In this document: piece after piece, positions 1-64,000 of the stretch | How the letters are laid out: each line of letters begins with the position of its first letter | Numbering within the stretch: the stretch's first letter is position 1 | Origin: Candidatus Spongiisociaceae bacterium | GTDB lineage: Bacteria; Actinomycetota; Acidimicrobiia; Spongiisociales; Spongiisociaceae | NCBI GenBank assembly: GCA_965202665.1 | Contig: OZ241841.1 | Span: 128,001-192,000, forward strand | Length of the DNA: 64,000 nt | Direction of reading: 5' to 3' | The notes under the pieces: model-generated | Databases searched by the model: none | What the model was told of the DNA's origin: nothing | Seen by the model: the letters and a program-made list of their open reading frames with translations, nothing else | Translations under genes and position numbers: made by a program

Positions 1-311
1 ATCCGGCCCGGGTCGGCCTCTTTCAAAGGCTTCAGTTGGCCCAGGTTGCCGTACAGCCGGTTGTCGGCGTTTTCCCGGATGGTGCAGGTGTTGATGAAAA
101 TCACATCCGCCGTTTCCATCCGGTCGGCGGGGGTCATGCCGTCCGATTCGAACAGGCCCGCCACCCGTTCGCTGTCATGCTCGTTCATCTGGCAGCCGAA
201 GGTGCGCAGGAAGTAGCGGCGCCCGGTGCGGGTGGGCGGGCGGGATTCGGCCCGTTCCGCGGCGGCGGGGGCCGGTCGGCGGCGGGGTTCGTCTAGAAAA
301 ACGGTGGTCAT
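1..311 (-). CDS. miaB: tRNA-2-methylthio-N6-dimethylallyladenosine synthase MiaB, 5' part (runs off window)
   Basis: Not in the ORF track. Manual translation from ATG 311 gives MTTVFLDE...[22 protein letters not shown]...[24 protein letters not shown], the MiaB UPF0004 N-terminus. GAGGA RBS upstream. Confidence 0.92.
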
Positions 312-327
312 CGGCGGCGTTTCCTCG

Positions 328-1857
328 CTAACGGGCGTAGTCGGTGACACGCACTTCCCGAATCACCGTCACCTGAATGTGATTGGAGTAGCGCAGGTCG
401 TTTTCCATGCGGCGGGCCACCGAATGGGCCAGGTGGGCGGCGGCCAAGTCGTCCACCTCCCCCGGGTCCACCACTATCCTAACCTCCCGGCCGGCCTGCA
501 TGGCGTACACTTGCTCCACCCCGCTGAACTCCCGCACCAGCGACTCTATTCTTTCCAGGCGGCGCATATAGGATTGCGCGGTGTTGTTGCGGGCCCCCGG
601 ACGGGATGCGGACACGGTGTCGGCCGTCTGTACGATGATGGACAGCAAAGTTCGGGGCTCCACTTCGTTGTGGTGGGCTTCTATCCCGTGCACCACCGCC
701 GGGTCCTCCCCGAAGCGGCGGGCTATCTCGGCTCCGATCAGCGCGTGGGAACCCTGCACTTCGTGGGTGACCGCCTTGCCGATGTCGTGCAAGAAGGCGG
801 ACCTTTTCACATCGGCCGGGTCGATGCCCAGTTCGGCGGCCAGCATTCCGGCCAGGTGGGCGGATTCGATCAGATGGTTGAGCACGTTCTGCCCGTACGA
901 GGTGCGGTATTTGAGGCGGCCCAGCAGGGTGATCAGTTCGGGGTGTATTTGGGAGGCCCCCGCTTCCAGCACCGCCCACTCCCCGGCGTCCCGCACCGAC
1001 TGCTCCACTTCCGTCTGGGCTTTCTCGTAGGACTCTTCGATGGAGGCGGGGTGGATTCGCCCGTCGGCCACCAGGTTCTCCAAAGCGAGGCGGGCGATTT
1101 CCCGGCGGACGGGATCGAAGGAGCTGACCATCACCATTTCCGGCGTGTCGTCCACCACCAAGTTGACCCCGGTTACCGACTCGAACGCCCGGATGTTGCG
1201 GCCTTCCCGGCCAATGATGCGGCCTTTCAGTTCATCGTTGGGCAAGGACACGGCGGAAACGGTGGTTTCGGCGGTGACCGGGGCGGCCAAGCGTTCGATG
1301 GCGGTGGTGAGTATGCGACGGGCCCGGCGGTCGGCTTCCTCCCGCACCCGCAGTTCGGTTTCCCGGACCATCAACATCCCCTCCCGGCGGGTTTCTTCCT
1401 TGATTTGCTTGAGCAGTTCCTCTTTGGCGGCGGCGGCGTCCATGAGGGAAATCCGCTCCAGGCGGGCCCGGGCGTCGTGGCCTATCCGTTCCGCTTCCGA
1501 ACGCAGGTCGTTCGCTTCGGCTTCCCGGCGGGCCGCCATCTGCTCCCGCAAAGCCAGGTTGGAGGCCCGTTGCTCCAGGGTCTGCTCCCGTTGCGCCAAC
1601 CGGTCCTCGGAGGACGCCAACTCCATCCGCCGCTGATCCATCTCCGTCTGTCCCCGCTCCAGGTACTCGTCCACCCGGGCCCGCCCCTCGTCCTCGGCGC
1701 GGTCCATCAAACGTTGCGCCCGCCGCCGGGCCGCCGCCCCCGGATCCTCCAGCACGTTCCTCCGCACGCGCCGCGCCGCCGCCAGCGCCCAAAGCGACAA
1801 CCCCAGTATCGCCCCGCACGCCCCGACCGCAATCACCGACGTAAGACTGACTTCCAT
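328..1857 (-). CDS. rny: Ribonuclease Y
   Basis: N-terminal TM helix, coiled coil, KH motif [15 protein letters not shown] motif LHDIGKA. Start placed at ATG 1857. Confidence 0.96.
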
Positions 1858-1964
1858 TACCTTCCCAAGTTTGGTCACCGCCCCGGCCCTCCGACCAAAG
1901 CACCCCCATCCTAACAAAACCCATTACCAAATTGAAACCGCCTTAGGATAAGGAAAGGAACCAG

Positions 1965-2993
1965 CTAATCCTCCGACCAGGAGAAAGGCAAAGAAGGAGA
2001 CATTTCCGTTACGTTACCAAAACATAGTCCACTCTCAATCTGCGGAGGTGGACTTCTATCAAAAAGTTCGTATCTTACGGTAGGGTGGGGAGGTTTTATG
2101 TCAGGGATGCCTATACCTTCCAAAGTATCCTGGCCTTTATTTGCCTGACGTATTATGTTAGCTTTAGCCTGCATCATAGGAATAATATTCCTAGAATAAG
2201 ATTCATATATGTATTCCATAATAAGATCACCGACGGGGTGGTCTGTTGCAAAAATTAATGTATAAATTGGTATATTGTTATCTCTTATCCCTAGCGCATG
2301 TGTTTTCTTATATTGCAATATTGTCTCTAGCCTTTTTCGATATAATTTGATCAATTCTTTTCTCATATTACTTGCATCCAAAAGGCCACTACGACGACGC
2401 TGATATATTGAAACCCAGTCCTCTGTCCCGTATACGCTATTTACTAAATCAATACTACTCTTTCCTTTCGCAACTTCAGCACCTATAACACGAAGCAGTG
2501 CTGGTTCAGGAAATAGTATGAATAACTCAATTTTAGGCTTACCTCTATCTTTCCATTTAGCTAATTTCTCCAAAGTTGCCCATTTAACTTGAAGTCCACA
2601 AGGATCAAGAAAAGCAATTGTAGGTGCTGATCTGTTCTTTATATACTCTAAACCCATATCAATTGTATTATTACAGTCTCCAGGCAACACCTTCCAATCG
2701 CGAACATTGTGAGATACGCTCGTCTGAATTGATGATCTCAGGACTTCCGCTTTATCTCGCTTTTCGAATAATGCTACACGCGTGAAAGTCGGCTCGACAT
2801 TAAAAGCGATCTGCGGCGAGCCGGGGAAGTATCCTTCCTCGTCACGCCTTTTATTACGATATGACCCAGCAAACAGATCAAGATATATCCTATCGCGGGC
2901 ACTTTTGCTAGCAATTGCAAATGGCCTTAGGTAATCCCATAGAATATCTATCTTGGTCTCTGACCACCAAGACCAATCTCTTTGCTCTGGCAT
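1965..2993 (-). CDS. tcmP: Three-Cys-motif partner protein (TcmP-like, SAM-binding fold)
   Basis: Motifs KIDILWDYL, YLDLFAGS, FLDPCG, ELFILF, YTLIFAT.H..G. Directly downstream of a DUF5131 gene. Visibly AT-rich. Confidence 0.82.
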   Translation of the reverse strand: MPEQRDWSWWSETKIDILWDYLRPFAIASKSARDRIYLDLFAGSYRNKRRDEEGYFPGSPQIAFNVEPTFTRVALFEKRDKAEVLRSSIQTSVSHNVRDWKVLPGDCNNTIDMGLEYIKNRSAPTIAFLDPCGLQVKWATLEKLAKWKDRGKPKIELFILFPEPALLRVIGAEVAKGKSSIDLVNSVYGTEDWVSIYQRRRSGLLDASNMRKELIKLYRKRLETILQYKKTHALGIRDNNIPIYTLIFATDHPVGDLIMEYIYESYSRNIIPMMQAKANIIRQANKGQDTLEGIGIPDIKPPHPTVRYELFDRSPPPQIESGLCFGNVTEMSPSLPFSWSED

Positions 2994-2999
2994 ATATCG

Positions 3000-3746
3000 T
3001 CACAACTTCCTTGCCGGTGGCATTTCGTTGTGGGTTTGGCCTTGGAGGGTGCGGCCGCCGGATTTGGGGGTGCGGCCGCCCCATTGTTTAAAGAAAAAGG
3101 GGACTTGGGCGGTATCGCACTGGTCGCGTAGGTCAGTAGCCCACTCTCCTTGCATGGGGCGGGCGCCGGGGCCGCTCTCCCCGCCTACGATCATCCAGTG
3201 GATGCCGTCTAGGTCAAGATTGGGTAGCGGTCCCAGCAACGGTTCGGCGCTTATGAACCTTACGGCCGCGTCCACTGTCCGCAGGTGGTCGATTCTGAAT
3301 TTGTAGCGGGCGGTTTCCACGCTCACGCCCATCCACAGGTTGGGCGGCCACGCCAGTTTCTGACCGAACCGGGCCAGGCGTTGGGAACGTTTGGTTAGCA
3401 ACTGGTACTGATGTTGCGGCGTGTCGGCTATCACCTCGAACACCCGGCGTATGTAATCGTCGGGCACGTCCTTGTGGAACAGATCGCTCATGGAGTCCAC
3501 GAAGATGGTGCGGGGCTTGCGCCAGGAACGGGGAATATCCAATGCGTCGGGATGCAATGTCATTCCAAAACCGGGTCCGCTGGTGCGGGGGTCGCCGTCG
3601 TTACGATACTTTGCCACCCCCATCGCTTGCAATCGCTTGGCCAATGTGAGGGCGTAGCAGTTGTCGCATCCCGGCGAGGTGCGGTCGCAACCGGTGGTCG
3701 GATTCCACGTTGCTTCCGTCCATTCTATGGCGCTCCTGTCAGACAT
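3000..3746 (-). CDS. DUF5131 (phage Gp37/Gp68) family protein with three-Cys motif
   Basis: SAIEWTEATWNPTTGCDRTSPGCDNCYA (CX6CX2C), FVDSMSDLFH, LLTKR, SAEPLLG, IVGGESG, FFFKQWGG. Confidence 0.92.
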   Translation of the reverse strand: MSDRSAIEWTEATWNPTTGCDRTSPGCDNCYALTLAKRLQAMGVAKYRNDGDPRTSGPGFGMTLHPDALDIPRSWRKPRTIFVDSMSDLFHKDVPDDYIRRVFEVIADTPQHQYQLLTKRSQRLARFGQKLAWPPNLWMGVSVETARYKFRIDHLRTVDAAVRFISAEPLLGPLPNLDLDGIHWMIVGGESGPGARPMQGEWATDLRDQCDTAQVPFFFKQWGGRTPKSGGRTLQGQTHNEMPPARKL

Positions 3747-4413
3747 TTTTCCCACTCCGCGCCCGCCCGCCATTAACTTCCAGGCCCCAGGCGCGCCAGC
3801 CTTCGACCTGTTGCCGGGCGAACAGCTCGATCTTCTTCTGTGCGGGAAACATTTGTTCGATGCGTTTGCGCACCTCGGCGGGTTTCTCCGAATGGGCGCC
3901 CCGTTTGTATCTCAAAAACTGGCGCACGTTGCGCGCCCCGCGCGGACTGGGAATTTTGCCGCGTTTGAAAACCAGGCACATCTCGCACTGGCTCATCGTG
4001 TAGAAGCCGGGGTTCACCCGTATCTTGTCCCACACGAATGCCACCGTCGCCCACGCAAAGCCCCATGTTTTGCCCAGGTCTATAGCCTGATCCAGGTGCG
4101 GGTTGGTGGCCCACATGAACAGCAGGCAGTCGTCCGCCGCGATGTCGGGCACGGCTAGGCCCTTCAAGTGGTCCAGCGTAACGGTCGGGTAGTGCCGCAT
4201 CGCTCCGCCCGTGTCCCGGTTGCCCGCTCCGGCATGTTGCAGTTGCCCTTTGTAATCCCAAGGCGGGTCGGCGTAGATGATGTCAAACTGGTCTTGCGGG
4301 AGAGCGGGGAAGCCGCCGGTGTCTCCGTTCCATATCTGGTCGAACTCGGCGCGGGTCAGTTGCCCGGGCTCCGCCTCCGTCGGCTGCAACGCCCCTTTAC
4401 CCGTGATGGTCAT
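3739..4413 (-). CDS. MT-A70 family (N6-adenine-type) methyltransferase
   Basis: IIYADPPW catalytic motif, HYPT, LFMWAT, FVWDK, HSEKP, KIELFAR. GGAGGG RBS before ATG 4413. Confidence 0.9.
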   Translation of the reverse strand: MTITGKGALQPTEAEPGQLTRAEFDQIWNGDTGGFPALPQDQFDIIYADPPWDYKGQLQHAGAGNRDTGGAMRHYPTVTLDHLKGLAVPDIAADDCLLFMWATNPHLDQAIDLGKTWGFAWATVAFVWDKIRVNPGFYTMSQCEMCLVFKRGKIPSPRGARNVRQFLRYKRGAHSEKPAEVRKRIEQMFPAQKKIELFARQQVEGWRAWGLEVNGGRARSGKNV

Positions 4414-4425
4414 TTTGTCCCTCCG

Positions 4426-4465
4426 CTTTCGTCCGGGGCGCATCCGGCGTCGCCCCGGACGAAAG
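4426..4465. promoter_or_regulatory. Perfect 15-bp inverted repeat (10-nt loop) between recA and the MT-A70 RBS
   Basis: CTTTCGTCCGGGGCG (4426-4440) / CGCCCCGGACGAAAG (4451-4465). No U-tract follows on the minus strand. Confidence 0.6.
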
Positions 4466-4500
4466 TCAGCATATATCCTCGGCTTGCCGCCAACCGGGGG

Positions 4501-5547
4501 TCAGGCGGGGGTTGGGGCGGGAGCTTCGGTTTGGGTTTGGTCTGTTTCGGGGGCGGGTTCGGGCGGGGGGTTGACCGAAGCCAGGACTTGGGCTTGGAGT
4601 TGCATGGCCACCTCCGGGTTCTCCCGCAGGAAAGCCTTGGCCTTCTCCCGGCCCTGACCCAACTGGTCGCCGTCGAAGGTGTACCAGGCGCCGCTTTTCT
4701 TCACGATGCCCTCCGCCACCGCCACATCCAGCAGGCTCCCCTCCCAGGAAATGCCTTTCCCGAACATGATGTCGAACTCAGCCACCCGAAACGGAGGGGC
4801 CACCTTGTTTTTCACCACCCGCGCCCGCACCCGGTTGCCGATCTGAACGCCCCCGTCCTTGATCGCCTCAATCCGCCGCACGTCGATCCGCACGCTGGAA
4901 TAAAACTTCAACGCCCGCCCACCCGGCGTCACCTCCGGCGATCCGTACACCACCCCAATCTTCTCCCTAAGCTGATTGATAAACACCGCCGTGGTGGACG
5001 ACCGGTTTATTCCCGCCGTCAACTTCCGCAACGCCTGCGACATCAACCGAGCCTGCAAACCCACATGGGTGTCGCCCATCTCCCCCTCAATCTCCGCCCG
5101 CGGCACCAACGCCGCCACCGAATCCACCACCACCACATCCAAGGCGTTGGAGCGCACCAGAATATCGGCTATCTCCAAAGCCTGCTCCCCGGTGTCCGGT
5201 TGCGACAGCAGCAGCTCGTCGGTGTCCACCCCCAATGCCTGCGCGTACACCGGATCCAACGCGTGTTCGGCGTCCACGAAAGCCGCCAACCCCCCGTTGC
5301 GTTGCGCCTCCGCCACCACATGCAAAGCCAACGTGGTCTTCCCGCTCGACTCAGGGCCGTACACCTCCACCACCCGCCCCCGGGGCACCCCCCCGATGCC
5401 CAAGGCGATATCCAAGGCCAAAGCCCCGGTGGAGATGTGCTCCACCCTCAAGTGGGTCCCCTCGCCCAACTTCATGATCGCCCCCTTGCCGAACTGCCGC
5501 TCAATCTGCGACATCGCCCCATCCAAAGCCTGACTCTTTTCCTTCAT
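4501..5547 (-). CDS. recA: Recombinase RecA
   Basis: GPESSGKTT Walker [33 protein letters not shown] before ATG 5547. Confidence 0.98.
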
Positions 5548-5643
5548 CGTACCATCTCCTTCAGTCTCCACGACGCAACCTGCGCCCACTCCGCCCGGAA
5601 CCAAACCCCGGCCCCGGTCGGCGTTTTCTCGCCTGTGGAGCAC

Positions 5644-5666
5644 AAGGTACGGACTGCCTGTGACAA
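5644..5666 (-). promoter_or_regulatory. Putative RecA-NDp / PafBC-type DNA-damage promoter (proximal recA promoter)
   Basis: Minus strand TTGTCA-CAG-GCAGTCCG-TACCTT fits the spacing of the mycobacterial tTGTCRgtg-N8-TAnnnT motif. Confidence 0.6.
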
Positions 5667-5837
5667 AAACGGGGGAGGGCCGTTTCCCGACCCGTGCCCG
5701 CTTTGCTTACTCTCCTTCCTTCCGCCCGTCGGCAGGCCGCACCCGCCTTAAATTACACGGATGTTTTCAACATCCCCGGCAATTCGTCCTCGCGCCCTTC
5801 GGCGACGTGAAACCAATATGCCAAATTTCCGCGGCGA

Positions 5838-5866
5838 ATACTACCCGAACGTATGTTCGGTTACAA
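5838..5866 (-). promoter_or_regulatory. Distal recA promoter with LexA (SOS) box in the spacer
   Basis: -35 TTGTAA, 17 nt, -10 TAGTAT. The spacer contains CGAAC-GTAT-GTTCG (5846-5859), the Gram-positive/actinobacterial LexA box. Confidence 0.85.
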
Positions 5867-5980
5867 GGATTTCGGTTCAGATGATGGCCTGGAAGGAGGC
5901 AAGGCCTTTGCCCGTATCCCGGAAACCTTTGTGGGGCAAGGGAATTCGTCGAGGAGGGGCGGTGCGGAACCCAGCGCGGA

Positions 5981-6580
5981 TTAGAGGGGGAAAGTTTCCA
6001 AAATTTCGTATCGGGCCGGTTTTCCGCCCAGGAAACTGCGGTACAGCGCCATCTCCCTCACCGTCATTTTGACGCCCAACCGGGCCTTGGCCGAGCCGGC
6101 TGGTTCGTCCCGGCCGACTGCGCCGGCCGCTCGCAGATCGGCGGGGGGGCGAATGCGGGCCAAAGTTACGTGCGGATGGAAGGGGCGTTCCTCCGGCGGG
6201 AGCCCGGCCGCCCGCGCCGCCTCCTCCGCTATCGCCGCCAACCGCTCCAAACCTTCCCGCCCTTCCTCCGCTCCCAGCCAGGCGACGGTCGCCCGGGACG
6301 GTTTCGGAAACGCCCCCAGCCCGCCCAACCTCGCGCTGAAAGGCGCGGGCTTTCCCGCCCGGTCCAAGGCGGCCAGCAGCCGCTCCGCAACCGGCCGCTC
6401 CACCTCCCCCGCGAAGCGCAGGGTGATATGGAAGTTTCCGACCGGAACCGGGCGGGCCGGGCCCGGCGAGGAGGAGGCGCCCGTCGGCAAACCCAGGCCG
6501 GAGCGCCATCGGTCGACGGCCATCTGAATCTCGTCGGGGACGGGGACGGCTGCGAACACCCGCAACCGGCCCTCACTCAT
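5981..6580 (-). CDS. thpR: RNA 2',3'-cyclic phosphodiesterase (2H family)
   Basis: Two HxT motifs (FHITLRF, PHVTLAR). Conserved cinA-thpR-recA order. Confidence 0.9.
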   Translation of the reverse strand: MSEGRLRVFAAVPVPDEIQMAVDRWRSGLGLPTGASSSPGPARPVPVGNFHITLRFAGEVERPVAERLLAALDRAGKPAPFSARLGGLGAFPKPSRATVAWLGAEEGREGLERLAAIAEEAARAAGLPPEERPFHPHVTLARIRPPADLRAAGAVGRDEPAGSAKARLGVKMTVREMALYRSFLGGKPARYEILETFPL

Positions 6581-7826
6581 CGGGCTTCCACCATTCCCCG
6601 ATCAGGGCCAGCCGCATCAACTGCAGGACGGCGGTGGCGGCGTAGGCCCGCACCCGTTCCCGGTCGCCGGGCAGTCGCAAAACCTTGGCGCGGACGTCCT
6701 GGGGGGTGCGCACCGCGACCACCACCGTCCCCGGCGGATGCTGCAGCGGCTCCGGGCCGGCCGAACCGGTCACCGCCGCCGCCGCGTCCGCCCCCAGCGC
6801 GCGGGCGGCCCCCTCCGCCATGGCCCGGGCGGTTTCCGGACTGACCGCCCCGTGCTCTTCCAGAACGGCGGGCGGTACACCCAACATCCCGATTTTCACC
6901 TGCGGGTGATAGGCGGCCACCCCGCCTCGGAACACCGCCGACGAACCGGGCGGTGCGCTCAACCGGGCGGCCACCATCCCCGAAGTCACCGACTCCGCCA
7001 CCCCGATCGTCCATCCCCGGCGGGCCGCCTCCTCCAAGATGATCCCTTCGATGGTCTGCTCGTCGGCGGCGAACACGGAGTTTCCCAGCCGGCGCCGCAC
7101 TTCGGCCTCCACCGGGGCGATCATCGCCCGGGCCCGCTCCTCGTCGGGGGCTTTGGCGGAAATGCGCACTTTCACCTCCCCGGCGGAGGCCAGATAGGCC
7201 AGGGACGGGTTGGCCCCCTCGTGGTAGATGTCGTCCAGGATTTCCGCCACCGCCGACTCGCCCCTCCCCCAGGTGCGCAACATGCGGCTCACCAGCGCCC
7301 CGCTCTCCCCCGACTCCGCGGCCAGGACGCCGACCGCGCCGTCCTCGAACATGCGGCGCATTTCGGCGGGCACTCCGGGCAGGGCGATGATCAGGATCCC
7401 CTCATGGCGGACCACCAAACCGGGGGCGGTGCCCCGGGAGTTGGGCAGCAGTTGCGCCCCCGCGGGATGTTCCGCCTGGCGGAGATTGTTGTCCGGGAAG
7501 GGACGCCCCAGTTTCCGCCAGCGGGCCGCCATTTCATCGGCGTATTCCCGGTTGTAAACCATTTCCAGTCCGGCGGCGGCGCAGATGGCCTCCCTGGTGG
7601 CGTCGTCGGGGGTGGGGCCCAGGCCGCCGGTGATCAGCACCGCGTCCGCCCGGGCGGCGGCGGCGCGGATGGCGTCCGTCATCCGTTGGTGGTTGTCGCC
7701 CACCGCCGTCTGATAGTGGGCGTCGTAGCCCAGCTCGGCCAGCCGGTCCCCCAGGTAGGCGCAGTTGGTGTTGACGGTCTGGCCCAGTAGCAGTTCGGTT
7801 CCCACCGCCACGATTTCCACGATCAT
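6573..7826 (-). CDS. cinA: Competence/damage-inducible protein CinA (MoCF-like domain + PncC domain)
   Basis: MIVEIVAVGTELLLG, GGLGPTPDD, LPGVPAEM, AESVTSG. True start at ATG 7826, within the longer ORF-track ORF. Confidence 0.93.
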   Translation of the reverse strand: MIVEIVAVGTELLLGQTVNTNCAYLGDRLAELGYDAHYQTAVGDNHQRMTDAIRAAAARADAVLITGGLGPTPDDATREAICAAAGLEMVYNREYADEMAARWRKLGRPFPDNNLRQAEHPAGAQLLPNSRGTAPGLVVRHEGILIIALPGVPAEMRRMFEDGAVGVLAAESGESGALVSRMLRTWGRGESAVAEILDDIYHEGANPSLAYLASAGEVKVRISAKAPDEERARAMIAPVEAEVRRRLGNSVFAADEQTIEGIILEEAARRGWTIGVAESVTSGMVAARLSAPPGSSAVFRGGVAAYHPQVKIGMLGVPPAVLEEHGAVSPETARAMAEGAARALGADAAAAVTGSAGPEPLQHPPGTVVVAVRTPQDVRAKVLRLPGDRERVRAYAATAVLQLMRLALIGEWWKPDE

Positions 7827-9238
7827 CAGGATCCTCCGCTCGCTTGGAAGGCGGGGGGCGGGGCGGCGGCTTGGATGACCGACAGCGTCCGGGCCGCCTG
7901 GTCGGTTTCGTAGGAGCCGGTGATTTCCGCCCGCACCCACTCCCCCGGCCGCCCCTCGTCCAGGCAAATCAGGCCGTCTATGTCGGGGGCCTGCCGGTGC
8001 GAGCGCCCCACCGGAACGCCGTCTTCCACCTGATCCACCAGCACCTCGTGTATTTCCCCCACCGCGGCCGCGTTGCGGTCGGCGGTGATGCGGTCTTGGA
8101 CGGCGGACAGTTCCCGGATGCGGGCCGCCGTCTCCTCCGGCTCCGCCCGGCCTTCCATTTCCACGGCGTCGGTGCCCGGTTCGGGGGAATAAGGGAAAAA
8201 CCCGGCCCAGTCCAACCGGGCTTCGGCCAGGAACCCGGCCAACTCGTCCACTTCGGCGGCGGTTTCCCCCGGATAGCCGACGATGAAGGAGGAACGCAGG
8301 GCGGCGGCGGGGGCGGCTTCCCGGATGCGCCCGATCAGTTTGAGGTGGCTGTAGGGGCTCCCCGGCCGGCGCATGGTCCGCAACAGGCGGCGGGAGGCGT
8401 GCTGCAGACTCAAATCGAAGTAGGGGGCGATGACCGGGTTGGCGGCCATCTCTTCGATGAGGGCGGGGCGGATTTCGGTCGGATACAGGTAGAGGAGGCG
8501 CAGGCGGCGCAGGCCGTCGACGTCGCTTATGAAACGGAGCAGGTCGACGATGGTATGGCCGGGCCGGGAGGCGGCGGTCAGATCCCGCCCGTAGGCGGCC
8601 AAATCTTGGGCGACCAGCACGATCTCCGACGCTCCCCCCTCCCCCAGGGAGGCGATTTCCCGGCGGATGTCGATGGGGCGGCGGGAACGTTGCGGGCCGC
8701 GGATGAGGGGGATGGCGCAGAAGGCGCAGGTTTTGTCGCACCCTTCGGCTATTTTCACGTAGGCGTAGGGCAAGGAGGGGGCGGGGCGGTTGGTCATTTC
8801 CAAAATGTCCATTTGCGGGCGGCGGGGGCCGAGGCGCACCGGCTCCCAGCCGGTCAGGCCGTCCAGCAGGCCGACCAGTTCCCCGTAGCGGTCCAGGCCG
8901 ACCACCGCGTCCGCCTCTTCGCGCAGGGCCTCCGTCAGTTCGGCCCCGAACCGCTGCGCCATGCATCCCATGACCACCAGGCGGGCCGAGTCGGTTTTGG
9001 CGGCGTGGGCGTCCAGAATGGTTTCCACCGATTCCCGCCGGGCGTCTTCTATGAAGGCGCAGGTGTTGATCATCACCACATCGGCGGTTTCCAGGTCGGC
9101 CCCGGCCCGGTAGCCGGCTTGGGCGAGCGCGGCGGCCACCTTGTCGGAGTCCACCTGGTTTTTGGGGCATCCCAGGGTGGTGATGTGCACGCGGGGGGCG
9201 AGGTCGGATTCGGCGGCGGCCGGGACGGGGAAGGGCAT
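7826..9238 (-). CDS. rimO: Ribosomal protein S12 methylthiotransferase RimO
   Basis: LGCPKNQVDS, NTCAFI, YVKIAEGCDKTCAFCAIP radical SAM motif, C-terminal TRAM-like region. Confidence 0.95.
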   Translation of the reverse strand: MPFPVPAAAESDLAPRVHITTLGCPKNQVDSDKVAAALAQAGYRAGADLETADVVMINTCAFIEDARRESVETILDAHAAKTDSARLVVMGCMAQRFGAELTEALREEADAVVGLDRYGELVGLLDGLTGWEPVRLGPRRPQMDILEMTNRPAPSLPYAYVKIAEGCDKTCAFCAIPLIRGPQRSRRPIDIRREIASLGEGGASEIVLVAQDLAAYGRDLTAASRPGHTIVDLLRFISDVDGLRRLRLLYLYPTEIRPALIEEMAANPVIAPYFDLSLQHASRRLLRTMRRPGSPYSHLKLIGRIREAAPAAALRSSFIVGYPGETAAEVDELAGFLAEARLDWAGFFPYSPEPGTDAVEMEGRAEPEETAARIRELSAVQDRITADRNAAAVGEIHEVLVDQVEDGVPVGRSHRQAPDIDGLICLDEGRPGEWVRAEITGSYETDQAARTLSVIQAAAPPPAFQASGGS

Positions 9239-9303
9239 GCCGGCCAGTCTAAATAGTTCAGCGGGGAATGCGGGGGCGGCGGCGGCGGCGGCGGCCGTCT
9301 CCC

Positions 9304-10362
9304 TTAAATCTCGGAGAAGAAATAGCGGCGGATGACGTCCAGGCGGTGGTCGAATCCGTCGGGGTGCAGATACCAGAGGGTGGCGGCCACGGTGGACAGC
9401 ATCGGGTTGCCGTCCTGGGGGGTGAAGCAGAATCCGACCACCCGCCGCCCGTCGCGCACCGCCAGGGTTTCCACCGGCACCACCGTCTGGCTGAGAATGC
9501 GCCCGTAGTAGCCGTGGTCGCGCCCGAAGGAGAAGATGCGCCCCGCGGAACGTTTGTAGGTGAGCGCCACCCGGGGATTGGCGGCCAGTTTGTCAACGGC
9601 CCGCTCAACGGTTACGTCGTGGTCCAGCCGGATGTCGAAGTGGAGGGTGTGCATGTATTGGCTGTTTATTTTGAGAGCGGAGGAAAACAGGTCCAGGTCG
9701 TGGCCGAGCGTCTGAAAAAGATGATGGGCGTCGCGGGCGTGATGGGTGCCGAAGCGCTCCTCTTTGTGGGTTTCCACGGTGGGGCCGGGCACGAACCCCC
9801 TGTCCTGGCTGATGTCGTTGGCCCGCCTGATGCACAGGAAGGAGCCGTTGACGATGCGGGAGGAGCCGTCCGGGTCGAAACCGAGGGTTTTGAGGAGAAC
9901 GGCGATGTTGTGCGTGTTGCAGGACACGATGTGGATGAAGCGGTCCCGGTCGCGGTCCAGGGCTTGGTCGTTTATGCCCCGGGCGTACATTTTGCCGAAA
10001 CCGAATTCGGAGCCCTGGGCGAGGAAGCCCGCCACCTGGGGGGCGTTCACATAGTGGAGGGCCTTGTTTTCGTTGCCGGAGGGAGTGCAGTCGACGACCA
10101 CCGAGGCCCGCTCCAGGGCTTCCCGGGAGTCGTATTTGGGAGCGTGCCCCAGTTCCTCGAACCCCGCCCACCGGTCGGCGTCCACCGCCAGACGCGCCCC
10201 CCGTTGCACCAGGTCGTTGACCTTCCCCCGCTCGTCCAAAAGCGGCGTGCGCTTGTGAAAGGTAACCTCGTCGATCCCGAACGTCCGGTGGTGATCCGCC
10301 AGCAACCCGATCAGCGGCTCCCCGATGGTCCCGGTCCCGACAATGTGAACAATGTTTCCCAT
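9304..10362 (-). CDS. Archaeal-type (class II) glyceraldehyde-3-phosphate dehydrogenase-like protein
   Basis: GTGTIG Rossmann motif, VVDCTP, AQGSE, IVSCNTH catalytic-Cys motif, IRRAND, THHARD, MHTLH. Confidence 0.7.
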   Translation of the reverse strand: MGNIVHIVGTGTIGEPLIGLLADHHRTFGIDEVTFHKRTPLLDERGKVNDLVQRGARLAVDADRWAGFEELGHAPKYDSREALERASVVVDCTPSGNENKALHYVNAPQVAGFLAQGSEFGFGKMYARGINDQALDRDRDRFIHIVSCNTHNIAVLLKTLGFDPDGSSRIVNGSFLCIRRANDISQDRGFVPGPTVETHKEERFGTHHARDAHHLFQTLGHDLDLFSSALKINSQYMHTLHFDIRLDHDVTVERAVDKLAANPRVALTYKRSAGRIFSFGRDHGYYGRILSQTVVPVETLAVRDGRRVVGFCFTPQDGNPMLSTVAATLWYLHPDGFDHRLDVIRRYFFSEI

Positions 10363-10501
10363 AGCCCTCCTCCGCCCCCATCCTACCCTCCCCCGCCCGA
10401 CTCGCGCGGCACCGTCCGATTAGCGTTACCCCGCTGGGCTTGGTAACCTGTAGCTTGGAGGGCTCACGACGGGCACCGGGAGGCAGAAAGGGAGGCACGC
10501 G

Positions 10502-11719
10502 ATGGATGGCAAAAGGTTCATCCGAACCATCCGCTTGGAGAACATCCTTTCCTACGGTCCGGACAGGACCGAGTTAGAACTGCAACCGTTGAATGTACTG
10601 ATTGGCCCCAACGCCTCCGGCAAATCCAATCTGATCGAGGCTCTGTCGCTACTTGAATCCGCTCCTGGCAATCTGCAAAGGCCCATAGAAATGGGAGGTG
10701 GTATTAGAGAATGGTTATGGAAAGGACAGGACGATTTACCTATTGCTACGATAGAAGTTACCGTAGAACATCCCAACCAACTTTCGGATATTCGATATAA
10801 ACTATCATTTTCAGAGACAAATCTGGGAGGTTTTAAATTGCAAGACGAAACAATAGAAGGAACAAAAAACAAAAATAAAAACGGAGAACCACCCTTTTAT
10901 TATCAATACAATGAAGGCAAATCAGTGCTTTATTCTAAAGATATTTCAAAAAAATCAAAATGGAAGCAAAGGAGTTTGGAAATAGATTTAAGTTTCGAAC
11001 AATCCATTCTATCTCAGTTTCGTGACCCGGTGGTGTTTCCAGAGCTTGATTACTTGAGTGATCAATTTAAAAGTATATGGTTTTACCGTGAATGGGACCT
11101 TGGACACTATAAACCACCCCGTATCCCTCTACCAATTGATTTTCCCGTATCCTATCTATTCGAAGATGCTTCTAATCTTAGTTTAGTTTTAAGTACTCTA
11201 TTAAAAAACCCTGAACTAAAAGAAAAAATTATTAATTATATGAAGATTTTTTATCCAAATAGCACCGATATCGGTTTTGAAGTAAAAAGTGGAGGTGTTC
11301 TCATGCACTTACATGAACGAGGTCTGAGACATCGAGTTCCGGCGACTAGATTATCAGATGGAACTCTACGCTTTCTCTGCTTACTAACTATCTTATTGCA
11401 TCCTGATCCACCATCCATAATCTGTATAGAAGAACCAGAAGGCGGCTTACATCCGGATATTATTCCGGAAGTAGGAAAACTGCTAGTTGATGCATCATCT
11501 CGTAGTCAGATTATTGTTACCACTCATTCCGATATTCTAGTTGATGCCTTATCCGATTTTCCAGAATCGATTATCGTCTGCGAAAAACCCGAAATATCTA
11601 CTCAATTGCAACGATTAGATCGAGAAGAAATCGAAAAGTGGCTCAGCGCATACCGTGGAAAAGAAAACCAACTTGGAACAATGTGGACAAATGGAGAAAT
11701 AGGGGGAAACCGATGGTAA
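10502..11719 (+). CDS. ABC-type / AAA_21 family ATPase (defence-associated)
   Basis: Walker A IGPNASGKSN, signature LSDGT, Walker B CIEEPEGGLHP, H-loop VTTHS. Low GC. Confidence 0.88.
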   Translation: MDGKRFIRTIRLENILSYGPDRTELELQPLNVLIGPNASGKSNLIEALSLLESAPGNLQRPIEMGGGIREWLWKGQDDLPIATIEVTVEHPNQLSDIRYKLSFSETNLGGFKLQDETIEGTKNKNKNGEPPFYYQYNEGKSVLYSKDISKKSKWKQRSLEIDLSFEQSILSQFRDPVVFPELDYLSDQFKSIWFYREWDLGHYKPPRIPLPIDFPVSYLFEDASNLSLVLSTLLKNPELKEKIINYMKIFYPNSTDIGFEVKSGGVLMHLHERGLRHRVPATRLSDGTLRFLCLLTILLHPDPPSIICIEEPEGGLHPDIIPEVGKLLVDASSRSQIIVTTHSDILVDALSDFPESIIVCEKPEISTQLQRLDREEIEKWLSAYRGKENQLGTMWTNGEIGGNRW

Positions 11720-12312
11720 ATCGAATTATATGTATCGAGGGTGGAGGCCAGGGTAAGGGAGCGAGCATCGCTCACCGTAAAGGCTTTGTATCTTTTGTAA
11801 AGAGGGCTGGTTTGCAAGGAAAAATGCCCAAAATTGTACTCTGTGGTAGTCGCTACAAAGCGTACAGTAAGTTCAAAAAGGAGAGTGAGTATAGTCAAGA
11901 TGTTATACTCCTCGTTGATGCTGAGGCAACAGTTGCTACTAACCAACCGTGGGAACACCTTAAGAAAGAAGATGGGTGGGAACGCCCTGATGGTACTACC
12001 GACGAGCAATGTCATCTTATGGTTCAAATTATGGAATCCTGGTTTCTGGCGGACAAGCAAGCACTAGCAAAATATTACGGACGCCAGTTTAATAGGAGTG
12101 CACTTCCAAAAAATCAAAATATTGAAGAAATTTCTAAAGTAGATGTAGAAGAAGGATTAAAGCAAGCAACTAAAAAAACTCAAAAAGGTGAATACAGTAA
12201 GGGATCACACAGTTTTAAGATTTTAGCACTATTAGATCCTGAAAAAGTACGAAAGGCCTCCCCATATGCAGACCGCTTTATCAAAACATTGTTAGGGCAA
12301 AGCAATGCCTGA
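11713..12312 (+). CDS. DUF4276-like protein (putative TOPRIM-like effector)
   Basis: [42 protein letters not shown] 11713 overlaps the ATPase stop. Confidence 0.78.
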
Positions 12313-13884
12313 TAGCGGAGCTACTATCGGGTATGAGGCTGAGCTTTGGGATATGGCGAACAGTCTGCGAGGGAGTATAGATGCCGCTGAGTATAAGCAT
12401 GTGGTGCTGGGATTGATTTTTCTCAAGTATGTGTCGGACGCATTTGAGGAACTACGCAAACAGTTGCTAAAGGAGCCCGAGGCGGACCCAGAAGATCCGG
12501 AAGAATACATCGCTCAGCGGGTGTTCTGGGTGTCGCCTGCGGCACGATGGGAACTTTTACAGGGCGAGGCCAAACAATCTGACATCGGCCAGCTGGTGGA
12601 TAGAGCGATGGATGCCATCGAACGGTACAACCCCGCTCTCAAAGGCGTACTACCCAAGGAATATGCTCGGCAATCCCTAGAACCAAAAAGTCTTGGCCAG
12701 CTGATTGACATGATTAGCAACATCAAAGTGGGAGATAAAGAATCCCGTTCCAAAGACGTACTAGGCCGCATTTACGAGTACTTTCTGTCACAATTTGCCG
12801 GGGCTGAAGGCAAAAAAGGTGGCGAGTTCTACACCCCGCGTTGTGTGGTGAAACTGCTAGTGGAAATGATCGAACCCTACCAAGGCCAAGTGTATGATCC
12901 CTGTTGCGGCTCCTCAGGTATGTTCGTGCAATCAAAAGAATTTATTGAAGCACATGCTACTGGCAACGGGAACGGTGGTTTCCAAACTCAGCACCTGACA
13001 CTCCAATCTATGGGCAAGAATCCAACTATACCACCTGGAGAATGGCCAAAATGAATCTGGCGATTAGAGGCATCGACTCTTCTCAAATCTTTCATGGAAA
13101 TACTTTTCACGACGATAAACACCCAGACCTAAAAGCCGATTATATACTTGCCAACCCTCCATTCAATATCTCTGAGTGGGGTGGTAAAAGTTTAAAGGAT
13201 GATCCACGCTGGAAATTCGCCCCCCCCCCCCCTAAAAATGCGAATTTTGCTTGGGTCCAACACATTATACACCATCTCAGCCCAAACGGCGTAGCCGGAT
13301 TTGTTCTCGCTAATGGATCAATGACATCTCGACAAAATAACGAGGGGGAAATCCGAAAAAAGATAATAGAAGAAAGATTAGTTGATTGTATGGTTGCTCT
13401 CCCAGGGCAACTTTTTTATTCCACTCAAATTCCGGCTTGCCTTTGGTTTATTGCACGCAACAGGGCAAATGGAAAATTCAGAAATAGAATAAACGAGATA
13501 TTATTTATCAGTGCTAGCAAAATGGGACAAATGGTTAGCCGAACTCATCGAGAACTAACAAACGAAGAAATAAAACAAATAGCAAAGACATATCATGCTT
13601 GGCGTGGAGAAAATTATATAGATGAATATAATGATATACCAGGATTTTGCAAGAGTGCTACCATAGAAGAGGTACGTCAATACGATTATATGCTAACCCC
13701 TGGCAGGTATGTTGGAGTAGAGTTACAAAGAGAAGATGATGAAATCTTTGAAGACAAAATGTCGCGATTATCAACACAGTGGTTTCAATCTAGTAGAGAG
13801 GCGAAGGAGATAGACCAACTTATATCATCCAATCTGGGAAAACTAGGTTTTACTTCTAGACAGGAAAATGAGGATCCGCTATGA
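12305..13884 (+). pseudogene. hsdM: Type I R-M methyltransferase HsdM, split by a -1 frameshift (12305-13054 and 13042-13884)
   Basis: First frame has [15 protein letters not shown] and [10 protein letters not shown]. The conserved [16 protein letters not shown] and ANPPFN motifs are in the -1 frame. Shift lies between about 12949 and 13006. Confidence 0.85.
13220..13232 (+). repeat. C13 homopolymer inside hsdM
   Basis: ttcgCCCCCCCCCCCCCtaaa in AT-rich coding DNA; encodes APPPP. Confidence 0.9.
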
Positions 13885-15206
13885 TAAACGAAAATTGGAT
13901 AAAGACCACTTTAGGCGAATGCGCGATTATAAACGAACGCACATATCGTCCAAGCGAGCAATGGCCGTTTGTCAACTACCTTGAGACTGGTCAAATAACC
14001 GATAATAGAATTTCTGGTATCCACCATTTTGATGCCAGCAAAGACAAAATACCATCCCGTGCTCGCCGAAAAGTACGGCCGGGCGATATCGTTTATTCCA
14101 CGGTCATAGCAAATAAAAATAATTTCGGCATCATCAAAAAGGTATTTGACAACTTCTTAGTTTCCACTGCTTTTGCCGTAATACGCGGAAAGCCATACAT
14201 AGCAGACACACCATATATTTACTATTATATTACTCAAAAAAATATAAGAAATTACTTTCATACGTTAGCCCAGCAAAGCTCGTCAGTAATACCTGCATTA
14301 CAAATTAGAGACCTTGAGGAACTGCAAATACCACTGCCCCCAATCGAACAACAACAATCTATCATTCATATTCTGGAAACTTTTGACAACAAAATACACT
14401 TGAATCAGCAAATGAACAGAACTTTGGAGGAGATATCTAGGGCATTGTTTAAATCGTGGTTTGTTGATTTTGATCCAGTTCGGGCTAAAATGGACGGTAG
14501 CTGGCAACCCGACCAATCACTCCCCGGTTTACCCGCAGAACTCTACGATCTCTTCCCCGATCGCCTTTTACCCTCTAAACTGGGTGAGCAACCAGAGGGA
14601 TGGGATATAGTAACAATAGGAGATATATCAACCATTGTCGGCGGTGCTACACCCAGTACTAGCCAACACATTTTTTGGGAAGACGGCCACCATCCCTGGG
14701 TCACCCCCAAAGATGTCTCTGCGCTTTCTACTCCAGTTCTCCTGACAACCTCTCGTAAAATAACTGATGCTGGATTAGAATGTATAAGTTCAGGACTTTT
14801 ACCTCAAGGTACAGTACTAATGTCTTCGAGAGCTCCAATAGGATATTTAGCTATAACTGAAATACCTTTAGCTATCAATCAAGGATTCATTGCCATATTA
14901 CCTAACAAAAATATATCAAACTTATTTTTTCTTTACTGGTGTGAATATAATATATCGCATATAATTAATTATGCCAACGGTTCTACGTTTCTTGAAATAA
15001 ATAAGAGAAATTTTAGGAACATTAATCTATCATTACCTATACGACCTATCTTAAAAATTTACGATGAAATAGTAAGAAATTTATATGAACAAATGAAGTC
15101 AAATGAAATAGAAAATATACTCCTCGTAAACATGCGCGATGCTCTTTTGCCGAAATTGTTGTCGGGGGAAATTCGGGTTGAGGATTTGGAAGGGGTTTTG
15201 GGATGA
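13881..15206 (+). CDS. hsdS: Type I R-M specificity subunit HsdS
   Basis: Two TRDs with conserved spacers [22 protein letters not shown] and [12 protein letters not shown]. Confidence 0.93.
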
Positions 15207-18200
15207 CGTCTTTAGGTATTGACGAATCGGTGGTTCAGCAACAGGCTTTGGAACTGCTGGAGGGTCTGGGATGGGATATCGGGGGGGCTTTGCCTGGGCC
15301 GGACAGCCTCTATTCGGAGCGGAGCGGGTACGATCAGGTGGTGTTGGAAGGCCGGTTGCGACAGGCTATCGCCCGACTCAACCCGGACTTGCCGGCGGCG
15401 GCGCGAGAGGATGCCCTGCGCCGTGTAACCCGGCCGGAAGGGTCGTCTTTGGAACACCGTAACCGTCATTTTCATCAGATGTTGGTCAACGGCGTTACGG
15501 TGGAATACCGCTCCTCCGACGATGGCATTCGGGGGGCGCAGGCCCGAATCATCGACTTCGGCCGTCCGGAAAACAACGACTGGCTGGCGTTCTCCGAATT
15601 CATCGTCCGGGAAGGAAACCATCAGCGGCGGGCTGACATCGTCCTGTTCGTCAACGGCCTGCCGCTGGGCGTCGTCGAATTCAAAAATCCGTTGGACGAG
15701 GACGCCACCATCTGGACCGCTTGGAGCCAACTCCAAACCTACAAAAACGAACTTCCCGCCCTGTTCTCCATGAACGAGCTGTTGATCCTGTCCGACGGGC
15801 TGGAGGCGCGGGTGGGGACGCTCACCTCCGGGCGGGAATGGTTCAAACCGTGGCGCATCTTCCCCGACCCTGAATCCGATGACCGCTCCGGCCCATCGCA
15901 CGGGTTGCAACTGGAAACGATGTTCGACGGCGTCCTCCACCACGACCGGTTCCTGTCCCTGATACGCGATTTCATCGTCTTCGAAGGCCGGGAAGGCGAA
16001 CGCCCGGTCAAGAAAATGGCCGGATACCACCAGTTCCACGCGGTGCGGACGGCGGTGGAGGAAACCCGGCGGGCCGCCCTGATGCGGGACGCTCCCCCGC
16101 CCGAACCGGATCGGAAGCCGGGCGGCGAACCGGGCGACCGGCGCATCGGAGTGGTGTGGCACACCCAGGGAGCGGGCAAAAGCCTGACCATGCTCTTCTA
16201 CGCCGGGCGGATCATCCGCGAACCGGACATGGGCAACCCGACCATCGTCGTCCTGAGCGACCGCAACGACTTGGACGACCAGCTGTTCGGCGTCTTCGCC
16301 CGATGCCAAGAATTGCTCCGCCAGCCGCCCGCCCAAGCCGAAAGCCGAGCCGACCTGCGCCGCAAACTGGAGGTGGAAGCGGGCGGGGTGGTGTTCACCA
16401 CCATCCAGAAATTTTTCCCCGATGAGAAAGGCGACCGGCATCCGATCCTGTCGGAGCGGCGCAACATCGTGGTCATCGCCGACGAAGCCCACCGCAGCCA
16501 ATACGATTTCATCGACGGCTACGCCCGCCATATGCGCGACGCCCTCCCGCATGCTTCCTTCGTCGGCTTCACCGGAACGCCCGTCGAGAAACAGGACGCC
16601 AACACCCGGGCCGTGTTCGGCGACTACATCAGCATCTACGACATCAAACGTTCCGTGGACGACCGGGCCACCGTCCCAATTTTCTACGAAAGCCGCCTGG
16701 CCTGTCTGTCCCTGGATGAAGAACATAGGCCGGTCATCGACGAAACCTTTGAGGAGGTGACCGAAGGGGAGGAAACGGAACGGAAGGACAAACTGAAACA
16801 CAAGTGGGCGCAACTGGAGGCGGTGGTCGGGGCTGAAGAGCGGTTGCGGGCGGTGGCCGAAGACATCGTCGTCCATTTTGAGAACCGGCTGGAAGCCTTG
16901 GACGGCAAAGCGATGGTGGTGTGCATGAGCAGGCGCATCTGCGTCGACCTGTTCCGGGAAATCACGCGCCTCCGGCCCGACTGGGGCGATCCCGCCGACG
17001 ACCGGGGGCGGATAAAAATCGTGATGACCGGGGCCGCTTCCGACCCGGCCGACTGGCAACGGCACATCCGCAACAAAACCCGCCGGGAGGCTTTGGCCAA
17101 CCGTTTCCGAGACCCGGACGACCCGTTGCGGATGGTTCTGGTGCGGGATATGTGGCTGACCGGGTTCGACGCCCCCAGCTTGCACACCATGTATTTGGAC
17201 AAGCCGATGCGGGGGCACGGGCTGATGCAGGCCATCGCCCGGGTCAACCGGGTTTTTAAAGACAAACCGGGCGGGCTGGTCGTGGACTATCTGGGCATAG
17301 CGCATGAACTGAAAGAGGCGTTGGCCGTCTACTCCGACAGCGGCGGGCGGGGCGATGTGGCGCCGGACCAGAAACAGGCCCGGGATCTCCTGCAAGAAAA
17401 ATACGAGGTGTGCCTTGGGCTGTTCCACGGGTTCGACTGGTCGGGTTGGACTGAGGGGGGCAACATGGAGCGGTTGCGGATATTGCCGGCCGCTTTTGAG
17501 CACATCTTGGCGCAACCGGACGGCAAAGACCGGTTCGTGCGAGCGGTGCGGGAAACATCGCAGGCTTTCGCCCTGGCCGTGCCCCATCCTTACACGGCGG
17601 AAATACGGGACGACGTAGCGTTTTTCCAGGCGGTGCGGGCCAGCCTGATGAAACGCACCGCGAGCGAAGGCAAGCCGGAGGAAACCTTGGATCAGGCGGT
17701 GCGGCAAATACTGTCCCTGGCGGTGGTGTCGGAAGGCGTGATGGACGTGTTCGCCGCCGCTGGCTTGGACAAACCCGACATTTCGGTCCTCTCCGATGAG
17801 TTCCTAGCCGAAGTGCGGGACATGCCCCGCCGCCACCTGGCCGTGGAAGCGTTGCAACGTCTGCTGAGGGGGGAGGTGCGAAACCGGCGGGGCCGGAACG
17901 TGGTGCAAGGGGAAATGTTCTCGCAAATGTTGGAGGACGCCATCCGCCGCTACCAGAACCGTTCCATAGAAGCGGCGCAGGTGATCGAGGAACTGATCGA
18001 ACTAGCCCGGGAAATGCGGGCCGCCAACGAACGGGGCGAGCAACTGGGGCTGAGCGAAGAAGAGACGGCCTTCTACGACGCGTTGGAAACCAACGACAGC
18101 GCGGTGCAGGTGATGGGGGACGCGGTGCTGTGCCAAATAGCACGGGAACTGGTGGAAACGGTGCGCGCCAACGCCAAAATCGACTGGACCCGCCGGGAGG

Positions 18201-18334
18201 ATGTCCGCGCCCAACTGCGGGTGGCCGTCAAACGACTGCTCCGCAGACATGGCTACCCGCCTGACAAGCAGGAGAAGGCCACCAACACCGTAATCAAGCA
18301 AGCGGAAGCCCTAACCACCACCTGGCTCACCTAA
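15203..18334 (+). CDS. hsdR: Type I R-M restriction subunit HsdR
   Basis: Nuclease motif [52 protein letters not shown]. Intact 1043 aa. Confidence 0.96.
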
Positions 18335-18391
18335 CCCCGCCCGTATGCTACACTATGCCTTCTAGGCTATACGCTTACCTAGAAAGGAAGA

Positions 18392-19012
18392 GTGCCAATG
18401 TTGCCTCCCAACCCGAATGAGATCTTTGGAACCAAAGATGTTATTCAGGAACTGAAAACGAAACTCATCAACGAGTTACGCAAGGTTCGCAATCCTGTCA
18501 GCTTCAACAGTGTTGATTCCTACGTAAAGGAGTTTTCAGTAGAGATTCCCGTCTTAAGGAAACATCAAACAAAGATTGGGGTTGATAAAGCATTCCCTGC
18601 TGGGGCTGAATATTTTAGTAGAAATTGTAGTCCATATACTATGATACCCGGAAAAGAGTTCATTCTCGTTATACCTTTTATAGGAGATGCTAGAGTGTTT
18701 TATCATATGCCTTCCTCCTGGCTTGTCTCTGGTCGACAAGAAGGAGATATAGAAAATAATAGATTGGTTATAAAGTTCGGGGTATTGACTTATGGGCTGG
18801 CAAATCCTAAAAAAGATATTCCAAATAATGTCAATAAACGGAGGCAAGATATTATAGATCGTATTGAAAGGTGGTACGAGTTAGTTAAAAAAGATTTTAT
18901 TAACTGGAACAACAACTTGAATAGTTTTGTTGAATCTCAGATTGTTGCGAGAAAGAAAGAAATTGAAATAGAGGCCGAAATAAATATAGCTATCAATAAT
19001 AGTTTAGATTGA
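18392..19012 (+). CDS. Hypothetical low-GC protein (206 aa)
   Basis: Clean ORF in AT-rich DNA with AAGGAAG RBS. VIPFIGD..F...PS motif followed by a coiled coil. Confidence 0.7.
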   Translation: MPMLPPNPNEIFGTKDVIQELKTKLINELRKVRNPVSFNSVDSYVKEFSVEIPVLRKHQTKIGVDKAFPAGAEYFSRNCSPYTMIPGKEFILVIPFIGDARVFYHMPSSWLVSGRQEGDIENNRLVIKFGVLTYGLANPKKDIPNNVNKRRQDIIDRIERWYELVKKDFINWNNNLNSFVESQIVARKKEIEIEAEINIAINNSLD

Positions 19013-19132
19013 GCATTGCCCCTAAATTGTTTTGTCGAGGCTCTCCCTGTTCGGCCCGGGGATAGCGTCAAGGTGACGGCGGAGATGCCAGCCGGGTGCT
19101 ACCGGGAAACTGATAGGCTGAAAAAAGGGAGG

Positions 19133-19354
19133 CTACCGAATAGCGGAGGTCAGGTTAATCTCCTCCTCGGTTACTTCGTGTAGAGAAACCGCGCTGGCGG
19201 GGTCCTCTATCCGAACTTCGAGCCTGTAACCCAGCGTCTGCGCCAACAGGTCTATCTTCACATCCGTTACTGTTGAGACTTCGTGCCCCGGGTGGTCTAT
19301 AAACCATTCCTTAGCAGCCCAGACGCGTTCGACCACCAATGTTTCTTCGGTCAT
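19133..19354 (-). CDS. Small hypothetical protein (73 aa)
   Basis: ATGA overlap with the upstream ORF and GGAGG RBS. Confidence 0.5.
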   Translation of the reverse strand: MTEETLVVERVWAAKEWFIDHPGHEVSTVTDVKIDLLAQTLGYRLEVRIEDPASAVSLHEVTEEEINLTSAIR

Positions 19355-19929
19355 TTGTCTGTCCCTCCTTCGTTGTTCTTATTCGCCTGTTGAATTTTGA
19401 GTTTGACAAGAGTCTTGATGTCCCTGATTAGATAATTGAGGGCGGGTTTGTTTCCCTCCACAAAAGGGTCTAACCCGGTCTTCTGATGGTAGGAAGTGCC
19501 TACTAGGCTCGTCGCCGACAAAATAAACGATGCCTCCTTTTTGAGCCATAGTCTCCGCCAGGAGATGTGGCAAGTGATTGGGGGAAGAAACCCGCGTTCG
19601 GTGTCGGCTGCCATGAATGCTGTGGTGATGTGGTAGGTGCGCTTTGTCTGGGAGGTGAAGATGGCAGGATGAGACTCTACATTCTCCTCCACGTATAATA
19701 CGTGAGCATCCCATCTTTCCCATTCCTCCGGGTTTGTTTTGGAGAATGAAACCCGAACATCTTTGCAGGGACGAAAACCCTCTTGGTGCACCCGGCAAAC
19801 CATCGCCGTCCCCTCAATCTCTAAAAAGGCAACCATGCGAGGGAGGCCTTTGCCGGACAGCCAGGCTACTCCAAGCGCGCCTCCCGCGCCGACCACGGCG
19901 GGAAGCAACAACTCTAATATCACCGCCAT
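19351..19929 (-). CDS. Hypothetical protein with N-terminal transmembrane helix
   Basis: Hydrophobic N-terminus MAVILELLLPAVVGAGGALGVAWL; AGAGG RBS. Confidence 0.6.
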   Translation of the reverse strand: MAVILELLLPAVVGAGGALGVAWLSGKGLPRMVAFLEIEGTAMVCRVHQEGFRPCKDVRVSFSKTNPEEWERWDAHVLYVEENVESHPAIFTSQTKRTYHITTAFMAADTERGFLPPITCHISWRRLWLKKEASFILSATSLVGTSYHQKTGLDPFVEGNKPALNYLIRDIKTLVKLKIQQANKNNEGGTDK

Positions 19930-20204
19930 ATTAGCCTCCTTGTTTCGGGGACATTAGATTGCCGTTCGACTCCGGTCAGCATAGCGGTATTCCCTTTTGC
20001 CCGGTGTTTGGCGGGCTGGCCGACCGCATACGGGGTGCGGGGGAGCAGGGTGTTCCCCAACAGGCAGGAATGAAGCCCTGTGCTATCAGGGTCCGTTTCA
20101 TCGTTGCTTCCCCTCCTCGGCTCCCCCGCGGAGGAACATTGCGTGGGACACATCCTTTCATTTCCTCGCCACCGCCGCGGCGGACGCCAGGTCGGCGGCC
20201 AACC

Positions 20205-20690
20205 CATAATGTGGGTGATGCTTTTTTGGTGGAAGTTGTTGAGGGCGCGGGCGGTGAACGCGGCGACGGTGGTTCCTTTCTCGTCCGGCAACGGTTCGGA
20301 GTAGGCAAGGCGGGTGTAGTCGTCCACTATAGAGTGCACAAAGGTCCATCCCGCTCCCCGGCGGGAGCGTTGCCCCGGCCGCGTATCTTCCATCCCCGCC
20401 GGGGGGGTATGGAAGCAAGATTCTTAACGTCCATATGCAGCAACTCCCCCATCCTGTCCCGTTCATACCGTATCACCCTCTCAGGGCGGGTTTTGAGAGG
20501 CTCGCCGGTCGAACGGGCCGCATCCCCAAAGACACGGCACCCCATGACGGCGGAGGATGCGGCTGATCGTCCGCTCCGGCACCCCCGTAAACACCGACAA
20601 CCGACCCGGCCCCGCCCACAACGCCCGCCGCACCCGCAACACCTGTTCCTCCACCGCCGGGCTGATGGTACGTATGGCACCCTGCCAGAT
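20205..20690 (-). mobile_element. Degenerate IS481-family transposase fragment (at least two frameshifts, truncated)
   Basis: Three frames give SPAVEEQVLRVRR..AGPGRL...GVPERTISRILRRHG (HTH), then IRYERDRMGELLHMDVK, then FVHSIVDDYTRLAYSE.LPDEKG (rve core). Confidence 0.82.
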
Positions 20691-20715
20691 TCCCAGTCGT
20701 TGGCGTGATTGGTGC

Positions 20716-20922
20716 CTAAAGATCAGATTCTTTGATCCCCGCCAATTTCATTATATGTCTCTGCAGACCTGGTTTCAGATCGCGATTTCCGTGTACGGGA
20801 ACAGATATGTTCACCTTCGTCTTCGGCTCATAATACACATAATGACTGCCTCTTATGTTTTTCAGGATGCAACCGTGCTCGTCGAGAACCTTGCACATCC
20901 TTTTTCCGCTTATGATTTTCAA
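20716..20922 (-). CDS. hicA: HicA family mRNA interferase toxin
   Basis: RGSH, VPVH..DLKPG motifs; 68 aa. Confidence 0.88.
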   Translation of the reverse strand: MKIISGKRMCKVLDEHGCILKNIRGSHYVYYEPKTKVNISVPVHGNRDLKPGLQRHIMKLAGIKESDL

Positions 20923-21143
20923 ACTGCGACCTCCACTTTGCTACCTAGCCCAGGGGTGAACTCCGCGACCTGCTCTTGCTTGTCATCCATTTGGACAGCT
21001 ACGCTGAGTACCGCTATAATAGCTTCTTTTATGTTGTAAATCATTTCTTCCAGGGTGTCGCCTTGCGAGCAGCAACCGGGCAGATCGGGCACCTCCGCCC
21101 AGAACCCGCCGTCTTCCTCGTGTATGATGACGGTAAATTTCAT
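20919..21143 (-). CDS. hicB: HicB family antitoxin (short form, no DNA-binding domain)
   Basis: EEDGGFWAEVPDLPGCCSQGDTLEE..NIKEAI. Overlaps hicA (hicBA order). Confidence 0.88.
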   Translation of the reverse strand: MKFTVIIHEEDGGFWAEVPDLPGCCSQGDTLEEMIYNIKEAIIAVLSVAVQMDDKQEQVAEFTPGLGSKVEVAV

Positions 21144-21203
21144 CCCTGTGCTTCCCTTTCCTTGGGTATTTCTCGACTATATTAGCATACGCGGAGGGTT
21201 GGG

Positions 21204-23906
21204 TTAGGCGGGGGCGGGGGTTTCTAGGTCTTCAGCCGTCATTAGGACTTCTCGGGCTTTGGAGCCTTCGGAGGGGCCCACTACGCCCTGTTGCTCAAGG
21301 ATGTCCATTACCCGTCCCGCACGGGCGAAGCCGATGCGCAGTTTGCGTTGCAACATGGACGTGGAGCCTAGTTGCGAGCGCACCACCAGCTCGGTGGCCT
21401 GCTTCACCAACGCCGCCTCTTCGTCGTCTATTTCTTCGGCGGCGGCGGCCGCGGCCTCCTCTTTGGCGGCCGTCACCTCCTCGGAAATCTTCTTGTAGTC
21501 CGCCTCCCGCTGTTCGGCCGACCACTTCACCACCGCCCGCACCTCGTCTTCCCCCACCCACGCCCCCTGCACCCGTTGCGGACGCGGCTCGCGGGCGGTA
21601 ACCAGCAGCATGTCCCCCATTCCCACCAGTTTGTCCGCCCCCACCGAATCGATGATCACCCGGGAGTCGGTCTGGGAAGCCACCGCAAAAGCCATACGGC
21701 TGGGCACGTTGGCTTTGATGACCCCGGTGATCACGTTCACCGACGGGCGCTGCGTGGCGATCACCAAATGAATCCCCACCGCCCGGGCCATCTGGGCGAT
21801 GCGGACGATGGCGCTCTCCACCTCCCGCCCGGCCACCATCATCAGATCGTTCAACTCGTCGATCAGCACCACCAGATAGGGGAACCGGTCAAACCCTTCC
21901 TCCGGCAACTCTTTTTTGTCGAACTTGTCCTGGTAGCCGATGATGTCCCGCACCCCCGCCTCGGCCAGCAGGTCGTAGCGCCGGTCCATCTCCGCCACCG
22001 CCCACTGCAAAGCCTCCACCGCCTTCTTCGGACTGGTTATCACCTTCGTCAGCAGATGGGGCACCCCGTTGTACTGCCCCAGCTCCACCCGCTTCGGATC
22101 CACCATTATCAGCCGCATGTCATCGGGGCGGGTGCGCACCAGCAACGACGTGACAATGGAATTGATGCAGGACGATTTGCCCGCCCCGGTCGCCCCGGCG
22201 ATCAGCACATGGGGCAGCTCGGACAGGTTGGCCAGCACCGGCTTCCCCGAAATGTCCTCCCCCAGGCCGACCGTCAGCGGATGGGTGAGGGCCTTGGCTT
22301 CTTTGGAGGCCAGCACATCGCCCAAAGTGACCAGGCGGCGGTCCGGGTTGGGCACTTCCACCCCGATGGCCGACCGGCCGGGAATGGGGGCCAGCATCCG
22401 CACGTCCGGCGTGGCCATGGCGTAGGCGATGTCCCCGGACAGGTTGGTCACCCGCGACACTTTCACCCCCGGGGCCAACTCGATCTCATAGCGGGTGACG
22501 GTCGGGCCGGCCACCACGTTGGTCAGCCGGGCGTCCACCTGATGCTGGCGCAAAGTGTTCTCCAACTGCCGGGCGGTCTGTTCCAGCATATTGCGGTCCG
22601 GGCCCCCGCCCGACGCCCCCCGATTCAGCATTTTCAACGGAGGCAACCGGTACCCTTTGGAGGATTTGGCGACGGCGGGTTTGGGAGCGGGAGCAGCCTC
22701 GCCGCTAGTCTCACCCTTAACTTGACCGTTAGGCGAGGGGGGCTTTGGTGAGTTCGCCGCCGCTTGTGCGGCAACGGTAACTGCGGAATCCTGGGCCGGA
22801 GGGGCCTTGGCCTGTCCGTTGGCGGCGGGATGCCCGGCATGCCCGGCTTGATAACCTTGAAGCGGAGGTTGAGGGCGGGCCGCCTGGGGGGGATGCGCCC
22901 GGGCGGCCGGGGCCGGGGGACGCTGACGGTAACGGGCCGGGTTGGGACGCAGCCGCTGACGGAAGGCCTCCCGGCTTTGCCCCAAACGTTTGAACATGTA
23001 GGAGGTCAACTCCACCGCCGCCCTCACCACCTGTCCCAGGGAGGTGCGGCACACCACCAGCACCCCGGTCATCGTCAAAGCGGTGATCACCAAAAAAGCC
23101 CCCCAAAAGCCCATCAGGCGGTGCAGCGGGAAAGCGAGCAAGGCCCCGAGGGCCCCGCCCCTTTCCCGCACCGCCTCTATGTTCCCCGCTAAAGCCACGT
23201 TGCCGGTCATTAGATGAAAGAGCGCCAACGAGCCGACCAAAGTCAACAGCACGCCGAAAAATACCCGGCGATACTGATCTCGAAAGCGCCCCAGCAGCAA
23301 CACGACTCCCAAACCGACTAAAACGGCCGGGGAGACATATACCCAAACACCCGCCAGGAAGCGGAATGTAGACAACATCCATGCGCCCAAAGGGCCCGCC
23401 TTCCCCCAAAACGACAGAAAAGCCAGCAGGCCGGATACTATCAAGGCCAGGCTCATCACGTCCCGGGGTTGGCGGACTAAACCAAAGCGAATACGGTCCC
23501 GCATCGCCCGCCACAAGGAGGGGCGGGCATCCCGGGCCGAAGCGGCCCCGCCGGAGCGGGAAGTTTCCGACCGGTTGCGGGAAGGGGAAGAGGGGGAATC
23601 TTTACGGGAACCGGTCGAACGGGCAGCGGCGCGGCCGGGGGCCGCTCCGCTGCGGGATGCGGACGACCGGGCGGAGGGGTTGCGGGAAGCAGAGGAACGA
23701 GCGGAAGCGGCGCGGTTGCGGGAAGCCTTAGAACTAGCGGAACTGCGGGAACGGGAAGAAGCGGCCGTACGCGACCGGCCCGCGCCGGACGGCGGAGAAC
23801 GCCGCGCGGCGGTTTTGGCGCCCGCCCGGGCGCCCGGTTTTTTAGCAGTTGTCTGGGACACCCGTCTCCGCCCCGCGCCCTTACGGGTAGGTGTCGTCTT
23901 GGGCAT
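21204..23906 (-). CDS. ftsK: DNA translocase FtsK
   Basis: TM region, IAGATGAGKS, LVIATQRPSV, C-terminal gamma domain (STSMLQRKLRIGFARAGR). Start placed at ATG 23906. Confidence 0.96.
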   Translation of the reverse strand: MPKTTPTRKGAGRRRVSQTTAKKPGARAGAKTAARRSPPSGAGRSRTAASSRSRSSASSKASRNRAASARSSASRNPSARSSASRSGAAPGRAAARSTGSRKDSPSSPSRNRSETSRSGGAASARDARPSLWRAMRDRIRFGLVRQPRDVMSLALIVSGLLAFLSFWGKAGPLGAWMLSTFRFLAGVWVYVSPAVLVGLGVVLLLGRFRDQYRRVFFGVLLTLVGSLALFHLMTGNVALAGNIEAVRERGGALGALLAFPLHRLMGFWGAFLVITALTMTGVLVVCRTSLGQVVRAAVELTSYMFKRLGQSREAFRQRLRPNPARYRQRPPAPAARAHPPQAARPQPPLQGYQAGHAGHPAANGQAKAPPAQDSAVTVAAQAAANSPKPPSPNGQVKGETSGEAAPAPKPAVAKSSKGYRLPPLKMLNRGASGGGPDRNMLEQTARQLENTLRQHQVDARLTNVVAGPTVTRYEIELAPGVKVSRVTNLSGDIAYAMATPDVRMLAPIPGRSAIGVEVPNPDRRLVTLGDVLASKEAKALTHPLTVGLGEDISGKPVLANLSELPHVLIAGATGAGKSSCINSIVTSLLVRTRPDDMRLIMVDPKRVELGQYNGVPHLLTKVITSPKKAVEALQWAVAEMDRRYDLLAEAGVRDIIGYQDKFDKKELPEEGFDRFPYLVVLIDELNDLMMVAGREVESAIVRIAQMARAVGIHLVIATQRPSVNVITGVIKANVPSRMAFAVASQTDSRVIIDSVGADKLVGMGDMLLVTAREPRPQRVQGAWVGEDEVRAVVKWSAEQREADYKKISEEVTAAKEEAAAAAAEEIDDEEAALVKQATELVVRSQLGSTSMLQRKLRIGFARAGRVMDILEQQGVVGPSEGSKAREVLMTAEDLETPAPA

Positions 23907-23959
23907 GCGCGGGCCAGTATAACACCTGCTTGGGACAACGCAAAGCATTATCCCGGGGA

Positions 23960-25603
23960 TTACACCTCCTGCGCTACGGCCACCACCTCCGGGCGGCGCC
24001 CGGTTTCCGACTTGATCGCCTTGCGCACCGCCCTTTTCACGGCCGCCTCCAAACCCTCCGGCCCCCCCTCCGCGTAATCGTCGGCGAAGGCGTCCGCCGC
24101 CGCCGCGGCCGCCTCAGAGGCCAGCGCCAGCACCGCCCCGTCCTCGTCGGCGAACCCGCGGCTGACCAAGCGCGGCCTGCCCGCCAACCGGCCGGTGTCG
24201 TAATCCACCGCCACCGCCGCCACCACCGCCCCATCGTCGCTCAGCCGCCCCCGCTCGGCCAGCAACTCCTCCCGCACGTCCCCCACCCCGGAGCCGTCCA
24301 CGTACACCAGGCCGGCGTCCAAAGTCCCCCGTTCCGCCACGGTGCGGTCGCCGTCGATCACCACCGCGTCCCCGTCCTCCAACACCAGCACCTCCGGCGT
24401 CCCCATCGCCTCCCCCAGCCCGGCGTGGGCCCGCAGATGCCGGAACTCCCCGTGCACCGGCACCAACGTTTGCGGGCGAACCACGTTCAGCAAAATCTTC
24501 AACTCTTCGGCCGCGGCGTGCCCGGACACATGCACATGGGCGTTGCGTCCGTGGAAAACCCGCGCCCCTCTCCGCATCAGGTCGGAGATGACCCGGGAAG
24601 TGGAGGTTTCGTTGCCGGGAATGGGGGTGGCGGAGATGATCACGGTGTCGGTCGGGTCGATGTCCACCCAGCGGTGGCGGCCGGCGGCCATCTTCGTCAA
24701 AGCGGAAAAAGGCTCCCCCTGGGAACCGGTGGTGACGATCAGCGCCCGGTGCGGGGGCAGTTCCAACGCTTCGTCCACCGCAACCACCCTGCCTTCGGGC
24801 AGATCCAGCGCCCCCAGCTCCCCGGCGATGCGCACGTTGCGCTCCATGGACCTCCCCAGAAAAGCCAGATAACGGTCGTCTTCCAAACCGGCGTCGGCGA
24901 TTTGCTGCACGCGATGCAGGTGGCTGGCGAAACAGGTGGCGATCACCCGCCCCGGGGCCTCCCGGATGAGGCTCCGCATGGAAGCCGCCAGCGTCCGCTC
25001 CGAAGGAACCACCCCTTCCCGTTCGGCGTTGGTGGAGTCGGACAGGAGCAACCGCACCCCCATCTCCCCCAGCCGGGCGAAGGCGGGCAGGTCGGTGGGG
25101 CGGGAGTCGATGGGGGTGGGATCCAGTTTGAAATCCCCGGTGTGCACCACCAGCCCCTCCGGCGTGTCGAAAGCCACCCCGCACCCTTCCGGCACCGAAT
25201 GGGAAACCGGGATCATCATAAACCGAAACGGGCCCTCCTCCACCCAGTCCCCGGCGGGGGTCACCCGGAAATCCTTCGGCGCCCCCAGCTCCTCCACCCG
25301 CCCGGCGGCGATGGCCAGGGCCAGTTCCGTTCCGTAGACCGGCACGTTGCATTCCCGCAGAAAATACCCCAGCCCGCCCATGTGGTCTTCGTGGGCGTGG
25401 GTGAGGATGACGCACCGCACGTCGTCGCCCCGTTGCTCCAGCAGCCCCCGCCAGTCGGGCAACACCAAATCCACCCCCCACATGTCCTCTTCGGGAAACA
25501 TCAGGCCGCAGTCGATCATGGCGATGCGGCCTTCCACTTCCAAGAAGGCGCAGTTGCGCCCCACTTCGCCGAGGCCGCCCAGGAAACCGACCCGAATGCT
25601 CAC
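23960..25603 (-). CDS. rnj: Ribonuclease J
   Basis: LGGLGEVGRN, THAHEDH, TGDFK, HVSGHA, VPVHGE. Confidence 0.95.
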   Translation of the reverse strand: MSIRVGFLGGLGEVGRNCAFLEVEGRIAMIDCGLMFPEEDMWGVDLVLPDWRGLLEQRGDDVRCVILTHAHEDHMGGLGYFLRECNVPVYGTELALAIAAGRVEELGAPKDFRVTPAGDWVEEGPFRFMMIPVSHSVPEGCGVAFDTPEGLVVHTGDFKLDPTPIDSRPTDLPAFARLGEMGVRLLLSDSTNAEREGVVPSERTLAASMRSLIREAPGRVIATCFASHLHRVQQIADAGLEDDRYLAFLGRSMERNVRIAGELGALDLPEGRVVAVDEALELPPHRALIVTTGSQGEPFSALTKMAAGRHRWVDIDPTDTVIISATPIPGNETSTSRVISDLMRRGARVFHGRNAHVHVSGHAAAEELKILLNVVRPQTLVPVHGEFRHLRAHAGLGEAMGTPEVLVLEDGDAVVIDGDRTVAERGTLDAGLVYVDGSGVGDVREELLAERGRLSDDGAVVAAVAVDYDTGRLAGRPRLVSRGFADEDGAVLALASEAAAAAADAFADDYAEGGPEGLEAAVKRAVRKAIKSETGRRPEVVAVAQEV

Positions 25604-26484
25604 AGGGCCTGCGCCAACCCCACCGCCGCCGTCACCGACTCGCGGGTGGATTCAAGGGCGGCCGCCAGCGGGAGGCGGGGGTCTCCCACCGGCTCCCACA
25701 GCGCGCTCAGCCCGGCCCGGGTCGGCATCGGATTGGGTTCTATGAAACACGCTTCGAAAAGGGGCATCAGGCCGTTGTGCAACCGTTCCGCCTCCGCCCG
25801 GTCGCCGGCCAGAAACGCCTCCACCATGGCTTTGATCTGGCGGCCCGCGAAGTGGGAGGCCACTGAAATCACCCCCGCCGCCCCCGCTTCCATCAGGGGG
25901 AGGGTGACCGAATCGGTGCCGGAGTAGATGGCGACCTCGTCGGGCATCGCCGCCCGGCTTTCCTCGGTGAACCGCACGTCCTCCACTGCGTCTTTGACGG
26001 CCGCCACTTGGGGATGGCGGGCGATTTCGGCCAAGGTTTCCACTTCTATCAGGCGGGCGGCGCGCCCCGGAATGTTGTAGACGATGAGCGGCAGGTCGGT
26101 GGCTTCGGCCACCGCGTGGAAATGGGCGGCCAAACCCCGTTGCGGGGGGCGGGAATAGTAGGGGGTGACGGCCATTATCCCATCCGCTCCGGCGTCGGCC
26201 GCCCGCCGCGACATTTCCACCGAATGGGCGGTGTCGTAGGTTCCGGTTCCTGCCACCACCGCCGCCCGCGCCCCCACCGCCTCCGCCACCGTGGAATACA
26301 AGGCCAGTTTTTCGGCGTCGGACAGGGTGGGCGACTCGCCGGTGGTGCCGCTGACCACCAGGCCGTCGGAACCGTTGTCCACCAGGTAGCGGGCCAGGCG
26401 GGCGGTGCGCTCGTAGTCGACTGAACCGTCGGGGGCGAAGGGGGTGATCATGGCGGTCAGCATCGAACCGAAGGGGCTGGTCAT
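25600..26484 (-). CDS. dapA: 4-hydroxy-tetrahydrodipicolinate synthase
   Basis: GTTGESPTL, YNIPGR, AVKDA, EPNP.P. Conserved dapA-rnj-ftsK order. Confidence 0.95.
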   Translation of the reverse strand: MTSPFGSMLTAMITPFAPDGSVDYERTARLARYLVDNGSDGLVVSGTTGESPTLSDAEKLALYSTVAEAVGARAAVVAGTGTYDTAHSVEMSRRAADAGADGIMAVTPYYSRPPQRGLAAHFHAVAEATDLPLIVYNIPGRAARLIEVETLAEIARHPQVAAVKDAVEDVRFTEESRAAMPDEVAIYSGTDSVTLPLMEAGAAGVISVASHFAGRQIKAMVEAFLAGDRAEAERLHNGLMPLFEACFIEPNPMPTRAGLSALWEPVGDPRLPLAAALESTRESVTAAVGLAQAL

Positions 26485-26569
26485 ATTACGCTTCCTCCCC
26501 GAAGCCGCCGGGCGCCCGCGGGCGCGGGCCGCCTCCAATCTACCAGCCGGGCGAACCGCCGCCGGGGCA

Positions 26570-27079
26570 CTACTGCCCGGCCCGGCCGGCGGCCGCCAGC
26601 AACGGCCGGGGGGTGACGTACATTTCCAACTCGGCCGTCCCCCAGGCCGCCTCGGCCAGGGAGGAGCCGGGCGTCGCCAGGCAGGCCAGGGCGGCGGTGG
26701 GCATTCCCAGCATCCCCCCGGTGAGACGGCTGGCCGTCAGCGACATGGCCGGGTTGTGACCCACCACCAGCAACCGCTCCGCCTCTCCCTCCTCCCGCGC
26801 CATGGCCAGGACGTCCTCCGGTCCCGCCCCGTACAGTTCGGGAACCTCCCGGATTTCCGCCTCCCATTGGCCGGCGGCGGCGGCCAGGCGGACCGTGTTC
26901 GCCGCCCGCGTCGCGTTGGAGGACAGAATCAGATCGGGGATCAGGCCGTGCGCGGCGACGAAGCTCCCGATGGCCTGCGCGGAACGCACCCCCCGCCGGT
27001 TGAGGGGGCGGTCGCGGTCGCTGCCGTATTCGGCGTCCCAGTCCGATTTGGCGTGGCGGAGCAACATCAGGTTGGCCAT
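26570..27079 (-). CDS. SixA-like histidine phosphatase
   Basis: LLRHAKS, DRPLNRRG, VGHNP. Confidence 0.88.
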   Translation of the reverse strand: MANLMLLRHAKSDWDAEYGSDRDRPLNRRGVRSAQAIGSFVAAHGLIPDLILSSNATRAANTVRLAAAAGQWEAEIREVPELYGAGPEDVLAMAREEGEAERLLVVGHNPAMSLTASRLTGGMLGMPTAALACLATPGSSLAEAAWGTAELEMYVTPRPLLAAAGRAGQ

Positions 27080-27127
27080 GCTATGACAATAGCCCGCCCG
27101 GACGGCCGGAAGCTGGAACCGCCCGGT

Positions 27128-27655
27128 TCACCGCGCGGTGCGGTCCGCCGGCACCAGGCGCAGACCGGCCGACGGGGAGCGGGGCAGGCACCCCAGCCGG
27201 GGGGCGGGATCCACGTACGTCCCGTTGATGCGCACCGAAAAATGGAGGGTGGGATAGGGCAGGCCGGAATGCGAACGTCCGTCCGCCTCGCCCAGGGGCT
27301 GGCCGCGGGCCACCCGTTGCCCTTTAGCCACCTGCGACCGGGCCAGGTAGGAGTAACTGGTTTTCAACCCGCCTCCATGGTCCACGGTGACGGTGCGGTT
27401 GCCGGCCACCGTCCCGGAGAAGGAGACCACTCCCCCGGCCGCGGCCCGCACCGGTTCGTCGCCGACGGCCGCCAGGTCCAGGCCCCAATGTCCTCCGTAG
27501 CCGGGCCCCGGCTGGTAGCCGGCGGTTTCCTCCCCAGAAACCGGCTTCTCCAAACCCACGCAGGAAGTTCCCCCGCCGGCTCCCCCGGCTCCGTCCGCCC
27601 CCGCCCACATCCCGGCCAAGAGCGCCGCCATCCCCAATGCCAACATACGTCGCAT
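27128..27655 (-). CDS. Secreted M23 family metallopeptidase
   Basis: Signal peptide, GHWGLDL, TVDHGGG..TSYSYL, LHFSVR. GGAGG RBS before ATG 27655. Confidence 0.87.
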   Translation of the reverse strand: MRRMLALGMAALLAGMWAGADGAGGAGGGTSCVGLEKPVSGEETAGYQPGPGYGGHWGLDLAAVGDEPVRAAAGGVVSFSGTVAGNRTVTVDHGGGLKTSYSYLARSQVAKGQRVARGQPLGEADGRSHSGLPYPTLHFSVRINGTYVDPAPRLGCLPRSPSAGLRLVPADRTAR

Positions 27656-27685
27656 AGTCTTTCCTCCCACCCCCGTCATTCTCCT

Positions 27686-27714
27686 AACATACCCGGTCTC
27701 CCGCCGCTTCACAA
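27686..27714 (-). promoter_or_regulatory. Putative sigma-A promoter of the M23 gene
   Basis: TTGTGA-17 nt-TATGTT on the minus strand. Confidence 0.55.
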
Positions 27715-27807
27715 GGGGGTCTTATCCGCCGAATCTTTCTTACTAGGAGGACTAGGAGACAGGCGGCCAAGGGCGGGAAGCAGGTTCAGGCCAACGGGAT
27801 CAGGCCG

Positions 27808-28245
27808 CTCAAGCCGACCAAAAAACCTATATTCGAACTTCGCGTTCTAAGAAAACTTTTCGCGTTCTCAAAAATTGGGGGGGCCCCGCCCGCCCCCCGC
27901 CCTCCCGCCCCTAACGTACGGTGGTTTTTCGAGAAATTCAAGGGGGCCGATAGAGATATTTTTCGCGTTCCGGGGGCTGGCTAACTGGTCAGCGGGTACG
28001 CATTTTCGAAGTGGCGGCTGAAGGCCGGGCAGTTCCGATCAAAATGTTGCCACGCCCCTCAGGCCGGCCAAAAAACCTATATTCGGACTTCGCGTTCTAA
28101 GAAAACTTTTCGCGTTCTCAAAAATTGGGGGGCCCGCCCGCCCCCCGCCCTCCCGCCCCTAACGTACGGTGGTTTTTCGAGAAATTCAAGGGGGCCGATA
28201 GAGATATTTTTCGCGTTCCGGGGACTGGCTAACTGGTCGGCGGGT
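27808..28245. repeat. Two near-identical ~190-bp direct repeats (27808-27997 and 28058-28245) separated by a 60-bp spacer
   Basis: Both copies read ...ccaaaaaacctatattcg(a/g)acttcgcgttctaagaaaacttttcgcgttctcaaaaattggg...ctaacgtacggtggtttttcgagaaattcaagggggccgatagagatatttttcgcgttccgggg(g/a)ctggctaactggtc(a/g)gcgggt. Confidence 0.95.
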
Positions 28246-28279
28246 TTTTTTGGGGGGATCTAACGGGTTGGCGTTTCGG

Positions 28280-29719
28280 CTAACTTCGCGGCGGGGCGGC
28301 TGGGGTCGGGGGCGGGGTTCGGCGGGGGGCGCCCGCCATTTCTATGAAATCGCGTAGTTGGCGCAGGTTGCGCACCTCGTAGGTTCCGTCGCAGTGGTTG
28401 GCGTAGGTTTCCATTACCGAATCTCCGGTATTCCAGTAGGCGCGCGGCTCCGGGTTCAGCCAATACAGGGCCCGGGCCCGTTCCCTTATTTGGCCTAAGG
28501 TTTCCGCTCGGGGGCGGCGGTAGTTGTTGCGGGCGTCGCCGGTGATGATGACCGTGGTGCGGGAAGTTAGGTCGTCCCCGTAGCGGTCGCGGAACATTTC
28601 CAGTGAATTTCCGTAGTCGGAATGTCCGTCCAGCCATACCACTTCCGTTTCGGCGGTCACCGCCCGCAACGCAGTTTCGAAGTCCGCTCCTTGGGTGAAG
28701 AAGCGGGTGGCTTCGTCTAGGGCGTCCACGAACACGAAAGAGCGCAACCGGCTGAACTGGCCGGACATGGCGTATACGAACTGGAGGGTGAAACGGGAGA
28801 AGGTGGCCATGGAGCCGCTCATGTCGCACAGCAGCATTATTTCCGGACGGGAAACGAACGGGTTGCGGAAAACCGGATCGATGGGGGTTCCGCCCGTTGC
28901 GAGAGAGCGGCGCATGGTGCGGCGGAAATCCAGCCGTCCGGTTCGCAACCGTTTGCGGCGGGAGGCTAGGCGGGAGGCCAGTTTGCGGGTTAGCGGATAC
29001 ACCGCCGACTCGATGCGGGCCAAATCCACCCGGGTGGCGTGCATCAGGTCCAAATCTTCCGCTAAGGGGACGCGCAAGGTGCGGGCCACCGCCTCCCGTC
29101 CCCGGTCGGCCACCAATCTCCTCCGGATCTCGGCCCGCACCTCCTCCCGGAACCGTTCCAGACGGGCCTCCAACTCGTCGCGGCGCACCGCCCCGTCCAA
29201 ACCCCGCCCCTCCCAGCTGGCCGCCATCTCCTCCAGCAACTCGTCCACCGACAGGCGGCGCAACGTGCGGTACAAATAGTAGGCCCCGCCCACCGGACGC
29301 CCCCGTTCCATCCCCGCCAAGCCGTCCACCGCCATCCGGGCCAGGCGGCGCATCGCCTCCCCGTCCCCCCCGGCCAGGGCGGCGGCCAGCATTTCCCGCA
29401 ACCTGTCCGCCGCCTCCCCCTCCCCTCCCCCCCCTCTCCCCTGTCCGGGCGGGAGCCGGGGGGAAACCCCTTCCGGGGGCGGGTCGTCGGCCGGCGGGCG
29501 GGGGCGGTCGAAGGCGAAAAACACTTCGAAGGCCGTGTCGAAGGCCGGCTGGTGGCCGGCGTTTTTGACCAGGGTGGCCGCCAAGGCCGATTTGAAGGCG
29601 GAGCGGTCGGACAGGTCGATGGCCGACAGGGCCCGCAAGGCGTCGATCGACTCCACCATGGAAGCGGGCACCCCCGCCTCCCGCAGTTCGCGGATGAAAC
29701 CGGTCAGGACCTCCAGCAT
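28280..29719 (-). CDS. VWA domain protein (CoxE-like)
   Basis: GRLDFRRTMRRS, MIDAS motif CDMSGSM, SDYG, ITGDARNN, WLNPEP. Confidence 0.88.
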   Translation of the reverse strand: MLEVLTGFIRELREAGVPASMVESIDALRALSAIDLSDRSAFKSALAATLVKNAGHQPAFDTAFEVFFAFDRPRPPADDPPPEGVSPRLPPGQGRGGGGEGEAADRLREMLAAALAGGDGEAMRRLARMAVDGLAGMERGRPVGGAYYLYRTLRRLSVDELLEEMAASWEGRGLDGAVRRDELEARLERFREEVRAEIRRRLVADRGREAVARTLRVPLAEDLDLMHATRVDLARIESAVYPLTRKLASRLASRRKRLRTGRLDFRRTMRRSLATGGTPIDPVFRNPFVSRPEIMLLCDMSGSMATFSRFTLQFVYAMSGQFSRLRSFVFVDALDEATRFFTQGADFETALRAVTAETEVVWLDGHSDYGNSLEMFRDRYGDDLTSRTTVIITGDARNNYRRPRAETLGQIRERARALYWLNPEPRAYWNTGDSVMETYANHCDGTYEVRNLRQLRDFIEMAGAPRRTPPPTPAAPPRS

Positions 29720-29720
29720 C

Positions 29721-30644
29721 TCATCGGGCGGGAGGCGGGTCGTCCCCCGCCGCTGGCTCCAAATCTGCCAACTCCCGTCCGGCCGCTTCGATGTCGGTCT
29801 GATGTTTCAGGGCGACGTGCAGGGTGGAGCGGGCCGTTTCGGCGTCCAGGCGGGAGGCCCCCAGAGTGAGGAGGGTGCGGGCCCAGTCGATGGATTCGCT
29901 CACCGAAGGGGCTTTCTTCAACGGCATGTCCCGCAAGCGGCGGACGATGCGGGCCAGGCGGTCGGCCAGTTCGGCGGGCAACCCGGGCACCCGGCTGAGC
30001 AGGATTTCCCGTTCCCGTTCCACCTGCGGGTAGTCCAGATGCAGGAACAGGCAACGGCGTTTCAGGGCCTCCGACAACTCGCGGGTGTTGTTGGAGGTGA
30101 GAACCACCAGCGGGTGGGACTGCGCCTGCAAGGTGCCCAGCTCGGGTATGGACACCTGAAAGTCGGATAAAACCTCCAACAGCAGGGCTTCGGTTTCCAC
30201 CTCCACCCGGTCCACTTCGTCGATCAGCAACGCCGCCGGCTGCGCGGAGCGGATGGCTTCCAGCAGGGGCCGTTCCAGCAGAAAACCGGAGGTGAAAATG
30301 TCGGCTTCCAGGCTTTCCCATCCGGCGTCGCGGTCGGCCTGGATGCGCAACAGCTGCTTTTTGTAGTTCCATTCGTAGAGGGCTTTGGACTCGTCCAAAC
30401 CTTCGTAGCACTGCAGGCGGATCAGCCTTCGCCCCAGGGCGGCGGCCAGCGACTTGGCCAATTCGGTTTTTCCGGAACCGGCCGGGCCCTCCACCAGCAG
30501 GGGCTTGCCCAGCCGTTCGGCCAGAAAGGCGACGTTGCTGATATGTTCGTCGGCCAGGTAGCCGACTTTTTGCAGGGCGTCCCCCACCGCGGCGGGGGAA
30601 GCGAAATTTGCCAACTTGACTCCCGGGATCGTTTCCGGGCGCAA
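29721..30644 (-). CDS. MoxR family AAA+ ATPase (CoxD-like)
   Basis: LVEGPAGSGKT, RLQCYEGLD, LIDEVDR, LTSN, ALKRRC. Confidence 0.92.
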   Translation of the reverse strand: MRPETIPGVKLANFASPAAVGDALQKVGYLADEHISNVAFLAERLGKPLLVEGPAGSGKTELAKSLAAALGRRLIRLQCYEGLDESKALYEWNYKKQLLRIQADRDAGWESLEADIFTSGFLLERPLLEAIRSAQPAALLIDEVDRVEVETEALLLEVLSDFQVSIPELGTLQAQSHPLVVLTSNNTRELSEALKRRCLFLHLDYPQVEREREILLSRVPGLPAELADRLARIVRRLRDMPLKKAPSVSESIDWARTLLTLGASRLDAETARSTLHVALKHQTDIEAAGRELADLEPAAGDDPPPAR

Positions 30645-30646
30645 TG

Positions 30647-31153
30647 CTACCCGCCGGTCAGGGCCGCCACCATCCGCCGGGAACGTTCCGGTATCGGCTC
30701 ATCGGGAAAAACGGCTTGGACGGCTTCCATAACCCGGCGGGCGGTGGTGAAACCGAGTATTCCCAGCAGGGTTTTCACGTCTTCCGCGTCGGCGCGGCGG
30801 GCGGACATGACTTTCATGGCCAGCATCCGCTCCGGGGAGGCGGCGGCCACCCACAGGGACGAATGGTCGAACACCACCCTCTCCCTCGCGTCCCCGCCCC
30901 GGGTAATGCAGGAGGAGGCCCGCTCGTTCAACCAGGAGTCGGGCAATCCCCGGCGTCGGGCGACTTCCCGCACCGCCTCGGTCAACTCGGCGCACCCCCC
31001 GGCGGCCGGCTCGTCAAGGGGCGTGTGCCGGTCGCGGTCGTAGGCCAGGGCCATGGCCGCCCCGCCCACGATGTAGACGCGGGCGCTCACCCGCCGCCTA
31101 GACAAAATCTCGGCCACTTCCGTAAAACAGGCCTGCGTCTCTCCCCGGTTCAT
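30647..31153 (-). CDS. DUF6036-like nucleotidyltransferase (putative toxin)
   Basis: YIVGGAAMALAY, GLPDSWLNE, MLAMKV..AR..D.ED. Start at ATG 31153. Confidence 0.7.
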   Translation of the reverse strand: MNRGETQACFTEVAEILSRRRVSARVYIVGGAAMALAYDRDRHTPLDEPAAGGCAELTEAVREVARRRGLPDSWLNERASSCITRGGDARERVVFDHSSLWVAAASPERMLAMKVMSARRADAEDVKTLLGILGFTTARRVMEAVQAVFPDEPIPERSRRMVAALTGG

Positions 31154-31542
31154 CACACCACTTTCAGTTCCCGTTCGGCCAGCAACGTGCCGTGGGCTTC
31201 GAAAGCGGCCGGGGAATGAACCCGGTCCTCCATGCGGAAGAAAGTCCATTCCGGGGGGAGGATGAACCAGAAACCGTCCAGGTAACGTCCCGGTTGGAAC
31301 ACCCAGTCGGGGGCGCGCAACCGGTCGTGATAGCAACGGTATTCGGCGTAGGCGGCCAAAAAGGCGTCCCAGGGCGGGGTGACCGGGCCCGGTTCTTCGG
31401 CTATCAACGACAACCTTTCCCGAAGGGGGGTGTCCTCCCAGCGCAGGCCGAACTCGTGGGCTATCAGGCGCAGGCGATGCAGATCGTCCGTTTCCCTCAA
31501 CAACGGGACGTAGGCGGCCAAAGTGGGCGGAAACATGGTCAT
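31153..31542 (-). CDS. Putative partner (antitoxin-like) of the DUF6036 nucleotidyltransferase
   Basis: EEP....WDAFLAAYAEY...APDW...R.L..FWF...SPAAF..HG pattern typical of genes preceding DUF6036. TGATG coupling. Confidence 0.62.
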   Translation of the reverse strand: MTMFPPTLAAYVPLLRETDDLHRLRLIAHEFGLRWEDTPLRERLSLIAEEPGPVTPPWDAFLAAYAEYRCYHDRLRAPDWVFQPGRYLDGFWFILPPEWTFFRMEDRVHSPAAFEAHGTLLAERELKVV

Positions 31543-31681
31543 CCCGCCCCGTATGCTACCCGTCCCCGGCCCGGCTCCCGCCCGCCCGTCGGAGGGCGGC
31601 GGGGCGGGCAAATCTTTCGCCGGGGGGCGATAGGGCACTAACCTTATATTCGTACAAGCTAGCGGGGGTTTACGCAACCTT

Positions 31682-33010
31682 ATGCGCATAATTATTGTCG
31701 GCGCGGGCGCGGTCGGGACTTTCCTGGCCGAACGTCTGGCGGGCGAAGGCCAGGACGTGGTTGTCATCGAAACCAACGACCGCCGCGTTGATGAGATACG
31801 GGAACGGCTGGACGCGCTGGTGATAACCGGCAACGGGGCCAGCTCCTCCGTTCTCACCGAAGCCGGAGCGGAGCGCAGCGACCTGTTGCTGGCCGTCTCC
31901 GCCAACGACGGGGCCAACCTGCTGGCCTGCCACGCCGCCAAAACCTTGGGGGTGAAACGCACCGTGGCCCGGGTGCAGGACCCCGACTTGCAGGAGGGCA
32001 TAGAGGGCCTGTCGGTGGACATGGTCATCAACCCGGTGGAGTCGGCGGCGGAGGAAATCTCCACCCTGGTCAGCGAATCGGGGGTTTCGGAACTGATCGA
32101 CTTCGGAGAAGGCCGCCTGTCGCTGGTGGGGGGGACCGCCACCGGCCTGTCGCCGCTGGTGGGGCCGCCGTTGAGCACCTTGCAGAACCGGGTGAACGGG
32201 TTCGGATGGCTGGCCATCGCGGTGGTGCGGGACGGGCTGACCATCGTGGCCCGTGGCGACACCACCATCCAAGAAGGCGACCACCTGCTGTTGATGGTGA
32301 AAACCGAGCATGTGGACCGGGCCAAAGAGCTGATCGGCCTCAACAAACGGGAAATCAGCCGTTGCCTGGTGGTGGGCAGCACCCGGGTGGCCTCCCAAAC
32401 CGCGCAACTGCTGTTGGAAAAAGGGGTGGACGTGGTGGTGATCGACCGGGACCGGGCCCGCAGCGAGCGGATGGCGGAGGAGAACCCGTCCGCGTTGGTC
32501 ATCACCGGCGACCCCACCGACCCGGAGGTGCTGGGCGGATTCGACATCACCGAAGACGCGGTGGTGGCCCTCACCGGGGAGGACACCACCAACCTGATCG
32601 CCTCGCTGGTGGCCAAAGCCCTGGGGGCCCCCACCACCATCAGCCGCGTCACCCGCATGAGTTACGTGGGGTTGCTGGCCGGGATCGGGGTGGACACCAC
32701 CGTTTCGGTGCGGCTGGCGGCGGCCAACTCCATTCTCCGTTTCGTGCGCCGGGGGACCATTCATTCGGTGGTCACCTTCTCCGACACCGACGCCGAGGCG
32801 GTGGAGTTCGAGGTGGATTCGCAGTGCGGCATAGTGGGGCGCACCCTCAACGACATTCCCCTCCCGTCCGGGGCGGTGGTGGGGGGCATCTTGCGCGAGG
32901 ATCAAACCCTGGTGCCGTCCGGGGCCACCGAAATCCGCCCCCGGGATCATATGATCATTTTTTCGCTTCCGTCGGCCATGGCGGAAGTGGAAAGCCTGTT
33001 TTCCCGGTGA
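31682..33010 (+). CDS. trkA: Trk potassium uptake NAD-binding subunit TrkA
   Basis: MRIIIVGAGAVG; duplicated TrkA-N/TrkA-C architecture. Confidence 0.93.
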   Translation: MRIIIVGAGAVGTFLAERLAGEGQDVVVIETNDRRVDEIRERLDALVITGNGASSSVLTEAGAERSDLLLAVSANDGANLLACHAAKTLGVKRTVARVQDPDLQEGIEGLSVDMVINPVESAAEEISTLVSESGVSELIDFGEGRLSLVGGTATGLSPLVGPPLSTLQNRVNGFGWLAIAVVRDGLTIVARGDTTIQEGDHLLLMVKTEHVDRAKELIGLNKREISRCLVVGSTRVASQTAQLLLEKGVDVVVIDRDRARSERMAEENPSALVITGDPTDPEVLGGFDITEDAVVALTGEDTTNLIASLVAKALGAPTTISRVTRMSYVGLLAGIGVDTTVSVRLAAANSILRFVRRGTIHSVVTFSDTDAEAVEFEVDSQCGIVGRTLNDIPLPSGAVVGGILREDQTLVPSGATEIRPRDHMIIFSLPSAMAEVESLFSR

Positions 33011-34521
33011 AAAAGGGAACCGGGCCGCCGGGGAAAAGCCGGATTCTGGCCGCCCTGCTGGGCAACCGGGGGCATATGTTCGGGCGGCTGGCGTTCGTCA
33101 TCGGGTCGGTGGTGGCCGCCTCCGGCATCGCCATGCTCCCCGCGGCGGCGGTTTCTTTCATCTACCGGGAGTGGGAAACCGGCTGGGGGATAGCCTTGGC
33201 CTCGGCGGTCACTTTCGCCTGCGGGGCCGCCAGCCGCCGGATCTTCGGGCGGCCCGGCAACCTGACCACCAAGGAGGGTTTCGCGGCGGTGGGCCTGTCG
33301 TGGCTGGCCATGTCCCTGTTCGGCACCCTCCCCTATCTGCTGAGCGGGGCCATCGGCAACGCCACCGACGCCTTTTTTGAAACCGCCTCCGGGTTCACCA
33401 CCACCGGGGCGTCGGTGGTGCCCGACCCGTCCCTGCTCCCGCATGGGATACTGCTGTGGCGGTCGCTGACCCAGTGGATCGGGGGGATGGGGGTGATCCT
33501 GCTGTCGCTGGCGGTGCTGCCCCTGCTCGGTTCGGGCGGGGTGCAGTTGGCCCGCGCCGAGTCGCCCGGCCCGGAACCGGACCGCCTCACCCCCCGTTTC
33601 CGGGAAACCGCCAAGCGCCTCTGGTACGTTTACGCGCTCATCACCCTCGCCGAGGCCCTGTTGCTGTGGGCGGGGGACATGAACCTGTTCCAGGCGGTCA
33701 ACCACGCTTTCACCACCATGTCCACCGGCGGATTCGGCACCGAGGCGGCTTCCATCGGGGCGTTCGGGGCTTACACGCAGTGGGTGGTGATCGTGTTCAT
33801 GTTCATCGCCGGCTCCTCCTTCGCCCTCCATTTCCGGGCCGTTCGGGATCCGGGCCGTTACTGGCGCAACACCGAGTTCCGTCTCTACGCGGCGATTATT
33901 TTGGCGGCGGCGGTGATTATCGCAGGGGGGTTATGGGGGTCGGGGGCGGGCGATGACATTCGGAACTCCCTGTTCACCGCCGTGTCGCTTATCACCACCA
34001 CCGGCTACGCCACCGCCGACTTCGGCTTGTGGATACCGGCCTTGCAGATTCTGGTGGTGGGCCTGATGTTCGTGGGGGGGATGGCCGGGTCCACCGCCGG
34101 GGGCATCAAAACCTTCCGCCTGGGGGTGCTGGTGAAGGCGGCGGCCAACGATTTGCGGCGCATCATTCATCCCCGGGCGGTGTTTCCCACCCGCTTCGGG
34201 GCCAGACGGGTGCCGGATCCGGTGGTGGAAAGCGTGCAGAGCTTCTTTCTGTTTTTCATGTTTCTGTTTATGACCGGCACTTTCCTGATGGGTTTTCTGT
34301 CCGCCACCTTCGGCCCGGAACTGGACATCGTGGGGGCGGTGTCGGCCACGGCCAGCGCTTTGGGCAACATCGGCCCCGCTTTGGGCGATTTGGGTCCCTC
34401 CGGCAACTATCTGTCCGTCACCTGGCCCGGGAAGTGGACGCTGTCTTTTCTGATGATCGCCGGGCGGCTGGAGGTTTTCCCGGTGTTGCTCCTGTTCACC
34501 CGCTCCCTGTGGCGCCGCTGA
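33007..34521 (+). CDS. trkH: Trk potassium uptake membrane subunit TrkH
   Basis: FFETASGFTTTGAS, WIGGMG, STGGF, GSTAGGIK, GRLE. Start GTG 33007 or ATG 33076. Confidence 0.93.
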   Translation: MKKGTGPPGKSRILAALLGNRGHMFGRLAFVIGSVVAASGIAMLPAAAVSFIYREWETGWGIALASAVTFACGAASRRIFGRPGNLTTKEGFAAVGLSWLAMSLFGTLPYLLSGAIGNATDAFFETASGFTTTGASVVPDPSLLPHGILLWRSLTQWIGGMGVILLSLAVLPLLGSGGVQLARAESPGPEPDRLTPRFRETAKRLWYVYALITLAEALLLWAGDMNLFQAVNHAFTTMSTGGFGTEAASIGAFGAYTQWVVIVFMFIAGSSFALHFRAVRDPGRYWRNTEFRLYAAIILAAAVIIAGGLWGSGAGDDIRNSLFTAVSLITTTGYATADFGLWIPALQILVVGLMFVGGMAGSTAGGIKTFRLGVLVKAAANDLRRIIHPRAVFPTRFGARRVPDPVVESVQSFFLFFMFLFMTGTFLMGFLSATFGPELDIVGAVSATASALGNIGPALGDLGPSGNYLSVTWPGKWTLSFLMIAGRLEVFPVLLLFTRSLWRR

Positions 34522-34714
34522 AAAATTCGGGTTCAGTCAAGTTAAACCTTGAGGGGGTTCATCGGCTGAGGGCTTCTTCCGGGTTTCGGACAACGGAGAC
34601 CGGGAGGCTGATCCAAAGAGGGCCTTCAATGAAATGGTAGCCTCTTCCGCAAAGCCTGCGTTGTTCCATCAGATGGATCTGGACTGAACATCACGTCATA
34701 TAATCCGGGATGCG

Positions 34715-35050
34715 TCAGGACATCAAACGCTCAACGTCTTCAATCAGAACCGGCAGTTTTTTTATCAGTACGTTCCAAACTTGCTCATTTTCAATTTGTC
34801 CGTATTCATGCGCTAAAACATTTCGCAGTCCGATTATTTTTCGATATTCAGTGATATTTTCGAGCAGATGAGGGTCTAATTTTGCTAATGCAATCAAGGC
34901 AATACCGATATTTTCCAAAGAGCGCTCCACGCCCAAGCGGAGCCATTCGTCATTTTCGTAGAACTTCAGATCCTTGTCTTGGATCTTCTCGGTGATGCCG
35001 ACGGCAAAGTATTTTATGTCATACAGAAATTTCCATGCCCTATGATTCAT
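34715..35050 (-). CDS. HepT-like (DUF86) HEPN RNase toxin
   Basis: IIGLRNVLAHEY (RX4HXY motif), VW. Confidence 0.87.
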   Translation of the reverse strand: MNHRAWKFLYDIKYFAVGITEKIQDKDLKFYENDEWLRLGVERSLENIGIALIALAKLDPHLLENITEYRKIIGLRNVLAHEYGQIENEQVWNVLIKKLPVLIEDVERLMS

Positions 35051-35351
35051 AAACCACCACCCTGCTTTCCGCTACCGCACGATCAAAATACGGATTCCGG
35101 TACGAATCCTTGGCGGCCAGCAGGTCCACTTTCCGTCCGTACAGGGCCACCAGCGCCTCCTGGAAATCTAGGTAGAACCAGCAACGCTTTGAGGCCTTAT
35201 CATTAAATTTGACCAAGAAATCCAGGTCGCTATCGTCGCGGAATTCTCCTGTAACCGCCGAGCCGAACAGCTCCAAGCGAGCCACATTGTGCTCTTGGCA
35301 CAGTCTTCGCAACTCCGGCAACCGGTTTTCAATTAAGTCGATCATCGCCAC
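35040..35351 (-). CDS. MntA-like minimal nucleotidyltransferase antitoxin
   Basis: LFGS...G.....SDLDFLV, GRKVDL. Overlaps the HEPN gene. Confidence 0.87.
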   Translation of the reverse strand: MAMIDLIENRLPELRRLCQEHNVARLELFGSAVTGEFRDDSDLDFLVKFNDKASKRCWFYLDFQEALVALYGRKVDLLAAKDSYRNPYFDRAVAESRVVVYES

Positions 35352-35428
35352 CTCCGACCGTTCGCGACGCTATTCTAACACGCTTGGTTTGGAGAGTATC
35401 ACGGGCCGGGCTTTCGCCCCCCGGCGGG

Positions 35429-36547
35429 TTAGTCGGTGGTTAGGACCACCATTTGGTCGCGGTGTATTACCTCTCTTTCCCAGCCGGAGTCGGCGGAGCG
35501 GCGGCCCATCACCGAGGCAAGTTTGCCGGAGTCGAGGCCGGCTACTCCTTTTGCCACCAGCTCTCCCCGCGGGTCGCGGATTTCCACCGCCGCCCCGGCT
35601 GCGAACTCCCCTTCCACCCCGGTTACCCCCACCGGCAGCAAAGAGCTCCCCCGTTCCGTCACCGCCCGGGCCGCTCCCTCGTCCACGTTCACCGCCCCCT
35701 CCGTCCGCTGCCCGAAGGCCAGCCACAGCTTGCGGGCCGAAAGTTTGCCGGCGCGGGGAATCACGTAGGTGCCCACCGCCCGGCCCGCTACGATGTCGGA
35801 CACCGCCCCCTCCCGGTCGGAGCGGGCCACTACGGCGGGGATGCCCGACCAGGCCGCCATCTGCGCGGCCGCCACTTTGGAGGAAACCCCGCCCGACCCC
35901 ATCGGCCCCGACTCCCCCCGGGAAATTTCCTCCAGAATCGGGTCGGCGTAACTCACTTCGGTCAGCAACCGGGCCGGACCCGACCTGGGATCGGAGGAAA
36001 AAAGCCCTTCGGTGTCGGTGAGGATAATCAGCGCCCCCGCCCCTATCAGGTGGGAGACGATGGCCGCCAAACGGTCGTTGTCGCCCACCCGCAGGCCTTC
36101 CACCGCCACCGTGTCGTTTTCGTTCACCACCGGCACGATTCCCCCCTCCAGCATCCGTCCCAGGGCGGCGCGGGCGTGCAAATACTGGGAGCGCATGGCC
36201 AGGATGTCCCGGGTGATGAGAACCTGGCCCACCGCGTATCCGGCGGCGGCGAAGGCCCGGTGATATTGGACGATAAGCCGGGTTTGCCCCACCGAGGCCG
36301 CCACTTGCAGGCCGGTGATGTCCGCCGGGGCCTCCCCCAGGCCCGCCCGGCCGGCCGCCACCGCCCCGGAGGTGATGAGGGCGGTCGGGTAGCCGGCCTC
36401 CCGCAGGGAGCGCACCTGGCCCACCACCCGTTCCACCGCCCCCTCGTCCACCCGCCCTCCGGCGGCGATGAGGCTGGAAGAACCCACTTTGAGGGCCACC
36501 GGCGACCCCGGGGCGACCGGGCGGCGCGCAGCCGCTCCCTCAGTCAT
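35429..36547 (-). CDS. proB: Glutamate 5-kinase
   Basis: KVGSS, SGAVAAG, VNENDTV, GDNDRL, C-terminal PUA domain. Confidence 0.95.
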   Translation of the reverse strand: MTEGAAARRPVAPGSPVALKVGSSSLIAAGGRVDEGAVERVVGQVRSLREAGYPTALITSGAVAAGRAGLGEAPADITGLQVAASVGQTRLIVQYHRAFAAAGYAVGQVLITRDILAMRSQYLHARAALGRMLEGGIVPVVNENDTVAVEGLRVGDNDRLAAIVSHLIGAGALIILTDTEGLFSSDPRSGPARLLTEVSYADPILEEISRGESGPMGSGGVSSKVAAAQMAAWSGIPAVVARSDREGAVSDIVAGRAVGTYVIPRAGKLSARKLWLAFGQRTEGAVNVDEGAARAVTERGSSLLPVGVTGVEGEFAAGAAVEIRDPRGELVAKGVAGLDSGKLASVMGRRSADSGWEREVIHRDQMVVLTTD

Positions 36548-37787
36548 CGGTGAACTCAAACGACAGGTCGCCGATGCGAACCTCGTCCCCCGGGCGGGCC
36601 CCCGCCTCCCGCAAAGCGTCGTCCACCCCCAGCCGGCGGAGACGGCTGGCGGCCAGGGAAGCGGCCCCGGTCATGGTCAAATCGTTCAATCCCACCGCCC
36701 GTTCCGCCAGCCGTCCGCTCACCTCCCAGGCCCCGTCCGTCCGCCGCACGGTGAAAGTTTCCATCGGACGGTGCAGCACGTAGCCTTCCCGGCCGGCCGG
36801 GGACTCCTCATGCTCGGCCTTTTGCACGGCGTCGGCGATGCGGTGCAGGGCCTCCTCCAGCCCGGCCCCGGTGACGGCGCTCACCATCCCCACCTCCCCC
36901 GCCTGCTCCCGCAGGGCGTCGGGAACCTCCGGGGACAGGTCCGCTTTGGAAATCAGCACCACCCGCGGGCGGGCGGGCAACCCGGGATGGTAGGCCTCCA
37001 GCTCCCCGAGCAACGTCCGATACTGCAACTCCAGCGGGTCGGTCTGCAAAGGGGAGGGGTCCAGCAGCATCACCAGGGCCCGGGCCCGTTCGCAGTGGCG
37101 CAGGAAGGCGCGTCCCAGCCCTTTTCCTTCGGAGGCCCCGGCGACCAGGCCGGGAATGTCGGCCAGCACGAACTCCCGCTCCCCCACCGCAACCACCCCC
37201 AGGTTGGGTTCCAAAGTGGTGAAGGGATAGTCGGCGATTTTGGGGCGGGCGGCGGACACCCGGGAAATGAAAGTGGATTTGCCGGCGTTGGGGTAGCCGA
37301 TGAGGGCGGCGTCGGCCAGCAGTTTCATTTCCAGCGTGAACCAGGCCCCGCTCCCGTACTCCCCCTGTTCGCAGAAGGCGGGGGCCCGGCGGCGGGGGGA
37401 GGCCAGGGCGGCGTTGCCCCGTCCGCCGCGGCCCCCGGTCAAAACCCGCACCCGTTGGCCGGGGGACAGCAGATCGGCCGCCAAACGGCCCTCTTCGTCG
37501 AACACCGCCGTTCCGGGGGGAACGGGGAAGCGCAGGTCCTCCCCCCGGCGGCCGTTCCGCAGGTCGCCGGAGCCGTGCGTTCCTTTGCCCGCTTTATGGT
37601 GGGTGCGGCGCCGGTAGGCCTGCAAGGTGGAAAGGGAAGAGTCGGCGATTATGACCACGTCCCCTCCGGCCCCCCCCGAACCTCCGGCCGGTTTGCCGCG
37701 CGGGCGGCGGCCCTGTTGCAGGAAAGAAACCGCCCCGGCCCCGCCGTCGCCGGAACGGAGGCGGACCCGAACCCGGTCTACGAACAC
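36540..37787 (-). CDS. obg: GTPase ObgE/CgtA
   Basis: Gly-rich Obg fold, GYPNAGKST, YPFTTL, DIPGL, FLRHCER. Confidence 0.96.
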   Translation of the reverse strand: MFVDRVRVRLRSGDGGAGAVSFLQQGRRPRGKPAGGSGGAGGDVVIIADSSLSTLQAYRRRTHHKAGKGTHGSGDLRNGRRGEDLRFPVPPGTAVFDEEGRLAADLLSPGQRVRVLTGGRGGRGNAALASPRRRAPAFCEQGEYGSGAWFTLEMKLLADAALIGYPNAGKSTFISRVSAARPKIADYPFTTLEPNLGVVAVGEREFVLADIPGLVAGASEGKGLGRAFLRHCERARALVMLLDPSPLQTDPLELQYRTLLGELEAYHPGLPARPRVVLISKADLSPEVPDALREQAGEVGMVSAVTGAGLEEALHRIADAVQKAEHEESPAGREGYVLHRPMETFTVRRTDGAWEVSGRLAERAVGLNDLTMTGAASLAASRLRRLGVDDALREAGARPGDEVRIGDLSFEFTDD

Positions 37788-37804
37788 CGCGTCCGCGTGC
37801 TCCC

Positions 37805-38056
37805 CTATTCGGGGAGAACGCTCACGCAGCGACGACGATGGCGGGTGTGGTACTTGACCGTGCCCGGAGCCAGGGCGAACAGGGTGTCGTCCCCGCCCCG
37901 GCCCACGTTGCGGCCGGGAAAAATGCGGGTGCCGCGTTGCCGCACGATGATGGCCCCGGCGTTGATCCGCTGGCCGTCGAACACTTTGGGGCCCAGCCGT
38001 TTGGCCGCCGAGTCGCGTCCGTTTTTGGTGGAGCCGCCGCCTTTGGTTTTGGACAT
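37805..38056 (-). CDS. rpmA: 50S ribosomal protein L27
   Basis: [25 protein letters not shown]. Confidence 0.97.
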
Positions 38057-38057
38057 T

Positions 38058-38435
38058 TCAATCCTCCTCCCCGTTCTCCCCGCCGTCCCCGTTTCCCCCG
38101 TCGTCCGGTCCGTTTTCCCCTTCGGTTGCTTCGCCGATGCCTACGATGCGCAACCTGGTGTATCTTTGCCGGTGGCCCATGCGGCGGCGGTAGCCGGACT
38201 TGTTCTTGTATTTGAAGATGTCCAGTTTATCCCCCCGCACCTCCCCCTCCACTTCGGCCGTGACCGGCATTTCCTCCAAGCGGGCGCGGTCGGTCACCGC
38301 CTTCCCCTCCCCGTCCACCACCAACAGCGGCGTGAAAGTCACGGTTTCGGAGGCGCCTTTCAGCAACTCCACGTCGATGACGTCGCCGGCGGCCACTTTG
38401 GATTGTTTGCCGCCGGAGCGGATGATGGCGTACAT
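38058..38435 (-). CDS. rplU: 50S ribosomal protein L21 (acidic C-terminal tail)
   Basis: [18 protein letters not shown]. Start ATG 38435. Confidence 0.96.
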
Positions 38436-38520
38436 TATCGCCTGCCTCTGTCGGGGGTTGCGCGGGTTAACCGGGCCATTATAGGCGGCGCCCCCCGTTT
38501 TTCCCAACCGGGCGCGCCGT

Positions 38521-40065
38521 TCATCGGCGGCGGCGGTCCCCGTTGCCCGAACGGGGATGGGAAATGGGGGCCCCGGTGACGGCGGCCGTCTCGTGCAGCA
38601 GAAGCCCCCGGCCCTCGCATTTGGGGCAGGGTTCGGAGAAAGCCTCCAGCAGCCCGCTGGACACGTTTTTGCGGGTCATTTCCACCAGGCCCAGGCTGGA
38701 AACCTCGTGCACCTGGGTGGTGGTCTTGTCCAAAGCCAGCGTTTCCCGGAGGCGGCGCAACACCGCGTCCCGGTTGCGGCGGCGTTCCATGTCAATGAAG
38801 TCGATGACGATGATCCCGCCGATGTCCCGCAACCGCAACTGGCGGCCCACCTCCTCGGCCGCTTCCAGGTTGTTGCGCAGCACCGTGTCCTCCAGGTTGG
38901 AGGTGCCCACGAATTTTCCGGTGTTGACGTCGATGACGGTAAGGGCTTCGGCCCGGTCGATGATGAGATGCCCGCCGGACGGCAACCACACTTTGCGTTC
39001 CAAGGCCCGGCGCAGCTGGTCGTCCACCCGAAAACGTTCAAACAGCCCCTGGTCGTCCTCCCCGGCGCACTCCACTTTGGACACCAGTTGCGGGGCGAAG
39101 CCCTCCAGGTAGGATTTCACCTGCTGAAAAGCGTCCCGGTCGTCGATGAGCAAGCGCCGGAAGTCGGGGGTGAAATGCTCCCGGATGACCCGCGACAGCA
39201 GATCCGGTTCCTGGTACAGCACGCGGGGGGCTTTGCCGTTCTGGGAGCGGTTGCGGATGCTCCGCCACTGATTCACCAGCCGGGAAATGTCGGAGCGGAT
39301 TTCCTCCCGGGAGGCCCGCTCGGCGGCGGTGCGCACGATAGCCCCGTACCCTTTGGGCCGTTCCGACTCCACGATGTTGCGCAATCGCACCCGCTCTTTG
39401 TCGGGCAGACGGCGGGAAATGCCCACCGAATCATCGCTGGGCATCAGCACCAGATGGCGGCCGGACAGAACCACCTGGCTGGTCAGCCGGGGCCCTTTGG
39501 TGCCCATGGCGTCCTTGTCCACCTGCACGATGATGTTTTCCCCCGATTTGAGCAGTTCCTCGATGCGGGACCCGTTTTTGGGGGCTTGTTTAGCGGCGAT
39601 CACATCCGCCGCGTAGAGGATGCCGTTTTTCTCGGCGCCGATGTCCACAAAGGCCGCCTCCAGGCCGGGCAGGACGCTGCGCACCTGTCCCAGGTAAATG
39701 TTGCCCACCAGCGACTGCTGATCCGACAGGTGCACGTAGTGTTCCACCAGGCGCGGCCCTTCCAGCACCACCGCCTGCGTCTGATGGGGGCGCACCCGCA
39801 CCAGCATCTGCTTGCGTCCGGTGGGGGGCGGAACCACTCCGGCGTCGGAGAAGGTGCGCCGGCCGGAGCCGGGGGCGGGCCCGCTCCGGTTCCGCGGACG
39901 GCGGGCGGGGCGGGGCCTCGGTTTTTTAGCGGGGGCGGATTCGGCTTCCTGAACCCGCCGCACCTGGACGGTTCTTACCCCCACCTTCCTGGTGCTCAGC
40001 TCCTCGGTCGGGGAATCACCTACCCCGCGTCTCAGGACTGTTGCTTTGCGTCGAAACAACGGCAT
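38521..40065 (-). CDS. rne: Ribonuclease E/G
   Basis: GNIYLG, AAFVDIG, IDVNTG, LRDIGGIIVIDFIDM, CPKCEG. Confidence 0.93.
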   Translation of the reverse strand: MPLFRRKATVLRRGVGDSPTEELSTRKVGVRTVQVRRVQEAESAPAKKPRPRPARRPRNRSGPAPGSGRRTFSDAGVVPPPTGRKQMLVRVRPHQTQAVVLEGPRLVEHYVHLSDQQSLVGNIYLGQVRSVLPGLEAAFVDIGAEKNGILYAADVIAAKQAPKNGSRIEELLKSGENIIVQVDKDAMGTKGPRLTSQVVLSGRHLVLMPSDDSVGISRRLPDKERVRLRNIVESERPKGYGAIVRTAAERASREEIRSDISRLVNQWRSIRNRSQNGKAPRVLYQEPDLLSRVIREHFTPDFRRLLIDDRDAFQQVKSYLEGFAPQLVSKVECAGEDDQGLFERFRVDDQLRRALERKVWLPSGGHLIIDRAEALTVIDVNTGKFVGTSNLEDTVLRNNLEAAEEVGRQLRLRDIGGIIVIDFIDMERRRNRDAVLRRLRETLALDKTTTQVHEVSSLGLVEMTRKNVSSGLLEAFSEPCPKCEGRGLLLHETAAVTGAPISHPRSGNGDRRRR

Positions 40066-40348
40066 TAATCAACTCCTTGGGCGAACAACCTCGCCTAATC
40101 GTGCGGTTCGGACCCGGGAGCGCGGCGGGGCCGGCCGGCGCCCGCGCGGCACCCGCCTTTCGCATCATTCCGCCTGCGGTTTTCACAGGGTCCTCCTTAC
40201 ATTCCACCCCGGTCGGCGGCGTCGGACGGATGTAGCGCCCGACGCGGCCCGTTCCGGACTTCTGAAAACGATTCCAGGGGGGCGGCCCCCCGGTGTCCCG
40301 CCTTCTAGTATAGCGGCTAATTTCGGGGCGCGGCGCATTTGCCGGATC

Positions 40349-41533
40349 CTACGGTTCCCGGGCCAGTTCGGGGGGGAGGGGGCTGCGGGTGCGCCACACC
40401 GAGTTGACGATCCCCAACCCGGCGGACATGGCGATAATGGCCGAACCTCCCACGCTCATAAAAGGCAGGGGCAGGCCGGTCACCGGGGCCACGCCCATCG
40501 TCATCCCGATGTTGATGAAAATATGGAAGGCCAGCAGGGAGGCCATGCCCACCGCGATCAGGCTTCCGAAGCGGTCCGAGCAGGCGGCGGCGATCATCAA
40601 GATGCGCCATATCAGAAACACGTACACCAGCAGCACCGCCAGCCCGCCGAAGAAGCCCAGCTGTTCGGCCACGGCCGTGAAAATAAAGTCGGTGGTCTGG
40701 GAGGGGACGAAGTCGAGGCCGGTCTGGGTGCCCTCCAGCAGGCCCCGTCCGAACAACTGCCCGGAGCCGATGGCGATTTTGGACTGGTTGATGTTCCAGT
40801 TCATCCCCTGCAGGTCGACCGTTTGATCCAGGAAGCCGGACAGGCGGTTGATCTGGTACTCCTGGAGCAGGTTCAGCCGGAAGACGGCCACCACCCCGGC
40901 CGCCCCGGCCGCCAGCAGAGCCGCCAGTTGGCGGAAGCTTAGGCCGGCCGCGAAGAGCATCCCCGCCGTCAAAAACATCACCGCCAGCATGGTCCCCAGG
41001 TCGGGTTGGATGAAAATGAGAAGGCAGGGCAGGGCCACCAGGGCTATGGCGAACCCCATGCGCCGCCAGCGCATCCCCTCCTCCCGGGCCCGGGCCAGCA
41101 CGCCGGCCAGCACCACCACCAGGGCCACTTTGGCGAACTCGGAGGGTTGCAACTGGAAAGCCCCCAGGGGAATCCACCGGTTGGCCCCTTTCACCGGCGG
41201 GAAAAACAGCACCACGATCAGGCCCAGCACGGTCAGGCCGTAAAAATAGGGGAGGAGCCGCCGGTACTCCCGGTAGCCGACCAGGGAGGCGATGATGAAG
41301 GCGGCCAGCCCGGCCCCTGCGAAGACCATCTGCCGGGTCATGGCCCCGAAGGCCCCCCCTCCCCCCTCCGCGTCGCGGATAAAAGTGGCGGAATAGACCA
41401 TCACCGCGCTCAGGGCCAGCAGCCCGGCGATTATTACGAACATGGCCACGTCCGGGGCCGGTTTGGGCCGGTCGGCGAACAGGCCGCGCACCGGCTCCGG
41501 CCGGTAGCCCCTCCTCCCGCCCAGTACCGCCAT
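40349..41533 (-). CDS. rodA: Rod shape-determining protein RodA
   Basis: RWI, QPSEFAK, QPDLGT, AIGSG, TDFIF, GLPLPF.S.GGS. Confidence 0.94.
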   Translation of the reverse strand: MAVLGGRRGYRPEPVRGLFADRPKPAPDVAMFVIIAGLLALSAVMVYSATFIRDAEGGGGAFGAMTRQMVFAGAGLAAFIIASLVGYREYRRLLPYFYGLTVLGLIVVLFFPPVKGANRWIPLGAFQLQPSEFAKVALVVVLAGVLARAREEGMRWRRMGFAIALVALPCLLIFIQPDLGTMLAVMFLTAGMLFAAGLSFRQLAALLAAGAAGVVAVFRLNLLQEYQINRLSGFLDQTVDLQGMNWNINQSKIAIGSGQLFGRGLLEGTQTGLDFVPSQTTDFIFTAVAEQLGFFGGLAVLLVYVFLIWRILMIAAACSDRFGSLIAVGMASLLAFHIFINIGMTMGVAPVTGLPLPFMSVGGSAIIAMSAGLGIVNSVWRTRSPLPPELAREP

Positions 41534-41536
41534 CGC

Positions 41537-43540
41537 CTACCTTTCCGTTTCTTCGCCCGCCACCAGCGGGGTTACCGGCACCTGCAGCAGGTGCTGCATG
41601 ATGGCCCGCGCCGCCGGGGCGGCCACCGCCCCGCCCGAGCCGCCTTCGTCCACCATCACCACCACCACCCACTGCGGATCGTCGGCGGGGAGGGCCCCCG
41701 CGAACCAGGCGGTGGAATCGTGATAAACCCCTTCCTGGTCGGTGAAACTCTGGGCGGTGCCGGTTTTGCCGCTGATGCGGGCCGACAGCGGCCCCATTTC
41801 CTCGAAGGCTTTGGCGGCGGTGCCCTCCTGCACCACCGCCGCCAAGTCCCGGCGCAGGGATCCCACCGTGGCGGGGGAAATGTCCAACGTGCGCAGCACC
41901 CGGGGGCCGTTGTCGATCACCAACTCCCCCGCCGAGTCCACCACCCGGTCCACCACCCACGGCTGGTAGACGACGCCCCCGTTGACCAGGGAAGAGTAGG
42001 CCACCGCCAACTGCAGGGGGGTGGCCAGGATGGAACCCTGCCCCACCACCAGGCTCATCAGGTCGCCGCCCAGCCACCCTTCGGGACGCACCCGCCACGG
42101 CTGGGTGCGCCGCCACCGCTCGAACAACTCCCGGTCGGGCAGCACCCCCGGGTTTTCGAAGGGAAGATCCACCTGGGAGCGGCGTCCGAACCCGATCTGG
42201 TCCGCCCATTGCTGCACCAGGTCCTCCCGGTCGGTTCGGACGTAGGCCCGCCAGATGGAAAGGGCTATCTCCCAAAAATAAATGTTGCAGGAACGTTGGA
42301 AGGCCCGGTGCAGGTTCTGACGGCCGTCGTCCTCCGGATAGGTCCAGTTGCGCCACACCAACTGCGACTGGTCCACGAAGTCGGCCTCCAACTGCGCCGA
42401 ACAGTCGATGGCGTCCTCCGGGGAGGCGGCCCCCTCCGGGAAAATGTTCTCCTCCACGGCGGTTACGTAGGTGACCGCTTTGAAAGTGGAGGCGGGGGGC
42501 TTCAGCCCCTGAATCACCAGATTGTTGAAAGCCTGCTTCTCCGACAACTCTTCAAAAGCGGCGGTTTCTATGCCGCCCACGAAGGCCTGCGGGGCGAAGG
42601 TGGGATGGGAGGCCATGGCCCGCACCTCCCCGGTGTTCACATTCAGCACCAGGGCGGCCGCCCGCTCGGCCGGGCCGGGTATCAGGGACGGGTCTTCCGG
42701 TTCGGCTTCCTCCTTCAAGTCGTTGGCCAGCTCGATGGCTTCCGCCAACACCCGCTCCGCCACCTGCTGGGTGGGGATGTCCAAGGTGAGATGCACCGTG
42801 TCCCCCTGCACCGGATCGATCTGCCCCACCTCTTCCAGAATGTCGCCGTTGGGGGCCTGCCGGTAGGAAACGCGGCCCAGGCTCCCCTGCAGAAACTCGT
42901 CGTACTGCAACTCCACCCCCTGTTTGCCCACCACCGTCTCCGCGTCGATGTTGGGCAAGCGGTCCAGGTCTTCCTGGTTGGGCAGGCCGATGTGCCCCAG
43001 CACGTGCCCCATCAACTCCCCCTGCAGGTATTGGCGCACCGGCTGAACCCGCACCGCCACCCCGGGCAGGGTGCGGCGCTGCTCCAAAATCTGGTAGGCG
43101 ACGTCGGCGCCGATGTCCATTTCGGAGATGACCGCCACCTGCCCGGAGCCGGCTTCCTCCAACAGGGCCCTCACCTCCACCGGGGTCACCCCCAGCAGGC
43201 TGGCCAGCCGTTGAATGACATCGTCTTCTTCCTCCACCGGCAACTCGGCCCGGTCCACTTCCAAAACGATGCGGGAGGTGGACACGGCCAGCGGGATGCC
43301 GTTGCGGTCGATGATGTTGCCCCGGGGGGCCTCCAAATATTCCAAGGTCAAAATGTTGGCGTCCGCCTGCTCGGCCAACTCCTCCCCTTCCACCAACTGC
43401 ACGAACCACAACCGGAAAAAGAGCACCACGAACAAGCCGGTGAACAGGAAAGCCAGCGCCGCGACCCGCCATCCGAACCGCACCGCCAGCCCGCCGCCGG
43501 AGGCGCCGTCGGCGGAGGGGGAGGGCCTCAGGCTTCTCAT
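41537..43540 (-). CDS. mrdA: Penicillin-binding protein 2
   Basis: APRGNIIDRNG, STFK, SCN, KTGT. Start ATG 43540. Confidence 0.93.
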   Translation of the reverse strand: MRSLRPSPSADGASGGGLAVRFGWRVAALAFLFTGLFVVLFFRLWFVQLVEGEELAEQADANILTLEYLEAPRGNIIDRNGIPLAVSTSRIVLEVDRAELPVEEEDDVIQRLASLLGVTPVEVRALLEEAGSGQVAVISEMDIGADVAYQILEQRRTLPGVAVRVQPVRQYLQGELMGHVLGHIGLPNQEDLDRLPNIDAETVVGKQGVELQYDEFLQGSLGRVSYRQAPNGDILEEVGQIDPVQGDTVHLTLDIPTQQVAERVLAEAIELANDLKEEAEPEDPSLIPGPAERAAALVLNVNTGEVRAMASHPTFAPQAFVGGIETAAFEELSEKQAFNNLVIQGLKPPASTFKAVTYVTAVEENIFPEGAASPEDAIDCSAQLEADFVDQSQLVWRNWTYPEDDGRQNLHRAFQRSCNIYFWEIALSIWRAYVRTDREDLVQQWADQIGFGRRSQVDLPFENPGVLPDRELFERWRRTQPWRVRPEGWLGGDLMSLVVGQGSILATPLQLAVAYSSLVNGGVVYQPWVVDRVVDSAGELVIDNGPRVLRTLDISPATVGSLRRDLAAVVQEGTAAKAFEEMGPLSARISGKTGTAQSFTDQEGVYHDSTAWFAGALPADDPQWVVVVMVDEGGSGGAVAAPAARAIMQHLLQVPVTPLVAGEETER

Positions 43541-44046
43541 AAGAGCAGGGCCCGGCGCGGGGGCCGGGCGCGCACCCAGCGGTTGGCCAGCGGAATCATG
43601 ACCAGCCCCAGAATAACGTTGTAGACGGGAACCAACAACAGGGTGGGGATGATCTCCGGCGAACCCAAAGTCCCCTCCCCGAACAGGGTCCCCACCAGGG
43701 CCACGATGAAAACCCCCAGCAGGGACAGCAGGGCCGCCCCCGCCAGCTGGTAGCCGACCCCGTAATTCATGCGGGGGGCGGCCCGCACCGTGGCGAAAGC
43801 CACCAGGGTGGCGGCCATGGCCTGCAGTCCCAAGGGGGCGGTCCCCGACAGGTCGATGAGCAACCCGCCGATGAAGCCCAGCAGCACCGCCGCCTCCCCC
43901 CGCAGGTGGTAGGAGCAGGCGATGACCGCCAGCAATACCAGGTCGGGGCCCACCCCGGCGGGCCGCAGCTGGGAGAACAGCGTGGTCTGCAAAAGGATGG
44001 CGGCCGCCGTCACCGCCGACGCCGCCAAAATCTGCTTTCCTTTCAC
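43537..44046 (-). CDS. mreD: Rod shape-determining protein MreD
   Basis: Polytopic membrane protein with PDLVL, GF..GLL.D; between mreC and pbp2. Confidence 0.88.
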   Translation of the reverse strand: MKGKQILAASAVTAAAILLQTTLFSQLRPAGVGPDLVLLAVIACSYHLRGEAAVLLGFIGGLLIDLSGTAPLGLQAMAATLVAFATVRAAPRMNYGVGYQLAGAALLSLLGVFIVALVGTLFGEGTLGSPEIIPTLLLVPVYNVILGLVMIPLANRWVRARPPRRALLL

Positions 44047-45011
44047 GGCCCCTCCCCCTCTTGGCCCGCCTCTTCCCCATCCGCTCCCGCAGCCGGCTCC
44101 CCCCCTTCGGTTTCCGGGACGGCCTCCCCCGCCGGCTGGGACGCCGCCCCCAGGCTTTCCTCCAGCTGGTCCGGGGAGGGCGGCCAGGGGATGACGGCCA
44201 CGAATTCGGTGCGTTCCAGATCCACTAGGGGATCAACCGGCACCTGGATGGCCCCCGAGCGGGGGGAGGCGGATTCCCGCACCGTTCCCACCGCCAGCCC
44301 CTTCGGGTAAGAGTCGGAGGCCCCGTAGGGACCGAACGTCTCCAGGTAGTCGCCCGCCCACACCGGGGCGGTGGCGTTCAGCACCGACAGGAGCAACCGT
44401 CCCGCCCCCTGGCCCTCCACCACCCCCCGCCGCCCGTCGGAGAGACGCACGGTGATGCCCGGCGCCCGCCGGGAAGTGAGGGGGATGACCGCGGCCCCCG
44501 CCTCCGAAACTTCGGCCACCACGCCCAGCAGGGCCCCTTGCGCGTCCACTACCGGCTGCCCTTCCTGCACCCCGTCCCGCGTCCCCTTGTCGATGATGTA
44601 GGAGCGGTCCAGGGCCCCCGCCCGCCCGGTGATCTCGGCGCTGACCGCCGTCTCCTGCAGGTCGTCGGCCAGTTGCAAACCGAGCAGGGCCTCCAGTTCG
44701 GACACCCGCGACCGCAGATGGGGCGCCTGGGAAGTTTCCCGTTCCAACTCCGCGATGCGCTCCCGCAGGCGCTGGTTCTCCGAGCGGAGGCCCGCCAAGT
44801 TGGCCAGGCCGCCGGCGAAGTCAAAAACCGGATCCACCACCGCGTTCACCGCCGACTGGATGGGGGACAGCACCGTCTGCAGGCCGTCCCGCATCGTGCC
44901 GCCCACCCCCCGGCTGGAGGATCGTATGTCGAAGGTCATCAGCAACAGGGCGGCCGCCACCAGGACGACGGTGGCCAGCGCGGCGCGGTTGTCGGTAAAA
45001 CGGGGAACCAT
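44043..45011 (-). CDS. mreC: Rod shape-determining protein MreC
   Basis: TM + coiled coil (ENQRLR), IDKG..DG, YPKGL.VG. Confidence 0.9.
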   Translation of the reverse strand: MVPRFTDNRAALATVVLVAAALLLMTFDIRSSSRGVGGTMRDGLQTVLSPIQSAVNAVVDPVFDFAGGLANLAGLRSENQRLRERIAELERETSQAPHLRSRVSELEALLGLQLADDLQETAVSAEITGRAGALDRSYIIDKGTRDGVQEGQPVVDAQGALLGVVAEVSEAGAAVIPLTSRRAPGITVRLSDGRRGVVEGQGAGRLLLSVLNATAPVWAGDYLETFGPYGASDSYPKGLAVGTVRESASPRSGAIQVPVDPLVDLERTEFVAVIPWPPSPDQLEESLGAASQPAGEAVPETEGGEPAAGADGEEAGQEGEGP

Positions 45012-45046
45012 TTCACACCCCCGGCGGCGAGTGCAGGTCCCCTATT

Positions 45047-46078
45047 CTACGGTCGGTTGGAAGTGTCAAGCACCGAATTCAGCACCTCGAACTCTTCGAG
45101 GCATTTCCCCGATCCGATCACCACCGACTGCAACGGCCGTTCCGCCACCACCACCGGCATATGGGTTTCGTAGTTGAGGCGGTGATCCAGCGACTTGAGC
45201 AAAGCCCCGCCCCCGGTCAGCACGATCCCGCTGTCCAACAGGTCGGCCGCCAACTCGGGCGGAGTGTGATCCAGGGTCTGGGTGACCGCATCCACTATGG
45301 AGGACACCGGCTCCTCCAAAGCGGCCCGCACCTCCTCCGAGGAAAGGTAGATGGTCTTGGGCAGGCCCGATTCGTAGTCGCGGCCCCGCACCTCCACCGC
45401 CGGTTCGTCCTTGTAGGGGTAGGCGGATCCGATGGTCATTTTGATCTGTTCGGCGGTGCGGTCCCCCAAAGCCAGGTTGTGCTCTTTGCGCACCCAGTCC
45501 ACTATCCGCTCGTCCATTTCGTCCCCTCCCACCCGCACGCTTTTTTTGGCCACCACCCCCCCCAGGGAGATGACCGCCACTTCGGTGGTGCCGCCCCCGA
45601 TGTCCACCACCATGGAACCGAGCGGCTCGTGCACCGGCAGGCCGCATCCGATGGCGGCCGCCATCGGCTCTTCGATGGTGTAGGCCCGCCGCGCCCCGGC
45701 GTGATAGGCGGCTTCCTCCACCGCCCGCCGTTCCACCCCGGTGATGCCGGAGGGGACGCAGATGACGATGCGGGGCTTGGCCCAGCGCCGCCGGTGCACC
45801 TTCTGTATGAAATAGCGCAACATTCGCTCGGTGATGTCGAAGTCGGCGATCACCCCGTCCCGCAAAGGGCGGATGGCCTTCACATATTCCGGGGTGCGCC
45901 CGATCATCCGTTTGGCGTCCATCCCCACCGCCAAGGCCTTGGAGGTGCGGGTGTCGATGGCCACCACCGACGGCTCGTTCAACACCACCCCCCGGTTGCG
46001 CACGTACACCAGGGTGTTGGCGGTGCCCAGGTCAATGGCCATGTCCTGCCCGACGAAGAAAATGGAATTATCGGCCAA
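45047..46078 (-). CDS. mreB: Actin-like protein MreB
   Basis: IDLGTANT, EPSVVA, DIGGGTT, LTGGGAL. Confidence 0.96.
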   Translation of the reverse strand: MADNSIFFVGQDMAIDLGTANTLVYVRNRGVVLNEPSVVAIDTRTSKALAVGMDAKRMIGRTPEYVKAIRPLRDGVIADFDITERMLRYFIQKVHRRRWAKPRIVICVPSGITGVERRAVEEAAYHAGARRAYTIEEPMAAAIGCGLPVHEPLGSMVVDIGGGTTEVAVISLGGVVAKKSVRVGGDEMDERIVDWVRKEHNLALGDRTAEQIKMTIGSAYPYKDEPAVEVRGRDYESGLPKTIYLSSEEVRAALEEPVSSIVDAVTQTLDHTPPELAADLLDSGIVLTGGGALLKSLDHRLNYETHMPVVVAERPLQSVVIGSGKCLEEFEVLNSVLDTSNRP

Positions 46079-46206
46079 GCCGAACCTCGGATCTGATAGC
46101 GGTCACGAACATTCTACCCTATATTCCCCGCTCCGGCTAACCGGCGGTTCCCAGGGAAAAAAGGGGCCTGATAAGCATTTTTTTCCCATTCTGGGCCGTA
46201 ATCGGC

Positions 46207-46629
46207 TCAACCGTCCTCCCCGCCGGCCGGGAACCAGACCGCCAACTCCCGTTCGGCGCTGGCCGGGCTGTCAGAGCCGTGCACCAGGTTTTCCTGCACA
46301 TCCAACCCGAAGTCGCCCCGGATGGTGCCCGGGGCGGCCAGCACCGGATCGGTGGGCCCCATCAGGGCGCGGGCGGCGGCCACCGCCGACGGCCCCGACC
46401 ATTGCATGGCCACCACCGGACCGGAGGTTATGAACTCCAACAGCGACTCGTAGAAGGGCTTCCCCAGGTGTTCGGCGTAATGGGCGGCCGCCGCGTCCGG
46501 GTCGGGGAGGCGCATCTCCATCCGTTCCAAACGGAGGCCTTTCCCCTCCATTCGGGAAATTATTTCCCCCACCAGCCGGCGGCGCACTCCGTCCGGTTTG
46601 ACCATTATGAAAGTACGTTCCGCGTTCAT
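46207..46629 (-). CDS. ndk: Nucleoside diphosphate kinase
   Basis: [27 protein letters not shown]. Confidence 0.97.
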
Positions 46630-46686
46630 GCGACTCGCTTTCCCTTGTTGCTTTCCGGCTTCTATCGCCGCCCGGCGGCCGACATC

Positions 46687-48033
46687 CTACGGCCGGCGCA
46701 GGTGGGCGCGGGCCTCGCCCGCTACGTACAGGGAGCCGAACACCAACACCGCCTCCTGCGAGCCGCCCGTCTCGGCCAATGCCCGCTCCAAGGCGGCCGC
46801 CACCGTCTCCTCGGATGCCACCGGGCGGCCGGGGAGGGCCCGTTCCAAAACGGACATCACCTCGGCGGGGGGCAACGCCCGGGGATTGTCCGCCGCGGTG
46901 GCCACCGCCCGAACGGCCATCTCCCCGTACGGCTCCAGCATAGCAGGCAGGTCCTTGTCGGCCATCGCCCCCACCACCAACGTCCACTCCAGGCTGGGCG
47001 TTTCCTCCTGCAAAGCGGCCGCCAACCCGGCCGCGGCCTGCGGGTTGTGGGCGCCGTCGATGATGACGAGCGGCTCGCGGCCCGCCGCCTCCATCCGGCC
47101 CGGAACCCGCACCGACTCCAATCCGCGCCGCACCTCCTCCTCCGGCAACTCCCGTCCCAGCATCTCTTCCACCGCCGCCACCGCCACCGCCGCGTTCACC
47201 GTCTGATAACGGCCCCGCAAGGGCAGGAACAGGTTCGGGTAGAAGCCGTAAACCCCCTCCAGGTCCATGTGCCAGCCTCCCACCGCCATCCGCGTCTCCC
47301 CCAAGCGGAAATCACGCAGGTAGGCCGACCAGCGGGCCCGGCGGAGGGCGGCGGTCTCCCCGGCCAGAACCTCCGCCTCCTCCGGAAGGGGGCCGGTGAC
47401 CAGGGCCGAATCCGGTTCCACTATCGCCAGTTTTTCGCCCGCGATCTGGGAGATTCCCTCCCCCAGATGTTCGGTGTGGTCCAGCCCCGCCCCGGTGAGT
47501 ACCGCCACTTCCCCTGCAACTGCGTTGGTGGCGTCCAAGCGCCCTCCCATGCCGACTTCCACCGCCGCCGCGTCCACCGCCGTCCCCGCGAAGAAGGCGA
47601 AGGCGGCGGCGGTGGCCAGCTCAAAATAGGTGGGGCGCTCCCCGGTTTCGGCTTCCAACAAATCGGCGAACGGGGCCACGTCGGCCACGGCCTGCGCGAA
47701 GTCCTCCGGCGAGGCGGTTTCCCCGCCCGCCCCGTATCGTTCTTCCACGCGCTCCAGATGGGGGGAAATGTAGGAACCGGATTTCAAGCCGAGGGCTTCG
47801 ATGACGGCCGCCGCCATCAGGGTTACGCTGGTTTTCCCGTTGGTGCCGGCCACGTGAATGATCGGGTAGCCGCGCTGGGGCGACCCCATCATCTCCAGCA
47901 ACCGGCTGATTCGCTCCAAGCCCGGCCGCCAGCCCAGGCCGATGTGGCGATTCAGAAAGGAGACCGCTTGCGCGTAGTCCGTGGCGTACCTCCCCGCGGC
48001 GAATGGACGGCGCGGTGGGCGCCGCCTCCCCAT
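46687..48033 (-). CDS. folC: Folylpolyglutamate synthase / dihydrofolate synthase
   Basis: HVAGTNGKTS, SPHL, EVGMGGRLDATN, DGAHNP, FGSLY. Confidence 0.94.
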   Translation of the reverse strand: MGRRRPPRRPFAAGRYATDYAQAVSFLNRHIGLGWRPGLERISRLLEMMGSPQRGYPIIHVAGTNGKTSVTLMAAAVIEALGLKSGSYISPHLERVEERYGAGGETASPEDFAQAVADVAPFADLLEAETGERPTYFELATAAAFAFFAGTAVDAAAVEVGMGGRLDATNAVAGEVAVLTGAGLDHTEHLGEGISQIAGEKLAIVEPDSALVTGPLPEEAEVLAGETAALRRARWSAYLRDFRLGETRMAVGGWHMDLEGVYGFYPNLFLPLRGRYQTVNAAVAVAAVEEMLGRELPEEEVRRGLESVRVPGRMEAAGREPLVIIDGAHNPQAAAGLAAALQEETPSLEWTLVVGAMADKDLPAMLEPYGEMAVRAVATAADNPRALPPAEVMSVLERALPGRPVASEETVAAALERALAETGGSQEAVLVFGSLYVAGEARAHLRRP

Positions 48034-48141
48034 TCTAGGAAAATCGCGTCCGCCCAGCCGGTCGGGCCTTTAGCCGAGGCGCCAACGGGGTATTCTTGGG
48101 CTTTACGCACAACCCGGACGTTTCGAGCGAGGAGGAAAACC

Positions 48142-49194
48142 GTGAACTTGTTGGAAGGGGTTTCGGCGCGCATGGTGGAGACTTCCCGGTTGCGCACCCA
48201 TGTTTACGAGTCGGGGCCGGAGGATGGGGTTCCGGTGCTGATGATCCACGGCAACCTGTCCACCGGGCGGTTCTTCGAGCATCTGTGGCCGTCGGCCCCC
48301 GGCCATTACCGGTTCATCGCCCCCGATATGCGCTCCTTCGGACGTTCGGAGAGCAAGCCGATCTACGCCGCGCGCGGTTTGCGCGACTGGTCGGACGACG
48401 CCGCCGCCCTGGTGATGGCCTTGGAAATCGAAGACCCGGTTCATCTGGTGGGCTGGTCCACCGGCGGGGCTGCCGCCGCCTGCTACGCCCTGGACTTCCC
48501 CGCCTACTCCCTCACCCTCATCGACCCGGTTTCCCCCTACGGGTTCGGAGGTTGCCGCCGGGACGGAACCCCCTGCTTCCCGGACTGGGCCGGAACCGGC
48601 GGCGGGGCCGGCAACCCGGAGTTCACCGAACGGCTGGCGGCCGGCGACCGCACCGCCGAAGGCCAGGTTTCCCCCCGCAATGTGATGAACGGCTTTTACT
48701 GGTCCCCCGAACATCGGGAACCGCCGGAACGGGAGGATGTTCTGCTGGATGAAATGTTGCTGTCGGTCACCGGCGACGACGGCTACCCGGGCGACTCCTC
48801 CCCCTCCGGCAACTGGCCGGGGATGGCCCCGGGAAGCAGGGGCATACTCAACGCCTTGTCCGGCAAATACTGCAACTGGTCGGACATCACCGGCATCGAA
48901 TTGAAACCGCCCATCCTGTGGACGCACGGCGCGGACGATCTGGTTATCGCCGACGGATCCCCCTGGGAGATGGGAACCCTGGGGCAACTGGGGGCGATCC
49001 CGGGCTGGCCGGGCGAAGAGGCCTTTCCGCCCCAGCCGATGGTGTCCCAAATCGGCGACGTGCTCGACGAATACGAGCAGGAGGGCGGAGAGGTGGTGCG
49101 GGAAATGTTCGACGGCTCCGGACACGCCCCCCACATAGACGCCGCCCAAAAATGGTCCGAGGTCTTCTTCGAATTCCTCGACACCGCCGTATAA
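48142..49194 (+). CDS. Alpha/beta hydrolase
   Basis: GTG 48142 after GAGGAGG. HGNLS, GWSTGG nucleophile elbow, GHAPH. Confidence 0.9.
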   Translation: MNLLEGVSARMVETSRLRTHVYESGPEDGVPVLMIHGNLSTGRFFEHLWPSAPGHYRFIAPDMRSFGRSESKPIYAARGLRDWSDDAAALVMALEIEDPVHLVGWSTGGAAAACYALDFPAYSLTLIDPVSPYGFGGCRRDGTPCFPDWAGTGGGAGNPEFTERLAAGDRTAEGQVSPRNVMNGFYWSPEHREPPEREDVLLDEMLLSVTGDDGYPGDSSPSGNWPGMAPGSRGILNALSGKYCNWSDITGIELKPPILWTHGADDLVIADGSPWEMGTLGQLGAIPGWPGEEAFPPQPMVSQIGDVLDEYEQEGGEVVREMFDGSGHAPHIDAAQKWSEVFFEFLDTAV

Positions 49195-49203
49195 ACCCGC
49201 TGG

Positions 49204-49275
<72 letters not shown>

Positions 49276-49342
49276 CGGCGCCGGGGATTCAGTATAACGG
49301 AGCGAACGAGGGCCAAGCGCGATGCGGGCGACGGCCGACCGC

Positions 49343-49419
49343 TGGTCGGGCTGGTCGGATTTGAACCGACGGCCTCCTGCTCCCAAAGCAGGCGCGCTGC
49401 CAAGCTGCGCCACAGCCCG
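49343..49419 (-). tRNA. tRNA-Pro(TGG)
   Basis: CGGGCTGTGGCGCAGCTTGG...TT TGG GA...GGTTCAAATCC...CAGCCCGACCA (CCA encoded). Confidence 0.95.
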
Positions 49420-49491
49420 ATGTCTTATAACCTATAACCGGCTGAACGGCGCCTCCCAGTCTAGGCGTCCGCCGTCCTGCGGGGAGGTTAG

Positions 49492-49576
49492 TGCGGGCGG
49501 GGGGATTCGAACCCCCACGGGCTTCGGCCCACCAGGACCTAAACCTGGCGCGTCTACCTGATTCCGCCACACCCGC
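49492..49576 (-). tRNA. tRNA-Leu(TAG)
   Basis: GCGGGTGTGGCGGAATCAGGTAGACGC...TT TAG GT, long variable arm, GGTTCGAATCC. Confidence 0.95.
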
Positions 49577-49611
49577 GTTCTCGCCGACCGCGGCCGCGCG
49601 CAGACAACCGG

Positions 49612-49686
<75 letters not shown>

Positions 49687-49732
49687 GGGGCCATCCTACA
49701 CCATCAGCAACCCCCTCCGGTCGCATCCGCCC

Positions 49733-50926
49733 CTAACTTTCCTTAACCGGACCGGGCCGGGCGGCGGCTCCGAACAGGACCAGCGCCCCCCCGGCGGCGT
49801 ACAAGCCGGTCACGGTCAGCCAGCCGGGCAGGTAACTCCCCCAGACGTCCACCGACAAGCCGAACAGCGGAGCCCCCACCCCCAGCCCGCACAGAAATCC
49901 CAGCAACACCAGCCCGGTGCCCTGGCCGGCCCGGGCGGAGGGCATGACTTGGATGACGGTCAGCATGGCCACCGCGTTCCAAGCCACCGCCCCCAGGCCG
50001 GCCAAAGCGGACGCCGTCATAATCGCCGTCGCCCCCAAAGCGGGGGCCGCCGCCAAAAGCAACCCGCCCGCCACCGCCAGCCCGGGCAGGAGGATCAACA
50101 TGCTGCGGGGGCTCAGATAGCGTTCGGCGGCCACCGAGGATAGAATCCGCGAGCTCATCCCGCACACCCCCAGCACCGCCATCGCCGCCCCGGCGAAGGT
50201 GGCTGAAAACGACAGCTCCTCTTCGGCGTAGAGGGGGAGATAGGTCATGATGGATGTGGTGCCCATTCCCAGCAGGAAGGCGTAGGCCGCCAAAAGTTTC
50301 ACCAGCGGCGGCAACCCGTCCCCGGAGGCGGGGCGTTCCCCGGCCGGGGCCGCCTCCCGTTCCCGGTCGGGGGGGATGCAGGCCAGGCCCACCGCCAAAG
50401 TAAGCAGGGGAAACAGGGTGCAGGCGGTCACCGCCCACCGCCACCCCCAGGCCATCATCGCCGGAGGCAGGACCAGCCCGGAAATCACCGCCCCGAACTG
50501 GACGCCGGACTGTTTCAGGCCGGTGATGACCCCCTGATGGCCGAAAGAGGAATGTTCGGAGATCAGTTTGTTGGTGGACGGATTAACCGCCGCGTTGGAC
50601 AGGGCGCTCACCGCCGCCGGAACGAACAGGAACAGGTAGGAGAAAGCCCCGGCGGTGAGCAGGATGGCGGAGGCCCCCACCAGGATGCTGATCAGGGCCG
50701 CCCGCCGCGGCCCGATCCGGTCGGTCCACCGGCCCGCCCAAGGGGAGCACAACCCGCCCATCAGCGAAGAAACCGAGGACAGGAGCCCCACCTGCCACCG
50801 GTGAATGGAGAACTCTTCTATCAGGTTGGGGGCGAGGATGCCCAGCATGACCAGGGCGTAGGTGCCGGAGGTCATAATGGCGGGCAGGGAAAACCAGAAA
50901 CCGAACTTTTTCAGGGATGCGGGCAT
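49733..50926 (-). CDS. MFS transporter
   Basis: About 12 hydrophobic segments; motif A GRWTDRIGPRR. Confidence 0.88.
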   Translation of the reverse strand: MPASLKKFGFWFSLPAIMTSGTYALVMLGILAPNLIEEFSIHRWQVGLLSSVSSLMGGLCSPWAGRWTDRIGPRRAALISILVGASAILLTAGAFSYLFLFVPAAVSALSNAAVNPSTNKLISEHSSFGHQGVITGLKQSGVQFGAVISGLVLPPAMMAWGWRWAVTACTLFPLLTLAVGLACIPPDREREAAPAGERPASGDGLPPLVKLLAAYAFLLGMGTTSIMTYLPLYAEEELSFSATFAGAAMAVLGVCGMSSRILSSVAAERYLSPRSMLILLPGLAVAGGLLLAAAPALGATAIMTASALAGLGAVAWNAVAMLTVIQVMPSARAGQGTGLVLLGFLCGLGVGAPLFGLSVDVWGSYLPGWLTVTGLYAAGGALVLFGAAARPGPVKES

Positions 50927-50936
50927 AACGGCGGAC

Positions 50937-51662
50937 TCAACCCGCCCGGTAGGCGGCCCGTATCGCCGCCGCCTGCTCGTCGGACAGCCGCTTGACCGCT
51001 TCCCGCACCGTCACCCCCGACGCCCGGCCCGCCCGGGGCAGCAGCCACTCAAACACCATATCCGGACGCAGACGGGCGGCGTCCCGCAACACCCAGCCGA
51101 TCGCCTTGCGGATGAAAAACTCCCGTTCGGGCAACATGCGGTCGGCCAGGGAGGCGAACCGCTCCCACTCCCCCCTACCGGCCCGCAACCCTTTCAGATG
51201 GGACAGCAAGGCCGCCCGCCGCATCCAGAAATCATCGTCCGCCCCCCAACGTTCCACCACCCGGTCGGCGTCGGGGAGGCGCTCCAACAGCGGCCCGGCG
51301 GCGTGCACCGCCAGATTGTCCAGCAAAACCCAGGTTCGCGACTCCCGCAGCATCCGCTCCACCGCCGGCAAAGCGGACGGCTCCAGAAGCGGTTCTTTCA
51401 TTCGGAGCAGGACGGCGGCCGCGGCCCGCATTTCGTGCACCGGCCGCTCCCACAAAGCCCGGGCCGCCCCCAGCGCGTCCCGCTGGGAGTCGAATCCGAA
51501 CTGCTTGCTCCACTTTTTCACCGAACGGGCGATGTGCGGAACGGGAACCCCGTAATGGAGCAGCGAACTTTTCAAATAGCCTTTTTCGAACTCGGCCCGT
51601 TCCGCCCCGCCCAAATCCCGCAGAACGGCTTCCAGTTGCGCGGCCGCCTCCCCGTAGTCCAT
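50937..51662 (-). CDS. AlkD-like DNA alkylation repair protein
   Basis: YLKS, YGV..P, W...D, DFWMRR, EFFIRKAIGWVLR, REA.K. Confidence 0.87.
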   Translation of the reverse strand: MDYGEAAAQLEAVLRDLGGAERAEFEKGYLKSSLLHYGVPVPHIARSVKKWSKQFGFDSQRDALGAARALWERPVHEMRAAAAVLLRMKEPLLEPSALPAVERMLRESRTWVLLDNLAVHAAGPLLERLPDADRVVERWGADDDFWMRRAALLSHLKGLRAGRGEWERFASLADRMLPEREFFIRKAIGWVLRDAARLRPDMVFEWLLPRAGRASGVTVREAVKRLSDEQAAAIRAAYRAG

Positions 51663-51711
51663 GGCCCGCCCCTTTACCGGGCGCCGGAGGGGGTTCCGTC
51701 CGGGGCGGGAC

Positions 51712-52413
51712 TCACAGGCCGCTCAACCGGCCCAACGGCCATAGGCGCAGAAAAGCCCGTCCCACCACGTCGTCCAGCGGCACCGGACCGAACCGGCGGC
51801 TGTCGAAACTGTTGTTGCGGTTGTCCCCCATCACCCAAACGTGGCCCGCCGGTACGATCACCTCCCGCTGGTCGGCCATCGTGAAACCCGAATTCAAATA
51901 CGATTCTTGGACGGGCGTCCCGTTCACCATCACCCGGTTGCCGCGGATGCCCACCCGGTCGCCCTCCACCGCGATGACCCGTTTGATTAAATCTTGGATG
52001 TCGCTGGTGCTCAGGCCCAGTGCCTCCAGGATGTTGCGTCGCACCGTCTGGAAAAAGGTTTCCTCCCGGGGCAGGGCGGACGGATCTTTGAAAACAATCA
52101 CATCCCCCGGCCCCGGTTCGTCGAAGGTGAAGGCCACTTTGCTGACCAGCACCCGTTCGTTGGCCCCCAAAGTGGGGAACATGGACAGGGTGGGAATGTA
52201 GAAAGCCTGCAGGAAAAAAGTTTTGATGATGATCACCAGCGCCAAAGCGGTTATCACCACCATCGTCACTTCCCGCAAAAACCGCAGGCAGCCGAAGCGG
52301 AGGCCCATTTCCGTCAAATCCTCCGGCGGCCCGGTTTCGTCCCGGGCGGCCCGCCTCGGAGGAGCGGGGGGCGGATCCGAGGGGGGGATGTGGGAATGGT
52401 CGATTATGGACAT
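51712..52413 (-). CDS. lepB: Signal peptidase I
   Basis: IPTLSMFPTL, LIKRVIA, MGDNRNNSFDSRRFG. Confidence 0.94.
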   Translation of the reverse strand: MSIIDHSHIPPSDPPPAPPRRAARDETGPPEDLTEMGLRFGCLRFLREVTMVVITALALVIIIKTFFLQAFYIPTLSMFPTLGANERVLVSKVAFTFDEPGPGDVIVFKDPSALPREETFFQTVRRNILEALGLSTSDIQDLIKRVIAVEGDRVGIRGNRVMVNGTPVQESYLNSGFTMADQREVIVPAGHVWVMGDNRNNSFDSRRFGPVPLDDVVGRAFLRLWPLGRLSGL

Positions 52414-52458
52414 CTTCGCGGGCTTTCCAGGACTTTCAGCCCGGCCGGGGAACGGGGA

Positions 52459-52800
52459 TCAGCGGCGCTCCTTGATGCGGGCCGCCCGCCCGGTCCTCTC
52501 CCGAAGATAGTACAGTTTGGCCCGGCGCACCGCCCCCCGCCGGGTCACCTCGATGCGGGAAATAATGGGAGCGTGCAACGGGAACACCCTTTCCACCCCG
52601 ATCCCGAAACTGATTTTGCGGACGGTGAAAGTTTCCGACAATCCCCCTCCGTCCCGGGCGATCACCACCCCTTCGAACACCTGCACCCGTTCCCGGCCGC
52701 CTTCCACCACCCGCACATGCACCCGCAAATTGTCGCCCGGACCGAATTCGGGTACGTCGTCGCGCAGGTGGGACCGCTCTACATGCTGGAGGTAGTTCAT
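52459..52800 (-). CDS. rplS: 50S ribosomal protein L19
   Basis: [25 protein letters not shown]. Confidence 0.97.
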
Positions 52801-52974
52801 GGGAGTTCCTTAGGCTTGGGGTTTAGATTATTAGCTTAATAGTCGGGCTGATAGTCCAACGGACGCAGTCGTTCACCCCGCGAAGATGTTAGTTCATCGG
52901 GGACGGAACCCCCATACTACCCCGTCCGCCCGTTTATCCGCCAAATTTCCCGGCCGCGCCCCCGGTCGCCGAAC

Positions 52975-53649
52975 CTAGTCGGCGGACGGGAGCGGCAGGT
53001 CGGGGCGGCGGGCGGCGGTGCGCAACCGCCGTTGCTCCCTCCGCCAAGCGGCGATCCGGGCGTGGTCGCCGGACAGGAGAACTTCGGGAACCCGGCATCC
53101 CTCGAATTCGGCCGGGCGGGTGTACTGCGGCTCCTCCAGCAGGCCCTCCCGGAAGGATTCGGTGCGGACCGACTGCGGGTTGCCCAGCACCCCGGGCAAC
53201 AGGCGGGCCGCCCCTTCGATGACGGCCGCCGCGGCCGCCTCCCCCCCGGCCAGCACGAAGTCGCCCAACGAAACCTCTTCGTCTATGTAGCCTTGCGCGA
53301 ACCGCTCATCCACCCCCTCGTAACGTCCGCACACCAAAGTCAGGTTGCGGCTTTCGGCCCAATCATCCAGCGCCGCCTGGTCCAAAGGGCGGCCGGCGGG
53401 GGTGAGCAGCACCCGGCGGGAGTCCTCCCGTCCGGCCATGGCCGCCGCCAAAGGACCCGCCATCAGCACCATACCCGCCCCTCCTCCGAAAGGGGCGTCG
53501 TCCACCTGCCGGTGGGGGCCGACCCCGAACTCCCTCAGGTCGGCCAACTCCACCCGCAACGCCCCCGACCGGATCGCCTTGGCCGTCGCCCCCACCGCCA
53601 GCGGACCCTGGAAGAAAGCGGGGAAAAGGGTGACGACGCACACCCGCAT
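52975..53649 (-). CDS. trmD: tRNA (guanine37-N1)-methyltransferase
   Basis: VDDAPFGGGAGM, CGRYEGVDER, SLGDFVLAGGE, PQYTRP. Start ATG 53649 (or 53718). Confidence 0.95.
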   Translation of the reverse strand: MRVCVVTLFPAFFQGPLAVGATAKAIRSGALRVELADLREFGVGPHRQVDDAPFGGGAGMVLMAGPLAAAMAGREDSRRVLLTPAGRPLDQAALDDWAESRNLTLVCGRYEGVDERFAQGYIDEEVSLGDFVLAGGEAAAAAVIEGAARLLPGVLGNPQSVRTESFREGLLEEPQYTRPAEFEGCRVPEVLLSGDHARIAAWRREQRRLRTAARRPDLPLPSAD

Positions 53650-53686
53650 AGGCTCCCCGCCCGCCGGGGGGGCGCCGGGGGCGGGA

Positions 53687-55624
53687 TCAGACGCGGGCCG
53701 GGACGGCGACCGGCTCATACAGGGTGTTGCGACGGCGGGGAATGCGCCCCAGGGAGAGAATCAACTCTTCGAAACGCCCCCCGTCCACTTCTTGGCCGTG
53801 GGAGGCCCCCGCCGCCCGGGAAATGGTTTCGTTCATCAAAGTGCCGCCCAAATCGTTGCATCCCGCCTCCAGCAACCGGGCGCCTCCCTCCAGCCCCAGT
53901 TTCACCCAGGAAGCCTGGATGTTGGGGATCAGCCCGTCGAAGGCCAGGCGGGCCGCGGCGTGCACCAGAACCACCTCGTCCCAGGTGGGACCGGGCCGGG
54001 CCCGGCCCCGCAGGTAGATGGGGGCGGCCATGTGCACGAACGGCAACGGCACGAACTCGGTGAAACCGCCGGTGCGGCGCTGTATTTCCCGCAACGTCTC
54101 AAAATGGTTGGCCCACGCCGCCGGATCGTCGATGTGGCCGAACATTATGGTGGCCGTGGAGCGCAGGCCCAGATCGTGGGCGGTGAGCATCACCTCCGCC
54201 CACTGGGCGGTGCGTATCTTGTCGGGGCACAAGTGCTTCCGCACCCGGTCGTCCAGAATTTCGGCCGCGGTGCCCGGCAAAGTGCCCAGCCCGGCCCCGG
54301 CCAGCATTTCCAGAAAAGCCCGCACCGGCATCCCCAGGGTTTCCGCCCCCTGCCACACTTCCAGCGGCGTGAACCCGTGCACGTGCATGTCGGGCGCGGC
54401 CCGTTTGATGGCCTCCAACACATCGACGTAGAACCTTCCGGTGAACTCGGGATGGATGCCCCCCTGCAGGCACACTTCGGTGGCCCCCCGCTCCGCCGCC
54501 TCCAAAGTGCGCTCCACCACCTCCTCCACGCTCATCAGATAAGGGTCGCCCCGCAGGTTGAGGCTGCGGGGGCCTTTGGAGAAGGCGCAGAACCCGCACC
54601 GGAAATAGCAGATGTTGGTGTAGTTGATGTTGCGGTTCACCACATAGGTGACCTCCTCCCCCACCCGCTGGGAGCGCAACCGGTCGGCCGCCCAGGCCAC
54701 CGCGTCCACATCCCGGCCGCGGGCGGACAGTAACCGGGCGACTTCGGCCGTCGACGGGGGCGTCCCCTGCAGGGAGTTCTCCAAAACGGCCCGCACCGGC
54801 CGGGAGGCATCCTCCAAGCCGCCTCCCTCCGCCCCGCTCCAAGCGGCGTCCGGCCAGGCGGCGGAGAAACGGCGCGGGTTGAGGGGGGGCGGCAGGGGGG
54901 CGCCGGGGGCCCAGGAATAGCGGGGGCGGGCGAACCCGGAGCCGTCCGCCTGGTCCAGGTAAACCTTGAACAGGGCGGGCGGCAACTCCCGCCGCGCCTC
55001 GTCCACCGGCAGGCCGGGGGGGAATGCGGTGCGTTCCTCCAACGCCAACGGCTCCGGCTCCGCGGCCAGGGCGTCCCGCAACTGGCCGATCCGCTCCGCG
55101 TCCCAGTCCCGCAACAGTAAATCGCCCGCACCGGCCCGCACCGCCGCCAAACCGTCCGGGACCGAATCGGCGAACACCGAAACCCGGGCCCGGATGGCGG
55201 GCAGTCCGGCCAGCTCCGCCGCCTCCGCCGCCCGGCTGCGGCCGGTGCGCAGAAAGGCGGCTTCAGCGCGGGCCAAAGCGTCGATGGCCGCCGCCCGATC
55301 CCCGCCGTGCGTCACCGAAAGGCGCCATCCGGGGACGCCTTGCTCCGACAATTCCACAGCGGCCGCGGGCGGGACCACCCAGGCGGCAACCTCCGTCTCC
55401 CCCCCGGCCGGGCCGTCCTTTCCCACCGGCAACACCCCTCCCGCCAGGCAGGCGTCGGCCGCCTCCGGGCCGGGCCGCTCCAGTTCCACGGCGGTGGTGC
55501 CCTCCGCCCGGCGGGTGCGGGCCCCCTCTTCGGTCATCTCCGCCGCGGGGCGCACCCGCAGAAAAGTTATTACCGTCCGTTGCGGGCCGTCGCCGGCGTC
55601 AGGTTGGAAAAAATTGGCCGTCAC
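53687..55624 (-). CDS. cofH: FO synthase subunit CofH with a ~280-aa degenerate CofG-like N-terminal domain
   Basis: C-terminal YVVNRNINYTNICYFRCGFCAF, EVCLQGG, PGTAAEIL, NIQASWVKLG, NDLGGTLMNETISR. Confidence 0.9.
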   Translation of the reverse strand: MTANFFQPDAGDGPQRTVITFLRVRPAAEMTEEGARTRRAEGTTAVELERPGPEAADACLAGGVLPVGKDGPAGGETEVAAWVVPPAAAVELSEQGVPGWRLSVTHGGDRAAAIDALARAEAAFLRTGRSRAAEAAELAGLPAIRARVSVFADSVPDGLAAVRAGAGDLLLRDWDAERIGQLRDALAAEPEPLALEERTAFPPGLPVDEARRELPPALFKVYLDQADGSGFARPRYSWAPGAPLPPPLNPRRFSAAWPDAAWSGAEGGGLEDASRPVRAVLENSLQGTPPSTAEVARLLSARGRDVDAVAWAADRLRSQRVGEEVTYVVNRNINYTNICYFRCGFCAFSKGPRSLNLRGDPYLMSVEEVVERTLEAAERGATEVCLQGGIHPEFTGRFYVDVLEAIKRAAPDMHVHGFTPLEVWQGAETLGMPVRAFLEMLAGAGLGTLPGTAAEILDDRVRKHLCPDKIRTAQWAEVMLTAHDLGLRSTATIMFGHIDDPAAWANHFETLREIQRRTGGFTEFVPLPFVHMAAPIYLRGRARPGPTWDEVVLVHAAARLAFDGLIPNIQASWVKLGLEGGARLLEAGCNDLGGTLMNETISRAAGASHGQEVDGGRFEELILSLGRIPRRRNTLYEPVAVPARV

Positions 55625-56763
55625 GCGTACTCCCGTTCTCTCTCCCGCACCAGAGCGTAGCCGCGCCGGTCGCCGGCCCCCCTGACTTTATCCAGCAAGC
55701 CGGGGGCGATCCACTCCCCGGTCGCAAACTCGGGATAAACCGGCAACCGGGGGACCAACTCGAACCCGGCGGCGGCGGTGCGGGCGGCCAGCTCGTCCAG
55801 GTGCGGCCAGGGGGCCTCCGGGTTCACCCAGTCGATGGTCAAAGGGGACACCCCGCCCCAGTCGTTGATCCCCGCCTGCAGATACGACTCGTAACTTTCC
55901 GTCAGGTTGGGCGGAACCTGCAGGTTGACCTCCGGCCCCATTATCCAGCGGGCGGCCGCTACCGTCCGGGCGAACCAGGCCGGAACCGGTTCCGCGGCGC
56001 GGCGCATGCGGGTGTCGGCTTTGGCCCGGAAGTTCTGCACGATCACCTCCTGGATGTGCCCGTAGCGTCGGCTGAGGCCGCGCAGGGCCAGCAGGCTGTC
56101 CACGATCTCGGAGGGGGTTTCCCCGATGCCCACCAGAATACCGGTGGTGAAAGCCACCCGGGAACGGCCCGCCGCCTCCAAAACGGCCATCCTGGTGCGC
56201 GGGTCCTTGTCCGGGCATTCGAAGTGGGGCATGCCCGGCTCCATGAGACGCGGGGAAATGTTTTCCAGCATCATCCCCATGGAAACGTTGGTCGGGCGCA
56301 GGGCCAGCAGTTCCGGCTCGGACATCACCCCCGGGTTGGCGTGCGGAAAAAGGGCCGTCTCCTCCGCTATCAGCCGGGAAATGGCAACCACGTACTCCAT
56401 GGTGGTTTCGCATCCCCGCTCCGCTAAAAACTCCCGGGCCTGCGGCCAGCGCAGTTCGGGGCGGTCGCCCAAAGTGAGCAGGGCCTCGGTGCATCCGGCC
56501 GCCTCCCCCGCCCGGACGATGGACAGAACCTCCTCCGGGGTCAGAAACTGGCCGCCCGCCCCCGGCGGTTTGGCGAAGGTGCAGTAGGCGCAGGTGTCCC
56601 GGCACAGGGTGGTGAGCGGCACGAACACCTTCCGGCTGTAAGTGACGATGCGCCCTTTGCCCTGATCGCGCAAATCCCGGGCGCAACGGAAAAGGGGGGC
56701 GGGGTCGGCGGAGCCGTCTAAGTAGGCGACGGCCAAGTCGCGATCGACGGGGGGATGAGCCAT
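55621..56763 (-). CDS. cofG: FO synthase subunit CofG
   Basis: VTYSRKVFVPLTTLCRDTCAYCTF, PHANPG, FTTGILVGIGE, QEVIVQNF, QVPPNL, DWGGVSP. Confidence 0.92.
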   Translation of the reverse strand: MAHPPVDRDLAVAYLDGSADPAPLFRCARDLRDQGKGRIVTYSRKVFVPLTTLCRDTCAYCTFAKPPGAGGQFLTPEEVLSIVRAGEAAGCTEALLTLGDRPELRWPQAREFLAERGCETTMEYVVAISRLIAEETALFPHANPGVMSEPELLALRPTNVSMGMMLENISPRLMEPGMPHFECPDKDPRTRMAVLEAAGRSRVAFTTGILVGIGETPSEIVDSLLALRGLSRRYGHIQEVIVQNFRAKADTRMRRAAEPVPAWFARTVAAARWIMGPEVNLQVPPNLTESYESYLQAGINDWGGVSPLTIDWVNPEAPWPHLDELAARTAAAGFELVPRLPVYPEFATGEWIAPGLLDKVRGAGDRRGYALVREREREYA

Positions 56764-56841
56764 TGCCCCCAAATATACCAGAGGGGGACGGCCGCCCGCC
56801 GGTCATAGGTCGCAGGTCATAGGGTCTTGTAAAATGACGAT

Positions 56842-57807
56842 ATGAAGATGACGCGGACGCGCAGATTATGGCTTGTGACGGCAACGGCGCGGCTGTTGAC
56901 CCTGTTGGCCCTTTTGACGACACTGGCCTGCGGACAGGAGGCCGCCGACCCCCCCGCCTCCGATGTCGCGCCAACCACCTCCGCCGCCCCCGCTACCTCC
57001 GCCGCCCCCGCACCCGCCACCGTTGCGACCTTGGCCGAGATTGCGACCACCGCCCAGGCCCCCCCGCCGCCGGTGTGCGGCGGACCGGGCGACGGGTTCG
57101 TCTCCGAAGGCTTGGTCGCCTGGCTGGGATCCGCCAACGGGGACGCCTCCCACGTTTCCGGCATTTTCCTGGAACAGGTGGAAGAATGCGAGCGGCTGCG
57201 GGTGACGTTGACCGCGGCCGGCGGAGCCCCGGCCACCGCCCTGCCGCTGGCGGAAGTGGAACTGATCCCCGAAGCCGGCCTGCTGCGGGCCCGTTTCGAC
57301 CCGGAAGTGTGGAGCACCTCCATCACTGACACCCTGCTGGAAGGGGAACTAGTGGAACGGGTGTACGTGGTGCGGGGCTTGGACGGACGCAAGTTCGTGG
57401 ACGTCCACCTGTCCGAAGGGGTGGACGCCCGGGCCATGGCCGGCGACGACCCTTCGCATGTGCTCATAGACTTCCGGCGCAACGACGCCCCGCTCGCCTC
57501 CCGGCCCGCCGTCTCCCGATTCACGGTGGTTACCGGCCCGACGGGGGGACGGGCCTCCTATCCCATCGCCGTGAACGGCTACTCCCGCACTTTTGAAGCC
57601 AACGTGGTCGGGTTCGTAACCCGCAACGGCGAAGACGGGGAAACCTACTTCACGTCCGCCGCCGACTACATAGCAACCTGGGGGGAGTTCCGACTGGCGG
57701 TGGAGGACGGACCCGCCGGGGAAGCGGTCCTGAACGTGGGCGACTACGACGCGGAAGACGGCGAATGGCAGGGGGTGGCGATCAACCTGACGGTTGGCAA
57801 TGGTTAA
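56842..57807 (+). CDS. Putative lipoprotein with C-terminal Gmad2-like Ig domain
   Basis: Lipobox LAC, Ala/Pro/Thr linker, V.G.SRTFEANV motif near the C-terminus. Confidence 0.68.
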   Translation: MKMTRTRRLWLVTATARLLTLLALLTTLACGQEAADPPASDVAPTTSAAPATSAAPAPATVATLAEIATTAQAPPPPVCGGPGDGFVSEGLVAWLGSANGDASHVSGIFLEQVEECERLRVTLTAAGGAPATALPLAEVELIPEAGLLRARFDPEVWSTSITDTLLEGELVERVYVVRGLDGRKFVDVHLSEGVDARAMAGDDPSHVLIDFRRNDAPLASRPAVSRFTVVTGPTGGRASYPIAVNGYSRTFEANVVGFVTRNGEDGETYFTSAADYIATWGEFRLAVEDGPAGEAVLNVGDYDAEDGEWQGVAINLTVGNG

Positions 57808-57819
57808 ACCGGCGCCCCT

Positions 57820-58368
57820 TTAGCCGTCCGGGGAGGGGAACAACCCCGGGAAGTCCTCCATCCGCAGCCACCCCCCGGCCAGGTTTATCTCCGGTATCAG
57901 CGACTCCACGAACGGAACCTCCCCCACCGACCCGTCCCGGCGGGTTACCACCAGGCGGTCCTGGCGGCCCGTCACCATATCGGTGACCCGCCCGATTTCC
58001 TCCTCCCCCATCCGCACCGCCAACCCCACCAGGCTGTCCGGCCAGAACTCCCCCGGCCCCAGGGCCCGCCGCTCCTGCGGCCTGATCCACAATTCGCGTC
58101 CCATAAGGCGGGCCGCCGCCCGCCTGGTGGTCACCCCGGCGAAGGAAACTATCAGGCCTTTGGGACCGGGACGGGCGGTACGCAACACCAAGGTGGGGAA
58201 CTCCGGATGGTCGGTGTGGAAAGAAGCCGGAGGTTGGAAACGCTGCGGGAAGTCGGAGTCGGGGCGTACCGCCACCTCGCCGCCCGTCCCGTGCGGACGG
58301 CCGATGCGCCCCACCGCCACCCGCGCACGCCCCCCGTCCGCCGGCCCGGGGCGGCCGGTTTCAGTCAA
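57820..58368 (-). CDS. rimM: Ribosome maturation factor RimM
   Basis: VGRIGRPHG..GEV, EFW..SLVGL, VPFV. Confidence 0.92.
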   Translation of the reverse strand: MTETGRPGPADGGRARVAVGRIGRPHGTGGEVAVRPDSDFPQRFQPPASFHTDHPEFPTLVLRTARPGPKGLIVSFAGVTTRRAAARLMGRELWIRPQERRALGPGEFWPDSLVGLAVRMGEEEIGRVTDMVTGRQDRLVVTRRDGSVGEVPFVESLIPEINLAGGWLRMEDFPGLFPSPDG

Positions 58369-58609
58369 CGAAGTCGACCCGGGAGGTCAGTCCTTCCTCT
58401 TCGGCGGCCGCTTGGGCCACCGACCGGATGGCGCGGGCCACCCGGCCGCCGCGGCCTATCACCCGCCCCATCTCGGAGCGGGCCGTTCTCACCTCGGCCG
58501 CCACCTCGTCGGGGCCGCGGTCCACCATGGCGATCTCCACCGAATCGGCGTCGTCCACGATCTCCGTCACCACGTACCGGACCACCCGTTCCACTATTTC
58601 GCCGCTCAT
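58361..58609 (-). CDS. khpA: KH-domain RNA-binding protein KhpA
   Basis: [16 protein letters not shown]; between rpsP and rimM. Confidence 0.9.
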
Positions 58610-59274
58610 ATCGCTTTCTCTTCTTTCTCTTGTGTGTCTTTTACTTCTTGTGCGTCTTGCGTCTGTTCAGTCGGCTCGGCTGAAGCCTCCGGGGGGTCCT
58701 CCCCGACCGGCCGGGGAGCGGGCTCCCCGGCGTCAAAGGCCTCCTCCGCAACCTCGGTTTCCTCGGTTTCCTCTGCTTCTTTTGCTTCGTCCATCGGGGA
58801 GGGCTCCGGGGAATCCGCGGGCTCTGCGGGAACCTCCCCGCCAGCCTCCGGTTGCGTTTCCGACTGCTCCGCGGCGGGTTCTTCCCTGATTGCTTGGGTT
58901 TCCTGGGATTCCGCCTTGGTTTCCTCCTGGGATTCCACCGCCTCCTGCCCAACGGGCTTCTCCGCGGCGGGCGGGGCGGGCGGCGGGTCGTCGTCCAAGC
59001 GGTAGACGCCGCTGCGGGACACTTTGGCCCGGGCCACCGCCCCGGAAATCTCCAAGAGTTTCCTCACCCGGTCGGTGGGCTGGGCGCCGGTGGACAGCCA
59101 ATACTGCGCCCGCTCGTTGTCGATTTCCACCAGCGACGGCTCCTGCCGGGGGTCGTAACGGCCCAGCCGTTCAATGATGCGCCCGTCGCGGGGAGAGCGG
59201 GAGTCGGCCACCACCACCCGGTAGGTGGGTTGCTTCTTCTTGCCCATTCTTTTCAGGCGGATTTTGACCGCCAT
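58606..59274 (-). CDS. rpsP: 30S ribosomal protein S16 with long acidic C-terminal extension
   Basis: [37 protein letters not shown]. Confidence 0.96.
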
Positions 59275-59277
59275 GGA

Positions 59278-60720
59278 TCACCTCTTTTTCTTGTGCTGTT
59301 TTTTCGGGGTGCGGGGTTTGCCGCCCGTAGGACGCGCCTCCCGCCGCACCGCTGGCTGGCGCCGCCGTCCGCGGCCCAAAGGCCGGGGAAGGCCCCGCTC
59401 TTCTCCGGGCCAGCCGAAGTCGGGGGCTTCGTCCCCGATCACGGCGGGCAGCATTTTGCGCATTTTGTCAAACTGCCGCAACATGGCCGACACTTCCTGA
59501 ACCGAAGTTCCGGAGCCGGCGGCGATGCGGCGACGGCGGCTGCCGTCTATCAGTTTAGGGTTTTTTCGTTCGGACGGGGTCATGGAGAAGATGATGGCCT
59601 CCGTACGCCGCGACTCCCGCTCCGCCGCCTCCACATCCACCGACGCGGAATGCCTGCCCGGTAGCATACCAGCCAACTCGCTCAAAGAGCCCATTCGGCG
59701 CATGCCGTTGATCTGAAACAGGTAATCATCCAAAGTGAGTTCGGCCCGCATCACCCGCCCGGCGACTTGCTTGGCCCGATCCACCTCCACCGCCTGTTGC
59801 GCTTTTTCGATGATGCCCATAAAGTCCCCCATGCCCAGAATGCGGGAGGCCATCCGCTTGGGATGAAAGATTTCCAGGTCCGACGGGCGCTCCCCCACCC
59901 CGGCCAGTTTGATGGGCTTGCCGGTCGTTTCCCGCACCGAGATGGCGGCCCCGCCCCGGGCGTCCCCATCCAGTTTGGAGAGGAGCACCCCGGTGAAGGA
60001 GGCGTATTCCAGGAAACCGAGGGCGGTGCGCACCGCGTCCTGGCCGGTCATGGCGTCCAACACCAGCAACGTTTCCTGCGGATTGGCGACGGCGGCGATG
60101 CGGGACAACTCGTCCATCAGCGGACGGTCGACGGTCACGCGCCCGGCGGTGTCCACGATCATCACATCCAACCCGTTCGCATCGTCGGAGACATGGGCCA
60201 GGGCCCGTTTCACCAGCCGAACCGGGTCTTTAGCGGCGGCGGTGAAAACCGGCACCTCCATCTGCTCCCCCAGGCGGCGCAGTTGCTCCACCGCCGCCGG
60301 ACGTTGCAGATCGGCGGCCGCCAACAGCGGGCGGCGCCCCTGGTTGCGCAAGTACCAGGCCAACTTGGCGGCGGAGGTGGTTTTGCCGGAACCTTGCAGT
60401 CCGACCAGCATCATCACGGTCGGCCCCCGGCCGGCGAAAAGAAGGGGTTCGGCCTCCTCCCCCAGGGTGGTGGCCAGCGACTCGCTGACCAGTTTCACCA
60501 CTTGCATGCCGGGGGCGAGGCTTTTCATCACCTCCGACCCCACCGCCCGCTCCCGGATTCTCCCCAGCATCCCATCCGCCACCCCCGCTTCCACATCGGC
60601 TTCCAGCAGGGCGGTGCGGATGTCGGCCAAAGTCCGGTCCACTTCGGCGGCGGACAGCCGGCCCCGGCCCCGCAACCGGTTGAACACCCCTTCCATGCGG
60701 GCGGACAGGGTTTCGAACAT
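59278..60720 (-). CDS. ffh: Signal recognition particle protein Ffh
   Basis: GLQGSGKTT, DTAGR, DGDARGG, RMASRILGMGD, SRRRRIAAGSG. Start ATG 60720. Confidence 0.96.
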   Translation of the reverse strand: MFETLSARMEGVFNRLRGRGRLSAAEVDRTLADIRTALLEADVEAGVADGMLGRIRERAVGSEVMKSLAPGMQVVKLVSESLATTLGEEAEPLLFAGRGPTVMMLVGLQGSGKTTSAAKLAWYLRNQGRRPLLAAADLQRPAAVEQLRRLGEQMEVPVFTAAAKDPVRLVKRALAHVSDDANGLDVMIVDTAGRVTVDRPLMDELSRIAAVANPQETLLVLDAMTGQDAVRTALGFLEYASFTGVLLSKLDGDARGGAAISVRETTGKPIKLAGVGERPSDLEIFHPKRMASRILGMGDFMGIIEKAQQAVEVDRAKQVAGRVMRAELTLDDYLFQINGMRRMGSLSELAGMLPGRHSASVDVEAAERESRRTEAIIFSMTPSERKNPKLIDGSRRRRIAAGSGTSVQEVSAMLRQFDKMRKMLPAVIGDEAPDFGWPGEERGLPRPLGRGRRRQPAVRREARPTGGKPRTPKKQHKKKR

Positions 60721-60880
60721 CAGAGGGTCCTCCGTGGCGGGTACGCGGCGGTTACTTGGCATCCGAGGTTACCGCACCCCGCCGCCTATCGGAACGGCGC
60801 CCCCGGCGGGCGGGGACTCCGGTTAGCCGGTAAGGTAGGGGGGACAGCGGTCGGCAACCGGGACGGGACGGGTAACGGGT

Positions 60881-61507
60881 ATGGGAATGGGCATCAAGGT
60901 AGTGGAGCATCCCCTGGCGCGGCACTATCTGAGCATCCTGCGGGACGGGGACACCGGGGCGGAGCAGTTCCGGGAAACCACCCGCCGCCTGACCTATATG
61001 TTGCTGATGGAAGCCACCCGGGACATGCCTTTGGAGGAATACCGGGTGCGCACCCCCCTCTCCCCCGCCGCCGGCCACCGCCTGGCCCGCCCGGTGGCGG
61101 CGGTGGCCGTTTTGCGGGCCGGCCTGGGTCTGCTGGACGCGGTGCTGGACCTGCTCCCCAATCTGACGGTCGGCTACGCGGGCGTGCAACGGGACGAAGA
61201 AACGGCCCTGCCGCAGGAGTATTACACCAAGTTCCCCGACCTGTCCGAAGCCCGGGCCCTGGTGCTGGAGCCGATGCTGGCCACCGGGGGGTCGCTCTGC
61301 TGGGCGGTGGAGCGGATGAAAGAGGCCGGAGCCCGGGACATCGCCGCCCTGTGCGTGGTGGCGGCCCCGGAAGGAGCGGCCCGCTTTGAGGAGGCCCATC
61401 CGGATGTGCGGGTGGTGGCCGCCGCCTTGGACTCCCATCTGAACGACCAGTTTTACATCGTGCCCGGGTTGGGCGACATGGGCGACCGGCTGTTCGGAAC
61501 CCTGTGA
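60881..61507 (+). CDS. upp: Uracil phosphoribosyltransferase
   Basis: LRAGLG, EPMLATGGS, YIVPGLGDMGDRLFGT. Confidence 0.95.
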   Translation: MGMGIKVVEHPLARHYLSILRDGDTGAEQFRETTRRLTYMLLMEATRDMPLEEYRVRTPLSPAAGHRLARPVAAVAVLRAGLGLLDAVLDLLPNLTVGYAGVQRDEETALPQEYYTKFPDLSEARALVLEPMLATGGSLCWAVERMKEAGARDIAALCVVAAPEGAARFEEAHPDVRVVAAALDSHLNDQFYIVPGLGDMGDRLFGTL

Positions 61508-61788
61508 CCGGCGGCCGAGGCGGGCCCGGGTCTTTCGCCGAGCGGGTGTACGAAGCGGTGGGCGAAGTGCCGCCCGGGGAGTGCCTTTCCTACGGGGACA
61601 TCGCCGCCATCGCCGGCAACCCGGGGGCGGCCCGGGCGGTGGGGCGGATCATGGCCGGCTCCGAAGGCCTGCCCTGGTGGAGGGTGGTGGCCGCCGACGG
61701 GCGGCTGGTCCCCGGCAAAGAACCGGAGCACGCCCGGCTGCTGGCCGCCGAAGGGGTGCGCACGGCGGACAACCGAGTGGTCGGATAG
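61504..61788 (+). CDS. Alkyltransferase-like (ATL, MGMT family) protein
   Basis: SYGDIA, ARAVG, PWWRVV (Trp in place of the catalytic Cys). Confidence 0.88.
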   Translation: MTGGRGGPGSFAERVYEAVGEVPPGECLSYGDIAAIAGNPGAARAVGRIMAGSEGLPWWRVVAADGRLVPGKEPEHARLLAAEGVRTADNRVVG

Positions 61789-61834
61789 CTTTAAAACCGG
61801 GAGCCGGGGAAGCCCAGAGGGAAGCGAGGGAAAA

Positions 61835-63127
61835 ATACGCACCGTTTCCGAAATCATCGAACTGAAACGGGACGGCGGGGAGCTGGATGAAACCGAAATC
61901 CGGAGGTTCGCGTCCGGGGTGACGGAGGGGACCATCCCCGACTATCAGACCACCGCCTGGCTGATGGCCGTCTACTTCCAGGGCATGACCCCGGCTGAGT
62001 TGAGCGCGCTGACCGAGGCGATGATCGACTCCGGGGACCGTCTGCACATCCCCTCCCCCCTCCCCAAAGTGGACAAGCATTCCACCGGCGGGGTGGGCGA
62101 CAAAGTGAGCATCCCGCTGGCTCCGCTGGCGGCCGCCTGCGGGCTGACGGTGCCGATGATCTCCGGGCGGGGATTGGGGCACGGGGGCGGCACTTTGGAC
62201 AAACTGGAGGCCATCCCCGGGTTCCGAACCGTTTTGGAACCGGACGAGTTCACCCGTCTGGCCGTTGCCCACGGGGTGGCGATGGGGGGCCAGTCGGAGC
62301 GCATCGTGCCCGCCGACCGCGCCCTGTACGCGTTGCGGGACACCACCGCCACCGTGGCCTCCGTTCCGCTCATCTCCGCTTCCATCATGTCCAAGAAACT
62401 GGCCGAAAACCTGGACGGCTTGGTTTTGGACGTGAAAGTGGGGCGGGGGGCGTTTATGCGCACCGTCCCCGAAGGCCGCCGCTTAGCGGAGGCGATGGTG
62501 GACATCGGCCGCGCCGGAGGGGTGGCGGTACGGGCTTTTATGACCGCCATGGACCAGCCGCTGGGCCGGGCGGTGGGCAACGGCAACGAGGTGGCCGAAT
62601 CCATCGCCGTGCTGCGGGGGCGGGGGCCGGAGGACGTGACGGAGCTGGTGTTGGCGCTGGGGGAGGCCATGCTGGAGCTGGGGGGAGCGGCCGGGGGTCG
62701 GGCCCGGCTGGAGGAGGCCCTCGCTTCAGGCGCCGCTTTGGACAAGTTCCGGGAGATGGTGTCCGCCCAGGGCGGGGACCCGACGGTGGCGGACGATCCG
62801 TCCCTGTTGCCCGTCGCCCCGTTCACCGCTGAAGTGACGGCGCCCGAGGCGGGATACGTGACCGCGGTCGACGCCCGGGAGGTGGGAATGGCGGCCCTGT
62901 TGCTGGGGGCGGGGCGGCGGCAGGCGGGGGAGGAACTGGACTTGGGGGCGGGAATAGTTTTGCAGGCCAAAACGGGCGACCGGGTGGAGCGGGGCCAGAC
63001 TTTGGCCGTTCTCGCCTACGGGGAGGGCCGCCCCGTGGAAGAAGCCCGGCGCCGGGCAGCGGGGGCTTACGCCCTGGGCGGAGAGCCACCCGAACCGGCC
63101 CCGTTGCTAATCGAAGCGGTGGGATGA
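61835..63127 (+). CDS. pdp: Thymidine/pyrimidine-nucleoside phosphorylase
   Basis: DKHSTGGVGDK, SGRGLGH.GGTLDKLE, SIMSKK. The conserved N-terminus (IRTVSEIIELKRDGGEL) extends in frame to ATA 61835, upstream of the track's GTG 61919. Confidence 0.92.
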   Translation: MRTVSEIIELKRDGGELDETEIRRFASGVTEGTIPDYQTTAWLMAVYFQGMTPAELSALTEAMIDSGDRLHIPSPLPKVDKHSTGGVGDKVSIPLAPLAAACGLTVPMISGRGLGHGGGTLDKLEAIPGFRTVLEPDEFTRLAVAHGVAMGGQSERIVPADRALYALRDTTATVASVPLISASIMSKKLAENLDGLVLDVKVGRGAFMRTVPEGRRLAEAMVDIGRAGGVAVRAFMTAMDQPLGRAVGNGNEVAESIAVLRGRGPEDVTELVLALGEAMLELGGAAGGRARLEEALASGAALDKFREMVSAQGGDPTVADDPSLLPVAPFTAEVTAPEAGYVTAVDAREVGMAALLLGAGRRQAGEELDLGAGIVLQAKTGDRVERGQTLAVLAYGEGRPVEEARRRAAGAYALGGEPPEPAPLLIEAVG

Positions 63128-63237
63128 GGCGGGAAGGTCGCGGGCGACGGGTAACATCCGGGGCGGGAAGGGGCCGGCGCGGCTATCATTCAACGACCGG
63201 CCCCGCCCATAGCGGTTGCGAATAAGAAAGCCGATAC

Positions 63238-63996
63238 ATGAAAATCATCGTCTGCGCCAAACAGATTCCGGATCCGGCTTCGCCGTCTTCCCTGCACGCC
63301 GACACCCGCCGGTTGGTGCGCCCGCCCGAGCAGGTGCTGGACGACACCGACCGTTACGGGATAGAAGTGGGGTTGCAACTGGGCGAGCAGACCGACGGCG
63401 AAGTTACGCTGGTTTCCATGGGGCCCACCGGAACCATGCAGGGCGTGCGCCAGGCGTTGGCGATGGGGGTGGACAAGGCGGTTCTGGTGGACGACCCGTC
63501 TTTGGAGAACTCCGACGCTTTGACCACCGCCAAAGTTTTGGCGGCCGCCGCCCGCCGGGAAGGGTTCGACGTGGTGATCGCCGGGGTGGAATCCACGGAC
63601 GGATATTCGGGGGTGGTTCCGCAGATGATGGCCGAACTGCTGGACGTCCCCGCTTTGACTTTCGCCCGCTCGGTGGAGTGGAACGGGGATGCGTTCCGCA
63701 TCGAACGGCAGACAGGTTCCGGTTACGACATCGTGGAATGCCCCCCTCCGGCGGCCCTGGCGGTGACGGCCGGGGCGGTGGAGCCCCGCTACCCCACTTT
63801 CAAAGGGATTATGGCCGCCAAAAACAAGCCGGTGGAAACGTTGACCGCCGCCGACTTGGGCGCGGCCGGGGAGGCGGGCCAGCAGGTGACGTCGGTGGAA
63901 CCCGCCCCGGAGCGACAGGCGGGGGAGACAATCACCGACGACGGGGAGGCGCACATGCGGATAATCGAGTTCTTGGAACAGGCGAAGGTGATTTAG
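63238..63996 (+). CDS. etfB: Electron transfer flavoprotein beta subunit (FixA/EtfB)
   Basis: MKIIVCAKQIPD, ALAMGVD, G.ESTDG, EPRYP..KGIM.AK.K. Confidence 0.93.
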   Translation: MKIIVCAKQIPDPASPSSLHADTRRLVRPPEQVLDDTDRYGIEVGLQLGEQTDGEVTLVSMGPTGTMQGVRQALAMGVDKAVLVDDPSLENSDALTTAKVLAAAARREGFDVVIAGVESTDGYSGVVPQMMAELLDVPALTFARSVEWNGDAFRIERQTGSGYDIVECPPPAALAVTAGAVEPRYPTFKGIMAAKNKPVETLTAADLGAAGEAGQQVTSVEPAPERQAGETITDDGEAHMRIIEFLEQAKVI

Positions 63997-64000
63997 CGAT

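Follow-up and report, generated by a model that had tools for sequence, protein, structure and literature searches.

The DUF5131-TcmP pair described here likely replaced the nuclease gene of a MunI-type restriction-modification (R-M) locus and likely modifies DNA chemically upon DNA damage, leaving an MT-A70 methylase orphaned; we hold this reading, taken as a whole, at about even confidence. The three genes lie between recA and rny in the window (the whole 64,000-nt stretch of DNA analyzed), and the locus is likely a composite of two units in one slot. The exchange history is well supported, whereas the chemical mechanism of the pair is more tentative. A three-gene pathway, as proposed in the initial annotation, is unlikely. 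DUF5131-TcmP is widespread and catalogued, but its chemistry was absent from the literature searched. The locus occurs in one genus as two natural alleles at the same site, methylase plus nuclease and methylase plus DUF5131-TcmP, which makes it possible to test directly whether the pair substitutes for restriction.

Organization of the locus

The three genes are co-oriented, all on the minus strand. The methylase stop overlaps the DUF5131 ATG (ATGTCTGA at 3746-3739) and 6 nt (2994-2999) separate DUF5131 from TcmP, as the initial annotation had described. The features are as follows.

328-1917, minus strand: rny (RNase Y), downstream flank, HMM match
1965-2993, minus strand: TcmP (TIGR04474; PDC-M41A), 342 aa, RlmJ-like SAM-binding fold
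3000-3746, minus strand: DUF5131 / Gp37-Gp68 (PF07505; PDC-M41B, PDC-M30B), 248 aa, radical-SAM-type, CX6CX2C
3739-4413, minus strand: MT-A70-family DNA adenine methyltransferase, MunI type, 224 aa, DPPW intact
3768-3773, minus strand: ATG GCG, presumed nuclease-gene remnant and edge of the swapped block, in frame with DUF5131
4426-4465: perfect 15-bp inverted repeat, 10-nt loop, no U tract, past the end of recA and ahead of the methylase ribosome-binding site
4468-4473, minus strand: possible -10 hexamer TATGCT of a putative methylase promoter, weak, found by eye
4501-5547, minus strand: recA, upstream of the block, HMM match
5644-5665, minus strand: PafBC / RecA-NDp-type promoter motif TGTCAC-N10-TA-N3-T, upstream of recA
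5846-5859: LexA-box-like palindrome CGAAC-N4-GTTCG, upstream of recA

HMM searches bore out the gene assignments (PF05063 at 1.3e-20 for MT-A70, PF07505 at 1.1e-99 for DUF5131, and TIGR04474 at 2.6e-46 for TcmP, 158.7 bits vs a cut-off of 53), and the motifs pointed out earlier are all present: DPPW in MT-A70, CX6CX2C in DUF5131, and DLFAG and DPCG in TcmP. The methylase starts at the ATG at 4413, which has a GGAGGG site upstream and gives a length that agrees with the homologs (224 aa); a start at 4443 is disfavored, as it lies inside the hairpin and would depart from this length. TcmP has a GC content of 0.40 (GC3 0.34) vs 0.61-0.66 in the neighboring genes. The "recX position" assigned to the block holds only as a location behind recA. 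Of 31 genomes of the group, none had a RecX (PF02631) score over the cut-off (8 of 14 controls were positive), so displacement of recX is rejected. Among the relatives, G003 and G005 for example have rny directly after recA.

A probable orphaned MunI-type methylase

The MT-A70 protein is likely an orphaned MunI-type adenine methylase, with CAATTG as its predicted target. Among 80 loci of its relatives, a MunI-family nuclease (PF11407) or its remains is adjacent in 28 (18 near full length, 10 partial), a nuclease match is absent in 52, and DUF5131 is adjacent in one; one partner nuclease matches PDB 1d02 (E 2.2e-61). We take the recognition site of MunI to be CAATTG, and M.MunI to be the name for the methylase type seen here. 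Where the nuclease is intact (17 loci, one near-copy dropped), CAATTG is the most depleted of the 64 palindromes, with 13 sites observed and 47 expected, a rank that falls to 7th in a pool restricted to the 7 low-GC loci, the ratio in low-GC control loci being also 0.63. The site is not depleted in the 52 nuclease-less methylase loci (38 observed, 42 expected), and it is mildly low in G000, the genome of the window (0.72, rank 14 of 64). A search of G000 gave no PF11407 match, its control likewise yielding no positive, and tblastn of this genome (94% complete) with three close nucleases gave nothing below E 0.4. Plasmid and phage records held distant methylases only (identity at most 43%), and our literature search found no methylome for a MunI-type MT-A70 methylase. 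Iyer et al. (PMC4738411) grouped M.MunI with the MT-A70-type circularly permuted methylase clade to which this enzyme belongs.

Probable exchange of the nuclease gene

In close relatives, two kinds of content occur in the slot behind the methylase: a 175-aa MunI nuclease, or DUF5131 and TcmP. The earlier remark that no nuclease gene is adjacent is correct for the present locus only because the nuclease gene has probably been exchanged. In two studies (runs X6 and X11), contigs join window position 1937 to 3768 with 654 other letters between, a segment known here by its length and presumed to hold the nuclease gene; homology of the window with this alternative allele stops at 3768. Among 54 listed close methylases, 11 of the 24 short-tailed ones were assigned to a contig with the 175-aa nuclease and 10 of the 30 long-tailed ones to a contig with TcmP, with no crossed case either way, as judged from contigs of equal size and with 33 of the 54 matched to neither partner.

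In G001, 21 nuclease codons are kept between the methylase and DUF5131 (remnant score 56-66 vs 22-24 for the next best among 27,872 windows). In the present window the remnant is presumably the first two nuclease codons, and the last 8 methylase residues derive from swapped-in DNA. A tree of 63 methylases gave 2 changes each for the nuclease state and the TcmP state; since its root is not firm and a single origin is possible, we do not use it to order the events. A repeat search of 1800-6000 found no convincing transposon-like boundary or target duplication. We propose that a methylase-nuclease pair would have settled between recA and rny in the genus, that a DUF5131-TcmP fragment lacking a promoter would then have taken the place of the nuclease gene from just past that gene's start codon, and that the methylase would have been retained, as often happens.

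Predicted activities of DUF5131 and TcmP

The resemblance of the three-cysteine motif to a radical-SAM site, noted initially, is upheld by both motif and model fold. C20, C27 and C30 (248-aa numbering) are invariant in 118 aligned DUF5131 sequences, which had been selected for a three-Cys motif, and C210 is nearly invariant. The model (pLDDT 95) has a partial TIM-barrel fold, and its top structural matches are all radical SAM enzymes. The closest solved fold is spore photoproduct (SP) lyase (Foldseek E 4.6e-4; Z 14.2 and rmsd 2.9 over 196 aligned residues, vs 11.3 for the next family). RadicalSAM.org places DUF5131 in Megacluster-5-2, for which CX6CX2C is recognized, and SP lyase in 5-3 of the same megacluster (PMC9477430). 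At the sequence level, DUF5131 does not belong to the SP lyase family: Pfam gave DUF5131 itself plus a weak GP88 match and no other, neither Pfam nor NCBIfam gave an SP lyase match at E 0.1, and single and profile searches against PDB sequences returned nothing significant and no SP lyase. By analogy with SP lyase and from the modeled fold, DUF5131 would bind a [4Fe-4S] cluster via CX6CX2C and use the 5'-deoxyadenosyl radical obtained by cleaving SAM to take hydrogen from a DNA base.

TcmP had been proposed to bind SAM, and its model indeed has a SAM-methyltransferase fold with motif I. RlmJ and its homolog 2oo3 fill the top 13 Foldseek ranks (best E 3.2e-6), while single and profile searches against PDB sequences gave nothing significant. 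The (D/N/S)PP(Y/F/W) motif is not found in TcmP, which has DPCG at this place and lacks the aromatic residue. Over 126 aligned proteins, the D of motif IV is invariant and the third position variable; a catalytic role for the DPCG cysteine is rejected, as C occurs in 6 of the 126. Without the aromatic residue of DPPY, methyl transfer by TcmP is uncertain, and TcmP may add a methyl group. On four of five contigs with methylases 95-98% identical, TcmP is 63-65% identical (86% on the fifth). As a fast-changing, RlmJ-like SAM-binding protein, TcmP would choose the target. Complex prediction hints that DUF5131 may bind TcmP, with a score of 0.44 vs 0.00 for the best control, a mark that 116 of 157 solved complexes attained, as did 2 of 215 mismatches; among those attaining it with a score of at most 0.60 were only 18 of the 157 solved complexes, and both mismatches. 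Agreement between runs was at least 0% of contacts and partner pLDDT at least 81.

A candidate link to defense, also suggested initially, finds support in the matches of both genes to phage defense candidate models of PADLOC (PDC-M41A 1.2e-28, PDC-M41B 1.2e-109, PDC-M30B 3.1e-105). As far as the main text of Payne et al. (10.1101/2024.01.29.577857) goes, PDCs are predictions defined by embedding; that text names neither M41 nor M30, and no test of either was found in it or in the other literature searched. Nor did that literature yield a study of function for either DUF5131 or TcmP. On the reading we favor, the pair would disable mobile DNA (prophage, phage) activated under DNA damage, without cutting it.

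Damage-type promoter motifs

The earlier link to DNA damage is supported by promoter motifs at recA and at pair loci elsewhere. Judged against the PafBC consensus tGTCgg(N10)tA(N3)T (PMC8635444), the pair in Acidimicrobiia has its own predicted PafBC-type DNA-damage promoter at part of its loci. The motif precedes DUF5131 at 8 of the 14 relative loci, against a background of 0.0075 per search window, and at 6 of 20 hold-out Acidimicrobiia loci, and is missing in the other 6 and 14, respectively; with other spacings, the same test gave 0-1 in the 14 relative loci and 0 in the hold-out. No such motif stands upstream of the pair in the window, where the single minus-strand match in 1-6200 precedes recA. 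Two adjacent WYL genes (pafB-pafC-like) are found in G000 beside a gene that, from its translation, we take to be pafA. In G000 the motif also precedes non-repair genes (RseP, S-layer proteins, SDR, nitronate monooxygenase, glycogen synthase) and lhr, a gene named as PafBC-dependent (PMC8682763). The LexA-like core GAAC-N4-GTTC is present at 26 of 26 recA loci examined, and exact LexA-type boxes were found upstream of 4 of 138 public DUF5131 loci vs about 1 expected (two patterns).

The 15-bp inverted repeat is unique in the genome, and G001 has a hairpin of different sequence at the same place; an attenuator, an operator or an mRNA hairpin are possible roles. G001 also has TACACT in place of the possible -10 hexamer. 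A scan for sigma-70 promoters and terminators gave nothing above shuffles, and no U-tailed terminator was found between recA and the methylase. Transcripts of the pair at this locus would start at the methylase promoter, run through from recA, or both; as the hairpin may block read-through, damage induction of this copy stays a prediction. PafBC-type promoters in Actinobacteria point to conditions for assaying the pair.

Alternative readings

The least probable reading we weighed is that MT-A70, DUF5131 and TcmP form one base hypermodification pathway starting from m6A. The genes are tightly coupled, their catalytic-looking motifs are all intact, and the triple is found again on 9 or more other contigs from close relatives (matched by equal size of contigs), as well as on contigs of runs X4, X9 and X13. 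However, all these recurrences are at this slot and in close kin. Lack of recurrence in other genomes had been set from the outset as a refuting test, and outside the genus MT-A70 was not found beside DUF5131/TcmP: the triple occurs in 0 of 160 metagenome and viral and 0 of 21 class-wide other DUF5131 loci (0 of 181 in total), and as adjacent genes in 0 of 80 MT-A70 loci of relatives. TcmP accompanies DUF5131 at 60 of 80 loci from metagenomes, 30 of 80 from viruses and 16 of 21 from the class-wide set, and DUF5131 without TcmP is frequent in the viral set (50 of 80). With these reciprocal neighborhood counts, a conserved three-gene system is rejected. Elsewhere, each of the parts is regularly paired with something else, and the slot alternates with a nuclease gene; since the nuclease partner was replaced by a two-gene pair, the three genes are probably neighbors by replacement and not members of one pathway. 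It is also very improbable that the pair took over the nuclease's function, using radical chemistry against DNA in which CAATTG is unmethylated, with MT-A70 marking self. If true, this would be a damage-inducible, nuclease-free restriction system whose effector was swapped at the nuclease's own start codon. The pair did take the nuclease slot at that codon and overlaps the methylase stop, the methylase is intact and highly conserved beside TcmP, and other copies of the pair often adjoin or lie within R-M loci. Nevertheless, this methylase is at none of the 181 other DUF5131 loci, G001 has no TcmP match, tcmP at this locus contains three CAATTG sites, and TcmP varies where the methylase does not; moreover, as 52 of 80 methylase loci lack a nuclease match, retention of the methylase needs no new partner.

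A stronger contender, though still a doubtful one, shares the exchange history and makes the pair a direct-reversal or lesion-processing repair module of the damage regulon with no defense role, in which DUF5131 would act like SP lyase on some lesion and TcmP would be a lesion sensor or SAM-binding helper. The closest solved fold, the shared megacluster (PMC9477430), the damage-type promoters and the place behind recA all agree with it, and, at 13% identity, an SP-lyase-like fold is as compatible with repair as with defense. Conflict genes are nevertheless a better fit than core repair for the patchy presence of the pair (24 of 301 class genomes), the low GC and rapid change of TcmP, and the restriction-nuclease slot with its frequent R-M neighbors. 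That the pair is neutral, decaying cargo, the exchange having been selected only for removal of a costly nuclease, is improbable. The loss of TcmP in G001, its shortening on some size-matched contigs (193 and 212 aa), and the second DUF5131 and two further TcmP genes in G000 would agree with decay, but DUF5131 is full length with its three cysteines kept, TcmP is full length on 6 of 9 size-matched contigs (plus one of 317 aa), and contig ends may have cut the short forms.

Comparison with known systems

Like the MunI R-M system, the locus has an MT-A70-type methylase, and relatives of this methylase pair with MunI-family nucleases and show CAATTG depletion there; unlike it, G000 has no nuclease, only what are presumably its start codons. 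The pair resembles PDC-M41/M30 in that both genes are matched, adjacent and co-oriented, but here it has no own promoter motif and lies behind recA, at the place of the nuclease gene in a type II R-M locus. Other TcmP clades have a GMT-wHTH match, which the TcmP of this locus does not. The putative damage regulon shares with that of PafBC (RecA-NDp) in Actinobacteria the 22-nt architecture, the place upstream of recA and pafBC-like genes, and differs in using TGTCAC/TGTCAT in this lineage vs tGTCgg in mycobacteria.

Although SP lyase, a radical SAM enzyme of DNA repair, is the best structural match of the DUF5131 model, DUF5131 differs from it in sequence (13% identity), motif (CX6CX2C vs CX3CX2C) and length (248 vs 340 aa), and in having a methyltransferase-fold partner. 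TcmP shares its fold with RlmJ, the 23S rRNA m6A2030 methyltransferase, together with the xLDxxAG and GS motifs (sequence similarity not significant), and also resembles Trm1 and LCMT-like folds. In contrast to RlmJ, whose motif IV is DPPY, TcmP has a motif IV that reads DPxG or DQxx and varies at its third residue, is 13-15% identical to RlmJ, and is mobile and variable rather than a housekeeping protein.

Gene organization behind recA

The block studied here lies on the minus strand between recA and rny. Its host is an actinobacterium and, to judge from named neighbors, sequencing-run labels, and a pafA-pafBC-like locus, likely one of the Acidimicrobiia that live with sponges.

1965-2993, minus strand: TcmP (TIGR04474)
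3000-3746, minus strand: DUF5131 (PF07505)
3739-4413, minus strand: MT-A70 adenine methylase (PF05063)
4501-5547: recA, flanking the three-gene block, with rny on the other side

This placement, the overlap ATGTCTGA of methylase and DUF5131, the 6-nt gap before TcmP, and the four motifs named in the initial annotation (DPPW in the methylase, CX6CX2C in DUF5131, DLFAG and DPCG in TcmP) were all confirmed in the sequence, and the block matches the PADLOC models MTase_II, PDC-M41A/B, and PDC-M30B. The block had also been described as occupying the recX position; RecX exceeded the cut-off in 0/31 related genomes with 8/14 controls ringing, and there is therefore no sign of a displaced recX. The site downstream of recA is variable across the family: in six members (L338-L343), recA is followed by a gene for 330-400 aa with an Arg/Gly-rich N-terminus instead of rny. 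Elsewhere in the window, at 10502-12312, two low-GC genes, one for a DUF4276 protein and one for an AbiEii-like ATPase (AAA_21), form a candidate defense or toxin-antitoxin module, and 3.4 kb ahead of the window start a repeat of about 360 nt (G000:C1:124227-124590, in the window's own genome, G000), with at least 8 near-complete genome copies of 78-95% identity, adjoins a transposase-like fragment.

The methylase and its regular partner

Of 83 genome loci with relatives of the methylase (40-80% identity, many phyla), the best 80 were compared, some with short flanks. DUF5131 adjoins the methylase in one of the 80, the recA-adjacent locus L068, which has no TcmP; at one further locus DUF5131 and TcmP lie 3.5 kb off with other genes between. 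The recurring neighbor is a protein of 175-200 aa from the MunI restriction-nuclease family. PF11407 was over the cut-off in 9/9 neighbor proteins tested, and one of them matches PDB 1d02 with an E-value of 2.2e-61. By local HMM, the nuclease is found in 28 of the 80 loci (18 near full length, 10 partial) and the other 52 are without a match. G000 gave no match to a MunI nuclease. CAATTG, the site of MunI, is the most depleted of the 64 palindromic hexamers in intact-nuclease loci (13 seen versus 47 expected over 17 loci, the near-copy L135 dropped) and shows no depletion in the 52 nuclease-less loci (38 versus 42). Counting against this argument, the depletion ranks 2nd and 7th when the intact-nuclease loci are split by GC, low-GC control loci give 0.63, and G000 gives 0.72 (rank 14). 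Passages of the literature group M.MunI with MT-A70 (PMC4738411) and cite the MunI structure (PMC4081073). In the window, the methylase is likely an orphan that makes m6A at CAATTG.

At L089, L102, L103, L104, L113, L120, L122, L140, and L143 the methylase is intact and the MunI nuclease gene next to it is broken up, which represents repeated nuclease loss in unrelated sponge-associated and other lineages. At L124:5956-7128 methylase and nuclease share a single ORF that passes through an extended dinucleotide repeat (THTH...) and is a fusion or an artifact of assembly. Four genomes of the family (L148-L151) carry MT-A70 proteins of another, separate clade, whose N-terminus has an HTH-like region.

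Probable exchange of the nuclease for the DUF5131-TcmP pair

The close methylases among the matches listed (54, 78-98% identical) comprise 24 with a short and 30 with a long C-terminus. By contigs of equal length, 11/24 of the former were paired with a 175-aa MunI nuclease and 10/30 of the latter, one being the window itself, with TcmP; crossed pairings numbered 0, and 33 methylases were unpaired. Contigs from sequencing runs X6 and X11 (two studies) follow the window on the rny side as far as 1937 and again in the methylase from position 3768 on; 654 different letters separate these two stretches, which are 85 and 255 letters long (likeness threshold, 85). On contigs in X4, X9, and X13 all three genes are present, TcmP in a diverged form. 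The TcmP gene is AT-rich. Its product shares 63-65% identity with the copies on four contigs, against 95-98% for the methylase there, and 86% with the copy on a fifth.

In tandem methylase-nuclease loci, e.g., L100, the methylase end is overlapped by the nuclease start; in the window, ATG GCG is kept at 3773-3768 in the DUF5131 frame, exactly at the end of homology to the other allele. The relative G001 retains 21 nuclease codons, fused to the methylase just ahead of DUF5131 (score 56-66; next best 22-24 of 27,872 windows), and gave no match to TcmP. It is likely that methylase and nuclease came first and that the pair then replaced the nuclease; the methylase tree is compatible with a single or a repeated replacement. 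G001 (L336, L050) has rny about 550 kb from recA and a carbon-monoxide-dehydrogenase-like operon after DUF5131, and rearrangement accompanied its TcmP loss.

The pair apart from the methylase

The proposed three-gene unit was not borne out, as the triple occurs in 0/160 DUF5131 loci (the best 80 metagenome and best 80 viral loci; more exist). TcmP accompanies DUF5131 in 60/80 metagenome and 30/80 viral loci; the MT-A70 HMM matched 0/80 and 1/80, the latter weakly and named N6_N4_Mtase by Pfam. In 21 more loci across the class (flanks about 1.5 kb), TcmP was found in 16 and MT-A70 in 0. The neighborhood often includes DNA methylases of other kinds and R-M genes, and type I-like genes, read from translations, lie directly upstream in 4/14 relative loci. 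G000 holds 2 DUF5131 and 3 TcmP genes in total; at L051 (G000:C1:2138889-2144951) the second DUF5131 faces a TcmP that has a GMT-wHTH domain. Upstream of these, a strict PafBC-type motif is followed by an HD-domain gene and a 546-aa TcmP.

Possible DNA-damage regulation

Exact LexA-type boxes upstream of DUF5131 are rare (4/138 public loci). The relatives share the upstream motif TGTCA[C/T]-N10-TA-N3-T, which fits the published consensus tGTCgg(N10)tA(N3)T of the damage regulator PafBC (PMC8635444), named RecA-NDp in other Actinobacteria (PMC8223512). The published pattern is found upstream of DUF5131, no more than about 115 nt away, in 8/14 relative loci (background 0.0075; six other spacings 0-1). 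It is also present in 6/20 hold-out loci from other families (background 0.011, and 0 at eight other spacings) and in 5/32 public loci of the clade nearest this DUF5131 versus 0/109 outside it. All of these counts overstate significance, kin among the loci not being independent. A looser motif with a GAAC-N4-GTTC box precedes recA in 26/26 loci examined (4 of 30 were not anchored).

G000 has a pafA-pafBC-like locus and 49 strict matches at spacing 10 versus 4-11 at other spacings. The 28 downstream ORFs scanned include 6 HNH/DUF222 genes, 3 DNA methylases, one each of Lhr, RmuC, and SSB-like genes, and the HD gene ahead of a second TcmP; several have no relation to repair. lhr has been named as PafBC-dependent (PMC8682763). 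Many DUF222/HNH genes and the three methylase genes stand directly behind the motif, and the start codon is often 7 nt past it, making leaderless transcripts likely. The sole match on this strand between window 1 and 6200 (5665-5644) is upstream of recA, and the swapped-in fragment, starting 22 nt before the DUF5131 ATG, brought along no PafBC-type promoter. A hairpin of 15 bp and a candidate -10 hexamer separate recA from the methylase, and read-through from recA into the block is therefore no more than plausible. A second recA (L337, G000:C1:1276078-1277244; protein 98% and DNA 96% identical) was copied together with some 130 nt of its upstream sequence, which has the PafBC-type motif and lacks the LexA box; its neighbors, labeled from translations, are HTH and HipA-like genes and a dnaK-grpE-dnaJ-hspR cluster.

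Possible function and relation to known systems

For the DUF5131 model (118 sequences, pLDDT 95), the nearest structure is that of spore photoproduct lyase, with a Foldseek E-value of 4.6e-4 and Z 14.2, rmsd 2.9, and 196 residues aligned; viperin and RlmN follow at Z 11.3-11.2. RadicalSAM.org places DUF5131 (CX6CX2C) in Megacluster-5-2, beside the lyase in 5-3 (PMC9477430). The TcmP model (126 sequences, pLDDT 89) is nearest to RlmJ (E 3.2e-6); the motif IV aspartate is invariant and the aromatic residue is not kept, and SAM binding is therefore likely and methyl transfer uncertain. A predicted complex of the pair scored 0.44 versus 0.00 for the best control, weak support, as that range was reached by 18/157 solved complexes and both passing mismatches (2/215); run agreement was at least 0% and partner pLDDT at least 81.

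We infer that the pair plausibly acts on DNA bases, as a damage-induced radical enzyme and a target selector that binds SAM and is variable. Its use as defense against damage-activated mobile DNA, which we favor over repair, has about an even chance as a whole reading, and a repair role as a whole appears doubtful. A nuclease-free restriction system relying on the methylase's mark and three-step hypermodification by the triple are both improbable; support for either outside this slot behind the methylase is absent.

PADLOC predicted PDC-M41 and M30 because such genes lie embedded in R-M, BREX, and DISARM loci (Payne et al.); neither is named in the abstract or the main-text passages covered from that work. 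In the portions available, TcmP appears in tables only (PMC12445080, PMC12429752), and PMC10853773 and PMC7641849 hold nothing on the pair; no functional study of DUF5131/TcmP was found in the literature searched, which leaves out most subscription papers.
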